Source of the DNA: an uncultured Verrucomicrobiae bacterium
GTDB taxonomy: Bacteria > Verrucomicrobiota > Verrucomicrobiia > Chthoniobacterales > JAFAMB01
DNA: 64,000 bases
Assembly: GCA_963762565.1 (NCBI GenBank)
Contig: CAVXLD010000012.1
Coordinates: 320,001-384,000, forward strand
Direction: 5' to 3'
Positions within the stretch are counted from its first letter, which is position 1. Each line of letters begins with the position of its first letter. Of the stretch, positions 1-64,000 are shown one piece after another. The translations under genes and the position numbers were made by a program. The notes under the pieces were generated by a model, which saw only the letters and a list, made by a program, of their open reading frames with translations, was not told the origin of the DNA and did not search any database.

Positions 1-125
1 CGGTCACGTATCGATTGAGATATGCTCCGCTCCTCGCGCCTTGCCGGCGGCCCATTTTGATCGCAACGAAAGCCATGTTATTTATGGGACAGGAAACTGA
101 TGTCCTGGGTCATGGGATCGATGAA

Positions 126-644
126 TCATTGAGCCAGCTGAATCAAAGGCGATAGCTTACCCAGCGCGCGGATACTGTCATCTCGGCTTATGGTTGCTTG
201 ATTGCTGGCCGGTTTCGAGGTTGAAGGGCGTTGCGCAAATACGTACATCCGGACCCCACCTCGGGGATCAACTAGGACCCGGTGGACCATGCTGAGCTGT
301 CCTCCCGATGAGGACGCAACCGAGTAAGCGATGTAACAATCCGCACCGAATTTAGACACCGTGGCGCCGGTTCCCGGTCTCTCGTTATTGATTGCAAGAC
401 AGAGATTGTTCGCAAAAGCGGTAACATCACTCGCGTTCGGAAACCGACTTACGACTATTTTTTGCGACCAGTTCGTCGCCGTCTCACCGGCCAGTAGGAA
501 ATCATTCTCTATCTTTTGGCCGTCGGCATCTTTGTCGGAAAGAGAGAAGCTTTCTTCGGCTAACTTTAAAGTCTGAGCGCTGAGCGCCGTGGTCGACAGG
601 ACGACCGTGATCGCGCCTAATAGAAAGGGGGAGAGCTTTGGCAT
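126..644 (-). CDS. Hypothetical secreted protein
   Basis: Start trimmed to ATG 644 (MPKLSPFLLGAITVVLSTTALSA, signal-peptide-like); the longer ORF runs through a repeat element. Confidence 0.65.
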   Translation of the reverse strand: MPKLSPFLLGAITVVLSTTALSAQTLKLAEESFSLSDKDADGQKIENDFLLAGETATNWSQKIVVSRFPNASDVTAFANNLCLAINNERPGTGATVSKFGADCYIAYSVASSSGGQLSMVHRVLVDPRGGVRMYVFAQRPSTSKPASNQATISRDDSIRALGKLSPLIQLAQ

Positions 645-727
645 CTGGATCAAGATAAACAGGAGAATCGTTTTGTCCTGTCTGGATCTGCAGTCGTTCG
701 AAACCCTTGTCGAGGCTATCACCTCAG

Positions 728-906
728 GGGAGGGCGCGCGTCTTCGCGCGCCGCAAACGGGTCTATAATTTGGATGTAGTCTGACGCTGGCTCGGGTTTG
801 TTGTGGGCTTTCGAGAACCACGGATCGCGAGGATCCGACGTCGCCAACGCCTTTAAGAAAGACGTGCAGACAGAAGGCTATGTCGGACAGGCAGCGATCC
901 CTCCCC
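728..906. repeat. REP/REPIN-like element, family A (GGAGGGCGCGCGTCYTCGCGCGCC ... CGGATCGCGAGGA..CGATCCCTCC), with a family B palindrome inside the right arm
   Basis: Same arms recur at ~20325, 35783-35903, 48817-48939 and 53670. Confidence 0.75.
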
Positions 907-949
907 AGATGGGCCGCGTTAAGGACGAGCACGCCCCCGAAGCGAGCCC

Positions 950-2332
950 TTACGACGCCTTTAAATTCTCGGTTGTCCCAAGAACAAATCTGCCCTGCCT
1001 GCCCGGACCCGTCATCGCTTGCAGACGCCAGGTAAGTAACAAGGCCGCTACGAAGAGGCCGGCAGCAAGTCCGAACCAGATGCCGGTTGGTCCGGTCTGG
1101 CCAGGGAAAGCAAAAATAAAGCCTGTGGGAATTGCGACCGTCCAATAACAAAAGATGCCAATCAGCATAGGCAGCCGGATATCGGCCAATCCACGCAGGC
1201 AGCCGGCTGACGTCACCTGTATGCCATCAGCGAGTTGGAATATTCCCGCGATAATCATCAGACGGCCGGCGAGGTCGACGACATCTTTCTGATTCGTGAA
1301 CAAGAGCGCAACTTGGTGTCCGAGCGCTAAATAAATAGCTGCAAACCCAAACGCGATCAGCACCGAAACCATGAGCGCTCCGAGTACAATCCGGCGTAAG
1401 CTCGAATAGGCCTGTGAGCCGACGGCGTGCCCCACCCGGACACCGGCCGCAATCGAGATACCAAGAGGGAACATGAATGTTGTGGCGGCGCAGGTCACCA
1501 CAATCTGATGCGCAGCCAGGGGGATGGTGCCCATCCATCCCATCATGATCGCGCTGAAATTGAATGCGCCTGCCTCAGCTACATATTGGCAGCCGATCGG
1601 TAGACCAGTTCGGAAAAGGCTGGCCACTTTATCCCAGCTCACACCTGAAACCGACAAGGCCTGCCACTGTAACCTCGTCAAGAAAAGCGCATAGCCGATG
1701 ACACCGATCAGTATGAATATGCGGGCGCAGAGTGTGGCAATTGCCGATCCAACTATCCCGAGCGCGGGTAGACCAAACCAACCAAATACTAACGGCAAGT
1801 TCAGAGCGATATTTAAGATCACTCCCGCGTACAGGATCACCGTCGGGATGACCGGTTTTCCCAACGCCTCGCAATAAGTCTTAGCGCTCATTGATGCAAG
1901 AGCCGGGATCAAGGATAGACCAACGATCGCCAGATAGGGCCGTGCAGCCATCTCGACCGGAACCGGTTCGCCGAAAACGTTTAGCACCGGTAACAAGGCG
2001 ATCACGATGGCTGCCGCTACTATCCCAACAAAGAGTGACAGCCAAAAAGCAGATCGAAACACTTCGACTTTCGCGCTTTCCAGCTTTGCTCCATGCGCTT
2101 GAGCGGCGAATATCCCCACCGCGGCTAAAACACCGATACCGCCCACATATAATGTCCCTAGAAGGGTATTCGAAAAACCAATGGCGGCGATTGGCACCAC
2201 CCCAACTCGTCCGAGGATCAGCGTGTCGGTTATGCCCATCAACATCTGGCCGAATTGCCCGACCATCATTGGGATCGCCAATGAGAGTGTCGCTCCCAAT
2301 TCGGTTTGGAATAGCTTGCGCGGCCGGGGCAT
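950..2332 (-). CDS. MATE family efflux transporter (NorM-like)
   Basis: About 12 hydrophobic segments; motifs LAIPMMVGQ, DTLILGRVG, FQLADGIQV..GCLRG; start trimmed to MPRPRK. Confidence 0.9.
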   Translation of the reverse strand: MPRPRKLFQTELGATLSLAIPMMVGQFGQMLMGITDTLILGRVGVVPIAAIGFSNTLLGTLYVGGIGVLAAVGIFAAQAHGAKLESAKVEVFRSAFWLSLFVGIVAAAIVIALLPVLNVFGEPVPVEMAARPYLAIVGLSLIPALASMSAKTYCEALGKPVIPTVILYAGVILNIALNLPLVFGWFGLPALGIVGSAIATLCARIFILIGVIGYALFLTRLQWQALSVSGVSWDKVASLFRTGLPIGCQYVAEAGAFNFSAIMMGWMGTIPLAAHQIVVTCAATTFMFPLGISIAAGVRVGHAVGSQAYSSLRRIVLGALMVSVLIAFGFAAIYLALGHQVALLFTNQKDVVDLAGRLMIIAGIFQLADGIQVTSAGCLRGLADIRLPMLIGIFCYWTVAIPTGFIFAFPGQTGPTGIWFGLAAGLFVAALLLTWRLQAMTGPGRQGRFVLGTTENLKAS

Positions 2333-2593
2333 AAGAACCACCAGCAAACAGGCAAACCGGGAGTGGCGCAAGCGGGAGGCAGCGAAACCACTCGCTCTTT
2401 CTTCCCCGCTTATCTCGACTCTTTTCCCATCCTCGCCGAAGACGGCTCGCTCGCATTTGTCACTGACTTCGAATCCGTTCCTTCGCTAAAGGGTGCAGAC
2501 CAAACGGACCCACTCCCAACCATTCTTAAGGCCTTTCAGGATGAAGGCATAATTTCCGCCATACTTTGGCGCGATTACTAACTCCCGTCCTGC

Positions 2594-3214
2594 TTACTCC
2601 AATATACCGTGCTGCTCGATGAAGCTTACGATTCGATCGAGGCCGATACCGGTTTTTAAATCGGTCATCACATAGGGTCGATCACCTCGCATCTTGGACG
2701 TATCCGCTGCCATCACTTCCAACGATGCACCCACATGCGGCGCCAGGTCGATCTTGTTAACCACGAGTAAGTCGGAGCGTGTTATCCCCGGGCCACCTTT
2801 GCGGGGAATCTTTTCACCGCCCGCTACATCGATGACGTAGATGGTTAGATCGGATAACTCTGGGCTGAACGTAGCGGCTAGATTGTCGCCACCGGATTCC
2901 ACAAAGACGATATCGGCGTCAGGGAAACGTTTTAGCATCTGATCAATGGCTGCGAGATTGATCGACGCATCCTCACGAATGGCGGTGTGGGGACAGCCTC
3001 CGGTTTCGACTCCCATGATCCTTTCCGCGGGCAACGCGCCGGCAACGGTCAGAAGCCGTTGATCTTCCTTGGTATAAATATCATTTGTGATAACCACCAG
3101 ATCGTACCGGTCCCGCATTTTTTTGCATAACATCTCGACCAACGTGGTTTTGCCGCTGCCGACCGGACCGCCGACGCCGATTCGTAGTGGAGGAGTGCTC
3201 TTAGTGCGGGTCAT
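2594..3214 (-). CDS. ureG: Urease accessory GTPase UreG
   Basis: [10 protein letters not shown]-loop, [26 protein letters not shown]. Confidence 0.97.
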
Positions 3215-3217
3215 AGC

Positions 3218-3898
3218 TTAGGATCGAAACAAACGAGAGTACTGACTTTCGTGCCGCGCCGAAAGAATGCCAAGCATCGGGGCCCAAGAGGAGATGTCAG
3301 TGGTTTCCGCGACCGAGTTAACAGCTACTGGAACCTTAGTTCGACACCGGGTCAAAATTCGATGACCGGCAGTTTGGCCCAGTGGCACCAATTTGATTGC
3401 GCCCGCGACTTGGGTTTCGAGCCAACTAAAACAAAACCCAGTTAAAGTTGTTCTCTCGCTGAGAGCAAGACCGGCTGCCGATAATGCAAACGCGGTAGGA
3501 AACGCGATCGGCTCCAGTTTGTTGGTTACGGCCGTTGGCGTGATCCATTTCAAGGCATAGGCGAGCTGGAGCAGCGACCAACCCATTTGTTCTGTTTCTC
3601 GCCGTAATTCCATCGATTCGCGACTCGCAAGGAACCAGTCGTTCCAATGAGCAATCTCCGGCAGCGAATCGACTGAAGGATCCGAGCGACAAGCTCGATA
3701 AACAAAGGCAACCACCGGCGCTTCACAACGGGCGATAATCTCGGTGAGACCGTCGGCAATCCACTTCCCGGCGTCTTCTTCGTTTCGAATTAGTCCGAGC
3801 TCAACGGCAGTCTCGAGTCCCTGGGAATAACTGAACGAACCGATGGGTAACGCCGGCGAAGCGAGATGCAGAGCTCGGCAGAGTTCGTCGGGGTTCAT
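3218..3898 (-). CDS. ureF: Urease accessory protein UreF
   Basis: LASPALPIGSFSYSQGLE and C-terminal HESQYSRLFRS; start trimmed to MNPDEL. Confidence 0.95.
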   Translation of the reverse strand: MNPDELCRALHLASPALPIGSFSYSQGLETAVELGLIRNEEDAGKWIADGLTEIIARCEAPVVAFVYRACRSDPSVDSLPEIAHWNDWFLASRESMELRRETEQMGWSLLQLAYALKWITPTAVTNKLEPIAFPTAFALSAAGLALSERTTLTGFCFSWLETQVAGAIKLVPLGQTAGHRILTRCRTKVPVAVNSVAETTDISSWAPMLGILSARHESQYSRLFRS

Positions 3899-3911
3899 TG
3901 GGCTGCCCAAA

Positions 3912-4050
3912 TCGTTCTCGTTCTCGTCGTCGTCCTCGTCCTCGAAGATTTTATCCCTCGGATTCGAGCCGATACCGCCAAGTATGTTCTCCGTGTCTTG
4001 GGGTCGCACCCATCCCGCGCTCCGCGCCAAGTTTTCGAGAACGAGGACGA
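3912..4050. repeat. Inverted-repeat element, family F (CTCGTCCTCG hexamer arms / CGAGGACGA)
   Basis: Same arms at ~13660-13693, 16527-16824 and 18931-19101. Confidence 0.7.
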
Positions 4051-4063
4051 AAAACCGGTCTGA

Positions 4064-4585
4064 CTACTTCTCCCCGTGATGTTCATGAAATACACGCTGA
4101 GCCGCAGCATAATCCTCTTCGAACGTCTCATCGTGGCCATGTTTATGTCCTCCTCCGTATGCACCGGTTTCCGGCGTGAATTTTTCGGTTACCAAACTAA
4201 CTATGACCCCGAGACCAACTAACATTTCTTTCAGTACCGGATCAGCCTGCAGCAAAAGACGATCCGGCCGGATCTCGATCGCAGTGTGCCGATTCCCGAG
4301 ATGATAGGCGGCGCGCAACAACAGAAACGGGTCTGGCGCCGTGACCATCATGAGGTTCTCTGTTGCGGCCTGAATCTCGAACTGGGAACCATCCTCGCTT
4401 TCAACAACATCTCCTTCTCGTAAGATCGTTCCCGGCGGCAATAATATCCCGATTTCCTCGCCGCTATCTAATTTCACTAATTGCCGGCTTTTCTTACGCG
4501 CTTCAAAAGCAAGAACCAGCCTAGGTATATTCGTGACCGGCGCGGTTGTACCGCTTTTTGGTACTAGCTTAGTAAATCTTCGCAT
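4064..4585 (-). CDS. ureE: Urease accessory Ni chaperone UreE
   Basis: AAYHLGNRH, PETGAY and His-rich tail; its ATG overlaps the ureC TGA. Confidence 0.95.
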   Translation of the reverse strand: MRRFTKLVPKSGTTAPVTNIPRLVLAFEARKKSRQLVKLDSGEEIGILLPPGTILREGDVVESEDGSQFEIQAATENLMMVTAPDPFLLLRAAYHLGNRHTAIEIRPDRLLLQADPVLKEMLVGLGVIVSLVTEKFTPETGAYGGGHKHGHDETFEEDYAAAQRVFHEHHGEK

Positions 4586-6285
4586 CAGAAAAGAAAATAA
4601 CGTTGAGCCATGGGCAAGACTTTGGCCGGTTCGCAGGTCAGAACCTGACCGTCGGCTGAAACCTCGTAAGTCTCCGGATCGACCGTTATCTTGGGTAGCC
4701 AAGCATTATGGATAAGATCCTGTTTCTTGAGATGGCGAATGCCGCTTACGGCTACTAATCGGCGCTGGAGGCCGTAGCGGTCGCCGATTTTGGATTCCGC
4801 TGCCAGCTGAGAAATGAAAGTGAGGCAAGTCTTCGCCAAAGCCACTCCTCGCGTGGCGAACATTTCCCTATAGATGACCGGCTGAGGGGTTGGGATCGAA
4901 GCGTTGGCGTCACCCATGAGGGCAATCGCTATCATACCGCCTTTCAATACCATGGATGGTTTGACGCCAAAGAAAGCGGGTGCCCAGAGCACTAGATCAG
5001 CCCATTTTCCGACCTCGACTGAACCGACCTCATGGGCAATGCCATGAGTCATTGCCGGATTGATCGTGTACTTCGCGACGTAACGTTTTGCTCGGAAATT
5101 ATCATTTCGAGAAGAGTCACCGGGCAATGACCCGCGTTGAACCTTCATTTTGTGAGCGGTTTGCCAAGTTCGCAAAATGACTTCACCGATTCGTCCCATC
5201 GCTTGTGAATCGCTGGACATCATCGAAATGGCGCCCAGGTCATGCAGGATGTCTTCGGCTGCAATCGTTTCTCGACGAATGCGCGACTCGGCAAAGGCCA
5301 GGTCCTCAGCGATGTTGGCGTCGAGGTGATGGCAAACCATCAACATGTCGAGATGCTCATCCAGCGTGTTAACGGTAAAAGGTCTGGTAGGATTGGTGGA
5401 GGAGGGTAAGACGTTTGCTTCACCGCACACCTTGATGATGTCAGGGGCATGCCCGCCGCCGGCTCCCTCGGTGTGATAAGCGTGAATTGTCCGTCCTTTG
5501 AGGGCCGCGATGCTGGCTTCGACAAATCCCGACTCGTTCAAGGTGTCGGTATGAAGAGCGACTTGGGTGTCAGTCTCGTCCGCGACCGATAGAGAAGTAT
5601 CGATGGCAGCCGGAGTCGTTCCCCAATCTTCATGTAGTTTTAAACCGATGGCTCCAGCAGCGATCTGTTCGCGAAGCGGTTCGGCCTGGCTGGCATTTCC
5701 TTTGCCTAGAAACCCCAAATTAATTGGGTAACCTTCCGCTGCCTGTAACATCCGCTCGATATGCCAAGGTCCCGGGGTACAAGTGGTGGCGCAGGTGCCG
5801 GCGGCTGGTCCGGTTCCACCGCCGATCATGGTGGTTAACCCCGCGGCGACGGCTTCATCAATCTGTTGCGGGCAAATGAAATGAACATGGGTATCAAGCC
5901 CGCCAGCGGTTATGATCATTCCTTCACCAGCGATCGCTTCGGTCCCGGCTCCGATAATGATGTTCACGCCGGGCTGAATATCTGGATTTCCCGCTTTACC
6001 GACTCCAGCGATACGTCCGTCTTTGATGCCGATATCGGCCTTAACGATACCCCAATGATCCAGGATCACGGCATTAGTAATGACGGTATCAACAGCCTCC
6101 TTGATCGTGCGTTGAGATTGGCCCATGCCATCTCGGATAACCTTACCGCCGCCGAACTTGACCTCTTCCCCGTAAACCGTGAAGTCTTTTTCGATCTCGA
6201 TAATGAGTTCTGTATCGGCCAAACGGATTCGATCCCCAACCGTAGGACCGAACATTTCTGCGTACGCTTCTCGGGTGATCTTCAT
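4585..6285 (-). CDS. ureC: Urease subunit alpha
   Basis: [54 protein letters not shown]. Confidence 0.99.
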
Positions 6286-6400
6286 GGGAGAAAACTGGTA
6301 GGGCGAGGCTCCAAAATGTGACAAACTCCCGACGTGTTGGCTTCCCAATCAGCTAGACCTAGAAACGAAGCTGCATGGCCGAGCCAGGGGTTGCGCGTGC

Positions 6401-6706
6401 TCATAAAGCTCCCATAATCTTTCCATTAAAACCATAGATGATCCGATCGCCGCCGATCTCCACCAGCTCTACGGTCTTTTCCTGACCGGGTTCAAATCGG
6501 ACGGCGGTGCCGGCGGCAATGTTCAGGCGGTAGCCTCGGCTCGCTTCCCGATCGAATTTGAGCGCCTCATTGACTTCATAAAAATGAAAATGCGAACCAA
6601 CCTGGATCGGTCGATCGCCGGTGTTTGCGACGTCGACTTTTAGTACAGCGCGACCGGCGTTGAGCTCGATCTCGCCAGGTTCCACGAAAATCTCACCAGG
6701 AATCAT
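6401..6706 (-). CDS. ureB: Urease subunit beta
   Basis: [30 protein letters not shown]. Confidence 0.98.
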
Positions 6707-6726
6707 AGACGTTGTAACTTAAAACC

Positions 6727-6890
6727 AACCGCGAATGGATCCGCCTTCGCAGGCTACGGCGCGACAAGCTACGAATAGGCGCGGTAGATCTCGAAGGACT
6801 ATCTGCGTACATCGGAGCCTGTCCGCCGTAGCCTTCAACCTGTAGGAAGCTTTCTTTCACAGCGTAGCGAAGGCGGATTAATCTGCGGTT
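6727..6890. repeat. Composite repeat: family C arms with inserted family B palindromes
   Basis: ATCTGCGT..ATCGGAGCCTGTCCGCCGTAGC...TAGCGAAGGCGGATT.ATCTGCGGTT, nearly duplicated at 15532-15621. Confidence 0.7.
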
Positions 6891-6908
6891 GGACTTCTTT
6901 TTCGGGTT

Positions 6909-7211
6909 TTAGGGTATCGGGTTGTGAACGGTGACCAGCTTGGTGCCGTCAGGGAAGGTGGCCTCGATTTGGATCTCTGGGATCATCTCGGGTACGCCCT
7001 CTAAGACTTGGTCTCGCCTTAACAGAGTGGCGCCGAACTGCATCAGCTCAGCGACGGATTTGCCGTCGCGAGCTCCTTCAAGGAGCGCTGCTGTGATCAG
7101 CGCCGTGGCTTCCGGATGATTCAACTTCAGGCCGCGTTGCAGCCTGCGTTCTGCCAACAACGAGGCAGTAAAGATGAGGAGCTTATCTTTCTCGCGCGGG
7201 GTCAGGTTCAT
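6909..7211 (-). CDS. ureA: Urease subunit gamma
   Basis: [28 protein letters not shown]. Confidence 0.98.
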
Positions 7212-7218
7212 AGAGCTA

Positions 7219-7509
7219 TTGGTGGGGCGAGGCTCCAATAAGACCTAAGAGGTTTCGCGGAGCAATTGAACGTGCTCGATCGATCGGCTTACTGGACCGA
7301 ACTGCTGCCGAGCCGCGGGCCGAGGACGTGCCACCAAATTGGTTAGGAGTCAAATGTGTCGGGATATCGTGGGTCGTAGATGCTAAAATCGTGCAATTGA
7401 GCGCTGGGCCACGGCGCGGCGGGCACCGCGGCGAAACAACATCCTTGCTCACTCCGGCACTGATATCTTCGCGAAGACGATGGGCCTTTCGGGAGCCTCG
7501 CCCCACCAG
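7219..7509. repeat. REPIN-like element, family D (GGTRGGGCGAGGCTCC ... GGAGCCTCGCCCYACC)
   Basis: Inverted arms; further copies at 6296, 25502-25701, 30005-30216 and 55908. Confidence 0.75.
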
Positions 7510-7514
7510 ATTTG

Positions 7515-8357
7515 TCAAACCCTCCATAGACGTAAAGGTTTTGGATCCCGGCCGTGGACGGCTGGCCGCAGAAAGGTCCAGCAACGGATGAGAAGCTCGC
7601 GCAGCGGCTCAATCTTCTGCGCGATGGCGCGGACGATCAGTACACCGCTATCGAAACAGGTTACACCCGCGCGCAGGTTATCCGTAAAAGCAAGCGAGGG
7701 CGCCAGTTTCTCAGCCAGCGCTTGGGTGCAGTTCGAGCCCGTCGCCCACACCATGCCGAAATTCGGTAATCCAGCGAGTCCCTGGTTAGCGGTTCGCAAA
7801 CTGGACGCAGCCGAGATGTTCGCTTTTTCAGCCCAAAGCAACTCTTGTCCAAGATTGGTGAACCGTGAATCGATCCGAAGGGTACCTGCGCTCCAGGTCT
7901 CACCCATCGCTCTTCTGCCGAGAACAAATGCTTCCCAGCCGATAGCACTGGCTTCCGGAGCCGTTTCAAGTTGGAAACGAAAATTAGCTCGAGCGTTTTC
8001 GAACAAGATGTTTTCGGGTGGTAACCAATCGAGTTGCGCGCCTGGCGCCAGCGTGATCCGGACTTCCTGAGACGCAAATTCTTCGCTCGATTTATACCAT
8101 TTCGTTGCGGCTGGACTGGTTAAAACCGTTCTGGTCCCGGTCCCTTGGGCAACAGCGATCTTTACCGTGTCGCCTTCAGCCATCCCGCCGGGTGGATGGA
8201 GAATCACCGTATGACAAACGGAACGGCCTTCAGGGTAAAGCGGCTTCTGCACTTGTAACGGTCCGGAGTGTCGCCGTTCCGTCATCACGGTACGATCTTC
8301 TTGATACTCAAAGCGTAGCTGCAAATCTGCCGTCCAACTAGAGAGCGATGCTTGCAA
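7515..8357 (-). CDS. ureD: Urease accessory protein UreD
   Basis: HSGPLQVQKPLYPEG, LHPPGG..GD, TSPAATKWY, WLPPENI, LRLW; TTG start. Confidence 0.93.
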   Translation of the reverse strand: MQASLSSWTADLQLRFEYQEDRTVMTERRHSGPLQVQKPLYPEGRSVCHTVILHPPGGMAEGDTVKIAVAQGTGTRTVLTSPAATKWYKSSEEFASQEVRITLAPGAQLDWLPPENILFENARANFRFQLETAPEASAIGWEAFVLGRRAMGETWSAGTLRIDSRFTNLGQELLWAEKANISAASSLRTANQGLAGLPNFGMVWATGSNCTQALAEKLAPSLAFTDNLRAGVTCFDSGVLIVRAIAQKIEPLRELLIRCWTFLRPAVHGRDPKPLRLWRV

Positions 8358-8381
8358 TGTCAGGAGGGAATCTCACACAAA

Positions 8382-8635
8382 GCCACTAAGTCACAAAGAA
8401 AGACAACGACAGTTGAAGACCGCCCAAGCCGAAAAAGCGTTAATAAAGATCCGCAGATTAACGCAGATTACGCAGATTTCGGCTTTAGGTTAAGGTGACG
8501 CCGCGAGGCGAACAAAACCATGTTCGTGGGGAACGATTTGTTCAACTCGCCAGTGGTATTCAGTCTCATTACCGAAATCTGCGTAATCTGCGGATCATTT
8601 ATCTTCAGGGTCTTGGGGGGAACTTTGTGGCTTAG
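8382..8635. repeat. Family C element (ATCCGCAGATTACGCAGATT ... AATCTGCGTAATCTGCGGAT) within outer CACAAAG/CTTTGTG arms
   Basis: 9-mer tandem arms in inverted orientation; copies at 15196-15621 and 63399-63613. Confidence 0.8.
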
Positions 8636-8670
8636 CGTCTTTGTTCGAGTCTAGCCGTTATCTCGCCAGC

Positions 8671-10074
8671 CTACCTTCCCGCGTCAGCGACCTGTTGGTT
8701 GGAAACGGCGGGTGTTACCGCGGCCGCCTTCTTTTCCAACTGTTCGTCGAGACCCTTCAACAGGAACGGCTCAGCCTTGACCTGGTCGTAAGTTTTCAAG
8801 ATTTTGAATTGTCCGTTCGCGGTGGTTTCGCCGATGTAGACGTTCTTGGTGGCGTGATGGTTGGTCTGCATCGTGATTTTGCCGCCGGGACCATCAAAAC
8901 TGATGGCATCGTTTTCCAGGACCGCGCGCACTTTATCCACACCAAACGTACCGGCTTTTTCGACCGCTTTTTTCCAGAGATTAACGCCGTCGTAGGAAAG
9001 AACCATTGGACTGTCCACCGCGCGTTTTTCTTTAACGACGCCCGCATGGCTTTCGCCCTTCAGCCACGCGTTCCAACGTTCCAGGAAACTCTTGTTCTCC
9101 GGCGTTTTCAGGGACATGAAATAGGTCCAGCATCCAAGTTCGCCCACCAGATCTTTCGTCGGTAAACTGCGCAGTTCGTCTTCGGCTAAACTGAAGGAAA
9201 CGATCGGGCAATCGGCCGGACTCAGCCCCGCGGAAGCAATCTCTTTGAAGAACGGCACATTGGAATCCCCGTTGATCGTATTGATAACGCAAGCGTCCCC
9301 GCCGGCTGCGAATTGTTTAATTTCAGCGACGATTTGCTGGAAGTCCGTATGGCCGAACGGCACATATTTGCCGGCCGAAATGACTTTGCCGGCACTATCC
9401 TTACGAAGCCCGCCTCCAATGTCCTCGACTGGAACGCCTTTGGTCTCGAGATACTTGAAGAGGATAAGGTTGGTAGTCTGCGGATAAACGTAATCGCTTC
9501 CCACCAGATAGAACTTTTTCTTACCTTGGGCCAGGAGGTAATCGACCGCAGGTGTCGCCTGCTGATTCACGGCTTCAGCGGTGTAGAAGATGTTTTTGGA
9601 AAGCTCTTCTCCTTCGTATTGCACCGGATAAAAGAGCATGCCGTCGTCCTGCTCAAAGACCGGAAGCACGGACTTCCGGCTCACCGAGGTCCAACAACCG
9701 AACACCACGGCTACTTTATCCTCCTGCAACAACTGTTTGGCCTTTTCCGCGAACAACGGCCAGTTGGAAGCGCCATCCACTACCACCGGTTCAATCTGTT
9801 TCCCCAAAACGCCGCCGCTCTTGTTAATTTCGTCGAAGGCGAACAACAACGTATCGCGCAACGATGTTTCGCTGATCGCCATTGTACCTGACAACGAATG
9901 TAAGACGCCCACTTTAACCTTGCCGCTGCTGAGATCGACTTCGTTGGCTCGTACAGGAGCGGCTATCCAAGCGAGGGATAGGGTTAGCGCCGCAACCCAA
10001 GCGGACACAAGAAACAACCTGCGTCCCGGCCGGAGAGCGGCCAGCGCAATTATGGTTTTATCGGGGCATTTCAT
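8671..10074 (-). CDS. urtA: Urea ABC transporter substrate-binding protein
   Basis: [52 protein letters not shown]; start trimmed to MKCPDK. Confidence 0.93.
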
Positions 10075-10186
10075 CTTCTTTTCTTTTGGTACTCTGTTGT
10101 TTGATTTTGATCCTCGCGCGATTGGGGGGGTCAGAGGCGGCTCAGCCTGAGAACCGAACAGCAAGCGTCGAGGCGGTAGGAGGTGA

Positions 10187-10204
10187 AAGCACAACTTGTG
10201 CCTG
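10187..10204 (-). promoter_or_regulatory. Putative sigma54 (-24/-12) promoter for urtA
   Basis: Minus strand reads caGGCACAAGTTGTGCtt, i.e. GG-N10-GC with a GGCAC core. Confidence 0.65.
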
Positions 10205-10295
10205 AGGCCGTGGAAACGCTCGTGAGTCGATATTGTAACCTCCTGGGAGTAAGCCAGATATAGGGGTTGTTGCCAACCGGTGGGCTACAGGACGC

Positions 10296-10444
10296 AAATG
10301 ACAGATGACAAATGACAGATTGGTGGCTGCCACCTCGGAACGACTTGCCTGCTCGGTCGCCAAAGCTGTCTTTCCGTTAAAGGCCGCCACGGCCGCAGCC
10401 CGCCAAGCTACGGCCGGCCCATCTGTCATTTGTCATCTGTCATT
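10296..10444. repeat. Family G element (ATGACARATGACA heptamer arms, inverted)
   Basis: Copies at 12271-12357 and 33796-33911. Confidence 0.8.
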
Positions 10445-10522
10445 AGCGGCACGAGTACCAGGCCACAGACTCGCCAGGCTACAAGGCGACCCCGTTCCTC
10501 TGGTAGGCCCCCTGTCTCCTTT

Positions 10523-10540
10523 TTGGCAAGGTTGCTGCTT
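10523..10540 (+). promoter_or_regulatory. Putative sigma54 (-24/-12) promoter for urtBCDE
   Basis: tTGGCAAGGTTGCTGCtt; GG at 10525-26 and GC at 10537-38 with 10-nt spacing. Confidence 0.65.
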
Positions 10541-10553
10541 ATAGACACTTGCA

Positions 10554-12269
10554 ATGCCCCGGCTGAAGATTTTTTGCCTCGCGGTCATGCTGGCCCCGCT
10601 TCTCCTCCATGCTGAAACCAGCCCCGATTCGGCGTTCCGGCAGTCAATCACTCGGGCTGTTACCAGCTCGGCCGCTGATCAAGATTTGTTCCTTAATCAG
10701 ACAGCTGCCTCGGGGGGGATCTCGAAAGCGGAGCACGATCTGCTCATTTCGTGGAGCAACGGGGAGATCTACTTGTACAACGACTCTGGAGGTCAGGTCG
10801 TTCCCATCATTCTGGAGCAACCCGATTCGACCGATAAGACGCGGGCGTTTCGGGTCGATACCGGTGGATTGCTGCAGGATTCGAGCGGCGCCGCCGTAAT
10901 GATCGACCCAACTGACGCGACTTCATCAGATGTAAGCGCCATGCTGCGTAAAAAGATACAGCGGACATTGGATCTTTTAAGCCTTGCCGATCCGAATCCG
11001 GAAGTCCGGGGAGCCATGGCGTTCAAACTTGGGTCTTCGCAGAAAGCCGAAAATTTGGGGCTGTTGGAGACGCGGCTGAAATTGGAAACGGATTCCGGGG
11101 TCAGAAAGACGCTGGTCGAAGCAAAGGCTCTAATACAACTGGGGGACACTGCCCACCCGGAACAGCAAGTCGCTGCCGCAGGTGCACTAGCCAAATTGAA
11201 CTGTATCGGCGCGCGTGACGCCCTTACCGCCTTAACGGAAAGCAAGAACGCAGCCCCGGAGGTGAAGAAGGCCGCGGTAACAGCGCTCCAATCCATCAAT
11301 AGTTATGTCTCGATCGTGAACTTCTTCGGAACGATTTTTCACGGTTTCAGTCTGGGATCGATTCTCTTAATTTCCGCGCTCGGTTTGGCCATCACCTTCG
11401 GCCTGATGGGCGTGATCAATATGGCTCATGGTGAAATGATCGCCGTCGGCGCCTACACGACCTACGTGGTCGAAAACGTTTTTCGAGACGGTCTCCCGCT
11501 TTCTCCGCTCGGCGTTCCGATCACCCTTCCGGGCCTGCATCTGAGCGGCTGGATGTTTCAGACCTATTTCATTTTCGCGATCCCGCTCTCGTTCCTCGTC
11601 GCTGCCCTCGCTGGGTTGGTGCTCGAGCGTTTGGTGATCCGGTTTCTTTACCGCCGGGTATTGGAATCGTTGCTCGCGACCTGGGGTGTTTCGCTCATCA
11701 TGCAGCAGCTATTCCGTCTGGTTTTCGGAGCGAACAATGTGCAAGTAAACTCTCCATCCTGGCTCCTCGGCAATATCACGATCAGCGACGTCATTTTTGG
11801 GTATAACCGGATCTTCGTGATCGTATTCGCCATCGTGATCGTGGTCGGGACCTGGCTTCTCTTAACAAAAACGCCGCTCGGCCTGTTTATCCGTGCTGTG
11901 ATTCAGGATCGGGACATGGCGGCTTGCATGGGCGTGCCAACGGAACGAGTCAACATGCTCACTTTCGCGTTCGGATCCGGTCTTGCCGGGCTGGCGGGAG
12001 CGTTCCTCTCACAGATCGGAAACGTCGGACCTAGTCTGGGTCAGAGCTATATTATCGATAGTTTCATGACCGTCGTTGTTGGCGGAGTCGGGAGCATTGC
12101 CGGTACCGTAGTTTCGGCGGTTGGAATCGGTTGTTCTGACCAGGTGTTGCAACAGGCGCTGGGATCGCCGGTGCTTGGAAAGATCTTGGTCCTGACCGCG
12201 ATTATCCTTTTTTTACAATGGAAACCAGGTGGTTTCTTCCCAACCCGAAGCCGGAGCTTGGACAGCTGA
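10554..12269 (+). CDS. urtB: Urea ABC transporter permease with an N-terminal extracytoplasmic HEAT-like region
   Basis: GLAITFGLMGVINMAHGEM, LESLLATWGVSL, DSFMTVVVGGVG. Confidence 0.93.
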   Translation: MPRLKIFCLAVMLAPLLLHAETSPDSAFRQSITRAVTSSAADQDLFLNQTAASGGISKAEHDLLISWSNGEIYLYNDSGGQVVPIILEQPDSTDKTRAFRVDTGGLLQDSSGAAVMIDPTDATSSDVSAMLRKKIQRTLDLLSLADPNPEVRGAMAFKLGSSQKAENLGLLETRLKLETDSGVRKTLVEAKALIQLGDTAHPEQQVAAAGALAKLNCIGARDALTALTESKNAAPEVKKAAVTALQSINSYVSIVNFFGTIFHGFSLGSILLISALGLAITFGLMGVINMAHGEMIAVGAYTTYVVENVFRDGLPLSPLGVPITLPGLHLSGWMFQTYFIFAIPLSFLVAALAGLVLERLVIRFLYRRVLESLLATWGVSLIMQQLFRLVFGANNVQVNSPSWLLGNITISDVIFGYNRIFVIVFAIVIVVGTWLLLTKTPLGLFIRAVIQDRDMAACMGVPTERVNMLTFAFGSGLAGLAGAFLSQIGNVGPSLGQSYIIDSFMTVVVGGVGSIAGTVVSAVGIGCSDQVLQQALGSPVLGKILVLTAIILFLQWKPGGFFPTRSRSLDS

Positions 12270-12388
12270 AGATGACAAATGACAAAATAGCGGATTCGTT
12301 TCACGACGCGTTCAAGGCAGATCACCAATCTGTCATTTGTTATCTGTCATCTGTCATACCCGGGCGCACCACAGCCGTTTGCTAGCTT

Positions 12389-13582
12389 ATGCAGAATAGG
12401 TTCCGCCAGGCCGAACTGTGGGGGATTGCCATCGCCGCGATTCTTATTCTCGGCGTTTTGCCGGCACTCAACGCTTTTGTTCCGGAGACCAGCGCTTTTC
12501 ATCTCAGCGATTTCACCATCAATCTCTACGGCAAGTACCTGTGTTACGCAGTGCTCGCCATCAGCGTGGATTTACTCTGGGGTTACACCGGATTGCTAAG
12601 TCTAGGGCAATGTCTCTTTTTCGCGTTGGGAGGTTACGCCTTCGGTATGCACCTCATGCTGTTGATTGGAAAGCTCGGCCAGTACCACAGCGATCTTCCC
12701 GACTTCATGGTGTTCCTCGGCTACCCCGCGTTGCCGCTTCAATGGGTGCCGTTCCGAAGCTTTTGGTTTGCTGTAGCTGCGGTTGTTTTAGTGCCCGGAC
12801 TCTTGGCGTTGGTGTTCGGATTTCTGGCGTTTCGTTCCCGGATCCGCGGCGTCTACTTTTCAATTCTGACGCAGGCGCTTACCTACGGCGCTTGCCTGAT
12901 GTTTTTCCGAAATGATTTCACCTTCGGCGGCAATAACGGATTGACCGATTTCAAGTTCATTCTCGGGTATGACATCCGGAGTGCTGCGACTCAACGGTGG
13001 TTGTTCATCGCCACCGGTATTCTGCTCATTTTAACTTATCTCTTTTGCCGGTGGCTGACGCTCACGAAGTTCGGGAAAATTCAGAGGGCGGTCCGAGACA
13101 GCGAGAACCGAGTTTTGTTTTCGGGTTATGCGGCAGCCAACTTCAAATTGTTTGTGTTCGTAGTGAGCGCGATTATCGCCGGTCTGGCGGGCGCGCTCTA
13201 TGTGCCTCAGGTCGGGATCATCAACCCCAGCGAGATGGCGCCCGACAAATCTTTGGAAGCCGTCGTATGGGTGGCGGTTGGAGGTCGAGGAACGCTGATC
13301 GGCCCAATCGTCGGCGCAATTGTGGTGAACGCACTGAAGAGCTGGGCCACGCGTGCCTTCCCTGATCTCTGGCTCATTATTCTTGGAGCAATGTTCGCGG
13401 TCGTTGTGCTGTTTATGCCCAAGGGGCTGGTTGGTCTGCCCATGCAACTCTGGTCCCTGTACAAGCGCGGCGCGGCCTTTTTAATTCGGTCGCGCTCAAC
13501 TGCAATCGTCGCAGAATCGCCCGTGGAACGATCATCGACCGCGCAGCCGCCCAGTGCGATTAGAACAGGTCGTCTACAATGA
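12389..13582 (+). CDS. urtC: Urea ABC transporter permease
   Basis: GKYLCYA..A...[44 protein letters not shown]. Confidence 0.95.
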
Positions 13583-13706
13583 GTTCCAGCCCAAATCTTC
13601 GTGACCATACCAGCCAATACTCCGGTACTCCAACACTCCATCGCTCCGTTCGGCAGCAGGCGAGGACGAGTACGACGACGAGGACGAGTACGACCCCTGC
13701 ATTGCC

Positions 13707-14489
13707 ATGAGCAAAAGATTTATCCTTACCGCTGAGGGCGTGACGAAAAGCTTCGATGGCTTCAAGGCGATCAATGATTTGAACTTTTACCTGGATGAAG
13801 GCGAGCTGCGCACGATCATTGGCCCAAATGGAGCCGGCAAAAGTACTTTTCTCGATTTGGTTACCGGCCGGACCCGGCCCGACGAAGGACAAATTGAATT
13901 CAAGGACACGCCCGTTACCAAGAAGAGCGAGTATCAAATTTATCGGATGGGGATTGGCCGCAAGTTTCAGACACCCAGCGTCTACTCCGATCATACCGTC
14001 TACGAGAATATTCTGTTAGGACTCAAGGGCAGTCGGGGGGTGTGGAGCGCGATTTTTGGAAGGGTTACTCCGGCCCAGAATGAGCGGATCTTTGAGGTGC
14101 TCGAAATTATCAACCTCAAGGATAAGGCCCAGGTTCGAGCGGGCGCTCTGGCGCATGGCCAGAAGCAATGGCTAGAAATCGGAATGCTGATTGCCCAGGA
14201 TCCGGAGTTGATGCTGGTGGATGAACCGGCGGCCGGTATGACGGACGAAGAGACCGCCAGGACCGGCGAACTACTCCTGAGCTTGGCCGGCAAGCACACG
14301 ATCATCGTCATCGAGCATGACATGGTGTTTGTGCGCCAGCTCGCCAGTAAAGTTACCGTCCTTCATCAGGGTAGCATTCTTTGCGAGGGCTCGCTTGACC
14401 AGATCCAGAATGATGAACGGGTGATAGAGGTGTATCTGGGGCGGAAGAAAAAGAATGACCTAATCCATGCTCAGCATTCAAAACGTTAG
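13707..14489 (+). CDS. urtD: Urea ABC transporter ATP-binding protein
   Basis: SFDGFKA, GPNGAGKS, GIGRKFQ, HGQKQWLEIGM, DEPAAGMT. Confidence 0.95.
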   Translation: MSKRFILTAEGVTKSFDGFKAINDLNFYLDEGELRTIIGPNGAGKSTFLDLVTGRTRPDEGQIEFKDTPVTKKSEYQIYRMGIGRKFQTPSVYSDHTVYENILLGLKGSRGVWSAIFGRVTPAQNERIFEVLEIINLKDKAQVRAGALAHGQKQWLEIGMLIAQDPELMLVDEPAAGMTDEETARTGELLLSLAGKHTIIVIEHDMVFVRQLASKVTVLHQGSILCEGSLDQIQNDERVIEVYLGRKKKNDLIHAQHSKR

Positions 14490-15159
14490 TGTCTCGCTAG
14501 GCGGTTCCCGGATTCTCCGCGACGTGAGTCTCGAGGTTAGCGCGAATAGCGTCTTCTGTTTAATGGGTCGTAATGGGGTCGGAAAAACCACTGCCTTAAA
14601 GAGCGTCGTTGGCCTCTATAAACCCAATAGCGGTCGGGTCTTTTTTGACGGTCGCGATATGTCCCGGATGCCGCCTGAGGCGCGAGCTCGGGCTGGGATT
14701 GGTTATGTTCCGCAGGGCCGGGGCATCTTCCCGCACCTGACGGTTGCGGAAAATCTCTCGATTGGCGCGGTGGCAAAGCGGAAGAAATCGAAAGAGGCGC
14801 TCGACCGGGTCTATTCAATATTTCCGATTATCAAAGACTTCTTGTCGCGCAAAGGCGGGATGCTGTCAGGTGGGCAGCAGCAACAGCTTGCCATCGGCCG
14901 CGCACTGCTCACCGAACCGAAGTTGCTGATCCTGGACGAACCAACGGAGGGCATCCAGCCCAACATTATCGATCAGATCGGCGAGGCAATTAAGTTCCTG
15001 AGAATGGAGTCCATGACCATCCTTTTGGTCGAGCAATACCTGGAATTCTGTAAAGAGTTGGCCGACAACTTCGCCATCCTGGATCGGGGCAGCGTCGTGG
15101 CCCACGGCTCCGTCGCAGAGCTGACCGACGACGTTGTGAAGCTGCATCTCACCGTGTGA
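14467..15159 (+). CDS. urtE: Urea ABC transporter ATP-binding protein
   Basis: GRNGVGKT, YVPQGR, LSGGQQQQLAI, DEPTEGIQP. Confidence 0.95.
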   Translation: MLSIQNVSVSLGGSRILRDVSLEVSANSVFCLMGRNGVGKTTALKSVVGLYKPNSGRVFFDGRDMSRMPPEARARAGIGYVPQGRGIFPHLTVAENLSIGAVAKRKKSKEALDRVYSIFPIIKDFLSRKGGMLSGGQQQQLAIGRALLTEPKLLILDEPTEGIQPNIIDQIGEAIKFLRMESMTILLVEQYLEFCKELADNFAILDRGSVVAHGSVAELTDDVVKLHLTV

Positions 15160-15195
15160 GGTGTGCCACAAGTTGGAGAAGGAAAAGAACAAATC

Positions 15196-15621
15196 CAACC
15201 GCAGATAGAAGCAGATTTACGCAGATTTTAGGTTGGGGCGAGGTGACACCGATAGAACTACGGTTGGCGTTTTGGCCACGGTACGGTTCACAAAGAGAAA
15301 CGATCCGCAGATTACGCAGATTACGCAGATTTCGTTCTGAGCTTACATAAGGCCAGGGCCAGAAACAAAATCGCTAGTAACCGGCACGTTGTCCTCTACC
15401 TCGCGGTGCTAACTCGCCGCCGAAACGTAATCTGCGTAATCTGCGAAATCTGCGGATCGTTCCCTTTTCCGCTGGCGTCTCTCGATCCGCCGCGTGTTTC
15501 TCTCTACCGCATCGCCCGTTCCGCGTTTTTCATCTGCGTCAATCGGAGCCTGTCCGCCGTAGCGTTCGGTCTGTGGGAAGCTTTCCCTTACAGCTTAGCG
15601 AAGGCGGATTCATCTGCGGTT
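15196..15621. repeat. Doubly nested family C element with a family B insert
   Basis: Outer AACCGCAGAT...ATCTGCGGTT arms; inner ATCCGCAGATTACGCAGATT...CTGCGGAT element at 15302-15458. Confidence 0.8.
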
Positions 15622-15639
15622 TGTTTTGTTTGGGTTTAG

Positions 15640-16518
15640 TTGCGGCTGTGCCCTGCTTTGTGCAATCTGTCTGATCTGCGGATCTTATTTTCGACTTCTG
15701 CTTCGGAACCTGAGTTAGGAGAGAGTGGGCCAACGGTCGGCCGGGCCGCACTGATTTACTTTGCAGTGCTGCTGCTCCTAATGGCCGCCCTAACCGGACT
15801 GAATTTCTTAGTTGGCTTTTTTAAATTGTATCTGCCGATTGCGCTCGCGGTGTCGATGTGGATCCCGGGAGTAGCCGGCCTTATCGCTGCGCGGTCCTCG
15901 AAAATCAGCTCATTAAGCAGAAAGCCACCGCGGATACGCTTCCTCGCCCTGGCGGTGATCGCCCCGCTAGGGGTGTGTGGAATGATCCGGTGCGCACTGT
16001 GGTTATCTGGGCTAGAGACCATGCAGATCGACCTGACAGAATTAGGAGTCGGTTCAGCGCTGCAGATCCTGTTCGGATTACTCCTTTCGGTTCTCAGCGC
16101 CTGGGGAGAAGAAATCGGTTGGCGCGGTTTTCTAAGTCCGCTACTTGGGCGCCGTCTCAGATTTACCGCTCTGGTTTGGTGTAGCTGGTTACCCTGGTTC
16201 CTTTTTTATCTTTGGTTGATGTTTTTGGCGGGCTCGTATTCGAAATCGGCATTCGGGCTGCAAGTGCTAACCGTCGGTAGTTTATTGTTCGGCCTGAATG
16301 TGTTGCTCCTGTGGCTGCGAATGAGAAGCGGCAGTTTATGGCCGCCGGTGCTGTTTCACGCTCTTCATAATTTCTTGGTCTTCAATCCAGTGACACTTGG
16401 ATTGTTGCATGGCCCGTGGCTGACCGGTGATCTAGGACTAGGTCTCGCCTGCGGTTATCTTGCGATATGTATCGGGGCACTCTGGGACGGGAGCCGAGGT
16501 CGCTTATTGCCGCATTGA
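15640..16518 (+). CDS. CPBP (Abi/CAAX) family intramembrane metalloprotease
   Basis: GEEIGWRGFL and SGSLWPPVLFHALHN motifs; start uncertain. Confidence 0.8.
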   Translation: MRLCPALCNLSDLRILFSTSASEPELGESGPTVGRAALIYFAVLLLLMAALTGLNFLVGFFKLYLPIALAVSMWIPGVAGLIAARSSKISSLSRKPPRIRFLALAVIAPLGVCGMIRCALWLSGLETMQIDLTELGVGSALQILFGLLLSVLSAWGEEIGWRGFLSPLLGRRLRFTALVWCSWLPWFLFYLWLMFLAGSYSKSAFGLQVLTVGSLLFGLNVLLLWLRMRSGSLWPPVLFHALHNFLVFNPVTLGLLHGPWLTGDLGLGLACGYLAICIGALWDGSRGRLLPH

Positions 16519-16526
16519 CGGCTTTT

Positions 16527-16824
16527 GTTCTCGTTCCCGTCCTCGAATCCGCGACCGCGAAGGTTTGGCAATACCCAATGTCTGGAGGGGAGCCGCTTCA
16601 CAAGGTGGCAGTTCTATGGGATGGCAGCAGGCGGCTCCCGCGATGGGAATTCACGCCTGCCTTGTGAAAAGCGAGGACCATGATCGGACAGAGGACAGGG
16701 ACAAACACGCGATAGATGATTCCCGGGAGCCGCTTGCTAGAGACTGATAGAGCTAGAAACCGTCAAAGCGGCTCCCCTCCGGATGTTGGGTACCGCCAAA
16801 CCTTCGAGGACGAGGACGAGTACG
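16527..16824. repeat. Family E element (GGAGGGGAGCCGCT ... AGCGGCTCCCCTCC) enclosed by family F arms
   Basis: Inner element 16584-16780 is homologous to 34315-34525. Confidence 0.75.
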
Positions 16825-16840
16825 AAAAGGCCTTTCCCCC

Positions 16841-17419
16841 CTACACCCCCACCAACCAACCCTCAGTCGATTTTGGCACCGCTTGGAGCTGCAGATTGCG
16901 CTCGATGGAGGCTGCGACGAACGCTAAATCGTTGCGGGTCAACCACCAACCGATGAACGGAATCAACAAAAGAATTCCGACGGCGGTTTGGACCACCCCT
17001 AGGATGGCGTAGAAGTAGGAACTTTCGTTAAGACCGTCGAAGTTAAGGGTTACCGGATAGTTGAAGATCAAGAAGATTCCTCCCGCTTGGGCCACGATCA
17101 AAATCAGAAGCGCCCATAAGGCTTTCATAGGAACCGGTGTGCCGCCCTCGAAGATAACGACACTGCCTTCTTTCAGAGGTGTGACTGATCCGGTAAGAAC
17201 CGGCTTGAACCAAAACCCCGGTGAAAACCAGGCTAATCCCCAACCGAACTTCTGCCGTCTTTCTGCGGTAAATCGTGTGCCTTTAACTTGGGCGATAATC
17301 TCCTTTTCGCCTTCATAAAGGGATGGCTTGTTCGGGTTAATTTCTTTTTGGTCCGTGAATTCCGGCAGTTTCGAGATCAGGTCCGAAGGGGGGAGCGGCG
17401 AGCTGAAGAACTTGTACAT
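16841..17419 (-). CDS. Hypothetical membrane protein
   Basis: 192 aa, ATG start, two hydrophobic segments, fills the gap between repeats. Confidence 0.65.
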   Translation of the reverse strand: MYKFFSSPLPPSDLISKLPEFTDQKEINPNKPSLYEGEKEIIAQVKGTRFTAERRQKFGWGLAWFSPGFWFKPVLTGSVTPLKEGSVVIFEGGTPVPMKALWALLILIVAQAGGIFLIFNYPVTLNFDGLNESSYFYAILGVVQTAVGILLLIPFIGWWLTRNDLAFVAASIERNLQLQAVPKSTEGWLVGV

Positions 17420-17479
17420 GGGATTCGTCTTGGCGTCTCTTTTTCATGGGCTCAAGCGCCCAGAGTGTCAAGGACGAGG

Positions 17480-17638
17480 TGACTGGTGATTAGTGATTGG
17501 TGATTAGTGATTGGTGGGGCGCGCGAAGCACCGCAAAGACTTTAGCCCGCGACCGCGGGGGCTGAGTCTGCGAGTCCTAGGTGCGGAAAAGGGGCGATCA
17601 TCGCCCTACCAATCACAAATCACCAATCACCAATCACT
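17480..17638. repeat. Heptamer-arm element (TGGTGAT / ATCACCA) enclosing a family D-like pair
   Basis: GTGATTAGTGATTGG ... CCAATCACAAATCACC. Confidence 0.7.
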
Positions 17639-17701
17639 ATCGTTTCATCCCTCAGGCTGCTACCTGCTTGCGCGGTACCCGGCTACGCCGAAAGTAATAT
17701 C

Positions 17702-18859
17702 ATGCCCGCTGAAATCGTTCTTCCCCGGCTTTTGCGAATTGGAGGCGGAGCCTTTGGCGATACCTCAAAGGTGCTATCCGATCTCGGACTGAAGCGCCCG
17801 CTTATTGTTACGGATTCATTCTTATCAAAGCAGGGGTTGGCAGATCGACTGGCCGACCTTTTAAAGCTTGGAGATGGAGTTCGGATTTTTTCCGGCGCGG
17901 TTCCTGATCCGACAAGTGGTTCAATCGATGCCGGTCTCGCTTTTCTTAAAGAGCGGGATCACGACTGCGTTATCGGATTGGGGGGCGGCAGTTCCATCGA
18001 CACAGCAAAAGCGATCGCTGTATTGGCGGTCCATGGTGGCCCGATGCGTAAGTACAAAACGCCATTTCTGCAAAATGCGCCCGGATTGCCTATTATCGCT
18101 ATTCCGACCACGGCTGGAACTGGTTCCGAGGCGACTCGTTTCACGGTTGTGACCGACGATCCGACAGGTGAAAAGATGCTCTGTACGGGGGGCGGCTATG
18201 TGCCAACGGCGGCAATTGTCGATTACGAGTTGACGCTGCAAAAGCCGAAACGGCTTACAGGTGATACCGGTGTTGATTCGTTGACGCATGCGATCGAAGG
18301 GTACGTCAGTCGCCGGGCCAATCCATTTGCTGATGGTTTCGCGCTGACCGCAATGGAAGCGATCTGGAGGTCTTTGCCGGTGGCCTACCTTGAGCCCAGT
18401 AATCGGGCCGCACGTGAGCGCATGATGTTGGCGGCAACTCAAGCCGGAATCGCCTTCTCAAATTCCAGCGTTGCCTTGGTGCATGGCATGAGCCGGCCTA
18501 TCGGCGCGCATTTCCATGTGCCGCACGGAATGTCGAACGCGATGTTGCTTCCGGCGATCACGACGTTCTCCGTTCCTGGAAACGTGGGGCGTTATGCCGA
18601 CTGCGCGCGAGTCATGGGTATTGCTAAGAGCGAAGCTAACGACGAAAGCGCGGCCGCAGCGCTGGTAGAGGGGCTTAGACAATTGAATTCGCGGCTCGAG
18701 GTGCCGACTCCGGAAAAGCTTGGGATCAATAGGAAGCAATGGTCTGAAGCGATCCCCACGATGGTCCAGCAAGCTATCGCCTCAGGCTCCCCGGCGAATA
18801 ACCCTCGCGTTCCTAGCGCGGAGGAAATCGCTGAGCTCTATGTTCAAGTTTATGGGTAG
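17702..18859 (+). CDS. Iron-containing alcohol dehydrogenase
   Basis: GLGGGSSIDTAK, PTTAGTGSE, DSLTHAIE, VHGMSR..G.HFHVPHG. Confidence 0.93.
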   Translation: MPAEIVLPRLLRIGGGAFGDTSKVLSDLGLKRPLIVTDSFLSKQGLADRLADLLKLGDGVRIFSGAVPDPTSGSIDAGLAFLKERDHDCVIGLGGGSSIDTAKAIAVLAVHGGPMRKYKTPFLQNAPGLPIIAIPTTAGTGSEATRFTVVTDDPTGEKMLCTGGGYVPTAAIVDYELTLQKPKRLTGDTGVDSLTHAIEGYVSRRANPFADGFALTAMEAIWRSLPVAYLEPSNRAARERMMLAATQAGIAFSNSSVALVHGMSRPIGAHFHVPHGMSNAMLLPAITTFSVPGNVGRYADCARVMGIAKSEANDESAAAALVEGLRQLNSRLEVPTPEKLGINRKQWSEAIPTMVQQAIASGSPANNPRVPSAEEIAELYVQVYG

Positions 18860-19108
18860 AGGGAGAAGTAAAAGTAATCAGTAGGTCAGTAATTAGGCTT
18901 TAGGAGCTACGAGGGCCGGAGCTGCGGGAATCGTTCTCGTCCTCGTCCTCGATTTGGGCGTGATATGTCTAACCGGTGCGATTCATCCCAGCGATCAAGA
19001 TGTTCTTCTCTTGGGTTTCGATCCATTACCAGGCAATACCGCTCGCCGACTTGCCACGCGCTCACCTAATCGAGGACGAGGACGACGAGGAGGACGAGAA
19101 CGCCCCGC

Positions 19109-19145
19109 AAAAAAAAGCCCGGACGTTTGCACGTCCGGGCTTTTC
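19109..19145 (-). terminator. Intrinsic terminator
   Basis: AAAGCCCGGACGT-ttgc-ACGTCCGGGCTTT hairpin with an A-run; downstream of the gene ending at 19181. Confidence 0.8.
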
Positions 19146-19180
19146 AATGTTAGCGACACCGAGTAAAGCGCCGATGCTAC

Positions 19181-20131
19181 TTAGGAAATTTGATCGACCA
19201 TTTCGACGTCAACGACGTTGCCATCGACTACGGTCACTTGTTTGTATTGGCCGTTATCGGTTGCGTAGTAATAGACGGTCGCATCGTCCCCATCAAAGGT
19301 GGTATAATTGGAATAGACCGGGTCCGGATAATAGTAGTCTACGAGATCCACCGGCATCCCGATGACGATGTTGCCCCAGCAAATGTCGTCATACCATGCC
19401 CAGCAAAGTCCTGGAGCAAACCCCAGCCCAATCAAGTTATTACAATACCAGTTGGCGCCCCAGAAATTGCACCGCCAAAAGAAACCACCATGGTTGAACC
19501 AGCAGCCGTTTCCGAAGTGATCCGAGCAGAACGCGCCATGGCCTGTCCATTGGCGGTTAGAAATCTGAGAGAGCCGTTGGCTCATCAGACCCTTCGCTGA
19601 AGCAGTGGTCATCGAATGCTCAAACGAGGTGTTCGCGCGAAGCGCCTCAGCCCTTGGTGAATGCAGCGGGTCCGAAGACCGGGACGTATTCCTAGCAACG
19701 TCAGCTTTATTCGTTTGGGTTAGCGTATGAGACGTGTTGGTCGCTCGATTCACGCTCGCATCGTGATGCTCAGCGGTCGAGGCCACATGGTGGGTAGCCG
19801 CCGTCTCACGATGGCTGTCGACGTGGGATCTGCTGGTCGTCGTGTAGAGATTTGCGTGATAATTGTGCGAAACACTTCGCCCCGCTCCGGAGTAAGCGCT
19901 CCTAGATCCGGCCCCATGATAGGAGGCCATAGGATGCGAGGAGCCGCCCCCCGAATGTCCACCTCCGCTTGGGTGCCCACCTCCGCCACTTGGGTGTCCT
20001 CCTCCTCCGCTTGTATGATTAGCGAGCGCAGAGAGCGGTAAACAACTGACGCTCGCCGCTGCGATAATGGCAGCCACTTTGTGTACCTTGCCCACAGAGC
20101 GGATTCGCTCGAGAGGCAACAACGTTTTCAT
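19181..20131 (-). CDS. Hypothetical secreted protein: Gly/His/Ser-rich N-terminus and Trp/Cys/Tyr-rich C-domain (paralogue 1)
   Basis: MKTL start with an upstream GGAAAGG; C-domain is highly similar to that of 20510-21475. Confidence 0.85.
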   Translation of the reverse strand: MKTLLPLERIRSVGKVHKVAAIIAAASVSCLPLSALANHTSGGGGHPSGGGGHPSGGGHSGGGSSHPMASYHGAGSRSAYSGAGRSVSHNYHANLYTTTSRSHVDSHRETAATHHVASTAEHHDASVNRATNTSHTLTQTNKADVARNTSRSSDPLHSPRAEALRANTSFEHSMTTASAKGLMSQRLSQISNRQWTGHGAFCSDHFGNGCWFNHGGFFWRCNFWGANWYCNNLIGLGFAPGLCWAWYDDICWGNIVIGMPVDLVDYYYPDPVYSNYTTFDGDDATVYYYATDNGQYKQVTVVDGNVVDVEMVDQIS

Positions 20132-20463
20132 AAAGAAACCTTTCCTAATACTAAAATTCGGCGCCCGTAATGTCGGCGTTGCCGAACCCAAATTCAATCG
20201 TACCGACGAGATTAATGACGTGTGGCGGTGGCGAAGGTTTGCACTTGGTCATTACAAATCTGTAATCTACATGTCAGCGTTGTAAGCTCCTGATATCGTT
20301 GAGTCAGGGCTCCCGAAGCAAACCGGGGAGGGCGCGCTGCCTGTCCGCCATAGCTTTAGCGACGGAGGATCCCCGCGCGCCGCGAGGACGTGGCACAACC
20401 AAAAGGTGTATTTTTCGTCTGCGGTGGTGGAGTTTGGTTCGTTTCCAATCGCCAGGCGAAGCA

Positions 20464-20492
20464 CAATCCCGGACGCATAACGTCCGGGATTC
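20464..20492 (-). terminator. Terminator-like hairpin
   Basis: AATCCCGGACG-cataa-CGTCCGGGATT; same stem core as 19109-19145. Confidence 0.6.
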
Positions 20493-20509
20493 TTAGAACT
20501 GCTCCTGCA

Positions 20510-21475
20510 CTAGGCGTAGTGGTCAACGATTTCGACGTCAACAACGTTGCCGTCTACGACTGTGACTTGTTTATATTGCCCGTCAGCCAAACCGTAGTAA
20601 TAGACCGTCGCTGCGTCGCCGTTGTAGTAGCTATCCTCTGTATAAACCGCATTCGGATAGTAGTACGGGATCAGCGCAAACGGCATTCCAATGACTATAT
20701 TTCCCCAGCAAATATCGTCATACCAAGCCCAGCAAAGTCCTGGAGCAAACCCCAGCCCAATCAGGCCATAGCAGTAGGATCTTGCTCCCCAGAAGTTGCA
20801 TCGCCACCAATATCCGCCGTGGTTGAACCAGTATCCCCCTCTCGGATCGGAACGGGTTGAGAATACGGCGCCGTGTGCTGCCCACTGCCGGTTGCTAATC
20901 TCCGTTAGTCGACGGTCCATCAAACCGTTGACAGATGATCGGGTTAACGAATGATTGTAGGGAGTTGCCCGGCCTGGCGTCCGCGTCGCATGTGCTCCAC
21001 GTGAGGAAGCGGTGTTCCGCGAGTAAAGACTGGCGCGGCTATTAGCCGAGGCGCCCCTCCTTGCCTCGGGCGACACGTTTCTGAGTTCAGAATTGTTTCT
21101 CGTTTTATCGGTCGTCGCTACACGGTGCGAGGTGCTGGCTACATGATGCGAGGTGCTGGCTATGTGATGCGAGCTAGCTGCATGACTCGAGCTAGCTACG
21201 TGATGCGAGCTGGCCACATGACTCGAGCTGGCTACATGATGCGAGCTTACTCCTTGGTGGCTGCTGGCGGCATGATAGCCGCCGTGAGTGCTGGCGGCCT
21301 TGCTTCCCCCGCTTCCGTGCGAAGCGCTTGGATGCCCACCACCCCCATGACTATGCTGGTCGGCTAGAACATTGAAGAACGGTAGACAGCTGATACACCC
21401 AACGGCGATTAGCGGGGTCCACCATCGAATCCTGCGAACAGAGCGCGCGCTCGCCGCAGACGATAACGTTTTCAT
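20510..21475 (-). CDS. Hypothetical secreted protein with SSHHVA repeats (paralogue 2)
   Basis: MKTL start, hydrophobic leader, 6-7 aa His-rich repeats, shared C-domain. Confidence 0.85.
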   Translation of the reverse strand: MKTLSSAASARSVRRIRWWTPLIAVGCISCLPFFNVLADQHSHGGGGHPSASHGSGGSKAASTHGGYHAASSHQGVSSHHVASSSHVASSHHVASSSHAASSHHIASTSHHVASTSHRVATTDKTRNNSELRNVSPEARRGASANSRASLYSRNTASSRGAHATRTPGRATPYNHSLTRSSVNGLMDRRLTEISNRQWAAHGAVFSTRSDPRGGYWFNHGGYWWRCNFWGARSYCYGLIGLGFAPGLCWAWYDDICWGNIVIGMPFALIPYYYPNAVYTEDSYYNGDAATVYYYGLADGQYKQVTVVDGNVVDVEIVDHYA

Positions 21476-21705
21476 AAGGACCTTTCGAAAACTACTCTCC
21501 TCGTCTGCCTGAACCGTGATTCAAGCACGAGGTATGCTTGTATTTCTTACTCTTGTTTAGACGGAGTCTTGCCAAACCTTATTCGTTTCGGGTACCTAAG
21601 GTGGTCTCACCCAGCGACTTTGAGGCGACGAGTTGCGCCTCCGCTGCGAGATTATTTGAGCCGTCCGCGGAGTAGCGCCATTGTCCTTTTCCACCTGATT
21701 TTCAC

Positions 21706-22323
21706 ATGAATAAGAAGACCGCTGGGCTCTATCTTCTGTTAATGTTGCAGCTCTTGGCTGGTGCGTACGGACAGACAACGGTTCCCGCAACCAGTCCCAA
21801 AGCGATTTCGCCTTCGCCTCAATCGACAGCAGCTGGACCTGTCGTCAAAATCAAGATTGTGGTCGGCTGCGATGAGGCCGCGATCCGCACCTTGGTTGAA
21901 AACTCGCTTCGGACTGCATTGTCCAAGTCGAAGGATGTCACCGTGCTAAGCGGCCCAGGGAGTGCCGCGCTCATCATTGGGGTAAAACTGGTCCCGGTGA
22001 CCGGCGTCCAACCCAAGTCTCCGCTGTACGCCATGGAACTATCGCTGTTCGATACACCGGCACTCTTTAGGGCATTAGAAACCGCCGGACTAAGTCGCCA
22101 GGTCATTCACACTTTACTGGTAGCCAACGAGGTCCAGCCGATCCGGGAACAGAACACTTTGTTGGTCGTGTCCAAGGACGAGATACCCGCCAAGATTCAG
22201 AGTTTCGTTCCGGACATTGAAACGCATGGCGTGCAAAGAGCACGCATGGCCATGACTTTGAATCAACAACGAAAGCCAGGCGCGCAGTTGGATACTAACT
22301 CGGTTCGGGAGGATACGCAGTAG
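21706..22323 (+). CDS. Hypothetical secreted protein
   Basis: MNKK + hydrophobic signal peptide; 205 aa. Confidence 0.7.
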   Translation: MNKKTAGLYLLLMLQLLAGAYGQTTVPATSPKAISPSPQSTAAGPVVKIKIVVGCDEAAIRTLVENSLRTALSKSKDVTVLSGPGSAALIIGVKLVPVTGVQPKSPLYAMELSLFDTPALFRALETAGLSRQVIHTLLVANEVQPIREQNTLLVVSKDEIPAKIQSFVPDIETHGVQRARMAMTLNQQRKPGAQLDTNSVREDTQ

Positions 22324-22674
22324 TGCGGGCTTCGCGTGAGAAGTGGAAAACCGTGGAGCGCTGCCTCGCCTGCGAGGCCGTGGTGAACAAGGAGAGATCA
22401 TAAACAGTGGCTCTGTTCTCTGCTGCGCTCTATGGTCTAGCTGGTAGGATCCTGGAAAGCCGAGATAGAAGAATCTCGTCGGGCACCATTCTAAGTCTTC
22501 AACAGGCGCGTTACAGAGCGTAGACAAAGGACCCACACTTAACGATCGTCGCCTTGCTTACCACGGCCTCGCAAGCGAGGCAGCGCTCCACGATTCGCTA
22601 TTCGAACCAAGACCGCTATCCAGCAAATACGACCGCTGCACGCTGTCGGCGCGAATATTTGGGACTGCCCAGAT

Positions 22675-23139
22675 ATGACGCTACTAATCATTGCCGAAGC
22701 TCCAGAGCTAGAATTTTCCGTGCTTGGAACAAACACGATCACTAGCTCGGATGACGAAGGCCTCGTTTTCTATGACGAAGTTAGCAAAGTGCAAGTGCTA
22801 CCTGATGAACGAAAATTCACTATTCAGGTCATTACTCCCGATCTCGAAATCCAAATGGATTTCCCGGACGCCGAGAGTGTTCACGAAGCACTAAAACTTT
22901 TTGAGTTAAAGAAGGTTGCGGAAGTTCACCCCCAGGCGCCTGGCTCTGTCCGCCTGATGCCGGTTGAACTCAGCAGTGGAAACTCGGGAGTGGTTGAACC
23001 GGTGGATGCCGCCCCGTCGACTTGGCCGGAACTCGAGACAGCCACCATCAACCCCGACTCAGAAATTCTACCAGAGCAGGTACCAGCACGTCCGGATCAA
23101 CGTCCAAGCGAGAACCTGCCGGATACGCAAAAGCAGTAG
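22675..23139 (+). CDS. Hypothetical acidic protein
   Basis: 154 aa ATG ORF with protein-like composition. Confidence 0.55.
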   Translation: MTLLIIAEAPELEFSVLGTNTITSSDDEGLVFYDEVSKVQVLPDERKFTIQVITPDLEIQMDFPDAESVHEALKLFELKKVAEVHPQAPGSVRLMPVELSSGNSGVVEPVDAAPSTWPELETATINPDSEILPEQVPARPDQRPSENLPDTQKQ

Positions 23140-23855
23140 AAGCCTCCGCGGGAAGGACAAATAGCAGATCGCAAATAGCAAATAGCAAACAAAGAGTTGG
23201 GCGGTGCAACGCTTTGGGAAGTTTTCTTGGGCACTCGGCTGCGTGCGACTAAACAACCTTTCACTCTGTGGATCACCAACGAAAGAATCTGGCCGTCTCA
23301 ACTCGTCAGCGAACCGGCGAGCTTTATACTACCCCGAGCATTTCTAACCATGACTGGTCCCGACGATGTTGCGGATTCGCTTCCACCTTGGCGTAACAAT
23401 CATTCCCGTTCAGATCAGAAAACACCCTACACTTCCCGCGCTTCAAATCTGTTCTCACGCTATTAGGAATCCGGCGTAACTGTTTCCATCGCCCTTCTTC
23501 TGTTATCCAAGTTTGAGTGGCTTCGATCCAAGTATAGAGAAGAAAATGTGGGTACCCCGATTTCATGACGTCAGTGTCCTCCGGACTAGGTTCGCATTTG
23601 GAATGGGGTAGGGACTTGCGCCTCGGGAGCCTATGCGAGCCGCGTCTTGTAGCGATAAGGGTTCCTCAAAAACCTGTAATACCACAAACCCACAAACCAG
23701 CCTGTTGGCTGGGTTCACCTTGTTCGCTCTCTTGTACCCGTTTCTAGAAACGCGTCTCTTCCAGTTTAAGCTCTGGTCAAAGTCGTCAGGACAAATCAGC
23801 TCCTCGCCTTTTTTGATCTGCCGGGCAGCAACCAGAGTGCGAAATTAAGGGGTTC

Positions 23856-25016
23856 AAAACCGGCCACTTTTCGGAACTGAAGACAGCTCTTGTCGGGTTC
23901 GTAACTGCGAGCCCCGTTGAGTGAAGTCAAGATGTCCAGCACGTGATCTGTAGCCCAGAATCGAGCCGCTCTCGTATGCAACTTCCTGTAGGGAAGGATT
24001 TAACTTGCCATAATAGTAAGAATATCTATAGCTACTATGCGGTCTAGCAAGATGCTTTCGTCTCGGGTACTGGAAAGGGCAATCGCTTCTTTCCATGAAC
24101 TCACCAGACCTCTTCAAGCATCCGCGATCTGAACCAAGCCCTGGGCAGATTCATTCGACAATGGATCTGCCACCCCAACGGCCAAGCACAGGTTTTTCAC
24201 CTTCACTTTGAACCCTAGAAAGAACCAAACTATGAAGAGCAGCATCACCTCAAATTGGAGGCTGCTTTTGCGCGCCTTATCCGCATTCCTTATCGCCATC
24301 GCTGTGCTTTGGGCCATGCCAAGAACCGCCCGCGCACAGCTCTATGTCGCCGAGGGTACGTTCGTGGGCAAATACGACGCTACCACCGGAGCCGCGATTA
24401 GCCAAAGCTTCATCACAGGGCTGAACTTTCCCGTCGGACTCGCGGTGTTGGGCAACAGCCTCTTCGTGGCGAATCTTCTCAACGAAACGGTTGACGCATA
24501 CGACACTACCACCGGAGCCGCGATTAGCCCCAGCCCCTTCATCTCAACAGGGCTGCTCTTTCCCGACTTCCTCGCGGTGCAGGGTAACACCCTCTTCGTG
24601 GCGAGCCCGGGCTTTAACAGGGTTGGCACATACGACGCTACCACCGGAGCCGCGATTAACGCCACCTTCATCACAGGGCTGTTCAATAATAACGGCGTCA
24701 CCGGACTCGCGTTGAGGGGCAACACCCTCTTCGTGCCGAACTACAACACTGGCACGGTTGGCGAATACGACGCTACCACCGGAGCGGCGATTAACGTTCC
24801 CTTCATCACAGGGCTGAACGCACCCGTCGGACTCGCGGTGTTGGGCAACAGCCTCTTCGTGGCGAACTCTGGCAGCGGGACGGTTGGCGAATACCACGCC
24901 AAAACCGGAGCCGCGATTAACGCCAGCTTCATCACAGGGCTGATCGCACCCCAGGGACTCGCCGTCAAGAGCGCAAAATAGCGCTAACAGATCTGAAGGG
25001 AAAAGTGGCCGGTTTT
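23856..25016. mobile_element. Transposase-free cassette bounded by a perfect 17-bp inverted repeat
   Basis: AAAACCGGCCACTTTTC at 23856-23872 and GAAAAGTGGCCGGTTTT at 25000-25016. Confidence 0.55.
24232..24981 (+). CDS. Secreted repeat protein, probable beta-propeller (NHL/YVTN-like)
   Basis: Signal peptide ending ARA-Q; five ~42-aa repeats of VGxYDATTGAAINxxFITGLxxPxGLAVxGNxLFV. Confidence 0.85.
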   Translation: MKSSITSNWRLLLRALSAFLIAIAVLWAMPRTARAQLYVAEGTFVGKYDATTGAAISQSFITGLNFPVGLAVLGNSLFVANLLNETVDAYDTTTGAAISPSPFISTGLLFPDFLAVQGNTLFVASPGFNRVGTYDATTGAAINATFITGLFNNNGVTGLALRGNTLFVPNYNTGTVGEYDATTGAAINVPFITGLNAPVGLAVLGNSLFVANSGSGTVGEYHAKTGAAINASFITGLIAPQGLAVKSAK

Positions 25017-25023
25017 AAGGACA

Positions 25024-25095
25024 AGGCGGGGGCGGGAATCGAACCCGCGAATAGAGGTTTTGCAGACCTCGGCCTTACCACTTGGCTACCCCGCC
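25024..25095 (-). tRNA. tRNA-Cys(GCA), CCA not encoded
   Basis: GGCGGGG acceptor stem, GAGGT-CTGCAAA-ACCTC anticodon arm, GTTCGATTC T-loop, U discriminator. Confidence 0.95.
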
Positions 25096-25323
25096 GGAGA
25101 GAGAATTCCCAGCATCGCCTCTAATTCTCCGGTGTCAACTTCGGGACAAGGAGTTCAGGTTGGGATAGGTCCGAAAATTGCAAGCGTAAAGACCCTTTGA
25201 CCGAGAATCTGAGATCAACTCAATAACGCTGATAGCCGGCTCCTGAACTCCTGCAACTCGACTCTTGAACTCCTGAGGTTGCTATTTGCCATTCCGGGAC
25301 GAGCTTCAGGCGAGTCCCCTGAC

Positions 25324-25497
25324 ATGGCCAAGTTACACGAGTCCGGAAATGTTCGTGTCAAAGACCTCGTCTATCTCGCGGCATGCGGGCTCGTGGCGAT
25401 AGCGATTTATTTGGTTTGGCAGGCGCTGGGCCTTTCGAATTCTCATGTGAAGCCTGGGCACGAAACGGACGCTACCGAGTCGTTGAACGACCATTAG
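25324..25497 (+). CDS. Small single-TM hypothetical protein
   Basis: MAKLHES...LVYLAACGLVAIAIYLVWQ. Confidence 0.4.
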   Translation: MAKLHESGNVRVKDLVYLAACGLVAIAIYLVWQALGLSNSHVKPGHETDATESLNDH

Positions 25498-25501
25498 GGA
25501 G

Positions 25502-25701
25502 TTGGTAGGGCGAGGCTCCGGAATCGCCAAGAATATCGCCCCGAAAGGTCGCTCTTCGTTGGTATTTCACGCGCAACCACCAAGAACCGCCGAGCCGTGG
25601 ACCCTCGGCTCGGCGGCTCTGAGTGGTTGGATTCTTTGGGCTCGGCAACAATTTACCGCCCTGACAACGGTTCTAGGCGATTCCGGAGCCTCGCCCTACC
25701 A
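25502..25701. repeat. Family D ~200-bp element, copy 1
   Basis: Arms and interior homologous to 30005-30216. Confidence 0.85.
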
Positions 25702-25735
25702 TCTCCTTGGACTCCTTGAACTCTTTCTCTTGCGG

Positions 25736-26707
25736 CTACTTCTGCGGCGTTGTCACATCCTCCAGCTGCGAGATGCGATTCCTGTTTATCTCGACCTTAA
25801 GCAGATCGGGTGACCGGCCCTTCTTGAGCGCTTTCCATGCATCCGGAAAATCGCGTTTCATTAGCTCGACGTCATGAAGACCATTCGCGTCGCAGAGCTG
25901 GAGCTTCGCCAACGCTTTGTAAACACGGGTAGTACCAATGGGCCGCGCGAGTCCGGAAGGTTGGCTCTCGGCGGAACGATCCAAGACCAAATAAGAAAAG
26001 GCTACCGTTCGATGATCGATTTCGAGTTGCTTAGCAAACTCGGACCAATCGGCATCCATGAAGGTTTCAGCAGGGGGCCGGGTAAAGAAATGGCACCAAT
26101 GAACCTGGTTTTCGGGCGCCAACATTCTGCAAGGTTGGCGGTGAGTACACGGTGCAATCACTGGCCAATCTAATCGTTCTCGCCAGAACCCGAGTTTCTT
26201 ACTCAACACTGCGCTTCCACCTTCTACCCAGATTAGACTCGATGCCCGATCGACAATTGAAGCGAGCAGTTTCTGCGACCTATCATCGAGCTCACCCAGA
26301 ACATGGCTGAGCAGAAGGCAAAACGATTCGCCTTCAGGTATGCCAGTCTGCACGGAGACTGATGAGAACTGCTCGCGGATGGTTTTTGCTGCATAGCGTT
26401 CGGCGTGCGGGGACAAATCGGCTAAGTATGCGCACTCAAGATTTGGGAAAGCATCGAGGATTTTTCGAGAAGCGATACCCGAACCACAGCCCCAATCTAG
26501 AAACAGCTTTTCTCGCGGTTGCCAGCGTAGCGAACGCAACTGAGAAATTACCGCATCCCATCGCCAGCCGATCCGTATTGCCAGAGTTTGATCGTATAGC
26601 CCTACGGTTTGCTCCGAATCCCAATAACTGGCGCGATTGGGATTAGCGCTTAGAAAAAACTGTCGTAGCTCCCGCAGCTTTTGCCATTGATAGCCAGAAA
26701 GTTTCAT
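25736..26707 (-). CDS. SAM-dependent methyltransferase, Rsm22-like
   Basis: LDWGCGSG, SHVLGEL, IAPCTH..C, WCHF, FSYLVL. Confidence 0.8.
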   Translation of the reverse strand: MKLSGYQWQKLRELRQFFLSANPNRASYWDSEQTVGLYDQTLAIRIGWRWDAVISQLRSLRWQPREKLFLDWGCGSGIASRKILDAFPNLECAYLADLSPHAERYAAKTIREQFSSVSVQTGIPEGESFCLLLSHVLGELDDRSQKLLASIVDRASSLIWVEGGSAVLSKKLGFWRERLDWPVIAPCTHRQPCRMLAPENQVHWCHFFTRPPAETFMDADWSEFAKQLEIDHRTVAFSYLVLDRSAESQPSGLARPIGTTRVYKALAKLQLCDANGLHDVELMKRDFPDAWKALKKGRSPDLLKVEINRNRISQLEDVTTPQK

Positions 26708-27963
26708 TCGGTCATTCGGCTAAGCAGGTTCGCTAAGCGTTGATTCTGAATTCCGAATTTGTGCTGAAAATCGAGTGCTCGATCAACCAGATCGTCCCGC
26801 GGACCGGATTTGCCCGTTCTGGACGCTACGATCAGTAAATTCTTGGCGGTATGTTCGGTCCCGACGAATTCTTGGATCCGGGTTTGATAACCCCATGCCT
26901 CCAGGTAAAGGCATCGCAGCGTATCGGTTACGGTCTCGGTCATTCTATCGACCTGAACGCCGTGCTTGAATAGCGGCTCCAAGCCGGCAGGCGCGGTGAG
27001 TTGGGGCCGGAGTTCGTGTTGGCAACAGGGTGAAACTACGATCCAGCGGCATCCCTCCTTGATCCCGCGGTAGATCGCGTCATCAGTGGCGGTATCGCAC
27101 GCATGCAACGCGATCAAAATGTCGATCGGCGTGACTTCAACATCGTTGATCTCGCCTGGGATAAAACGGATTGCGCTTTCTCCGAGTCGTCCGGCGATCT
27201 CGTTCGCCAACCGCACTAAAGAACTGCGTTTTTCCACTCCGACAGTCTCTGGATGCAAACCGTTTTCTCGAAGGAATTGGTGGAGCGCAAAAGTCAGATA
27301 GCCCTTTCCACAACCCATATCGACGATGTGCAAGGTTTCGCCCGGGGTAGTCCCCTTGAGGATCGGCGCTAATGCTTCGATGAAGTGGTGTACCTGGCGG
27401 TACTTGTCACCCATCTGGGCTTTGGGACGGCCTTGGGGATCAATAACACCCAGCAATTCCAACGCTTGTTCGTCTCGCAACAGACGGACCTTTTCGCGAT
27501 CATGGGATCGATCCGCTGCCGGTACCGGACCAGAGTCATTTTGCGAAAATAAACGCGGTTCTCCGCGCCGGCTGAATACCAATTGCTGCCTGCCCAGGCT
27601 GGTCAGCAACGTTGCCGTCCGGCAACTTGAGCCTAACCAGCTCCTGATCGTCGCAATTCCTTCCGGGATCAGGCAGTTCTTAGTGACATCTTGGTTCGGG
27701 TACCGGTAAACGAACGACAGATGTGGCCCGGTTTTCAGGTCGACGATGCGAACATAGACATGTTGAACGGAGGCAACCTCGTCGCGCTGTAGGACTTCGG
27801 CGAGCTCAGTCGAGCCGCCTGGCGAAGGCGGAACCCTGTCGCGCCGTAGGCCTTGCGAAGGCGGAAGCTCGGTTTGAAATTTCCCCAGAGTCAATTTTTG
27901 GAAAGTCTGGTCATCGATCGAGTCCCTGATTGCCGTGACCAGTTGTTCAACCGGATCCGTCAT
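26704..27963 (-). CDS. SAM-dependent methyltransferase carrying an in-frame repeat insertion
   Basis: VDMGCGKGYLTF, ALHACDTATD, PCCQHEL, EHTAKN. Confidence 0.88.
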   Translation of the reverse strand: MTDPVEQLVTAIRDSIDDQTFQKLTLGKFQTELPPSQGLRRDRVPPSPGGSTELAEVLQRDEVASVQHVYVRIVDLKTGPHLSFVYRYPNQDVTKNCLIPEGIATIRSWLGSSCRTATLLTSLGRQQLVFSRRGEPRLFSQNDSGPVPAADRSHDREKVRLLRDEQALELLGVIDPQGRPKAQMGDKYRQVHHFIEALAPILKGTTPGETLHIVDMGCGKGYLTFALHQFLRENGLHPETVGVEKRSSLVRLANEIAGRLGESAIRFIPGEINDVEVTPIDILIALHACDTATDDAIYRGIKEGCRWIVVSPCCQHELRPQLTAPAGLEPLFKHGVQVDRMTETVTDTLRCLYLEAWGYQTRIQEFVGTEHTAKNLLIVASRTGKSGPRDDLVDRALDFQHKFGIQNQRLANLLSRMTE

Positions 27964-29944
27964 CTTGGACAACCTCCAAAGGGCACTTGGGAAGGGCTTG
28001 CAGAAAGGAGCGACCGTACGCTCTGGTCAAGATCCGGTTATCTAGGATTACCACGATCCCTTTGTCGGAATTTGCCCGGATCAAACGGCCGACACCTTGT
28101 CGCAGCTTCAGGATTGCTTCCGGTAACGAATACTCGGAGAAAGGGTCGCCGCCGTTTGCCTGAATGTGCTCCAATTTTGCTTCGATCAAAGGATGATCGG
28201 GGACTGCGAATGGGAGCCGGGTAATCGTTACATTGGATAGCGCTTCACCCGGCACATCGACACCGGTCCAGAAACTATCCGTTCCGAAGAGGACCCCGTT
28301 GCCGCACCGCTTAAATTCGTCCAGCATTCGTGACCGGGAAAGCCCCTGTCCTTGCACAAAGAAAGTGAAGCGTTCGTGCAACTCCTTTTCCATGCGCTCG
28401 GCCAGTGCGGTCATGGTTCGGTAACTGGTGAACAACACAAATGCTCGTCCTTGAGACAGCTTCAGGAAATACCGGATCCAATGTTCAAGCGCATCTTCGT
28501 AACCTTTGTCGCCGGGTTCGGGCATCTTCTTGACCGCGTAGATCCGCATTTGCCGCTCGAAGTCGAACGGACTTCCAATCTGTACGGCCTGAACCTCAAA
28601 AGCGCCGATTCGGTTCCGAAAATAAGCAAGATCAGGCTGGCCGACCGATAACGTGGCGCTGGTCATCACACAGAGTCGATCTTCTGCGAATAGTAGTCGA
28701 TTTAATATGGCCGAGATATCGACTGGAGCGGCGTTAAGTGAAAGAGATTGGCCGGTCTTACCGGTGCGTTCCACCCAGTAGACATGAGCCTCGGGCTTTT
28801 GCTCGAGAAAATCTGTGACTCCAAATCGAATATCCCGGAGTTTCCGCCCAATATCTTGGAGCTCGTTTTTGAGGATCTCGTCTTCTGTCGCTCGAACCGA
28901 TGAAACCACTGCGGCCTGCACCCGAGCCAGGGCAATTCCGATCGTGTCGGGAACAAGCTCCGGAGTCCGGATTCGGAATTCGCGTCCCTTCCCAAAATCA
29001 CAGCGCGCGTCGACTGCCTGAAAGAATCGATCTACTTGTTCGACGGTTTCTGTCGTCTCCCGAACGGCGTCGCCATCTCGTAAGACCGTGAACAATCCTT
29101 TGCGAGTTTTTGGGTTGTAAAGCCGGTAAAGCAGTTGGCGCAGGCCGTACTGGGATATGCCGAGACCGACCTGTTTGGCGGCAACGGCTTCCAGGGTATG
29201 TGCCTCGTCAAAAATAGCGAAATCGTTGGCGAAGAGATAGCCGTTCGAGCGATTCACCAGGTCGCCTACTGCCTCCAAGTAAAGAAAGAATAAGGTGTGA
29301 TTGATGACGATGATATCGGCAGTGAGCAGTTTCTTGCGGGCTTCCTGGTAAAAACATCGCCCGTCACCGCTACAAGTTTTCGGCGTGCACAGATGCGGTT
29401 CGCTACAGATTTGCAGCCAGAGCTCGGGATCCGGTTCTGCGTCCAACTCGCTCAAGGTACCTTCCTGCGTGGTCTGGGCCCAGGCTTTAATCCGCAACAA
29501 TTCCTCTTGCTGGCCGGACGTGAACAGGTCCGCGCTATTTTGGAGGGCACGCAGCAGACGGTTCGGGCAAAGATAATTTTGCCGGCCCTTCATCAGAGTC
29601 GCCTCGAACGGCCGGTCAATGAGTTTGCGAACCGCAGGGATATCTTTGTTAAGCAATTGTTCCTGAAGATTGATCGTGTGAGTCGACACGATCACTTTGC
29701 GGCGGTTCTCCAGCCCGAAGATCAAAGAGGGGACGAGATACGCCAATGATTTGCCGACCCCGGTCCCGGCCTCAACCACCAGGTGGCGATTCTCTCTCAG
29801 CGCTCGAGCGATCGACTCGGCCATCTGCTGTTGCTCGGGCCGATATTCGAACTTCGGTTGCTGAGACAAGACACCAGTGCGCCCGAACGTCTCCCGGATC
29901 GAGCCCTCAAATTCGTTATCAAAATCTTCCCGTAAAGCGATCAC
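27947..29944 (-). CDS. DinG/YoaA family ATP-dependent helicase
   Basis: EAGTGVGKSLAYL, KGRQNYLC, DEAH, TSATL, SFWTGVDVPG, QGVGRLIR; GTG start trimmed. Confidence 0.92.
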   Translation of the reverse strand: MIALREDFDNEFEGSIRETFGRTGVLSQQPKFEYRPEQQQMAESIARALRENRHLVVEAGTGVGKSLAYLVPSLIFGLENRRKVIVSTHTINLQEQLLNKDIPAVRKLIDRPFEATLMKGRQNYLCPNRLLRALQNSADLFTSGQQEELLRIKAWAQTTQEGTLSELDAEPDPELWLQICSEPHLCTPKTCSGDGRCFYQEARKKLLTADIIVINHTLFFLYLEAVGDLVNRSNGYLFANDFAIFDEAHTLEAVAAKQVGLGISQYGLRQLLYRLYNPKTRKGLFTVLRDGDAVRETTETVEQVDRFFQAVDARCDFGKGREFRIRTPELVPDTIGIALARVQAAVVSSVRATEDEILKNELQDIGRKLRDIRFGVTDFLEQKPEAHVYWVERTGKTGQSLSLNAAPVDISAILNRLLFAEDRLCVMTSATLSVGQPDLAYFRNRIGAFEVQAVQIGSPFDFERQMRIYAVKKMPEPGDKGYEDALEHWIRYFLKLSQGRAFVLFTSYRTMTALAERMEKELHERFTFFVQGQGLSRSRMLDEFKRCGNGVLFGTDSFWTGVDVPGEALSNVTITRLPFAVPDHPLIEAKLEHIQANGGDPFSEYSLPEAILKLRQGVGRLIRANSDKGIVVILDNRILTRAYGRSFLQALPKCPLEVVQDDGSG

Positions 29945-30004
29945 GGCCGGCGAATCCAATCCAAGGGGCAGACCATCGCGTGGAGAGGGGAGGAGTTCAA
30001 GGGG

Positions 30005-30216
30005 TTGGTAGGGCGAGGCTCCGGAATAGCCGAGGAGGATCGCAGCGAAAGATCGCTCTTCGTTGGTATTTCGTATGCAACTACGAAGAACCGCCGAGCC
30101 GCGGATCCGCGCAACCCTCGGCTCGGCCGCTCTCAGTGGTTGCACCCTCTGACCTTCAGCAACAATTTACCGCTCTGGCAACGGTTCTACGCGATTCCGG
30201 AGCCTCCGCCCTACCA
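30005..30216. repeat. Family D ~210-bp element, copy 2
   Basis: Homologous to 25502-25701. Confidence 0.85.
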
Positions 30217-30227
30217 ACTCCTTTAGA

Positions 30228-32270
30228 ATGGATCCACTAGATGCCACTATCGACGAACTCGACTGGCTCCCATCGCCGATGGTGCGCCCGTTGAAACGGT
30301 TTGGGATCAACACGTGGCGTGATCTATTGGAGCACTATGCTAGACGGCATGAAGACCGGGCCGAATTCAGTCGCTTTCCTACGAGCAGCTCCGATAAACC
30401 GATCTGTGTTCGGGGCATTGTGCAAAAGGTGACTTCACGTTATTTCTCGGGCCGAAGTATTGTGGAAGCGACTTTGGATGAGGGAGAACACGGAGCCTTG
30501 AGCGGACGAATCGTATGTCGCTGGTTTAATCAACACTATGTCCAAAAGATGTTGGCGGCCGGTCAGACTTTGGTTGTGTTCGGGCGTCCCAAAGAGAGCC
30601 GGAGCCGGATCTATTTCGACCATCCTGAATTCGAGATTGTCGAGGAAGAGGAAGAGAATTTGATTCATATGAACCGGATTACTCCGGTCTACCCGCTGAC
30701 GGAAGGCCTACGGCAGCGGCCGTTGCGAACTTTGATTTACTTGGCCGTTGTCCGCCTCGAAGAGATCGAAGATCGACCGATTCTACCAGGGTATGTGGCT
30801 TCGTTCCGGGAAGCGATCAGTCAAATCCACTTCCCTGACTCGTGGGCGAAATTAGAGCGTTCCCGAAAAACGTTGGCTTTGGCGGAACTGGTCGGTATTC
30901 AGATCGTGGTTGAAAATCGGCGCAGAAGTATTGTTAGCCAGCCCGGCCACTCGCATTCCGGTTCAGGTAGGCGAGTCAAACAATTCCTTGATTTACTGCC
31001 TTTCGAGCCGACTGCGGCGCAAAAACGCACTATTGAGGAGATCCGCTCCGATTTGGCGGTCCATCGCCCAATGGCAAGGCTATTGCACGGCGACGTTGGC
31101 GCGGGCAAAACCGTGGTAGCGACTGCCGCAATGTTGGAAGTGGCGGAGGCAGGATTTCAAAGCGTGTTGATGGCGCCGACCCAAGTCTTGGCCGAACAGC
31201 ACTACCAGACTCTCAAGACTTGGCTGGAACCGATGGGAATCCGGATTGCTTTGAGGACAGGCCCACGAAAGGAAGATGCGTTTTTGCAGCTCCAAGGCGA
31301 CCCCGAGGTGATCGTTGGCACCCATGCTCTTCTTTACGAGAGCGAGTCGTTTCCTCGACTCGGATTGGTGGTGATCGATGAGCAACATAAATTTGGCGTT
31401 CTGCAGAGAAGCCGTCTGCTTCAGCGCGAGCCGGTACCCGATCTGCTGGTAATGACCGCAACGCCCATTCCTCGGACGCTAGCCATGACGCTCTACGGCG
31501 ATCTTGATGTCTCAACTTTGGACGAGAAACCGATCAACCGAAAACCCGTGATCACAGGAGTACGTTCTTCTGAGAAGCTCCCCGAAGCCGCTAAATTCCT
31601 GAGAGAACGGCTGGAGGCAAACCGCCAGGCTTACATTGTTTATCCAGTCATCGAGGAATCAGACTCACTGAGCGTGAAAGCGGCCACCACTGAGTTCAAT
31701 CGCTGGGTGGATTTGCTGAAGCCGGCTGCTTGCGGGCTCTTGCATGGCAGGTTGGCGCCGGACGAACGGGAGAGCGTGATGGAACGCTTTCGCCAGGGTG
31801 AAATCCGTGTGCTGATAGCGACTACTGTTATCGAGGTCGGGGTCGACGTGCCAAACGCGACAGTGATGCTGATTGAGAATGCGGAACGATTTGGCCTAGC
31901 GCAATTGCACCAACTTCGAGGGCGGATCGGCCGTGGTAACCACCAGAGCTATTGCATCTTGATGACGGATACCAAGGATCCGCTGGCTTTGGCTAAGCTA
32001 TCGGTTTTGGAGGAAACTAATGACGGGTTTGCCATAGCGGAGGCCGATCTTAGATTTCGTGGCCCGGGCGACCTGTTGGGGACCGCTCAAAGCGGCCTTC
32101 CTCCGCTGCGAGTGGCCGACCTTCTCCAGGATGCCGACCTCCTGGACGAAGCCCGGGGGATCGCCCGCTCGATATTGGACCTTGACCCGGAACTGCAATC
32201 AGCTGGAAATCAGCGTTTCTTGCGTATCGTAAATGAGAGTACAAAAAGGGGGACCACCTTAGCCAGCTAG
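30228..32270 (+). CDS. recG: ATP-dependent DNA helicase RecG
   Basis: GDVGAGKT, DEQHKFGV, MTATPIPRTL, AERFGLAQLHQLRGRIGRG, RGPGD. Confidence 0.96.
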   Translation: MDPLDATIDELDWLPSPMVRPLKRFGINTWRDLLEHYARRHEDRAEFSRFPTSSSDKPICVRGIVQKVTSRYFSGRSIVEATLDEGEHGALSGRIVCRWFNQHYVQKMLAAGQTLVVFGRPKESRSRIYFDHPEFEIVEEEEENLIHMNRITPVYPLTEGLRQRPLRTLIYLAVVRLEEIEDRPILPGYVASFREAISQIHFPDSWAKLERSRKTLALAELVGIQIVVENRRRSIVSQPGHSHSGSGRRVKQFLDLLPFEPTAAQKRTIEEIRSDLAVHRPMARLLHGDVGAGKTVVATAAMLEVAEAGFQSVLMAPTQVLAEQHYQTLKTWLEPMGIRIALRTGPRKEDAFLQLQGDPEVIVGTHALLYESESFPRLGLVVIDEQHKFGVLQRSRLLQREPVPDLLVMTATPIPRTLAMTLYGDLDVSTLDEKPINRKPVITGVRSSEKLPEAAKFLRERLEANRQAYIVYPVIEESDSLSVKAATTEFNRWVDLLKPAACGLLHGRLAPDERESVMERFRQGEIRVLIATTVIEVGVDVPNATVMLIENAERFGLAQLHQLRGRIGRGNHQSYCILMTDTKDPLALAKLSVLEETNDGFAIAEADLRFRGPGDLLGTAQSGLPPLRVADLLQDADLLDEARGIARSILDLDPELQSAGNQRFLRIVNESTKRGTTLAS

Positions 32271-32282
32271 AGTAGGATTAGC

Positions 32283-33767
32283 ATGAAGAGCTTTTTGAAG
32301 TTTCTTGTCTTCGTTCTCTTTCTGGCGCTGGCCATCTCGTTGATCTACGTGTGGCAGACGAAAGCCCCAGGGGTAGGCCAGGCTAAGCCCGAGAAGTTCA
32401 CTCCGGCTGAAGGGCCGAAGGTCGACCTAGGCTCAGTCGATATCCTCCAACGTCTAAACGAGGAGTACACCAAGCTCTTCGGTGCGGTTGTGCCCAGCGT
32501 GGTGAGCATCACCACAACTAAAACCGTTCAACGAACTCCCGATCCTTTTGAGTTCTTCTTTGGGTTTCCCAATAGCCGATCATCGGGACGGGAAAGAGTC
32601 ACTTCCTTAGGATCCGGGTTCGTCGTTTCCAAGGAGGGACACATTGTGACCAATTATCACGTGGTCCAGGGAACGGACGATATTTTGGTGGAACTAAACG
32701 ACGGGCGGCAGGCCAAAGCGACTGTGGTCGGTAGCGATCAACAGGTTGATGTAGCGGTTTTAAAAATCAATCTGCCTAACCTGACGCCGCTTCCCCTGGC
32801 TGACTCCGATCTGGTCAAGGTCGGCCAGATCGTTTTCGCGATTGGCAATCCGTTTGGTCTCCGTGAAAGCGTGAGCCAAGGTATTATCAGCGCTCGTGAT
32901 CGCCGAGGGATTAGCGATAGCTCCGTCGAGTTTTTCCAAACCGATACTGCGATTAATCCCGGCAATTCCGGTGGTCCGTTGGTCGACATCAAGGGAGAGG
33001 TCGTAGGAATCAATTCGGTGATCTATTCGGAGTCGGGTGGGAACCAGGGGGTCGGATTCGCGATCCCGTCCAACCTGGTGCGGCGCACGCTCAAGAGCAT
33101 TATCGAGAAAGGACGAGTCGTAAGGAGCTATCTGGGCGTCTCTGTACAGCAGGTGACGAATGACCAGGCCGAGCAATTCAAACTAGACCCGCCAATCGGC
33201 ACCGTGGTGATCGACGTTGAACCCGGCTCACCCGCTGAGAAGGCTGGTATTATCCGGGGAGATATTATCCAGAAGATTAATGGTCACGAAGTAAGAGACG
33301 CGGCCGCCGTGGGGAATCGGATAGCGGAGACCGATATCGGTTCGACCGTCACGATCGACCTAGTAAGAGAAGGTCAGCCCAAAACGGTTACCGCTCAGAT
33401 CGTTGAGCAACCGGCGCAGGTTGGAACCCGGCTTGGTCGCAATCGTTCTAACGGTCGAAATAACAACAACAACCAGGGTGCAAAAGCGTTCGCCGGGGTT
33501 GAGGTTCGGACCCTCGATTCCCAACTGCGTTCCGAGGCGAACATACCCGACGATACTCAGGGTGTATTTGTGATGAGCGTCGATCCGTCCTCCAAACTTT
33601 CCCAGGAATTGCAAGCCGGCGATGTCATCCAGGCAATCAACAACCAGCCGATCGCCAGCGCCGAAGATTTCCAGAAAATTGCTCAACAACTCGACCCCAA
33701 TCGACCAGTGATCCTGGTGCTTGACCGAGACGGCCAGCAATCTTTCATCGTCGTCCAGCCGGGCTAA
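32283..33767 (+). CDS. HtrA/DegP-family serine protease with two PDZ domains
   Basis: LGSGF, TNYHVV, QTDTAINPGNSGGPL. Confidence 0.95.
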   Translation: MKSFLKFLVFVLFLALAISLIYVWQTKAPGVGQAKPEKFTPAEGPKVDLGSVDILQRLNEEYTKLFGAVVPSVVSITTTKTVQRTPDPFEFFFGFPNSRSSGRERVTSLGSGFVVSKEGHIVTNYHVVQGTDDILVELNDGRQAKATVVGSDQQVDVAVLKINLPNLTPLPLADSDLVKVGQIVFAIGNPFGLRESVSQGIISARDRRGISDSSVEFFQTDTAINPGNSGGPLVDIKGEVVGINSVIYSESGGNQGVGFAIPSNLVRRTLKSIIEKGRVVRSYLGVSVQQVTNDQAEQFKLDPPIGTVVIDVEPGSPAEKAGIIRGDIIQKINGHEVRDAAAVGNRIAETDIGSTVTIDLVREGQPKTVTAQIVEQPAQVGTRLGRNRSNGRNNNNNQGAKAFAGVEVRTLDSQLRSEANIPDDTQGVFVMSVDPSSKLSQELQAGDVIQAINNQPIASAEDFQKIAQQLDPNRPVILVLDRDGQQSFIVVQPG

Positions 33768-34000
33768 GGCCCGCGGGGCCTCCCGCGGTCCTATTACAAA
33801 TGACAAATGACAGATGACAAATGTAGGGTCCGGGAGCTAGATGCCGTGCTCCAACCCCTAGAGCCGCAGCGTCTCCTAAACGTCAAATTTGTCATCTGTC
33901 ATTTGTCATCTCGGCCTAAAGTTGCTGCCATCGGAATCGACAATGTCGTCGATTTCGATGGCAGCAACTTTAGGCCGAGCTACGGTGTTTTGTAGATAGT

Positions 34001-34210
34001 ATGAGTCAAGGTTCTGCTGGTAATGTTCTTGCGGCTGTATGCAGCTTTATTATCCCTGGGCTCGGGCAACTGACCCAAGGTAGACTTTTAGCCGCGCTAT
34101 TATGCTTTCTCGGGAGTGGACTCCTCTGGGTAATCACGTTCGGATGGCTGGGGTGGCTCGGACACGTTCTATCCTGTTTCGATGCTGCAGTTTGGCGCCC
34201 GCGGAGGTAG
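34001..34210 (+). CDS. Small membrane protein
   Basis: GNVLAAVCSFIIPGLGQL motif, hydrophobic. Confidence 0.7.
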   Translation: MSQGSAGNVLAAVCSFIIPGLGQLTQGRLLAALLCFLGSGLLWVITFGWLGWLGHVLSCFDAAVWRPRR

Positions 34211-34248
34211 GAGTGGCAGGGGGTGGTAGCGTGGTCGGGGTGGCGCGA

Positions 34249-34660
34249 AGTAATCAGTGAGACAGTAATCAGTTCTAGGAGCTAGGAGGGGTTGTCGTCG
34301 CATGGCCCAGGACTGGAGGGGAGCCGCTATGTCGCTAGATAGCTCTGCCAGTTGGCAGCAGGCGGCTCCCGGGAATTTCTCAAGGCGTCGCAGTTCTATT
34401 GGCAGCGTTTTAATCGATTGAGATCGGAAGGCAGCCGATCGGTAATCGCATCCCGCGGGGTTATTCGCGGGAGCCGCTTGCTGCGATGCCGATAGAACTG
34501 CCGAATTGCAAAGCGGCTCCCCTCCGGGCGCCGCGCCTGGATGCCGTCCGGTTGTTCTTTGCGGCGGGAACGAGTCCTGCGGGAGCGCCCCTCCTAGCTC
34601 CTAGATTCTAGCTCCTCGCTCCTTACCCTGATTACTGTTTTACTGATCACCGATTACTGA
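34249..34660. repeat. Nested repeat: CAGTAAT/ATTACTG arms > AGGAGCT/AGCTCCT arms > family E core
   Basis: Three concentric inverted pairs. Confidence 0.75.
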
Positions 34661-34678
34661 ATCGTTGAGGTCCCCAAC

Positions 34679-35752
34679 ATGCAAAAGCTCCACTATCCGC
34701 CCCCTGGTTCGGCGCCCACGGCTGTGACTGTCCCCCCCGGATCGGAAAGCCATCCAACCCAAATCAAACTCATCGAATACGACGCTCACTCTTTCGTGGA
34801 GAAACAGGTGGGTGCAGTGGGCGAGCTCTTGGATTCGCTCGAAAACCAAAAGGTTACCTGGGTAAATGTTGAGGGATTAGGTTCGGTAGACCTGATCCAA
34901 GAGATCGGACGGCTTTTCCAGATCCATCCTCTCGCCATTACGGATATTTTGACTCTTGGCCAGCGGCCGCACGTGGACGCTTACGATCGGCAGATTTTTC
35001 TGTTGCTGCAGATGGTCTACCACGACCAGGAGCTGGAGCTGGTGTTTGCACAGCTCAGTATCCTTATCGGCGAACGCTTTGTGCTTACCTTTCAGGAGGA
35101 GCCAGGCCACGATGTATTTGAGCCGGTACGCAGCCGCCTTCGGGAAGGCGCCGGTAACGCGCGGTTTCTTCGCAATGATTATCTGGCTTATACCCTGATT
35201 GATACCGTCATCGATCATTATTTCCCGGCGGTGGAGAACATTGGTGAAGCGATCGAAGGATTGGAGGAGACACTTCTGGAAAAACCGACCCGGGAGAATC
35301 TCCGGCAAGTGCACGAAATCCGGGGCGCTTTAGCCGTGTTGCGGCGCGCTGTCTGGCCGCAACGCGATGCCCTATTGCGGTTGTGGCATGACGAAAGCGG
35401 CCTGCTTTCCGACCGGACCAAACCGTTTATCCGCGACACCTACGATCATGCGCTGGCGCTGATTGATCTTCTGGAAAGCTATCGGGACGCCACTGTGAAT
35501 TTCATGGAGCTTTACATTTCCGGCGTCACTATGCGCACAAACGAGATCGTCCGGGTTTTGACTGTGATCTCCGCGATCTTCATCCCTCTAACTTTCATTG
35601 CTGGAGTGTACGGGATGAATTTTGACCGGAGTCGCAGTGTATTAAACATGCCGGAACTCGGGTCTCCGATTGGTTATCCGGCCGTTCTGTTACTGATGGC
35701 TGCCGTCGCCGGCTCTATGGTGTTGTATTTTAAGCGGAAACACTGGCTGTAG
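34679..35752 (+). CDS. corA: Magnesium/cobalt transporter CorA
   Basis: PPGSAP N-terminus and PLTFIAGVYGMNF...MPEL signature. Confidence 0.95.
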   Translation: MQKLHYPPPGSAPTAVTVPPGSESHPTQIKLIEYDAHSFVEKQVGAVGELLDSLENQKVTWVNVEGLGSVDLIQEIGRLFQIHPLAITDILTLGQRPHVDAYDRQIFLLLQMVYHDQELELVFAQLSILIGERFVLTFQEEPGHDVFEPVRSRLREGAGNARFLRNDYLAYTLIDTVIDHYFPAVENIGEAIEGLEETLLEKPTRENLRQVHEIRGALAVLRRAVWPQRDALLRLWHDESGLLSDRTKPFIRDTYDHALALIDLLESYRDATVNFMELYISGVTMRTNEIVRVLTVISAIFIPLTFIAGVYGMNFDRSRSVLNMPELGSPIGYPAVLLLMAAVAGSMVLYFKRKHWL

Positions 35753-35782
35753 GGGGAGCGTGCCGGCGTATCGGCGTCATGA

Positions 35783-35903
35783 GGGGAGGGCGCGCGTCCC
35801 CGCGCGCCGTGGAACAGGTCTGCTTCGGTGAAATAGCCCGGCACTTCGATCGGGCCTATAAGGGGCTTCGGTCACAGCGGATCGCGGGGACGCGCTCCCT
35901 CCC
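35783..35903. repeat. Family A element
   Basis: GGGAGGGCGCGCGTCCCCGCGCGCC ... GGATCGCGGGGACGCGCTCCCTCCC. Confidence 0.8.
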
Positions 35904-36298
35904 CACCCAGGGGGCTGACCGTTCCCGGGGGCCCTCCTCAGTGAGCTTTCTGCTCGCTTCTGGGCGTCTTACCCGTTATTCAATTAGAACGTAGCCCGAG
36001 AAGGGTGCTGGCGGCTGGTGGACCCATGGTCTTCCGGTGCTGGCCCGGCGAGCATGGTTTGAGTGCCTTAACCGGTGCTTACCAATCGGCGGAGCTCTTC
36101 TCTAATGTTGAAACACGGAAAATATGCCCAGGCCCGGATGGCTAGCGATAGAACGGTTTGCTGATTCGGCGAATCTCAACCTCGCCACGGCTTTTCGTTG
36201 GCCGGAAGGCAATGACCCGTAAACTATCAAAAGCAGATTAACCAACGCCGGAAGTCTGTCGGCAGCCAAACCGAACCTCTCCATTCCAACCAAACACT

Positions 36299-36550
36299 AT
36301 GTTACACTTCCTTTGGTATATCATAATCGGCTTCATAGCTGGTTTCATCGCAAAATCGGTTATGCACGTTCCAGCGAACTGGATCGCATGTATCATCATC
36401 GGCCTAATCGGATCGATCGTTGGAGGTCTCGTTGCGAGATTGTTCTCCAAACCCGCGGACGGGTCGCCCATTCATCCTGCTGGTCTCATTCTCTCGATTA
36501 TTGGGGCAATTGTCATTTTGTGGGTCGGCGAGCTCGTCCACATCATCTAG
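36299..36550 (+). CDS. GlsB/YeaQ/YmgE family stress-response membrane protein
   Basis: WYIIIGFIAGFIAK...GLIGSIVGG...SIIGAIVIL. Confidence 0.85.
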   Translation: MLHFLWYIIIGFIAGFIAKSVMHVPANWIACIIIGLIGSIVGGLVARLFSKPADGSPIHPAGLILSIIGAIVILWVGELVHII

Positions 36551-36656
36551 TTTAGGCGGTTTGCTTTACCACTGCGGCCGCAGTTCCGAGCGGCCGCAGC
36601 GCTGAGTCGCCCGGTCGCCTTGTCGCTTTGTCGCCTTAGGCTCCTCAGCGAATAAT

Positions 36657-36754
36657 CAATAGCCGATAGCCAATAGCCGACAGCCGGTGGCTCTGAAACA
36701 GGGACTCAGTCTTCTTTAAAAAATATTGGCTATCGACTATTGGCCATTGGCTAT
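36657..36754. repeat. Heptamer-arm element (ATAGCCR / TGGCTAT)
   Basis: AATAGCCGATAGCCAATAGCCG ... TTGGCTATCGACTATTGGCCATTGGCTAT. Confidence 0.65.
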
Positions 36755-36831
36755 GCCGAACGAGCCTCAGCGAACGAGGCCCAATTTTGCGCTTGCGAAT
36801 CACGGGTCAGAGCATACTTTACGGGCTCCTT

Positions 36832-37041
36832 ATGCCAAAACCGATCTCTCGACGTAAGACGAAAAAGGCGGTAGCCAAGCGCTTTAAAGTGACTGGCACC
36901 GGGAAAGTCCTGCGTAGCCAAGCGGGCCGGCGGCATTTGCTCCAATCCAAGAGCGCCAAGCGGAAACGTCATCTCGCTAAAACTGCGGTCTTGGATCGGA
37001 CAGACGAGGCAAGGATTAAAGAGAATCTTCCTTTTGCTTAA
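36832..37041 (+). CDS. rpmI: 50S ribosomal protein L35
   Basis: KTKKAVAKRFKVTGTGK...HLL..KS.KRKR. Confidence 0.95.
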   Translation: MPKPISRRKTKKAVAKRFKVTGTGKVLRSQAGRRHLLQSKSAKRKRHLAKTAVLDRTDEARIKENLPFA

Positions 37042-37195
37042 CCGCGAAAGAAAGTCTCGCCGCGCGTAGTGACACGGCGGCGGGAGCTGTTGCCCACCTA
37101 CCGAAACTATTTCGGAGACTGACAGGCGAGGTCGGGGGACAGTTGACAATAACAACTGCCTGTCTATGAGGCGCCCGAAACCCGGGCGATAGTGA

Positions 37196-37567
37196 ATGCC
37201 GAGAGCAACCAACGCTCCAGCTAGTAGAGAACGCCGTAAACGAGTCCTGGATAAAGCCAAAGGCTACCGGGGACGGCGCTCCAAACTTTTCCGGTACGCT
37301 AAAGACGCGACCAGGAAGGCCCAGTATTGGGCCTACCGGGACAGAAAAACGCGGAAGCGAAATTTTCGCAATCTGTGGATTCAGCGAATTAATGCAGCTT
37401 GCCGCGACCAGGGAACGACCTATAGCCGGTTCATAGAGGGGCTGGCTGCTGCCAACATCGCGGTTGACCGAAAAACTTTGGCCGATCTCGCCGTGCAGGA
37501 CCCGGCCGCGTTTAAGTCGATTTTCGATCGGGCGGCTGAGGCGCTGCAGAAAAAGCACGCAGCCTAA
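37196..37567 (+). CDS. rplT: 50S ribosomal protein L20
   Basis: AKGYRG, AYRDRK..KR.FR.LWI.RINAA, YSRFI.GL, DRKTLADLA. Confidence 0.97.
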   Translation: MPRATNAPASRERRKRVLDKAKGYRGRRSKLFRYAKDATRKAQYWAYRDRKTRKRNFRNLWIQRINAACRDQGTTYSRFIEGLAAANIAVDRKTLADLAVQDPAAFKSIFDRAAEALQKKHAA

Positions 37568-37657
37568 GCGCGAATTGCGCCCAATCGCATGGGCGCCGAT
37601 TACTGTGCTAGGGTTCAATAGTCGTGGCGCCCATTCGATTTGGGCGCAATTCGCGCT
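37567..37657. repeat. Long near-perfect hairpin between rplT and pheS
   Basis: AGCGCGAATTGCGCCCAATCGCATGGGCGCC ... GGCGCCCATTCGATTTGGGCGCAATTCGCGCT. Confidence 0.75.
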
Positions 37658-38671
37658 ATGGAAAACGAACTGGTCAAATTCAAGGAAAGTGCTCTAGCGG
37701 AAATCGAAGGAGCTAAGACTCCAATCGAGCTGGATAGTGTCCGCGTTAAGTATCTGGGCCGCGCCGGTCTTATCTCGAAGCTCAGCGAGAGCATGCGGGA
37801 TGTTCCCAAGGAAGAACGGCCCCGGTTAGGGAAGCTGTTGAATGAGGTTCGATTGACGTTGTCAGGGGCTTTCGAAGCCCGGGCTGAGGCGTTCGCTACC
37901 CAGCACGACTTGGCGGCGATTGAGGATATCGACGAAACTTTACCGGGGACACCTCTACGAATCGGCTCGCTTCATCCGCTAACCCAACTCCAAGATCGTG
38001 CTATTCAGGTGTTCCGCCGTTTAGGATTCGCCTTGGCTGCAGGCCCGGACATTGACACAGAGTGGAATTGCTTTGATGCCCTAAATACTCCGCCGAATCA
38101 TCCGGCCCGCAATGAGACCGATACGTTTTATCTTTTTGATGGGCGTTTGCTCCGGACTCACACCTCGACGGTCCAAATCCGTACAATGTTAGCGGTGCCG
38201 CCGCCGGTGAGGGTGATCGCTCCCGGGGCAGCCTATCGCCGGGATGAAATGGATGCCACCCATCTTAGCCAGTTCAATCAGCTCGAAGGTCTTTATATCG
38301 ACAGGAAAGTGACTGTAGCCGACCTGAAAGGCACACTGGAATATTTTGTGCGCGAACTGCTTGGTTCGCAGGTCGAGACTCGGATGCGCCCGCATTTCTT
38401 TCCCTTCACCGAACCGAGTTATGAATTGGACGTTCGCCTTCCCGGGGTCAATGCCGGACGGTGGATGGAACTCCTGGGTTGCGGGATGGTAGATCCAAAC
38501 GTCCTCGAGAAAGTCAACGAAGGAAGGGGCGATCGCGCCTATGATCCGGAAATTTTCTCGGGATATGCATTCGGCATGGGTCTGGACAGATTGGCGATGG
38601 CCCTCTTTGCTTTGCCCGATATCCGTTTGCTGATCGAAAACGATCAACGGTTCTTAGCCCAATTCTCGTAA
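37658..38671 (+). CDS. pheS: Phenylalanine--tRNA ligase alpha subunit
   Basis: HPAR..DTFY, LLRTHTS.VQ, FPFTEPS, GYAFGMGLDR. Confidence 0.97.
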   Translation: MENELVKFKESALAEIEGAKTPIELDSVRVKYLGRAGLISKLSESMRDVPKEERPRLGKLLNEVRLTLSGAFEARAEAFATQHDLAAIEDIDETLPGTPLRIGSLHPLTQLQDRAIQVFRRLGFALAAGPDIDTEWNCFDALNTPPNHPARNETDTFYLFDGRLLRTHTSTVQIRTMLAVPPPVRVIAPGAAYRRDEMDATHLSQFNQLEGLYIDRKVTVADLKGTLEYFVRELLGSQVETRMRPHFFPFTEPSYELDVRLPGVNAGRWMELLGCGMVDPNVLEKVNEGRGDRAYDPEIFSGYAFGMGLDRLAMALFALPDIRLLIENDQRFLAQFS

Positions 38672-41081
38672 TGAAGCTTTCGCTTAACTGGCTCCGAGAG
38701 TACTTGCCGGCGTTAGACCGCTCATCTGAGGAGATCGCGGATGCTCTGACCTTCACCGGAGTTGAGGTCGAAGGTGTCCATGTCCATGGAGCCGGTATTG
38801 AAAAGGTCGTAGTCGCTCAGATTGAATCTTTTCAACCGCATCCCAATGCGGACCGGCTTAGCGTTTGCCGGGTTTGGGACGGTTCCAAGGCACCGAGACA
38901 GATTGTTTGTGGAGCAAAGAATTTTCAGGCCGGAGATAAGGTGCCTTTGGCGTTGCCCGGCGCGGTATTGCCGGATGGGACCAAGATCAAGGCTAGCAAA
39001 CTTCGGGGCGTTGAGTCTGAAGGGATGCTTTGCAGCGAACGAGAACTCGGTTTTTCTGATGAAGCCAGCGGGCTAATGATCCTCGATCCTGGAGCGCCGA
39101 TTGGAGCTGCTTTGGGGGACCTTTTCCCACCTGACACAATTTTTGATCTCAGATAACACCGGATCGGCCGGATCTGTTGAGCTATGTTGGTTTGGCACGT
39201 GAATTAGGCATCATTTTCCAGCTACCCGGTTTTAACCTGCCGGACGCTTCGAGTGCTGGCGTCGCCAAGCCGGTTTCCGATCCCAACCAGGTTCGAATCG
39301 ACGCGCTACAAGCATGCCCATTCGCTGTTTTTCATGAGGTCCGAGACGTTACGGTTGGTCCAAGCCCAGATTGGATGCGTCGTCGGCTCGAAGCCGCCGG
39401 GCTCCGTTCCATCAACAATATTGTCGATGTTACGAACTATGTGATGCTCGAGACAGGGAAGCCGATTCACGCTTACGATTTGAGCAAGCTTGCCTTGCCA
39501 ATCATCATTCGCTTTGCCCGACCCGGAGAAAAGCTGCTTGCCTTGGACGGTAAAACTTACGAGTTGAGCCCACCGCATCTGATTATTGCGGATTCGGCGA
39601 AAGCGATCGGCCTGGGCGGTGTGATGGGCGGAGAAGACACTGGAGTTTCTTCTGGAACGACGACGGTTCTAGTCGAGAGCGCCTATTTCGATCCCGGATT
39701 GACTCGAAGTACCAGCCGGGGATTGGGCTTAATTTCGGATGCGAGTTTTCGATTCGAGAGAGGCGTGGATCCGAAGTCGGTCTTGTTTGCCGCTCAAAGA
39801 GCGGTCCAATTGATTAAAGAGGTCGCCGGTGGTACGGCTTCGACTTCAATTTTGGTGGCCGGGGAAGAGCCAAAGAACGAACGCCAAGTTTTATTCCGGC
39901 CGGAACGCTGCACCGACATTCTCGGCTCAGAAGTGCCCGATGCGACGCTGATTCTTCAGAGAATCGGTCTTGAACCTGCCGCCAAGGATTACTGGAAGAT
40001 TCCCAGCTATCGTCTCGATCTCAGCGCGAGATCGATTTGATCGAAGAAGTGAGCCGGTACTACGGCATCCAGAAGCTTCCCGGTCGCCTGCAAGGAAGCC
40101 CTACGACCAGCTCTCTGATCGATATCGCTCATGATGATGCGATGCTCTGCGCCGTAAACTCGAAGGTCTCGGTCTGGCCGAGGCTCGAACCTTGGTCTTT
40201 CTCGACGAGCCCTCACTGAAGAACGGCCTTGGACCGGTGGGGGAAACGCTGCAATTGCGGAATCCGTTGGCGGAAGATCAACAATGCTCCGCCCGTCTCT
40301 GATACCAGGTTTGTTGCGGGCGGCCAAACGAAACTTGAATGGGGGCGCCCATAGTGTGCCTTGTTCGAACTTGGAAAGGTTTTCGTCCCTATGGACTCGT
40401 CGCGCCATAGTCCCGCGCCCGAGGAGAGGCGGACCTGTCGCGCCGTAGCGAAGCGGAGGCGGAAGAATCGACGAAGCTGGCAATCTTGCTTTCGGGGGAG
40501 AACGCCGTTCCTTCATGGAATCAAACTAGCCGCGGTTACGATTTGTTCGATGCCAAGGGCATTTTGGAGACGGTTTACGGTTCTGGTCTTCAAACCCAGC
40601 GGATTGTTCCAATGATCTCGCCGCCCTAATTTGCGAGCTGGTCTCTAACGGTCGTAGGATCGGATATCTGGGATTGGTCAGGCCGCGTCAAGCACGTGAA
40701 ATGGGGGCAAAAAGCGCGGTGGTCCTTGCTGAGGTCCAATTACCGACCGCAGCAGCTGGTTCGGCTTTCAAGCTCAAGCCGCTTCAGCGATTCCCTGCGG
40801 TTACGCGCGACATCGCTTTCGTGGCGCCGCGGTCGATGCATTGGGGAGAAGTGGTTGCGACACTGAATTCGGCGGAGAATCGTTATTGGTCGATGTCCAG
40901 GTTTTCGATCTTTTTATCGATCCCAGCGGGCAAAAAGTGCCGGCCAATAAAAAATCATTGGCCTGCAGTTTGACTTATCGGCTGCTGATCGGACCTGACC
41001 CAAGATGAAGTAAACGAGGTTCATCAGCGATTGAAGAAACGGTTGGTTGATGAGCTCGGTGTGAATTTACCAGAAGGATAG
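38671..41081 (+). CDS. pheT: Phenylalanine--tRNA ligase beta subunit, broken by several indels (probably sequencing errors)
   Basis: MKLSLNWL, HPNADRL, SINNIVDVTNYVMLE, ASFRFERG, FELGKVF, RFPAVTRDIA occur in successive frames. Confidence 0.9.
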
Positions 41082-41132
41082 TTCTTTAAAAACGTAGACG
41101 CGTTCCGTTCCGCGATGGCGGCGGAAACAACT

Positions 41133-41310
41133 TTGCCCTGCGGTGCTCGGGATTTAAGGCAATTGCCCCAGCCCCGATATAAATATCCCAAGGAGGCTAG
41201 GTCGTGCGCGGTTAATGACAGGCCTTGATTGGAAGTCAGAAACGTGCCGGCGGTGATCCACCCTTGCTAAGGGGAATGGGAGCTTCGCCTAATCGGCATT
41301 AGTGGGGCAA
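41133..41310 (+). ncRNA. ssrS: Probable 6S RNA
   Basis: ~178 nt; 5' TTGCCCTGCGGTGCTCG pairs with 3' CGGCATTAGTGGGGCAA; internal CCACCCTT..AAGGGG hairpin typical of the 6S 3' bubble; located downstream of pheT. Confidence 0.7.
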
Positions 41311-41347
41311 CTTATACGATAGGCGCCTCATTGTTCTACAAAGGCGC

Positions 41348-41482
41348 CTATGGTCTTTTTGGGTTCACGGTTCGCAGTTCACGGTCGGATCTGGCCGGGT
41401 GCCGGCTCATTACGAGCACTCGATCGCTCAGCAGGATCGCTTCGTCCACGTCGTGGGTGACAAACACAATGGTCATCTTCAA
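41348..41482 (-). pseudogene. C-terminal fragment of an ABC ATPase (nitrate/sulfonate type)
   Basis: Translates as [31 protein letters not shown] (H-loop); no upstream Walker motifs. Confidence 0.7.
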
Positions 41483-41745
41483 GGGGCGGCTTTCGCGAGC
41501 GCATGACGCGTGCCCGGCTCCAGCAACGTCGCCACGATGCGGCGACCAAAAGCGATCGCCCGCCCAAGAAGCGACAGACCCAACACCCCCTATAAGTCAT
41601 ATAGGTCCTATAAGTCCTATTCGCCCTGGCCGCCCTACCGCCCACTCCTCTCGCCAAGCTCTTTCCTGAGGCCTGTGCTTGATTTGTCTTATGCCGGCTT
41701 TTCTGTATGTGAAGCCTCAATGAAAATCGACCAAACGTGCAGGAA

Positions 41746-42561
41746 ATGAGGATATACGCGCTGGTAGCGATCGGCGGCGGACTCGGCAGCTTGCTCCGCT
41801 TCGCTATTTCTCAGTGGATGGCTCCAATGCCGGTCTGGTCCCCTTTATCGATTCTCATGATCAATGTGAGCGGATGCTTCCTGATCTCTTTTCTGAATTT
41901 TGTTTCCGATCCGACCGGTGAAATCTACCTGGGACCGAATATTCGCGTTTTTCTCATGGTCGGTGTCTGCGGCGGTTACACCACGTTTAGCACCTTTAGC
42001 CTTATCTCCTTTAATGCTCTACGTCATAATACGGTGATAGATTTATGGCTAAACATTGGCCTGTCGCATCTCCTTTGTTTGTTGGCTATTTGGGTTGGCG
42101 CCCTCGTTGCGTTCGGCCTTCCCCGGGCAGTTGCGGGGGGGTTGTCTTCGCAGCTAGATGCAATCCAACAAAACATGCTGGCAATTATTTTAGTATTTAT
42201 CGGCGGCGCGCTAGGTTCTATCTGGCGGTTTTGGTGGTCCGGCTGGGTCGCGGAGCGATTCGGAGAGACTTTTCCTTTCGGCACATTAGTCGTCAATGTC
42301 GTCGCATCGGCTTTGCTCGGACTGGTCTCAGGGCTGATACTCCGCCTAGGCGCCACGGACACTGCCGCGGTATTACAACAATTTATTTCAGTTGGCGTCT
42401 GCGGCGGATTAAGCACCTTTTCGTCGTTCAGCCTGCAAACCTGGAACCTGCTGATGGAAAGACGGTGGATAGCCGCCATCACAAACATAATTGTTTCAAC
42501 TGCGGTCTGTTTCGCGTCGATCGCGCTTGGATGGCAGGCTTCTGTTAATGCTCATCTATAA
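41746..42561 (+). CDS. crcB: Fluoride channel CrcB/Fluc, two domains in one ORF
   Basis: Two copies of GG.LGS..RF ... N ... GVCGG.[ST]TFS[ST]FS. Confidence 0.9.
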   Translation: MRIYALVAIGGGLGSLLRFAISQWMAPMPVWSPLSILMINVSGCFLISFLNFVSDPTGEIYLGPNIRVFLMVGVCGGYTTFSTFSLISFNALRHNTVIDLWLNIGLSHLLCLLAIWVGALVAFGLPRAVAGGLSSQLDAIQQNMLAIILVFIGGALGSIWRFWWSGWVAERFGETFPFGTLVVNVVASALLGLVSGLILRLGATDTAAVLQQFISVGVCGGLSTFSSFSLQTWNLLMERRWIAAITNIIVSTAVCFASIALGWQASVNAHL

Positions 42562-42576
42562 TCGAATCATGCGCAT

Positions 42577-42924
42577 ATGGAACTTTCTCAAGACGCGCTG
42601 CTTTTAAGAATCTTCATCGGCGAAAAAGACGAATATGAAGGGCAACCGCTCTTTAAGGCTCTGGTCTTAAAGGCGCGCGAGCTGCATTTAGCTGGTGCGA
42701 CGGTTTTCCGCGGTCCTTTGGGGTTTGGAAGGTCAAGCCACCTTCATAGCAGCGGGATTCTGCGTCTATCGTTCGACCTGCCCATGGTGATAGAGATTGT
42801 CGACACAGAAGAGAAGGTCCAGAGCTTCGTGGCCCAAATTGAAAGCATGGTCGGCGGCGGTCTGATTACCGTCGAACGGGTGCAGGCAATCTTCTACAAG
42901 GGCCGCGGGGAGAGTGATGGCTAG
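42577..42924 (+). CDS. DUF190 (PII-like) protein
   Basis: LLRIFIGE, LAGATVFRG..GFG, LS.DLP.VIEIVD. Confidence 0.9.
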   Translation: MELSQDALLLRIFIGEKDEYEGQPLFKALVLKARELHLAGATVFRGPLGFGRSSHLHSSGILRLSFDLPMVIEIVDTEEKVQSFVAQIESMVGGGLITVERVQAIFYKGRGESDG

Positions 42925-42931
42925 CCAAGGA

Positions 42932-42970
42932 GAAGGCGGATCCGCGCTACCAGAGCGCGGATCTGCCTTC
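42932..42970. terminator. Hairpin between convergent DUF190 genes
   Basis: GAAGGCGGATCCGCGCT-accag-AGCGCGGATCTGCCTTC. Confidence 0.6.
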
Positions 42971-43364
42971 ACTTTAGCTCGTGCTGATATCGAATGATCT
43001 GCGCGCGCTCTATGGTGATCAGCCCTCGCTGCATCATCTTCCGGAGCTCAGGCAAGAACTCCTGGATCGTATCTGGCGTGTCCACGATCTCCACAATCAT
43101 AGGCAAATCGAGAGAAAGCCGCAGGATGTTCGCGTTATGGAGATGATGGGAACGGCCAAATCCCATCGGACCCCGCAATACCGTAGCGCCTGCAAGCTTC
43201 AACTCCCGTGCCCGAAGCACGATGGCCTTGTAAAGAGGGCGGTGATTGTACTCCTCGGCCTCTCCGATAAAGATACGGAGCAAGAGGCATTCTTGCGGTA
43301 GGTCGCGCGTCCGCCGAGAAGGCAACTGTCCGGGGGAAGATGCAGCCTGAGGGGTAGTGACCAT
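42969..43364 (-). CDS. DUF190 (PII-like) protein
   Basis: LLRIFIGE, LAGATVLRGPMGFG, LSLDLPMIVEIVD. Confidence 0.9.
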   Translation of the reverse strand: MVTTPQAASSPGQLPSRRTRDLPQECLLLRIFIGEAEEYNHRPLYKAIVLRARELKLAGATVLRGPMGFGRSHHLHNANILRLSLDLPMIVEIVDTPDTIQEFLPELRKMMQRGLITIERAQIIRYQHELK

Positions 43365-43469
43365 AACGGGAATAAATTCCCTGAGCGGTTCACCGACACC
43401 CTCACGAGATCTTAGGTACGAGTCTAAATAGCACGGGTAGCTGAAGCAAATTTGACACTGTGCAATTGT

Positions 43470-43817
43470 CTACTCGGCTTCATCAAATAGATCGACTACT
43501 TGCGCTTTCTCCAAGGTGATCAACCCGCTCGGCATCATCTGCTCGAGTACTGGAAGAAAAGCGTTGATCTTCTCCGAGCTGTCTACAATCTCGATGACCA
43601 CTGGTAAATCGGATGAAAGCCTCAGCGGATTCGCCTGATGAAGTCGACTCGATTTCCCGAACCCGAGGGTGCCATGTAAGACCGTAGCGCCGGCTAGCTG
43701 CAACTCGCGCGCCTTCAATACGATGGCCTCAAACAGTGGGCGATGGTGGAACCGGTTTTTATCGCCGGTAAAGATTCGCAATAGCGTTGACTCATCCGGA
43801 GGTGCAGCCATATCCAA
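43470..43817 (-). CDS. DUF190 (PII-like) protein
   Basis: LLRIFTGD, LAGATVLHG..GFG, LSSDLPVVIEIVD. Confidence 0.9.
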   Translation of the reverse strand: MDMAAPPDESTLLRIFTGDKNRFHHRPLFEAIVLKARELQLAGATVLHGTLGFGKSSRLHQANPLRLSSDLPVVIEIVDSSEKINAFLPVLEQMMPSGLITLEKAQVVDLFDEAE

Positions 43818-43973
43818 CGTTAACCTTATCGGAGCCGAGCCACCGGTTCAAGCTGACAACAGAACCGGCGACCGAGCAAAAAAATGATCTTCACTCAGCA
43901 ATACGCAATACCGACCTGCTCCGCGTTGTTAATTCCAAGCCTGCAAGCGGCGCTCTAACCCCAATTCCGAATA

Positions 43974-45491
43974 TTATACACCTGAGGGCTCTCCAAATAT
44001 CTGGTTATAGAGATCTTCTCCGTAACTGGTCTCCAATGGTTCGGCTTCGACTAACTTAAACGTGCGAGTCCCATCGCTTTCTCTTTCCGCCCGTAAAAAA
44101 AGTATATTTTCCTGTTTTGTTGCATGGAATCCAGAGGCAAACGTATACTGATGGCTTACAAAAAAGATTTTAAACCCCTTTTCGATCAAAGCCGACACAA
44201 TCTGCCTTGCAATCTCCGATCCTTCTCGTTCGTTCGTAGCGGCAAACGATTCGTTAAATAACAATATCGAATCCGGGACCAAATGTTCTGCGATCTCGCT
44301 CATTCTGGTTAGTTCTTCATCGAATTTCCCGCTCTTCATGCTTGCGTCCTCCTCGCGCTTGAAGTGAGTAAACACGCTCGGACACATATTGGCCGAGAAA
44401 GACTCCGCCCCGACGAACATGCCCGCCTGCATCATCAATTGAGCCAGACCGACGCTCCGCAAAAACGTGGACTTTCCTCCCTGGTTCGCACCCGTAACGA
44501 TAATAAGATCTTTTTCGTCTGCGTCGACGTCATTTCCGATCACTCTCTGTCGCAAACGCAACGATAAGCAGACATCGTACAGTCCACGAAAAGAATGCTT
44601 TCGTTCGGTTGCAGGGACTGGCTCCGGCCAGCAGATCGGCTCCCCCTTTTTCGCCAGTTGTTCCCGCAGATTCAGGCAGCTAACATAGAACGCCAGTTCG
44701 GCTCTCAACATCTTGAAGAAATTCAGGATATGATCCGTAGATTGCGCTAGCGCGTTCGCTACCAGGTTAATCCCCCGTTCGTTCAGCTCAGATAAGGCTC
44801 TGGCACCGTTTTCGTCACGGGGATCAAGAACAAACGTGTAACCGGCCTCTCTTATACCAAAGTACTGCTGAAGCCAGGAAATAATCCAATGCTGTTTGAT
44901 TCGCGCCTTCCTGAGGATATAGTTCCTTCCCTTATTACCTTTCCCCAGCTGCGCACTGATCAAGACGCCGGCGCGGAATTTCATTTCCTTTAGATGAGCC
45001 TTTATGCTGGCGAAATATTCGTCGGTTAGTTCGGCCTCCAGCGTAGCCAATAGATTTCTAAAGCCCTCAGACTGGAATGCTGCGCCGTGCTGCGCCGACG
45101 CTGATCTCAATTTTTGCAGAACTTCGATGAGGTAGTACAACAGCTCGATCGCCCGACCGAGAATCCCAGCTGGATATTTGCTGAAGATACCCCAGGAGCA
45201 CTTTCTCTCACATTGGATTCCTTCTACCGCCAGCGCATAGAGCCCCCGAACGACGGCAGGATTCTTCAGGCAGTCCTGTAGGATACGCTGCCGATACAGA
45301 ATAGTGTCCAAATCGTTGTCCAAGCTGCAGAGGACAACGGATTCAGCTACTCGCAACAGAAACTCATCACCAGTGGCCATCGCGCCGAACAGAGTGTCCA
45401 GTGCCAAGTCCGGCATCAGCGTTTTCTTGCTCCACGGTAGGGTTTGTCCAAAATCAAAGTCGCGGTCTCGAAAAAGCAGAAATGCTTTCAT
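43974..45491 (-). CDS. Short MutS-related ATPase, subunit 2 (MutS domain V, no mismatch-recognition domain evident)
   Basis: TGANQGGKSTFLRSVGLAQLM.Q.G.FV, THFKREED, GKFDEEL, FNESFAATN, VSH. Confidence 0.88.
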   Translation of the reverse strand: MKAFLLFRDRDFDFGQTLPWSKKTLMPDLALDTLFGAMATGDEFLLRVAESVVLCSLDNDLDTILYRQRILQDCLKNPAVVRGLYALAVEGIQCERKCSWGIFSKYPAGILGRAIELLYYLIEVLQKLRSASAQHGAAFQSEGFRNLLATLEAELTDEYFASIKAHLKEMKFRAGVLISAQLGKGNKGRNYILRKARIKQHWIISWLQQYFGIREAGYTFVLDPRDENGARALSELNERGINLVANALAQSTDHILNFFKMLRAELAFYVSCLNLREQLAKKGEPICWPEPVPATERKHSFRGLYDVCLSLRLRQRVIGNDVDADEKDLIIVTGANQGGKSTFLRSVGLAQLMMQAGMFVGAESFSANMCPSVFTHFKREEDASMKSGKFDEELTRMSEIAEHLVPDSILLFNESFAATNEREGSEIARQIVSALIEKGFKIFFVSHQYTFASGFHATKQENILFLRAERESDGTRTFKLVEAEPLETSYGEDLYNQIFGEPSGV

Positions 45492-47071
45492 GGTTCCATG
45501 CGCGCTTTCAATTGCTCGAAAGTGAGCCCATGTTTTTCAGCAAGGGACAGCGCGTACGAGAGTCCGGCGGCCGGCTTTCGCAAAACCTTAAAAGTCCTTA
45601 TTGTCGGGTCTTGCGGATCAACCATGCTAACCAAACTCACTACCTGCTGGGAAAATGAAGCTAAGTCGTCGACGAAGGTTACCCAGACGCACACCGCGTC
45701 TCGCTCGATTATTTTCTCGATTACCTTCTTACTGAGAAACAGCGCGTCTCGAAGAGTTGTGGAGGTAAAAATCTCATTCATGATAATGAGGCTGTTCGAA
45801 GTCGCCTCTTCAGAATTTCATGAATTCTTACTACGTCATCTTGGAGTTTGCCCCGCAGGTTCGCCATGTTTTCTTGCCTCTCGAAATGGGCTAGGATTTT
45901 GTCGAAGAGGAAGACTCGAGACGGGTACCCGGAACTGGACAGCCGATGCTAGCCAAGTAGTGAATCTGGCCAAAAGCACGGGCGAATGTGGTTTTTCCAC
46001 CTGGATTCGGCCCTGACACCACGAATATCCGTTCGGGATCTTTCAGGTAGAAGTCGTTACAAACAGTTCCTGCGTCGTTGATCACTTGCTGATGAGCCAG
46101 GGCCAGGTCGAACCCTTCATAGTTGTAAACCTCTTTGGATCGAGTTGGAGATTTCCGGATAACAAAATTTCAATCCGGTACGTTCAATCAATTCCGCAGT
46201 ATTCGAGATAAGCAAGGTAGAACTGGATCTCGCGATCGAAACGCTCGACGGTTTTATCTATATAGTCGGCGTTGCGGTACGCAGACGATCCAGATAAGTG
46301 AAGTGCCGGATATAAGCAGACGACAGAATTCCAGGATCTTGGCTTCGATCTGATTCATCGACAGGCGGTTCTCAAAATCAACTTATAGTCCTTTACCGCG
46401 CCCTGCTTGAATTTCTCAAACGTCTCTTCGACCTCAGTGCTATAATCGGTCTGGTCGTCATATCTCCGATCGTGAAATTTCCAAGCCGGACATTTACTGT
46501 ATAGGTGATTGACGATAGATCGGTGTTCGGTTTTTGCGCTTCCAGTGTTAGCAACCGGAAGGACTCGGATTCAACGTACGTCTTGAGATAACTCCGGAGA
46601 CCGGTGAAATTATGGACCTAAACGTACCGTTAAGAGCTCTTGAGCAAAGCTGTTAACCGCCTCACAATAGGTTCCCAAGGCGTCCAAAAAACAGCGGCGC
46701 TTTTGATATTGGTAGTACAGCTTGCCTACGGTGGTGAGATGCTCGCGCATTGTCCCCATTTTCGCGGCAAACGATCTCACGGATCGCAATAATCCTGCGG
46801 CCTCCAGATCTTGAAACACCTCATGGCGGTAGGCGATTGCATCAATGTCGCCTAACGGAGTGTAAAAAAACGGTTTCAGCTCGTAGCCGGCCTTGCCGAC
46901 TGTGATGCCGTCCACGATCTGATCAAGATTTAGGTCACGAAAAAAGTCACGAGTGTCTGCCGTCTCCTGATTTATGCCATCCTCGGGTCTCGCAAAGAGT
47001 ATGCTCTGGAAAGCCGGAGAGCTTCCCGTTGTTGTTTCGATCAAATCATCCAGTGTCGCCTCATACTTCAT
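45488..47071 (-). CDS. Short MutS-related ATPase, subunit 1; multiple indels
   Basis: [38 protein letters not shown] and MNEIFTSTT in different frames; 4-nt overlap with the next gene. Confidence 0.8.
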
Positions 47072-47103
47072 TGCCCTCCCCCTAGTGTTTGCGAGTTATT
47101 TAC

Positions 47104-47168
47104 ACTAGGAGTCATCAGCCCAAACTGGGTGGTTTGCCGTCTCCGGCGAGGCTAACTCCATAGCCTCT
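47104..47168 (-). promoter_or_regulatory. Fluoride (crcB) riboswitch upstream of the MutS-like operon
   Basis: GAGGCTATGGAGTTAGCCTC...AAACC.CCCAG.TTGGGCTGATGACTCCTA matches GGYRATGGAGT.YGCC ... GCTGATGACTCCT. Confidence 0.9.
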
Positions 47169-47175
47169 TGAGAGG

Positions 47176-47239
47176 AAGCTATGGGATAATCGGGTGGAAA
47201 TCAATACCTCTTGGCGGGCGGCCAGTGAGGCATTATCAT
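47176..47239. promoter_or_regulatory. Back-to-back sigma70-type promoters
   Basis: Minus strand TTGATT-N17-TAGCTT (47204-47176); plus strand TTGGCG-N17-TATCAT (47211-47239); each lies just before an aptamer. Confidence 0.5.
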
Positions 47240-47240
47240 G

Positions 47241-47308
47241 ATGACGGCAATGGAGTTTGCCGTCATGGCTTCGGCCGGGACATCGCGGTCCTCGCTGATA
47301 ACTCCTGT
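47241..47308 (+). promoter_or_regulatory. Fluoride (crcB) riboswitch upstream of the AAA+ ATPase
   Basis: GACGGCAATGGAGTTTGCCGTC ... GCTGATAACTCCTG. Confidence 0.85.
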
Positions 47309-47321
47309 TCATCACCTTCCG

Positions 47322-48008
47322 ATGCACAGAGACCAACTACTCGAAGAACTGCGACGGTTGCATTGCCAGCAAGAGAATGTCTTACTGATCGGGCCGACCG
47401 GAATCGGTAAAACCACGCTTTTGCGGACTCTGAGTGAAACTCTGCCGCTCACAATTTGCGACGAAACGTTCGACCTCGGCCGGCTTTGCGATTGCCTCGA
47501 AAGCCGGATGCGCTGGTCTCATGAGAAATTTAGCATCATCGTTCGCAAGAACCGATTGCTCCGGCATCTGAGAACGCACCCGGATCCAGTCGCGTTCGAT
47601 CATGTGGCTGGAACGCCGCCACGGGTGGCGCGCTTTATTGGGCATTTGCTCGACGATATGCCCGTCTCGATCCGTGCCGTTCCGATCGCCGTCGAGACAT
47701 CGGTCATGTGTGGGAAAATCTCTCCCGGTTCGTTCGAATTGAAGTACCGCCCTTCACAGAGAGTGAGGCAGCACACCTGATTGCGGTTGCAGTTATTCCG
47801 GAAAGATCCAACCAGATGCGGTTCGGCATTGCCGGACCTTTATCGTCTAAGCCACGGTTCACCTCATACTTTGCAAGAACTCATAACCGAGCTCACCACT
47901 CGCAAATACAACATGAGCAGCGCAGCCGGCCTGAGGTTGTTGGAACTGGACCGGAAGATTCACAGACTGAATAATTTTGAGAGGCCGAACCTTTCGGGAG
48001 GGAGGTAG
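47322..48008 (+). CDS. Small AAA+-type P-loop ATPase of unknown function; apparent frameshifts
   Basis: LLIGPTGIGKTTLL Walker A, VAFDH, then IEVPPFTESEA and LYRLSHGSP..LQEL lid-like motifs in other frames. Confidence 0.7.
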
Positions 48009-48103
48009 TCGCTGCGAAGAAAGATTTAGACTGGCCTTTCTGACTCGGTATGCCGACGTCTGCCGACTGGCTGAATGTGGTTCTGAAGTTTAAGGTAAAT
48101 GGA

Positions 48104-48787
48104 ATGTCCTCTTTTTCGTTGATCGACTTCGCGTGTTGGCTGGTCGTGTTCCTTGGCTCAATGACCGCGCATGAGGCGTCTCATGCTTTTGTGGCCAAAC
48201 TTCTCGGTGACCCAACGGCGTATCTTGGCGGCCAAGTCACGCTAAACCCGATCCCTCATATTCGGCGTGAGCCGTTTGGGATGTTGCTGATTCCGATTAT
48301 CTCCTATTTGGCTGCAGGATACATGCTTGGCTGGGCCAGAGCACCGTACAATGCTGCTTGGGCCGGCCGGTTTCCCCGGCGGGCTGCCATCATGGCTCTG
48401 GCGGGACCGGCAGCAAATTTTGTAATCGCGTTGCTCTGTTGGATAGGGCTCAAATTCGGATTAGCAACCGGACTGTTCGTTCCAGGTATCACTGGGCGTT
48501 TTTCTGAAGCGGTCGTTTCATTGGAACCGGGTTTATGGAGCGTCGTAGCGATACTGCTGAGTCTTGGATTCTCGTTGAACCTACTCCTTGGTGTCTTCAA
48601 TTTGCTTCCGGTTCCACCACTTGATGGTAGCGCCTTACCTCTTTTGTTCCTCACTGGAGAGGCTTCTCTAGCCTACCAAAGAATCAGCCGCGGGAGCCTA
48701 GCCTTCCTTGGAATACTCGTGGCCTGGCAAATTTTCCCAAGAATCTATCGCCCTATCTGGTACTGGATGGAGTCGACGCTGAGGTGA
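48104..48787 (+). CDS. Site-2 protease (M50) family protein
   Basis: HEASH, LGDPTA, ALAGPAAN, FNLLPVPPLDG. Confidence 0.92.
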   Translation: MSSFSLIDFACWLVVFLGSMTAHEASHAFVAKLLGDPTAYLGGQVTLNPIPHIRREPFGMLLIPIISYLAAGYMLGWARAPYNAAWAGRFPRRAAIMALAGPAANFVIALLCWIGLKFGLATGLFVPGITGRFSEAVVSLEPGLWSVVAILLSLGFSLNLLLGVFNLLPVPPLDGSALPLLFLTGEASLAYQRISRGSLAFLGILVAWQIFPRIYRPIWYWMESTLR

Positions 48788-48793
48788 GCCGTT

Positions 48794-48978
48794 GGCGTTT
48801 GGCGTTCGGCGGGTAGGGGAGGGAGCGCCTCCCCGCGCGCCGCGAGGACGTACCATAACCTAACGGTGTATTCTTGTTCCCAGATTACAGCAAGTCCTCG
48901 GCTTTGATTACAACGGATCGCGAGGACGCGATCCCTCCCGGGCCACCGCCCGAACGCCGAACGCCGAACGCCAAACGC
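48794..48978. repeat. Family A element enclosed by GGCGTTC/GAACGCC heptamer arms
   Basis: Interior after the left arm resembles 20381-20420. Confidence 0.75.
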
Positions 48979-49316
48979 TAACCGGGCGGCCAATGCATCG
49001 AGCGACCACCCAACACATGTACGTGCAGATGCGGTACAGTCTCCCCACCGTTGCGACCACTATTGATAACCAACCTGTAACCGCTTTCGCTTAGGCCCAG
49101 ATCTGAGGCGACTTGCTTGGCAGTCAACAGCAGGCGTCCTAACAGCGGGGCGTCGGCAGGTTGAGCTTCAGCAATCCGTGGGATCACTCTTTTCGGAATT
49201 ACCAGCACGTGAACCGGCGCTTGCGGATTGACGTCATGGAAGGCCAAAATCTCGTCATCTTCGAAGACCACTTTCGCCGGGATTTCGCGGGCAACGATTT
49301 TTTCAAATAAGGTCAT
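48978..49316 (-). CDS. Histidine triad (HIT) nucleotide-binding protein
   Basis: AFHDVNPQAPVHVLVIPK and HLHVHVLGG. Confidence 0.95.
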   Translation of the reverse strand: MTLFEKIVAREIPAKVVFEDDEILAFHDVNPQAPVHVLVIPKRVIPRIAEAQPADAPLLGRLLLTAKQVASDLGLSESGYRLVINSGRNGGETVPHLHVHVLGGRSMHWPPG

Positions 49317-49867
49317 CGGATCGTTAACAGGACTTCAGATTTATCCTTTTCAAGCTGGGCGCGAAGAAAATCCACGATTTCCGTCCGCAACTCGGAACAG
49401 CCACGGCTCCAGGTCTTAACCGATTGAAGAAAGCGGACGCAGTTTTGCAGTCCCAAGACATTGATGTTTGGTGCTCGCCGCGAAAGCATTGGCTGCATCC
49501 GTTCTTTTAAAAGTTGGAAGAACGCCAACTCGTAGCCGGGACCGGCCTCCGCAGCAAGATCCGAAAGCGAGATTACGCCGGGTGGCTCGAGGGTTTCATA
49601 TTTCAACGCGATCTCGCCATGACCGATCGCTTGTAATGCGGACCGGATCACTTCGTTCAATTCAGAAATCGTGATCGCCGGCTTATCGTAGCAGTTGCCG
49701 AGAAAACAGAGGATGCTTTCGGTAACATGTCCTGCCAGCCACCATTGCGCGTAACCTGCTTTTACAGCGGCTCGAGCTAAGCATCCACACAACCAATCAC
49801 GGCGGATTATCTCGATTGATCCGTCGTCCAGTCGAAGCACGGGAATTGAGTCTAGGAGCGCGATCAC
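49313..49867 (-). CDS. Hypothetical protein coupled to nrdR
   Basis: 4-nt overlaps with both neighbouring genes. Confidence 0.75.
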   Translation of the reverse strand: MIALLDSIPVLRLDDGSIEIIRRDWLCGCLARAAVKAGYAQWWLAGHVTESILCFLGNCYDKPAITISELNEVIRSALQAIGHGEIALKYETLEPPGVISLSDLAAEAGPGYELAFFQLLKERMQPMLSRRAPNINVLGLQNCVRFLQSVKTWSRGCSELRTEIVDFLRAQLEKDKSEVLLTIR

Positions 49868-50355
49868 GGTATGAATAGCTCTGGTTGTTGAGCGTTACGT
49901 TTTGGTCTTTTGCCGAGGGATTCGATCTCGTTAATAAATTCGCCGATGTCTTGAAATTGACGATAGACCGAGGCGTAACGGATGTAGGCGACTTCGTCTA
50001 ACGAATGCAGCCGTTCCATTACGCGGACTCCGATCTCTTTGCTTGGAACCTCGTGGTCGAAAGTTTGCTCTAACTCGTGAATCACTTCCTCCGCGGCTCG
50101 TTCCAGAGCATCGTAGGCGACTGGTCGCTTTTCGCAGGCTTTGACCATTCCACCCAGTAACTTTTGCCGATCAAATGGTTCGTGACGACCATCTCTCTTC
50201 ACAACTCGCAAGTCTCTTCTCTCAATTTCTTCGTAGGTAGTGAACCGATGTTGGCAGGCCAAACACTCGCGACGCCGGCGAATTGCAGCTCCGGACTTAG
50301 CGGAGCGAGAATCGATTACTTTGTCTTCCAGATTGCCGCACTTCGGACAGCGCAT
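49864..50355 (-). CDS. nrdR: Transcriptional repressor NrdR
   Basis: MRCPKC...DSR...IRRRREC..C..RFTTYE, ATP-cone, VAYIRYASVY. Confidence 0.97.
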   Translation of the reverse strand: MRCPKCGNLEDKVIDSRSAKSGAAIRRRRECLACQHRFTTYEEIERRDLRVVKRDGRHEPFDRQKLLGGMVKACEKRPVAYDALERAAEEVIHELEQTFDHEVPSKEIGVRVMERLHSLDEVAYIRYASVYRQFQDIGEFINEIESLGKRPKRNAQQPELFIP

Positions 50356-50374
50356 AAAAACCAGTCACGTATGA

Positions 50375-50390
50375 CCACAACATATAGTGG
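50375..50390. promoter_or_regulatory. Putative NrdR box
   Basis: CCACAACATATAGTGG resembles acaCwAtATaTwGtg; 20 nt upstream of nrdR. Confidence 0.6.
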
Positions 50391-50511
50391 GTGGGGAATC
50401 AAAAAAATACAACTAAAGTTTCTCTTGACCGCGCTGGCGGTCGGAGACCATGGAGCGCTGCCTCGCTTGTCCGGGCTCGCTGAGGCTCGCCCGGTCACGG
50501 CTCGCCACTGC

Positions 50512-50546
50512 AAAAAAAAGCGCAGAGCGGCTAACCGCCCTGCGCT
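50512..50546 (-). terminator. Intrinsic terminator
   Basis: A-run + GCGCAGAGCGG-ctaa-CCGCCCTGCGC. Confidence 0.75.
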
Positions 50547-50580
50547 GGATGCATAGCAAGACTTTCTAGACTAAGTCGAA

Positions 50581-53448
50581 TTAGCTATTCGAATCTTGGC
50601 TGGTCTTAACGGCGCTAGCCTTCTTCAGGATCAAAGCGCGGTTTTGTCGCAGATCTGCTCCCGTGCGAACGGTCGGGTAGGGGACGTTACTGCCGTGTAG
50701 TCCTTCCCAAATGATGCGATTGAATTTATTCACATCTTTGATGGCGTCCTCCCGAACGAAATTGAACCCTTTGGTTACACGAGCCCAATAAGCCCCGTCG
50801 TGGGTCGCTTTCGGTATCGGACCGGCATTGGCCTGCCGAGGCGGCAACGGAAGTTGCGTGTTGTACAGGTAGCTAGATGGAGTGGCGTTGAACGTCCAGG
50901 ATGCCTGTTTCGTATCGAAAACATCGGTCATCGGAGTCGCGGATGCCGTGAGAGCATCGATATGATCCGCTCCAAGGATATCTTCGATCGTCGCGATCAG
51001 GTTCACCGTGGTGTAAGGAGTCGAAACCACTGCTCCTTGTTTCACGTACGGACCAGCGATATAGATGGTCGAACGATGGGAGTCGACGTGATCTGCACCG
51101 TTTTGTGAATCGTCTTCAATGGCCACAATCAACGTGTCCGAAGCATATGGGCTATTAGCGACGGCCTGGATCAGCAATCCGGTGGCATAGTCGTTATCAG
51201 CCTGTTGATACTCGGGTGTATTCACTCCTTGGATGGCAGTGCCGAAAGAGCCCATGTGATCGTGCATGAAACGCACCATGGACAGCGCCGGCAGGTTATT
51301 GTTTTTCACATAACCCTTGAATTCGCGGTTCCATTCCCACTCGCGGTACCAGTCAGGGAAATTGTTGTCGAAACTACGGAAATACGGATCCGTGACTGAA
51401 TCCGACATCAATTCCAGTCTCGACGGGAATGCCACACGCTCTTTGGTCTGAACTGGATAGAGTGTCAGCGGCGTCGGTACTGCGTAATACTCGCTCTCGT
51501 CGCAATCATAGCCGTAGTTTCGAACGACTAAACCGGCGCGCATCACGGAGTCCCAGATATATCCGGTCTGGAAATCGCCTGCGTCCGGGCCGTCCACGGC
51601 GCCGACATCGAGCGTACCAGGTAGAATGTTAGGATCCGTTGGGCCAATGGGCTCCCAAGTTAGCCGCTCTGCATTCGTCGCGAATCCCATGTTGATATCG
51701 CGGTTCTGACCTTCTGAGTCGTAGGGTTCACCTTGGACACTGTAGTCACCAGGAATCGATTTTGTGGTGAGATCGTTCTCCCGGCCAGCAAAGCTCCACA
51801 CCAATCCGTCGCCGCTCACATCGCCCGGGACATAGTAATTGTCCAAGTCAACGAATTGCTGCGCGATGGCATGATAGTTCGGGGTGATGGCTTGACCGAA
51901 ATCTGTCAAGCTGGGGTCACCATTACCAATCGGCAAGTCGCCCAGGATTTGATCGTAGGTCCGATTCTCTTTAACCAAGTAGATCACATGTTTGATGTGC
52001 TTGTGCAGGAAGTTGATGATGGCCTGCTGTTCCGAGGTCAGCTGAGAACCGTAGTGATCATTCGTAGCGACTTGATTCGTCAGCCTCTTCAATGCAGATG
52101 CTGAGGGAATTGCGAAGCTTTGCAGGTAACCTTTCTGTAACTGCTCTACGTATTGGTTTGGCTGGCCGTTGTAGTAGGTCTCGCCCGGGTTTGGACCGGT
52201 GACGCCTTTTCCATTAGCAACGTAAGCGTAGGTACCGTCGTTGCTCAGGCTGATGGCGTTAGGATAATAGCCGGTCGGAATCAGACCAATTACCGTCGGA
52301 TGAGCCGGGATACCCGTTACAACTGAGACCGCGTTGGCGCCGCCCAACGTGACGTAGAGCGTGCTGCCATCCGGAGAAAACGCCAAGCTGTTTGGCGCGC
52401 TGCCCTTGTAGTGACGAGCGGCTGCGAAAGCCGGCTCATCTGGGGCGCTTACAATCGCGCTCTGAAAGAGCGTGTTGGTGCTCGTGTTAATGATTTCGAC
52501 CAGGTCACTGTTGTCCTCGGCCACGTACAAATAGCTCTGCGTGCTGTCCAACAGAGATTTCAACGGAGTACCAGCCGTCGTGATGCGGGTCACTAAGGTT
52601 GGCGACGCTGGAGTCGAAAAATTCACCACATCGATTTCCCGATCGCGCGCACAGCTGATGTACGCCGTAGAGTTGCCGACAACGCTAACCCAGAACGGAT
52701 ATTCACCGCCCGGAACCCCGCTGTCAGCCGGATTGATGACACCCGGACGCAAATCCAGGGTGCTGATCAGAGAGGTCGCAACTCCGCTGGAGTTGACCGA
52801 CACGAACGACACCGAGTCGTTGCCATAGTCCGTCACTACAATAATGCTGCCATCCTGAGTCGTGGCCAAACCGCCCGCCATCGCTGGATAGTCGCCGGGA
52901 TAAAGTCCATACGCCGTCGTGAACCCGAGCTCAACCGGAGTTCCGACTACGGTCCATTGACCGCTCACCAGCTGATACGAAACGACTGAATCGGCAGAGG
53001 CAGTGCTGATATAAAACGTTTGGCCGTTAGGAGCCCAAGCGAGGCCGACAAAGGCGTTCGCCGTCTGGATGACTTGACTCAGTACCGGGGTCTTGCTGCT
53101 GATGTTGTAAACGAAGATATACTCGTTTGAGTTGGAGGTGTTAGGCCCGGTTTGAATGTCGTTGTAGCCACCTGTCAAAACGAGCAGGGTATTTCCGTCC
53201 GGGCTCACCGCCGTGGTGTACGCGCCGTCGGCGACGAAATTCGGTACCTTGGGTAAGCCCGGGTTAAGAGCCTGGTAGGTTGAGTTTGGTGCAGCTGTCG
53301 GTGTTATTGAGAGGCCGTTAGGTAGAAACGTAGACTTTGGAGAACCCAACGCATTTTGGGGCGCCGTCATCACTAAGGATGACAGCGTCATTGTGCCAAC
53401 GAGTGCGGCACGACAGAGTGCTGTCCTGAGGTTCATTTTATCGCCCAT
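50581..53448 (-). CDS. Secreted YncE/YVTN beta-propeller plus phosphoesterase (alkaline-phosphatase-like) protein
   Basis: Signal peptide, propeller repeats (SPDG, YVANGKG), IKHVIYLVKENRTYDQ, HDH, EDDSQNGADHVDSHRS. Confidence 0.88.
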   Translation of the reverse strand: MGDKMNLRTALCRAALVGTMTLSSLVMTAPQNALGSPKSTFLPNGLSITPTAAPNSTYQALNPGLPKVPNFVADGAYTTAVSPDGNTLLVLTGGYNDIQTGPNTSNSNEYIFVYNISSKTPVLSQVIQTANAFVGLAWAPNGQTFYISTASADSVVSYQLVSGQWTVVGTPVELGFTTAYGLYPGDYPAMAGGLATTQDGSIIVVTDYGNDSVSFVSVNSSGVATSLISTLDLRPGVINPADSGVPGGEYPFWVSVVGNSTAYISCARDREIDVVNFSTPASPTLVTRITTAGTPLKSLLDSTQSYLYVAEDNSDLVEIINTSTNTLFQSAIVSAPDEPAFAAARHYKGSAPNSLAFSPDGSTLYVTLGGANAVSVVTGIPAHPTVIGLIPTGYYPNAISLSNDGTYAYVANGKGVTGPNPGETYYNGQPNQYVEQLQKGYLQSFAIPSASALKRLTNQVATNDHYGSQLTSEQQAIINFLHKHIKHVIYLVKENRTYDQILGDLPIGNGDPSLTDFGQAITPNYHAIAQQFVDLDNYYVPGDVSGDGLVWSFAGRENDLTTKSIPGDYSVQGEPYDSEGQNRDINMGFATNAERLTWEPIGPTDPNILPGTLDVGAVDGPDAGDFQTGYIWDSVMRAGLVVRNYGYDCDESEYYAVPTPLTLYPVQTKERVAFPSRLELMSDSVTDPYFRSFDNNFPDWYREWEWNREFKGYVKNNNLPALSMVRFMHDHMGSFGTAIQGVNTPEYQQADNDYATGLLIQAVANSPYASDTLIVAIEDDSQNGADHVDSHRSTIYIAGPYVKQGAVVSTPYTTVNLIATIEDILGADHIDALTASATPMTDVFDTKQASWTFNATPSSYLYNTQLPLPPRQANAGPIPKATHDGAYWARVTKGFNFVREDAIKDVNKFNRIIWEGLHGSNVPYPTVRTGADLRQNRALILKKASAVKTSQDSNS

Positions 53449-53559
53449 ATTGGTTTACGATTAGGAGGATGCAGACGGCGCTGCCCGAACAGAGCAATGG
53501 CTGTGACGAGCCATGCGCCAGCTGCGTAATCAACTAAGCCGAGGCGGCTGAAAGCTTCT

Positions 53560-53626
53560 TTGACGCTTATGTTACTTTTCGGTCACAAAGCTTTCCATGC
53601 AGGTTCGAAGATGACGCGAATGTCAT
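53560..53626. promoter_or_regulatory. Putative CusR/CopR-type boxes
   Basis: ATGACGCGAATGTCAT (53611-26) and degenerate TTGACGCTTATGTTAC (53560-75). Confidence 0.5.
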
Positions 53627-53755
53627 TTTAAAGGGGCGAACGTCCAAGCGATGAGGAATGAACACGATCTGGGAGGGCGCGCGTCCTCGCGCGTTAGTCC
53701 GATTTTACAATTTTGACCGCTTCTGCTATCTCCTTTGCATCAACGCATGGACGGT

Positions 53756-54427
53756 ATGCAGGTACTCGTGGTCGAAGACGAAGCGAAAGCCGCGACCTTC
53801 CTTTCCAACGGCTTGTCCGAGAATGGCTGGTCCGTGGACATCGCGAATGATGGCAAAATTGCTTGGGGTTTCCTGCGAGAGAAGCAGTACGATATTGTCC
53901 TGCTGGACGTCTTGCTTCCCGGGCTAGATGGCTGGAGCATTATTCGTCAGATGCGGGCCAACGGGATAGCGACGCCGGTCATTTTTCTGACCGCCCGAGA
54001 TAGTTTGGGAGAGCGGATCCGCGGTTTGGATCTGGGCGCCGATGACTACCTGGTGAAGCCATTCGCGTTTTCAGAGTTAATGGCGCGGATTAGAACTGTG
54101 CTTCGACGTGGCCGGGATACTAGTCCGACTAGTCTGCGGGTTTCAGATCTGGAACTGGACTTGATCCGACACAAGGTTGTTCGCCGTAATCAACCCATTG
54201 AGCTCACCCAAAAAGAGTTTGCGCTATTACTTTTGCTGGCTCGGACACCGAATGAAGTGGTCGGTCGCAAGGTAATCGCCAAAGAAATTTGGCACATGGA
54301 TTCGGCGAGCGATTCCAATGTAGTGGATGTCGCTGTTCGACGGTTGCGCCGGAAGGTTGATTATCCATTCGACAAGCCTTTGATTCACTCCGTCTACGGC
54401 GTTGGTTATGTACTCGGAGAACGTTGA
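53756..54427 (+). CDS. OmpR-family response regulator, heavy-metal (CusR-like) type
   Basis: LVVEDE, FLTARD, GADDYLVKPFAFSEL, NVVDVAVRRLRRKVD; start approximate. Confidence 0.9.
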   Translation: MQVLVVEDEAKAATFLSNGLSENGWSVDIANDGKIAWGFLREKQYDIVLLDVLLPGLDGWSIIRQMRANGIATPVIFLTARDSLGERIRGLDLGADDYLVKPFAFSELMARIRTVLRRGRDTSPTSLRVSDLELDLIRHKVVRRNQPIELTQKEFALLLLLARTPNEVVGRKVIAKEIWHMDSASDSNVVDVAVRRLRRKVDYPFDKPLIHSVYGVGYVLGER

Positions 54428-54436
54428 GGTCGCGAG

Positions 54437-55903
54437 ATGAGGCCGAGACGTTCCTGGTCGATGGTGTTTCGTCTTTCTGCGTCGTATGCGGTTATTACCA
54501 TCGCCCTGCTATCCCTGTTCGGTGCGTTTCTCTACTTTTCTCTAAAAGAGAGTCTCCAGGTATCAGCTCGAAATACGCTCGCGGATAAGATTTCAGTGAT
54601 GCGGCAAATTCTGCGCGAGCGGCCCAACGATCAAGAGGCTTTGGAAGAGGAGGTCCAATGGGAGAGCACCGCGCGACAAAGTAGCGTGTATTATAGCCGG
54701 TTGCTGCGGGAGGATGGTACGCTGGTGATTCAATCGTCTGGAGCAGCAGGCCTCATTCCTAAGCTCTCGCTCTGCCCTACGCCGGCCCCGGAGAATCGGC
54801 CATTTGGGGAGACCCGCGAATTTCGCCCGGCGCCAGAGAGAACGTTGCTAGTGAGTAGCGCTTGGGCAACCAGCGCCGGCGCCGGAGACGCAGCCGAAGG
54901 AAAGCCGCAACGTTTCATTTATACCGTGACGCTCGATACGAGCACTGAGCAAGGCGTTCTCCACGACTACCGGAACAAATTGCTCTTGGTCCTGATCGGA
55001 GGTTCGGTCATATCGGCTTTCATAGGAACATTTGTTGCCCGGCGAGGGATCCGGCCAATCGAAGAAATTTCGGCGGCAGCTCATCGGATCACCGCAAATG
55101 CTTTAGCCGAAAGAGTTGGTTCTATGGCTTGGCCGCGCGAGCTCGCCGGCTTGGCAACTGAGTTCGATGCCATGCTCCAGCGCCTGGAAGATTCGTTTCG
55201 ACGTTTGTCTCAATTCTCTGCGGATATTGCCCATGAACTTCGGACCCCGATCAACAACTTAATGGGAGAGGCCGAAGTAGCCCTAAGTCGAGAACGGACC
55301 TCGGGAGAGTACGCTAAGGTTATCGCTTCAAGTCTCGAGGAGTATCATCGTTTAGCGGAGCTAATTGACAGTCTGCTGTTTCTTGCGCGAGCTGAAAACG
55401 CCGATTTGTCACTGCAGAAGTCTTGGTTCCAGATAGCGGATGAGCTAGCCAACCTGCTCTCGTATCACGAGTTGGAGGCGGCAGAATTAGGGGTTGCTCT
55501 TGGTTTTTCCGGGGACGCAATGCTTTTTGCGGACAGCACCCTTTTCCGGCGTGCGATCAGTAACGTTGTCGCGAATGCCCTAAGACACACGGCGAGCGGC
55601 GGGAACGTCAGCGTTGAAGTCCACCCTGAGCGTGATGCCGTCAAAATTCTGATCCGAGACAATGGGACCGGTATTCCGGCCGAACATCTTCCGCGACTTT
55701 TCGATCGTTTCTACCGAGTTGATGCTTCCCGGAACACGGCGATGGCTGGGACAGGTCTCGGCCTGGCCATTGTGAAAACCATCATGGATCTACACGGCGG
55801 TTCGGTGACGATCCAAAGCGAATTAGGAAAAGGGACCCTGGTGACGCTAGTGTTTCCGGTCAATGTGGCACAGGTCCACTCGGTGGCGGCTGTTGTGCGT
55901 TGA
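54437..55903 (+). CDS. Heavy-metal-type sensor histidine kinase (CusS-like)
   Basis: Two TM segments, HAMP, QFSADIAHELRTP, FDRFYR, GTGLGLAIV. Confidence 0.9.
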   Translation: MRPRRSWSMVFRLSASYAVITIALLSLFGAFLYFSLKESLQVSARNTLADKISVMRQILRERPNDQEALEEEVQWESTARQSSVYYSRLLREDGTLVIQSSGAAGLIPKLSLCPTPAPENRPFGETREFRPAPERTLLVSSAWATSAGAGDAAEGKPQRFIYTVTLDTSTEQGVLHDYRNKLLLVLIGGSVISAFIGTFVARRGIRPIEEISAAAHRITANALAERVGSMAWPRELAGLATEFDAMLQRLEDSFRRLSQFSADIAHELRTPINNLMGEAEVALSRERTSGEYAKVIASSLEEYHRLAELIDSLLFLARAENADLSLQKSWFQIADELANLLSYHELEAAELGVALGFSGDAMLFADSTLFRRAISNVVANALRHTASGGNVSVEVHPERDAVKILIRDNGTGIPAEHLPRLFDRFYRVDASRNTAMAGTGLGLAIVKTIMDLHGGSVTIQSELGKGTLVTLVFPVNVAQVHSVAAVVR

Positions 55904-55932
55904 GTTCGGGAGCCTCGCCCCACCAAAGGCTC

Positions 55933-57423
55933 CTACGCTGCGTGTTCTTTCGCGCGATTTTCGAAGCGCGTGTATTCCTTTCGGAACGTTAGCAGAATCT
56001 CGCCGGTCGGACCGTTACGTTGTTTCGCAATGATGAGTTCGGCTTCTCCTGCGCTACGCTCTTTTTCCTCCTCATCGGTGGCATAATATTCAGGGCGTAC
56101 CAGCAGCCCAACAACGTCGGCATCCTGCTCGATCGATCCCGACTCGCGCAGATCACTTAACCGCGGACGGCCAGGGGAATCCCCTTTTGCGCGCGCATCA
56201 GGCTGGCGGTTTAGCTGAGCAACCACGATTACCGGAATCTCGAGCTCTTTCGCTAATGCCTTGATGCCGCCCGAAATTTCGGAGATTTCCAGCTGGCGAT
56301 TGTCTTGGGCCCGTCGAGTCGTGGATCGCAACAGTTGAAGATAATCGATCACCAATAGCTCGATTTTATTATTTGCCTTCAACCGGCGCGCCTTTGCCCG
56401 AAGCTCGGAGATAGAAAGCCCGGGAGTATCGTCAATATACAGATTTGCGCCCGCCAGGTGCGATGCGGCCGTCGTCAAACTCGGGAAATCCCGCTCCGAA
56501 AGGAAACCGTTTCTGACCTTCTGGAGATCGACTTTGGCTCGAGAACACAATAGGCGCTGAACAAGTTGTTGGCTGCTCATCTCCAAGCTAAAAACACCGA
56601 CAGGCCTTCCCACATCCAAAGAGACATGTTCCGCGACGTTCATGGCGAACGCGGTTTTGCCCATGCTCGGTCGCGCTGCGATTACGATCATCTCGGCGGG
56701 ATGCATTCCGCTTGTCATCCGATCAAGTTCGACGAACCCAGTCGGCAAGCCGGTTACAGCGCCGCGATTCTCATAAAGATGCTCAATTTGTTCGATCGCC
56801 TTAATCACCAATTCCTTGGTGGGAACGACGTCAACTCTGATATAGTCACCTCGGATTTGCAGAATTTCGCGTTCGGCGTCGTCCATTAGCGGCTCGACAT
56901 TTTCTTGTTCGTCATATGACCGGCCGCTAAGCGAGTCACAGGTCAGGATCAATCGTCTGAGTAGATACTTCTCCCGAACAATATCGATATAGTAAGCTGC
57001 GTTTGCCGCCGTCGGTACAAAGCCATAGAGCTCGTTCAAGAACTCGACTGCTCCGATTTCTTCCAGCTGGCCCCGATCCTGCAACGTCTGTTTCAGGGTG
57101 ATAAAGTCGATGGGTTTGCTCTTATCGGCGAACTCGATCACCAACTCGTAGATGATTTGATGGGCTGGAACGTAGAATGCCGGCGGCTGTAAACGGAGGA
57201 CGCAAAGATCGCTGACGTCCCGCGGGGACAACAACATGGAGCACAGGACACCTTTCTCGGCGTCAGTGCTGAATGGGAGGGACCTCGGGGCGTTTTTGCT
57301 TGGGGATGGGTTGTGAAGAGATTGTGAATAACTCTTCCCGCTGTCCCTGCGCGCAGCGCCCTGTTCACTCCCGGGCTTCTCAAGAGGTTTCGCTAAGCCT
57401 TGAGAACCTTTCGACATTCTCAA
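55933..57423 (-). CDS. dnaB: Replicative DNA helicase
   Basis: AARPSMGKT, FSLEM, IDYLQL, QLNR, DLRESGSIEQDAD, KQRNGP. Confidence 0.97.
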   Translation of the reverse strand: MRMSKGSQGLAKPLEKPGSEQGAARRDSGKSYSQSLHNPSPSKNAPRSLPFSTDAEKGVLCSMLLSPRDVSDLCVLRLQPPAFYVPAHQIIYELVIEFADKSKPIDFITLKQTLQDRGQLEEIGAVEFLNELYGFVPTAANAAYYIDIVREKYLLRRLILTCDSLSGRSYDEQENVEPLMDDAEREILQIRGDYIRVDVVPTKELVIKAIEQIEHLYENRGAVTGLPTGFVELDRMTSGMHPAEMIVIAARPSMGKTAFAMNVAEHVSLDVGRPVGVFSLEMSSQQLVQRLLCSRAKVDLQKVRNGFLSERDFPSLTTAASHLAGANLYIDDTPGLSISELRAKARRLKANNKIELLVIDYLQLLRSTTRRAQDNRQLEISEISGGIKALAKELEIPVIVVAQLNRQPDARAKGDSPGRPRLSDLRESGSIEQDADVVGLLVRPEYYATDEEEKERSAGEAELIIAKQRNGPTGEILLTFRKEYTRFENRAKEHAA

Positions 57424-57956
57424 CTCGCAGCCGTCTTGCTGCGCTTACGGGTCTTTGGCTTGCCGTCCTTTGCTTCCGGTTCTGGTTCCTTCTGGGCAGG
57501 CGTATGGGCCTTAACTTCGAGTTTTAAAGTCGCTGTCACATCTCCGTGCAGATGAATTGGAACCTCGATTTCGCCGGTTTCTTTAATCGGTCGCTCGAGG
57601 CGAATCCGGTGGCGATCAATCTTAATATCGGCTTCCGCAAGCAGTTTATCTTCAATATCTTTTGCCGTAACTGAGCCGAATGCTTTTCCTGTCTCGCCCG
57701 TCTCTAGAATGAAGTCGAGCTTCGCCTTATTGATTTTGCGGGCGAGTTCTTCGGCTTCGTTCAATTCCCGGGCTTCCCGTTCGGCTCGCTTGCCTTTTAG
57801 CAGGTTCAGACGCTTCAAGTTTGCCGGAGTCACTTCATAGGCTTTACCTTGAGGAACAAGGAAGTTTCTGGCGAATCCCCTGCGCACCTTGACCACGTCG
57901 GCCTCGGCGCCAAGACCGGGAATATTTTCTTTGAGAATGACTTCAGTGACTGCCAT
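57420..57956 (-). CDS. rplI: 50S ribosomal protein L9
   Basis: VIL.E....LG...DVVKV..GFARNFL.P, FGSVT. Confidence 0.96.
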   Translation of the reverse strand: MAVTEVILKENIPGLGAEADVVKVRRGFARNFLVPQGKAYEVTPANLKRLNLLKGKRAEREARELNEAEELARKINKAKLDFILETGETGKAFGSVTAKDIEDKLLAEADIKIDRHRIRLERPIKETGEIEVPIHLHGDVTATLKLEVKAHTPAQKEPEPEAKDGKPKTRKRSKTAAS

Positions 57957-58048
57957 GCATAGCTCCGGCTGAAATTGAATGGGAGGAGACAGCTAATGGA
58001 CAAGCCATGGCCTGTCAAGCTGACGTACCAGACAATTTAAATAATTGC

Positions 58049-58082
58049 AAAAAAAAGCCGGCCGGGTAAATCCCAGCCGGCC
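58049..58082 (-). terminator. Intrinsic terminator
   Basis: A-run + GCCGGCCGGG-taaat-CCCAGCCGGC. Confidence 0.75.
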
Positions 58083-58115
58083 TAATAAAACTTCTTAACA
58101 GGAGTAAATCTCTCT

Positions 58116-58976
58116 TTAATTAAACTCGAAGATCTCCTGCGGGATCTCGATCGGCTTCTCCTTCTTGCTGAGCGCCCGGCGCAATTTCGCCAACGCGATG
58201 TTTTGCAACTGCCGAATTCGTTCCCGAGTAACCCCGAATTTCTTACCTACTTCCTCGAGGGTCTTCGGTTTTCCACCGTCGAGACCAAACCGTTGGAAGA
58301 TGATCTTTCGTTCGCGGTCGTCCAAAACTTCCAGGAGCTCACTGACCTCGTCGCGCAGGTTCTTGTCTCGCAAGAGCTCGAACGGAGTTTGCGCGTCCTC
58401 GTCACCGACGATTTCACCGAACTCGGTGGAGTCATCGTCGCTGATGGGCGCATCCAGTGAGGCAGGCCGGATTGAAACGGTCTTCAATTGCGACACCTTG
58501 CCGCTCGAGATACCGATTTCCTCGGCCAGTTCTTCGTCGGTAGGTTCGCGACCTAGTTCCTCGCTCATCTGCAGCGAAACTCGCCGCATTTTGGAAATCT
58601 TGTCGACCAAATGCACCGGCAACCGGATCGTTTTGCTCTGGTTTGCCAACGCTCGCTTGATAGACTGTTTAATCCACCACGCGGCATAGGTACTGAGCTT
58701 ACCTCCCTTTGCGGGATCAAAACGTTCCACGGCCTTCATCAAGCCGATGTTGCCTTCGGAAATCAGGTCCAACAACGGAAGTCCCAAATTCGCGTAATCA
58801 TGGGCGATCTTAACAACCAGTCGCAAATTCGCCTTGATCATCAGAGCTCGCGCTTCTCTGTCTCCTTTTTTGATACGGGCAGCGAGCTCGATTTCTTCTT
58901 GGGGAGTGAGCAACGGAATTTGCCCGATTTCCCTAAGATAAATCTTAATGCCCGTATCTGAATCTTCGCCAGCCAT
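58116..58976 (-). CDS. RpoD/SigA-family sigma70 factor lacking region 1.1
   Basis: YLREIG, ANLRLVV, DLISEGNIGLMKAV, YAAWWIKQ, TLEEVG..FGVTRERIRQ. Confidence 0.93.
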   Translation of the reverse strand: MAGEDSDTGIKIYLREIGQIPLLTPQEEIELAARIKKGDREARALMIKANLRLVVKIAHDYANLGLPLLDLISEGNIGLMKAVERFDPAKGGKLSTYAAWWIKQSIKRALANQSKTIRLPVHLVDKISKMRRVSLQMSEELGREPTDEELAEEIGISSGKVSQLKTVSIRPASLDAPISDDDSTEFGEIVGDEDAQTPFELLRDKNLRDEVSELLEVLDDRERKIIFQRFGLDGGKPKTLEEVGKKFGVTRERIRQLQNIALAKLRRALSKKEKPIEIPQEIFEFN

Positions 58977-59736
58977 ACTTGATTAACTTGTTCAATGGTT
59001 TCGTAGCCAACCCTTTAAAAAACTAAAGAAATATCGCCCCCTAGCTGACGATATTGCTTAACCTCCTTAAGAATAACCTGTCCTTTGACAACGTGGCCTT
59101 GCCGGTTGTTCAACGTTTTTTTTCTTCTTTTCGGCAGTTATAGAAAGGCCAATGCCTCGAACGGACCGTCATCAACGCCTTCACTCGTACAATTACTTCT
59201 CGCAGCGCACTTCTGCTGCTTCGCCTTCAAATCTAATACGCATGAGAGGCCAAAAATGCTTCATGTTTTTTGCAGCCCCCAGAATTTCATTTGATAAAGC
59301 GAACAGCCACTAAAACATAAGAACCACCCTCGGTCAAACCTAAATTCCGAGGCCAAATTACGTCCCTGATCCACGCGCCTTAGACGCAACCAGACTGCTT
59401 TTTCTTCAGGAAATCGTTCAGGGCGCATTAGAATCTGTTGTCGTGGTCTTTTCCCCGAGGGGCTGGCGAGCTCAGTCGGGTCGCTACGATCATTCTGTCC
59501 CCTCCTCCTTCGCCGTCCTGGCTACGGTGGAAAGGCCGGGACTGGGCCGATAGCTGAGGACCCAAAATCCCACACTTGACAACATGCGTCGTATAAGCAA
59601 CATAAGTCGGCAAAAGATGCGCCAATCTACCACCTTTCGGTTGTCTCTCCTCTGCCTCCCGTTTCTAGTCTCACTACTTTCCTTCCTCTTTCCCCAGGAC
59701 AAACCAAAACCCATTGACCTCACTTCAAACAAATCG

Positions 59737-60305
59737 ATGAAAAAGCACTATCTCTCCCTATTAAGTATCCTCGCCTTCGCTGCGACAACGGTTGCCCAGG
59801 CCGATTCCTTCAAGATCGACCCCGTCCACTCGTTTATCCTCTTCAAAATCGGGCATTTTGGGGTCGGCAACGTGTATGGCCGGTTCGATTCCTTCAGTGG
59901 CAAATTTACGCTCGATCAAAATGATCCATCGAAAGATGCGGTCAGTGTTGAGATAAAAACCGATAGCGTCGACACGAACTTTGCCGACCGCGATAAACAC
60001 ATTAAGAGTCCTGATTTCTTCAATGCGGCACAATTTCCCACCGCCACCTTCAAGAGCACGCCGTTAAAAAGGTCGACGATAAAAACTACGAAGTAACCGG
60101 AGACTTTACCCTTCGCGGTGTTACTAAACCTTTGACTCTAAATGTCCAAGCCATCGGTAGCGGCCCAGGTCCGAAAGGTGCGTTTCGTTCCGGCTGGGAA
60201 GGGACCGCCACCCTGAAGAGAAGCGACTTCGAGGTAAAGACTTTCTTGCCGGCCGTGTCGGACGAGGTTGGCCTTATAATCGCGGTCGAAGGGATCAAGC
60301 AGTAA
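59737..60305 (+). CDS. YceI family protein, one frameshift near 60060
   Basis: Signal peptide, IDPVHS, RDKHIKSPDFFNA.QFP; continues in another frame as EVTGDFTLRGVTKP. Confidence 0.85.
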
Positions 60306-60328
60306 GAACTCCTGCCTAAGCCGGCCAT

Positions 60329-61176
60329 ATGAACCAGATGGTTGTCCAATCGCTTCAAGGGGTCGGTTTGCCGGCTCTGGCGGTGCTGATTGCAAGTGCG
60401 TTGTGGTTTGCCGTGTTCCCAAAACATCCGCGGGTTCGCGCGATTGGCATTGGGCTGATCGTCGCCGGGGGAACCATTTGGGCTATATTATTTGCCTTCG
60501 GCGGGTTGGCTTATCCTCCTCGTGAATCCGGCCAGTGGATTCCTTATCTAGCTGGAGTGGTTGCCTTAGCTGGTTGCCTTCAGGGCTTCCGGCTAGGGCG
60601 GCAGGTGACGAGTCTGGTTCTTTCGCTGATCACGGCGCTCATTTTATATTGGTCTCAAATATTCGGGAACCCCATGGCTTGCTCTGGATCCTCGCGATTA
60701 CGGTCGTGCTCTTCGTGAGCGCGATCTTGCTTCAACAGATGATTGAAGAACGTTGTTCTGGAGCGGAGCTCTCTCTCGGTCTGGCTCTTTCCGCTGGGGC
60801 CGGAGGTATCGCCATTTTCCTGGGAGGATCAGCGGTGCTCGGCCAAATCAGTGGGGCCCTTGGGCTCATCCTGGGAGTGGTCGCCATTCTGGCGTTCTTT
60901 TTTAATGCAACCGTGGGTCCAATTGTTCCGCTGATCTATGTGATGATTTTCGGGAGCTTGCTGCTGAACGGTTGCTTATTTGCCCAGCTGCCGTGGCTGA
61001 CGGCGATTCTTTTGTGGATCACCCCCTGGGCCCTCCTTTTCGGACAACGTTCGGACCAGCCGAGACTTGGTCGTCGAGCTGGTGCGCTCTGTCTGCGGCT
61101 AATCGGTGTTGTGATTATGGTGGCTGTCGCTCTCGGCTCCGTTTTCCTGCTTGCTCCTCCTAGTTCCGATATTTAA
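60329..61176 (+). CDS. Hypothetical multi-pass membrane protein, frameshift near 60670
   Basis: Two overlapping hydrophobic ORFs that read as one protein. Confidence 0.6.
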
Positions 61177-62304
61177 CCGACGGGTTATGCCCTGCATTTC
61201 GCCGCTGGTAATTGCGTCCCTTCCAAGACGATCTTTGCCCTCTCCAACACCGAATCGCCGACGACCAAGTCATCAGCAGATAAAGCGTAGCGACCAAAGG
61301 CAGGGTGATCACCAGCACAGGGGACTGCCGATAAAAACGAACGGTCGGCAGATAGGTGCCCCACATCAAGAGCAGCCCGAGCCCAGCGAAACACTTTGCC
61401 AACATCGAGTGGCTAGCCAGGCCCAAGACTGGAAACCAAAACAGAGTCAGCATCAAAAACGTCGTCACGAACAGCCAGAAGATCGAATAGTGGAGCTGGG
61501 TGAACGCGGTCCGAGTGACCATATGCCAGAAACTGCCAAGGTCGAGGTACCGCGCTGGCTTTTAGCCGAGTGTGTCAATCCGATCCAGGTGCTGCCGCCG
61601 ATTTGCTTGACCCTCTTCGCCAACTCGCAGTCATCGATAATGTTGCCTTTAAATGCAGCGAATCCTCCGATAGCCCGGAGCGTGTCGGCTCGGATCAGGA
61701 TACAACCTCCCGCCGCCACACCGAGTCTGGGAACGCGGATCGTTTCCCAGCCAAAGGGATAAAGCAGCTTGAAGAAGAAAATAAACGCCGGGCAAAGAAC
61801 ATTCTCCCAGAAAGTTTGCTTGCGTAATCTGCCATCAGCGAGACCAGGTCGAGTTTTCGCTCTCAGTTTCGTTTTGAGTGCGTCAACGGTGCCTGGCGCG
61901 AGCTCGATGTCTGCGTCGAGCAGCAAGATCATCGGCGTGGTCACCTGCTCGGGCCTTGCTGAAGAGCCCAAAGCTTGCCGACCCAACCTTCCGGCAATTC
62001 CCTGCCCGATAACATTGCAGATCTCCGCGCAAAGCTACTTTTCGGCGAGCTCGGCGGTGCCATCGGAGGACTGGTCGTCAATCACGACCACCGCCAGATC
62101 CTTGCCTTGCTTTTCCAGCGGCCCAGGGTGTCCGGCGAATGAAGCGGCCTCATTGCGGGCTGGAATCAGGACCTGAGATCGGATAGATCTGTATCCGATA
62201 TGCTCCGAGCTGTCGTGCTCCAGTAGTTCTCCGCGTGCTCCACGGCCTCCAGGGGAGCAGCAAGATGAATGGCCAGACGCGAGCGAGCCAATGAACAACG
62301 TCAT
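61160..62304 (-). CDS. GT2 glycosyltransferase (HpnB-like), multiple indels
   Basis: VLIPARNEA, IDDQSSDGT, LLLDADI, AAGGCIL, IIDDC.LA, WKGR.Y across frames. Confidence 0.8.
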
Positions 62305-62413
62305 TCACTTCTCTTTAAGATCGTGCTAAATCAACAGTGCCATCGCGACCGGTATTGTCATGATCGCCCGTGCATTAAGCGAAAACCGGGTTCGTTCGTT
62401 GGGTCTTAGAAAG

Positions 62414-63381
62414 CTACCGGATCAACTGACCGACGATTTCAGATGCCATCAACTGAAGAACGTCCTTGCGCGACAGACGAAATAGATCGCCTTCAGTCGT
62501 CAACTGAAGCGCGCTCATGGCCACTCCGTACTGCAATCCGCGAACAAAGTTTCCCTCCAAGAGACCGGAGATCACACCCGCTGCGAAACTGTCTCCGGCA
62601 CCGATCCGATCGATCATGTCGACCGGGTATCCAGGAACGTGAACGGTGTTGCCTTGTTCGAAACCAACAGCCCCTGGTCACCGGTGGTGATGGCGACACG
62701 CGGCATCCCGAACAGGCCATGCAACTCTTTCGCGGCCGTAGCCGCTTCTCCGCTGATCTCGAAAATAGGTCCTAGATCGCGCTTACTCACAATCAAGGTG
62801 TCAACTCTGGACAACAGCGGCGCCAACTGGCTGCGGCACTCTTTGTGACTCCACAACAGAGCACGATAATTGACGTCAAAAATGACGGGGATTTTTGAGT
62901 CGTTGGCTCGGGCGATAACATTCTCAACTAGCCGGCTGCAACCCGCAGAAAGCGCGACGGTGATCCCGGTTAAGTGAATAAAACGCGCTTTGTTGAAGAG
63001 GGATAAGTCGAAGGTCGTTTCGTCCATGTTCCGGGCAGCGCTGGGAGCCCGGTCATACAAAACCTTTGTCGGACGCGGCGACGCCCCAAATTCTAGAAAG
63101 TAAGTTCCGACCCGGTCGATATCCGACCATGCGACATACGAACAATCAACGCCGTAGCCGGAAATCGTGTCCGCGATGCGATGGCCAAGAACGTTGTCCG
63201 GAAGCCGAGATAGCCACCGGGAAACGAACCCCATGCGGGCGACTGCCACAGCCACGTTACTCTCCGTTCCCGCAACATGAACGTCGAACGCCGGTGCATC
63301 CGCAAGCAACCGCCCCGCCGGAACCGAGAGACGCAGCATCGATTCACCGACGGTAACAAGATCAACCTCAGATGCTGGCAT
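62414..63381 (-). CDS. PfkB sugar kinase (KdgK-like), frameshift near 62620
   Basis: VGESMLRL, GTESNVA, FDVNYR..LW, then DRIGAGDSFAAG in a second frame. Confidence 0.85.
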
Positions 63382-63398
63382 GGAATGACTGAAGAAAT

Positions 63399-63613
63399 TT
63401 CACCACAGAGACACAGAGAACACAGAGTAAACGATCCGCAGATTACGCAGATTACGCAGATTTCGTCTCGAGGTTTCGGTTGGCCATAGAATAAACATTA
63501 CGTCGCTAACACTAGAGTATGCTTTTACGTCGGCCGCTCAATTGGCGCGCCAAATCGTAATCTGCGTAATCTGCGAAATCTGCGGATAATTTACTCAGTG
63601 TCTCCGTGGTGAA
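63399..63613. repeat. Family C element inside CACCACAGAGACACAGAG / CTCAGTGTCTCCGTGGTG arms
   Basis: Concentric inverted 9-mer tandem arms. Confidence 0.8.
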
Positions 63614-64000
63614 TCATTTGGGTTTATGGGTGCGCCAACTGTATTTGGGCTCGTATTTCAGGATTCGCCTCGCTTTTTCAATCGAGAACAGCGACTGGTT
63701 CGGCCCGAAAGAACCTTTCTGCGGAACGTCGGGAAATACTTCTGCCAACAGTTCTTTGTTGTCCCTGAGCATCACTGTGTCAGCATTTGCGATAATGAAA
63801 ACTTCGGCTCCCTTCAGATCGACTTCTAGAGCCAACCGGAACGCTTGAGCCGCATCTCGCGCGTCGATGTAACTCCAGACGTTCCATTTTCGCTTTCGAG
63901 GGTCATCCTGAAAGCCGGGGAACCGGGCATAATTTTCCGGATTCATCACGTTAGATAGACGGAGACCGATGATTTTGAGATCTGGGTCCCATCGGCAAAA
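63614..64000 (-). CDS. NAD-dependent epimerase/dehydratase family protein, 5'-truncated by the window edge
   Basis: WSYIDARDAAQA, SIEKARRILKYEP. Confidence 0.75.
   Translation of the reverse strand, partial: FCRWDPDLKIIGLRLSNVMNPENYARFPGFQDDPRKRKWNVWSYIDARDAAQAFRLALEVDLKGAEVFIIANADTVMLRDNKELLAEVFPDVPQKGSFGPNQSLFSIEKARRILKYEPKYSWRTHKPK

Follow-up and report, generated by a model that had tools for sequence, protein, structure and literature searches.

The window analysed here, a stretch of 64,000 nt from an uncultured soil Verrucomicrobium of the order Chthoniobacterales in which all coordinates are counted, contains a group of genes that is best explained as a working fluoride-stress island, with ATPase and DUF190 genes under fluoride switches and an unswitched channel; this explanation, according to which the broken reading frames and the gene fusion of the assembled sequence are assembly errors, we consider probable. 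Most parts of the island are already known companions of fluoride switches, and what is newly added is the tie of a family of small AAA+ ATPases to fluoride aptamer loci, as it appears from sequence. Two back-to-back aptamers separate a leftward run (MutS4A, MutS4B, DUF190c, DUF190b) from the rightward gene of the small AAA+ ATPase, and a run formed by crcB1/crcB2 and DUF190a converges on the former (Table 1). The island is the sole site in the genome at which RF01734 aptamers and matches to PF02537 and PF02641 were detected; in the genome aptamer scan, 150 of 733 first-look candidates were scored and two matched. Each non-channel part has relatives that follow an aptamer elsewhere, and together these observations uphold the multi-part fluoride-response island of the original prediction. 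Its claimed gene content was likewise recovered by Pfam and from the open reading frames, namely two CrcB domains, three DUF190 proteins, a MutS_V protein, a MutS-like region, and a P-loop/AAA_16 protein.

Table 1 Features of the fluoride island (positions in the 64,000-nt window)
Feature	Position	Strand	Remarks
crcB1 + crcB2 (Fluc heterodimer genes)	41737-42561	+	one 274-aa frame as assembled; PF02537 twice
DUF190a	42577..42924	+	PF02641, E 8e-37; PII-like small protein; 15-nt gap after crcB2
Inverted repeat	42921..42981		between convergent DUF190a and DUF190b; possible two-way terminator
DUF190b	42969..43364	-	PF02641, E 5.5e-38; type with N-terminal extension
DUF190c	43470..43817	-	PF02641, E 1.2e-36
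MutS4B	43974..45491	-	505 aa, intact; PF00488 only
MutS4A	45488..47071	-	frame-broken as assembled
Fluoride aptamer L	47099..47174	-	RF01734, 43.3 bits, full model 1-64
Fluoride aptamer R	47237..47314	+	RF01734, 31.7 bits, full model 1-64, sub-threshold
Small AAA+ ATPase	47322..48008	+	family of about 235 aa; frame changes near 47670 and 47790

Both of the twin motifs noted on opposite strands were found with the Rfam covariance model, their measured spacing being 62 nt rather than about 70 nt. Aptamer L lies above the curated gathering score of RF01734 (34 bits) and aptamer R just below it. The latter is nevertheless likely a member of the family, because its E-value is 1.6e-6 for the genome (8.9e-6 in 8 kb), the match covers the full model, and the alignment marks no non-standard pair. 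Aptamer L ends 27 nt from the start codon of MutS4A and aptamer R 7 nt from ATG 47322; an aptamer abutting the same AAA+ gene family is also present in loci L052 and L063, and back-to-back aptamer pairs recur in L018, L027, L046, L052, and L063. That each switch heads its predicted genes holds in part. The left one precedes a co-oriented run of two MutS-like and two DUF190 genes, the first of which is not open as assembled, and the right one precedes an AAA+ gene starting at 47322 on the plus strand, which shows two frame changes as assembled. A sigma70-like promoter for each switch was not confirmed, since one site was found on the plus strand (47211-47239, matching at 9 of 12 positions) and the minus-strand switch has none; the scan of the region gave five sites, with 5.2 expected by chance.

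In the left leader, a predicted hairpin can join the 3′ pseudoknot strand of the aptamer to the first G residues of the Shine-Dalgarno run, and the right leader can form a hairpin over the start codon ATG 47322, which is not preceded by a Shine-Dalgarno sequence; both hairpins use the 3′ strand of the aptamer. The whole leaders fold with z scores of -3.2 (left) and -2.9 (right), two of 200 shuffled sequences folding as well in each case, and the hairpin segments alone with z scores of -1.8 (left, 9 of 200) and -2.4 (right, 4 of 200). Neither leader contains a U-tract terminator, and control by both switches is probably translational. Compared with the known RF01734 regulon, the aptamer fold is the same, and so is its occurrence in 5′ leaders of genes that are mutS-like, channel-linked, or stress-related. 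The locus differs in the back-to-back arrangement of its two aptamers, in an extra hairpin between P1 and P2 in this lineage, in a channel operon that lacks a switch in this genome, and in the probably translational, terminator-free control. In the islands of relatives, published members of the regulon are found as well, i.e. enolase, a Na+/H+ antiporter, Usp, and "formate hydrogenlyase"-like complexes.

The MutS-like pair is assigned to MutS4A/MutS4B on two sequence features, the overlap of stop and start codons and the detectability of the ATPase domain alone. The TGA stop of MutS4A overlaps the ATG of MutS4B (ATGA, 45488-45491, minus strand), the order A then B is kept in all 11 other MutS4 pairs examined, and Pfam recognizes PF00488 alone both in MutS4B and in intact MutS4A relatives. 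Adjacent paralogues, overlapping stop and start codons, an ATPase domain only, and a patchy distribution are the hallmarks given for MutS4A/MutS4B in the accessible parts of Lin, Nei and Ma (2007; PMC2190696), and crcB RNA upstream of mutS-like genes across phyla was reported in 2010 according to the available text of Weinberg et al. (PMC2864571); the designation as an undescribed system therefore does not stand. The island differs from the published MutS4 loci in that the pair follows a fluoride aptamer and is itself followed by two DUF190 genes, fluoride being unmentioned in the accessible passages of PMC2190696 and PMC5742357.

MutS4B consists of the MutS lever/core and ATPase domain and is devoid of mismatch-binding and nuclease domains; the PDB profile match is limited to positions of about 271-506. 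The AF2 model (pLDDT 70.8, with values below 50 in the clamp-tip region 172-236) superimposes on MSH6 707-1312 (VIA Z 24.1), on E. coli MutS 262-772 (Z 22.0), and, over nearly its whole length, on MutS2 core structures (Z 20.8-21.9). With MutS2 (Thermus 7vuk, Thermotoga 9kce, and B. subtilis 7qv3 on collided ribosomes), it shares the lever/core and ATPase domain and the absence of mismatch-binding domains, but MutS4B has neither the Smr nuclease nor the KOW tail, Asn replaces Asp in Walker B, and a heterodimer of two paralogues is expected for MutS4A/B instead of the MutS2 homodimer. Of the 12 sequences in alignment A3, 11 have N-E in Walker B and one has S-E, and the H-loop His is kept in all seven MutS4B sequences and is Phe in all five MutS4A sequences; MutS4B of the window has N-E and the H-loop His. 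An NCBIfam match to KamC, the lysine aminomutase reactivase, is confined to the ATPase region and far below the cut-off (69 versus 300 bits), and this assignment was rejected.

The channel genes, described as a double Fluc in the original prediction, are an ordinary crcB1/crcB2 pair that forms a single frame only in this assembly. The two CrcB domains (about 41761-42099 and 42187-42534) score 161 bits in total against PF02537, and the NCBIfam CrcB equivalog NF010802 matches with 193.5 bits (cut-off 140); from sequence, the two copies should be able to form a dimer. A run of seven G residues (42135-42141) precedes an out-of-frame TAG (42154-42156), which the assembled frame bypasses after the run, and the likely start of crcB2 is ATG 42175. 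Matches to both halves are two separate ones, or one with an internal stop, in every relative examined, and the fused Fluc is probably an artefact. Eukaryotic FEX proteins are fused two-domain Fluc channels, and as assembled the window likewise has two CrcB domains in one reading frame. A FEX-like fusion was nevertheless dismissed, because there is no hydrophobic segment in the linker between residues 134 and 142, and hence no transmembrane helix to invert the second domain, and because relatives keep a stop between the genes. The RF01734 scan of the window revealed no third aptamer, neither before crcB1/crcB2-DUF190a nor before the DUF190c/b pair.

All three DUF190 proteins lie well above the PF02641 cut-off of 23.4 bits (125.9, 129.6, and 125.3 bits). 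DUF190a has the PDB relatives 2dcl and 1o51, and the order crcB1-crcB2-DUF190a is repeated in relatives. DUF190b clusters with L016:547-933 in alignment A5, and DUF190c followed by DUF190b is a recurring unit, which is headed by an aptamer in L016 and L046; in L017 the order is aptamer, DUF190c, and then MutS4A/B. The known DUF190/UPF0166 proteins PH1503 (2dcl) and TM0021 (1o51) belong to the same Pfam family (E 1e-24 to 1e-28), which is a neighbour of crcB, but here three paralogues of three recurring types share one locus. FlJ, encoded in the fluorometabolite cluster of Streptomyces cattleya, is also a DUF190/UPF0166 protein, as stated in the accessible text of PMC9173684.

The small ATPase has a P-loop core with Walker A and B and a helical lid with a sensor-2 Arg, which places it among the AAA+ proteins. 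In alignment A2, G-x-G-K-T, Asp 110, and Arg 200 are invariant, and Walker B is D-H or D-Q in 20 of 20 sequences, so that the catalytic Glu is absent. The AF2 model of an intact relative (pLDDT 87.6) matches AAA+ folds only, TnsC being the best (TM 0.71/0.68), followed by MuB (0.62/0.62) and Cdc6/Orc1. TnsC of ShCAST (7m99), MuB (8xvb), and archaeal Cdc6/Orc1 (1fnn, 2v1u) have the same core, lid fold, and size; however, identity to them is only 14-18%, transposon or replication genes are not found nearby, the partners are fluoride-regulon genes, and the fluoride-linked family lacks the catalytic Glu of Walker B. The family comprises 41 clusters (E up to 1e-30) in a set of 1.84 billion representatives. 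The copy in the window has Walker A and a D-H Walker B, lacks the N-terminal motif of the family, carries Val for Glu before KNRLL and His for Arg in GNPR at two positions invariant in A2, and may be decaying.

Homologues of both the AAA+ protein and MutS4 are found at fluoride switches, those of MutS4 in half of the pairs of the family. RF01734 aptamers at or above the cut-off occur in 14 of the 20 metagenome loci scanned for the AAA+ family, 11 of 23 loci have an aptamer on the same strand no more than 4 kb upstream, and the twin-switch layout of the window was met twice among the metagenome loci. In the genomes of the family, six of 12 MutS4 pairs follow an aptamer (the window, L016, L017, L018, L023, and L024), those outside the window belonging to five other genera (G014, G015, G016, G021, and G022), and such pairs are also present in metagenome contigs (L046, L058). 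The other six pairs (L015, L019-L022, L025; in L020 only about 200 nt precede the pair before the contig ends) have no upstream aptamer and form a second lineage, kept in the genus of the window behind GntR and DUF5808 genes.

As assembled, the sequence reads like an island in decay, with MutS4A and the AAA+ gene as pseudogenes, the channel genes fused by stop loss, the crcB switch lost, and MutS4B, DUF190, and perhaps the channel still working. This reading would fit the deviations of the AAA+ copy from invariant family positions and the loss of an aptamer that precedes crcB1 in same-genus relatives (G001-G004 and G018), where the window has repeat words instead. The island block is moreover absent from the five other genomes of the genus searched and therefore may have arrived recently and be dispensable. 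In MutS4A, the reading frame that opens at ATG 47071 runs for 153 codons before a stop, beyond which homology to intact MutS4A is spread over all three frames. Near-identical short-read contigs from four runs of two studies, which may include the source sample of the assembly itself and have a depth of 2-5 in three of the four runs, gain or lose one base exactly at the breaks, among them an additional G behind 47672 at the AAA+ frame change. When the seven listed indels are applied to MutS4A, its fragments merge into open stretches of 276 and 256 codons; at least one break is left, and there are seven further indels beyond those listed. In the contig comparison, the flanks are 100% identical and a 650-nt broken stretch carries 13 substitutions and 10 gaps, a pattern more in keeping with a poor consensus than with neutral decay. 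Next door, within the same 10 kb, the essential single-copy gene pheT is fragmented, long-ORF cover is 0.32 at 40-50 kb of the window versus a contig mean of 0.73, and MutS4B is fully intact and adjoins an intact MutS4A in every relative examined. Because short-read indels coincide with the breaks and pheT is broken as well, the frame breaks of MutS4A and of the AAA+ gene are most likely consensus errors, and decay of the island is unlikely. Caution is called for with long assemblies of uncultured soil bacteria, in which local consensus errors can look like pseudogenes or fused genes.

That MutS4A/B serves in DNA recombination or repair without special relation to fluoride, the switch being a general stress link and the neighbours passengers, is quite improbable. 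The MutS lever and ATPase fold and the six pairs without aptamer agree with such a role, and in the only MutS4 experiment met in the literature searched, homologous recombination in M. smegmatis increased with a MutS4 operon, no link to fluoride being made in the accessible text (PMC5742357). However, a mismatch-binding domain is absent, aptamer-headed pairs occur in the five other genera and in unrelated metagenome contigs, often within islands of three or four aptamers, and the association across phyla was noted in 2010 in what is available of PMC2864571. An anti-phage or anti-plasmid defence function of the MutS-like pair and a STAND-like P-loop protein, merely adjoining fluoride genes, is least credible of all. 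The weak nSTAND1/NACHT/AAA_16 Pfam matches of the P-loop protein and the patchy distribution (of 301 genomes from across the phylum, two gave a MutS4A match, too few to count switch association outside the family) speak for it; against it, the PADLOC-DB 2.0 scan gave no defence-system match for MutS4A, MutS4B, or DUF190 and for the ATPase only a P-loop match of 27-29 residues to mad8 (E 7e-6 and 4e-4), the MutS4 and AAA+ genes are immediately preceded by fluoride aptamers both here and in relatives, and the partner genes are transporters, enolase, Usp, and CrcB rather than nucleases.

As a working fluoride-stress island, the locus would respond to leaked-in fluoride, which each aptamer would bind together with Mg2+, so that its 3′ CUCC strand would be held in the pseudoknot and withheld from pairing with the ribosome-binding region (left) or the start-codon hairpin (right). 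The genes downstream would then be translated more strongly. The Fluc channel, expressed without a switch in this genome, would export fluoride. MutS4A/B is most likely an asymmetric, MutS2-core-like clamp ATPase acting on DNA or another large substrate containing nucleic acid, the handling of which would fail once Mg2+ is sequestered and NTPases are trapped by fluoride. With its fold of the TnsC/MuB/Cdc6 type, the AAA+ protein would act as a nucleotide-dependent switch or as an assembly factor, and the DUF190 proteins as PII-like trimeric ligand sensors tuning their partners. In the AAA+ ATPase ClpX, fluoride disturbs both assembly and activity, which depend on Mg2+-ATP (PMC12700350). A more daring and rather doubtful proposal is that the P-loop NTPases of the regulon (MutS4A/B, the small AAA+ protein, and a dynamin-like GTPase found among the regulon members of relatives) defend without exporting fluoride and have active sites remodelled at the Mg2+/γ-phosphate site, and that the twin-switch module of MutS4A/B and AAA+ is a mobile cassette. 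If so, the altered Walker B (Asn-Glu in MutS4; Asp-His or Asp-Gln in AAA+) would keep the enzymes working despite Mg-fluoride traps or make them switchable by these.

Fluoride defence is usually put down to export and to additional copies of the enzymes that are inhibited. The paired clamp-type MutS paralogues, the minimal AAA+ protein, and the three PII-like proteins of the island are recurrent regulon parts, and the literature searched contained no mechanism for the switch-linked MutS pair, AAA+, or DUF190. A review of 2024 mentions neither MutS nor DUF190 (PMC11139923). Searches for fluoride riboswitches with MutS, or crcB and fluoride with MutS, returned unrelated work only, and those with DUF190 returned none, though earlier gene lists of the fluoride regulon may already name DUF190. 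By title, none of the fluoride-riboswitch/ATPase matches listed concerned a switch-controlled AAA+ family, which earlier gene lists may also name; the compact AAA+ family tied to fluoride switches is one more testable candidate. Finally, the 61-nt inverted repeat between the convergent DUF190 genes matched a hairpin model on both strands (mir-3926, at chance level).

The fluoride-response island proposed in the original prediction was recovered, with two matches to the Rfam fluoride riboswitch (crcB motif, RF01734) on opposite strands and with the only CrcB and DUF190 matches of the whole genome. Its gene content was likewise found as described, namely two CrcB domains, three DUF190 genes, a 505-aa protein (MutS4B) with MutS domain V as sole recognized domain, a MutS-like region and a P-loop protein. 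The observation was largely right, and reading it as a fluoride island is correct; the designation as an undescribed system was too strong, as a fluoride-riboswitch regulon and, within it, a MutS4 pair with published hallmarks are already known (accessible parts of PMC2190696 and PMC2864571). What the follow-up adds is a small AAA+ family tied to fluoride switches and a recurrent layout of twin switches.

Coordinates of features in the window and, in the last line, in the related locus L016
Feature	Position	Strand	Remarks
pheT (essential, single-copy)	38671-41000	+	At least four frames: tRNA_bind, B3_4, gap, FDX-ACB
Two CrcB domains	41737-42561	+	One 274-aa frame as assembled
Fluoride aptamer, left	47099-47174	-	Rfam, 43.3 bits (cut-off 34)
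Fluoride aptamer, right	47237-47314	+	Permissive scan of 41000-49000, 31.7 bits (cut-off 34), E 8.9e-6
L016 aptamer and YfcE-like gene	aptamer 7093-7172; gene 6324-7067		

Three Rfam families scored above cut-off in the window, one being the fluoride aptamer. In the covariance-model check the left motif passed the cut-off, whereas the right one stayed below it, being a full-length match with no non-standard pairs marked. A genome-wide aptamer search (150 of 733 first-look candidates scored) returned the same two sites only. The aptamers are divergent, 62 nt apart, and end 27 nt (left) and 7 nt (right) before a start codon; terminator-like U tracts were found behind neither of them. According to folding, the aptamer 3' strand of the left leader, CUCCUAGUGU, may pair with ACACUAGGGG, a segment that includes the initial Gs of the Shine-Dalgarno run, and that of the right leader would close a hairpin holding the AUG. 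Fluoride binding would draw the 3' strand into the pseudoknot and free both sites, so that the leaders would function as translational ON switches. The aligned aptamers of the window and of the related loci L016-L024 contain one additional short hairpin, placed between P1 and P2 (e.g. UUCCC...GGGAA), which the Rfam model treats as an insertion.

The gene to the right of the aptamers is part of a compact protein family (about 235 residues), all annotated as hypothetical proteins or as generic ATPases. Word-based searching returned 419 matches, and a profile search against 1.84 billion representatives found 467 clusters with E <=0.001 and 41 with E <=1e-30. For an intact relative, the AF2 model (pLDDT 87.6, pTM 0.80) matched AAA+ proteins exclusively, the top matches being ShCAST TnsC (TM 0.71/0.68 at 14% identity), MuB (0.62/0.62) and Cdc6/Orc1. 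Walker A, the Walker B aspartate and the lid arginine are invariant in the family alignment, and the residue following the Walker B aspartate is histidine or glutamine in all 20 sequences, which suggests a nucleotide switch rather than a fast motor. The window copy is divergent (51% identity to that of L016), with two invariant positions changed and the family N-terminus missing.

A metagenome scan yielded 36 loci of this family, of which the 23 with a long and good match (L046-L068) were kept and 13 partial or weak ones left out. When the three shortest were set aside, RF01734 scored at or above cut-off in 14 of 20; a lineage-specific aptamer model applied to all 23 added L052 and a weak match in L061 and found no aptamer in seven, every one a short contig. 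At 11 of the 23 loci the AAA+ gene has a same-strand aptamer no more than 4 kb upstream; two of the 23, L056 and L057, are possibly the same sequence. Operon partners include an MFS protein, DUF6062 and a dynamin-like GTPase, which accompany the AAA+ protein at six loci, and also DUF190, a Na+/H+ exchanger, Usp, enolase, a complex-I/Hyf-like module and crcB-crcB. In L052 and L063 an aptamer abuts the AAA+ gene and is paired with a second, divergent one, which is precisely the arrangement of the window; the other arm of the L046 twin heads MutS4A, and further back-to-back aptamer pairs occur in L018 and L027. The literature searched, with Baker 2012 and its supplements outside it, contains no tie between such an ATPase and fluoride switches. 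Another recurrent first gene downstream of fluoride aptamers encodes a YfcE-like metallophosphoesterase (about 247 aa; L016, L027, L032, L046, L050, L060).

As far as the accessible part of PMC2190696 goes, MutS4A and MutS4B are characterized by adjacent genes with a stop/start overlap and by the ATPase domain as the only recognizable one. The window pair shares both hallmarks, the MutS4A stop overlapping the MutS4B start in an ATGA at 45488-45491, and can be provisionally assigned to MutS4A/MutS4B on these sequence features. Already in 2010, crcB RNA had been described ahead of mutS genes (PMC2864571, consulted in part), and M. smegmatis carrying a MutS4 operon is reported to show more homologous recombination, fluoride being unmentioned in the accessible portion of that report (PMC5742357). 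The predicted association of the MutS-like pair with fluoride switches held for one half of the pairs in the genomes of the family: 6 of 12 have a same-strand upstream aptamer (window, L016, L017, L018, L023, L024; in L017 with DUF190c between aptamer and MutS4A), whereas the other six (L015, L019-L022, L025) have none and form a second lineage, kept in the genus of the window behind GntR and DUF5808 genes. An intact, aptamer-free second pair of this kind is present on contig 5 of the window's own genome (L015, 5820-10724), with GntR/DUF5808 genes before and an outer-membrane beta-barrel gene after it, an order shared by three further genomes of this genus. In an even sample across the phylum, MutS4A occurred in 2 of 301 genomes, so that the pair has a patchy occurrence, in agreement with the distribution given in the accessible part of PMC2190696.

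The AF2 model of MutS4B (pLDDT 70.8; N-terminal helices 85-95, residues 172-236 under 50) matches, over nearly its whole length, MSH6 707-1312 (Z 24.1, rmsd 7.0, 431 aligned), E. coli MutS 262-772 (Z 22.0) and MutS2 cores (Z 20.8-21.9). In this model the protein combines the MutS lever/core with the ATPase, the clamp tip being poorly defined, and neither a mismatch-binding domain nor a nuclease is present. Walker B contains Asn-Glu in 11 of 12 aligned MutS4 sequences and Ser-Glu in one, and the H-loop histidine is retained in all seven MutS4B and replaced by phenylalanine in all five MutS4A sequences; this motif pattern points to an asymmetric heterodimer.

Several genes of the island are broken or joined in the assembly. 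MutS4A ends after 153 codons, so that of the predicted first MutS-like gene the region upstream of MutS4B stands and the open frame does not; past the stop, similarity to the intact paralogue spans all three frames and includes in-frame stops. The AAA+ gene shows two frame changes versus an intact 245-aa relative. Contigs from four soil runs (two studies) were compared with window 45300-48100: pieces on either side of the broken stretch match the window without any difference, and the 1-base indels within it include those at or behind 45811, 45925, 46144/46145, 46382, 46468, 46614, 46621 and 47672, with further ones at 47072 and in the right-aptamer loop (47288/47289) and seven more beyond these. 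With the seven listed MutS4A indels applied by script, the fragments merge into two open stretches (276 and 256 codons). The fragmentation of pheT beside an intact pheS points to local errors in the consensus, and long-ORF cover is 0.32 in window 40001-50000 versus 0.73 for the contig (third lowest 10-kb bin); long intact frames are found elsewhere in the window. Taken together, indels, broken pheT and low ORF cover lead us to read the breaks in MutS4A and the AAA+ gene as probable assembly errors. True decay in this strain, for which speak a read depth of just 2-5 in three of the soil runs, the possibility that one soil-run set is the source sample, and at least one frame break left without explanation, is in our view unlikely. 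In L016 (1083-2283, genome G022) only the C-terminal barrel of an aptamer-headed enolase gene is in a single frame, so that this gene is either broken or misassembled.

The single crcB frame, originally taken for a double Fluc, is probably an artefact as well. Every relative matching both halves has two adjacent genes, seen as two separate matches or as one match with a single internal stop (G002, G017, G009, G014); the crcB1 tail of the window departs from its relatives right after a run of seven Gs (42135-42141), followed one frame over by a TAG (42154-42156) and by the crcB2 ATG at 42175. A functional fusion of the FEX type requires an extra membrane segment that inverts the second domain, whereas the window has no extra hydrophobic segment between its two CrcB domains. 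The underlying genes are probably the usual crcB1/crcB2 heterodimer pair, with DUF190a 15 nt downstream. The channel would export fluoride, in the window without a switch of its own; about 15% of Flucs are under switch control (PMC11139923, accessible part). Between pheT and crcB1 there is a sub-threshold 6S RNA-like match (41132-41312, plus strand), with 37.7 bits against a gathering score of 46.4 and an E-value of 5.5e-5 in 8 kb.

Other genomes of the genus have the order DUF190c, DUF190b and then, convergent, DUF190a, crcB2 and crcB1, with an aptamer immediately before crcB1 and an M50 peptidase gene on its far side. In the window the block from crcB to DUF190c has the opposite orientation with respect to M50, the place of the crcB aptamer is taken by repeated words, for example TATAAGTC (41560-41700), and the interval between DUF190c and M50 holds MutS4A/B, the twin aptamers and the AAA+ gene. 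The five other genus genomes searched (completeness 78-95%) yielded neither a riboswitch-type MutS4 pair nor an AAA+ homologue, and the nearest relatives of both occur in other genera of the family, which fits acquisition of the twin-switch cassette by this lineage; its loss from the other genus genomes is a possible alternative. An aptamer heads the DUF190c/b pair in L016 and L046, and in L017 a single aptamer is followed by DUF190c and then MutS4A; this makes co-transcription of DUF190c/b with MutS4A/B plausible in the window, where the intergenic gaps along the run are 156 and 105 nt. By analogy with their fold family, of which the solved relative 2dcl is PII-like and was deposited with three chains, the three DUF190 proteins are read as putative ligand sensors.

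Fluoride ties up Mg2+ and inhibits NTPases, ClpX being a demonstrated case (PMC12700350, accessible part). In the reading preferred here, the regulon would supply clamp- and switch-type NTPases with changed Mg2+-site residues, which would either stay active or become set by fluoride-Mg species, and whose targets would be DNA or other large complexes. Elsewhere in the window, the Helicobacter 5' ureB sRNA model matches 5853-6136 (plus strand, 108.6 bits); a large minus-strand ORF (4585-6348) spans this match, which may reflect coding-sequence similarity and not an sRNA.
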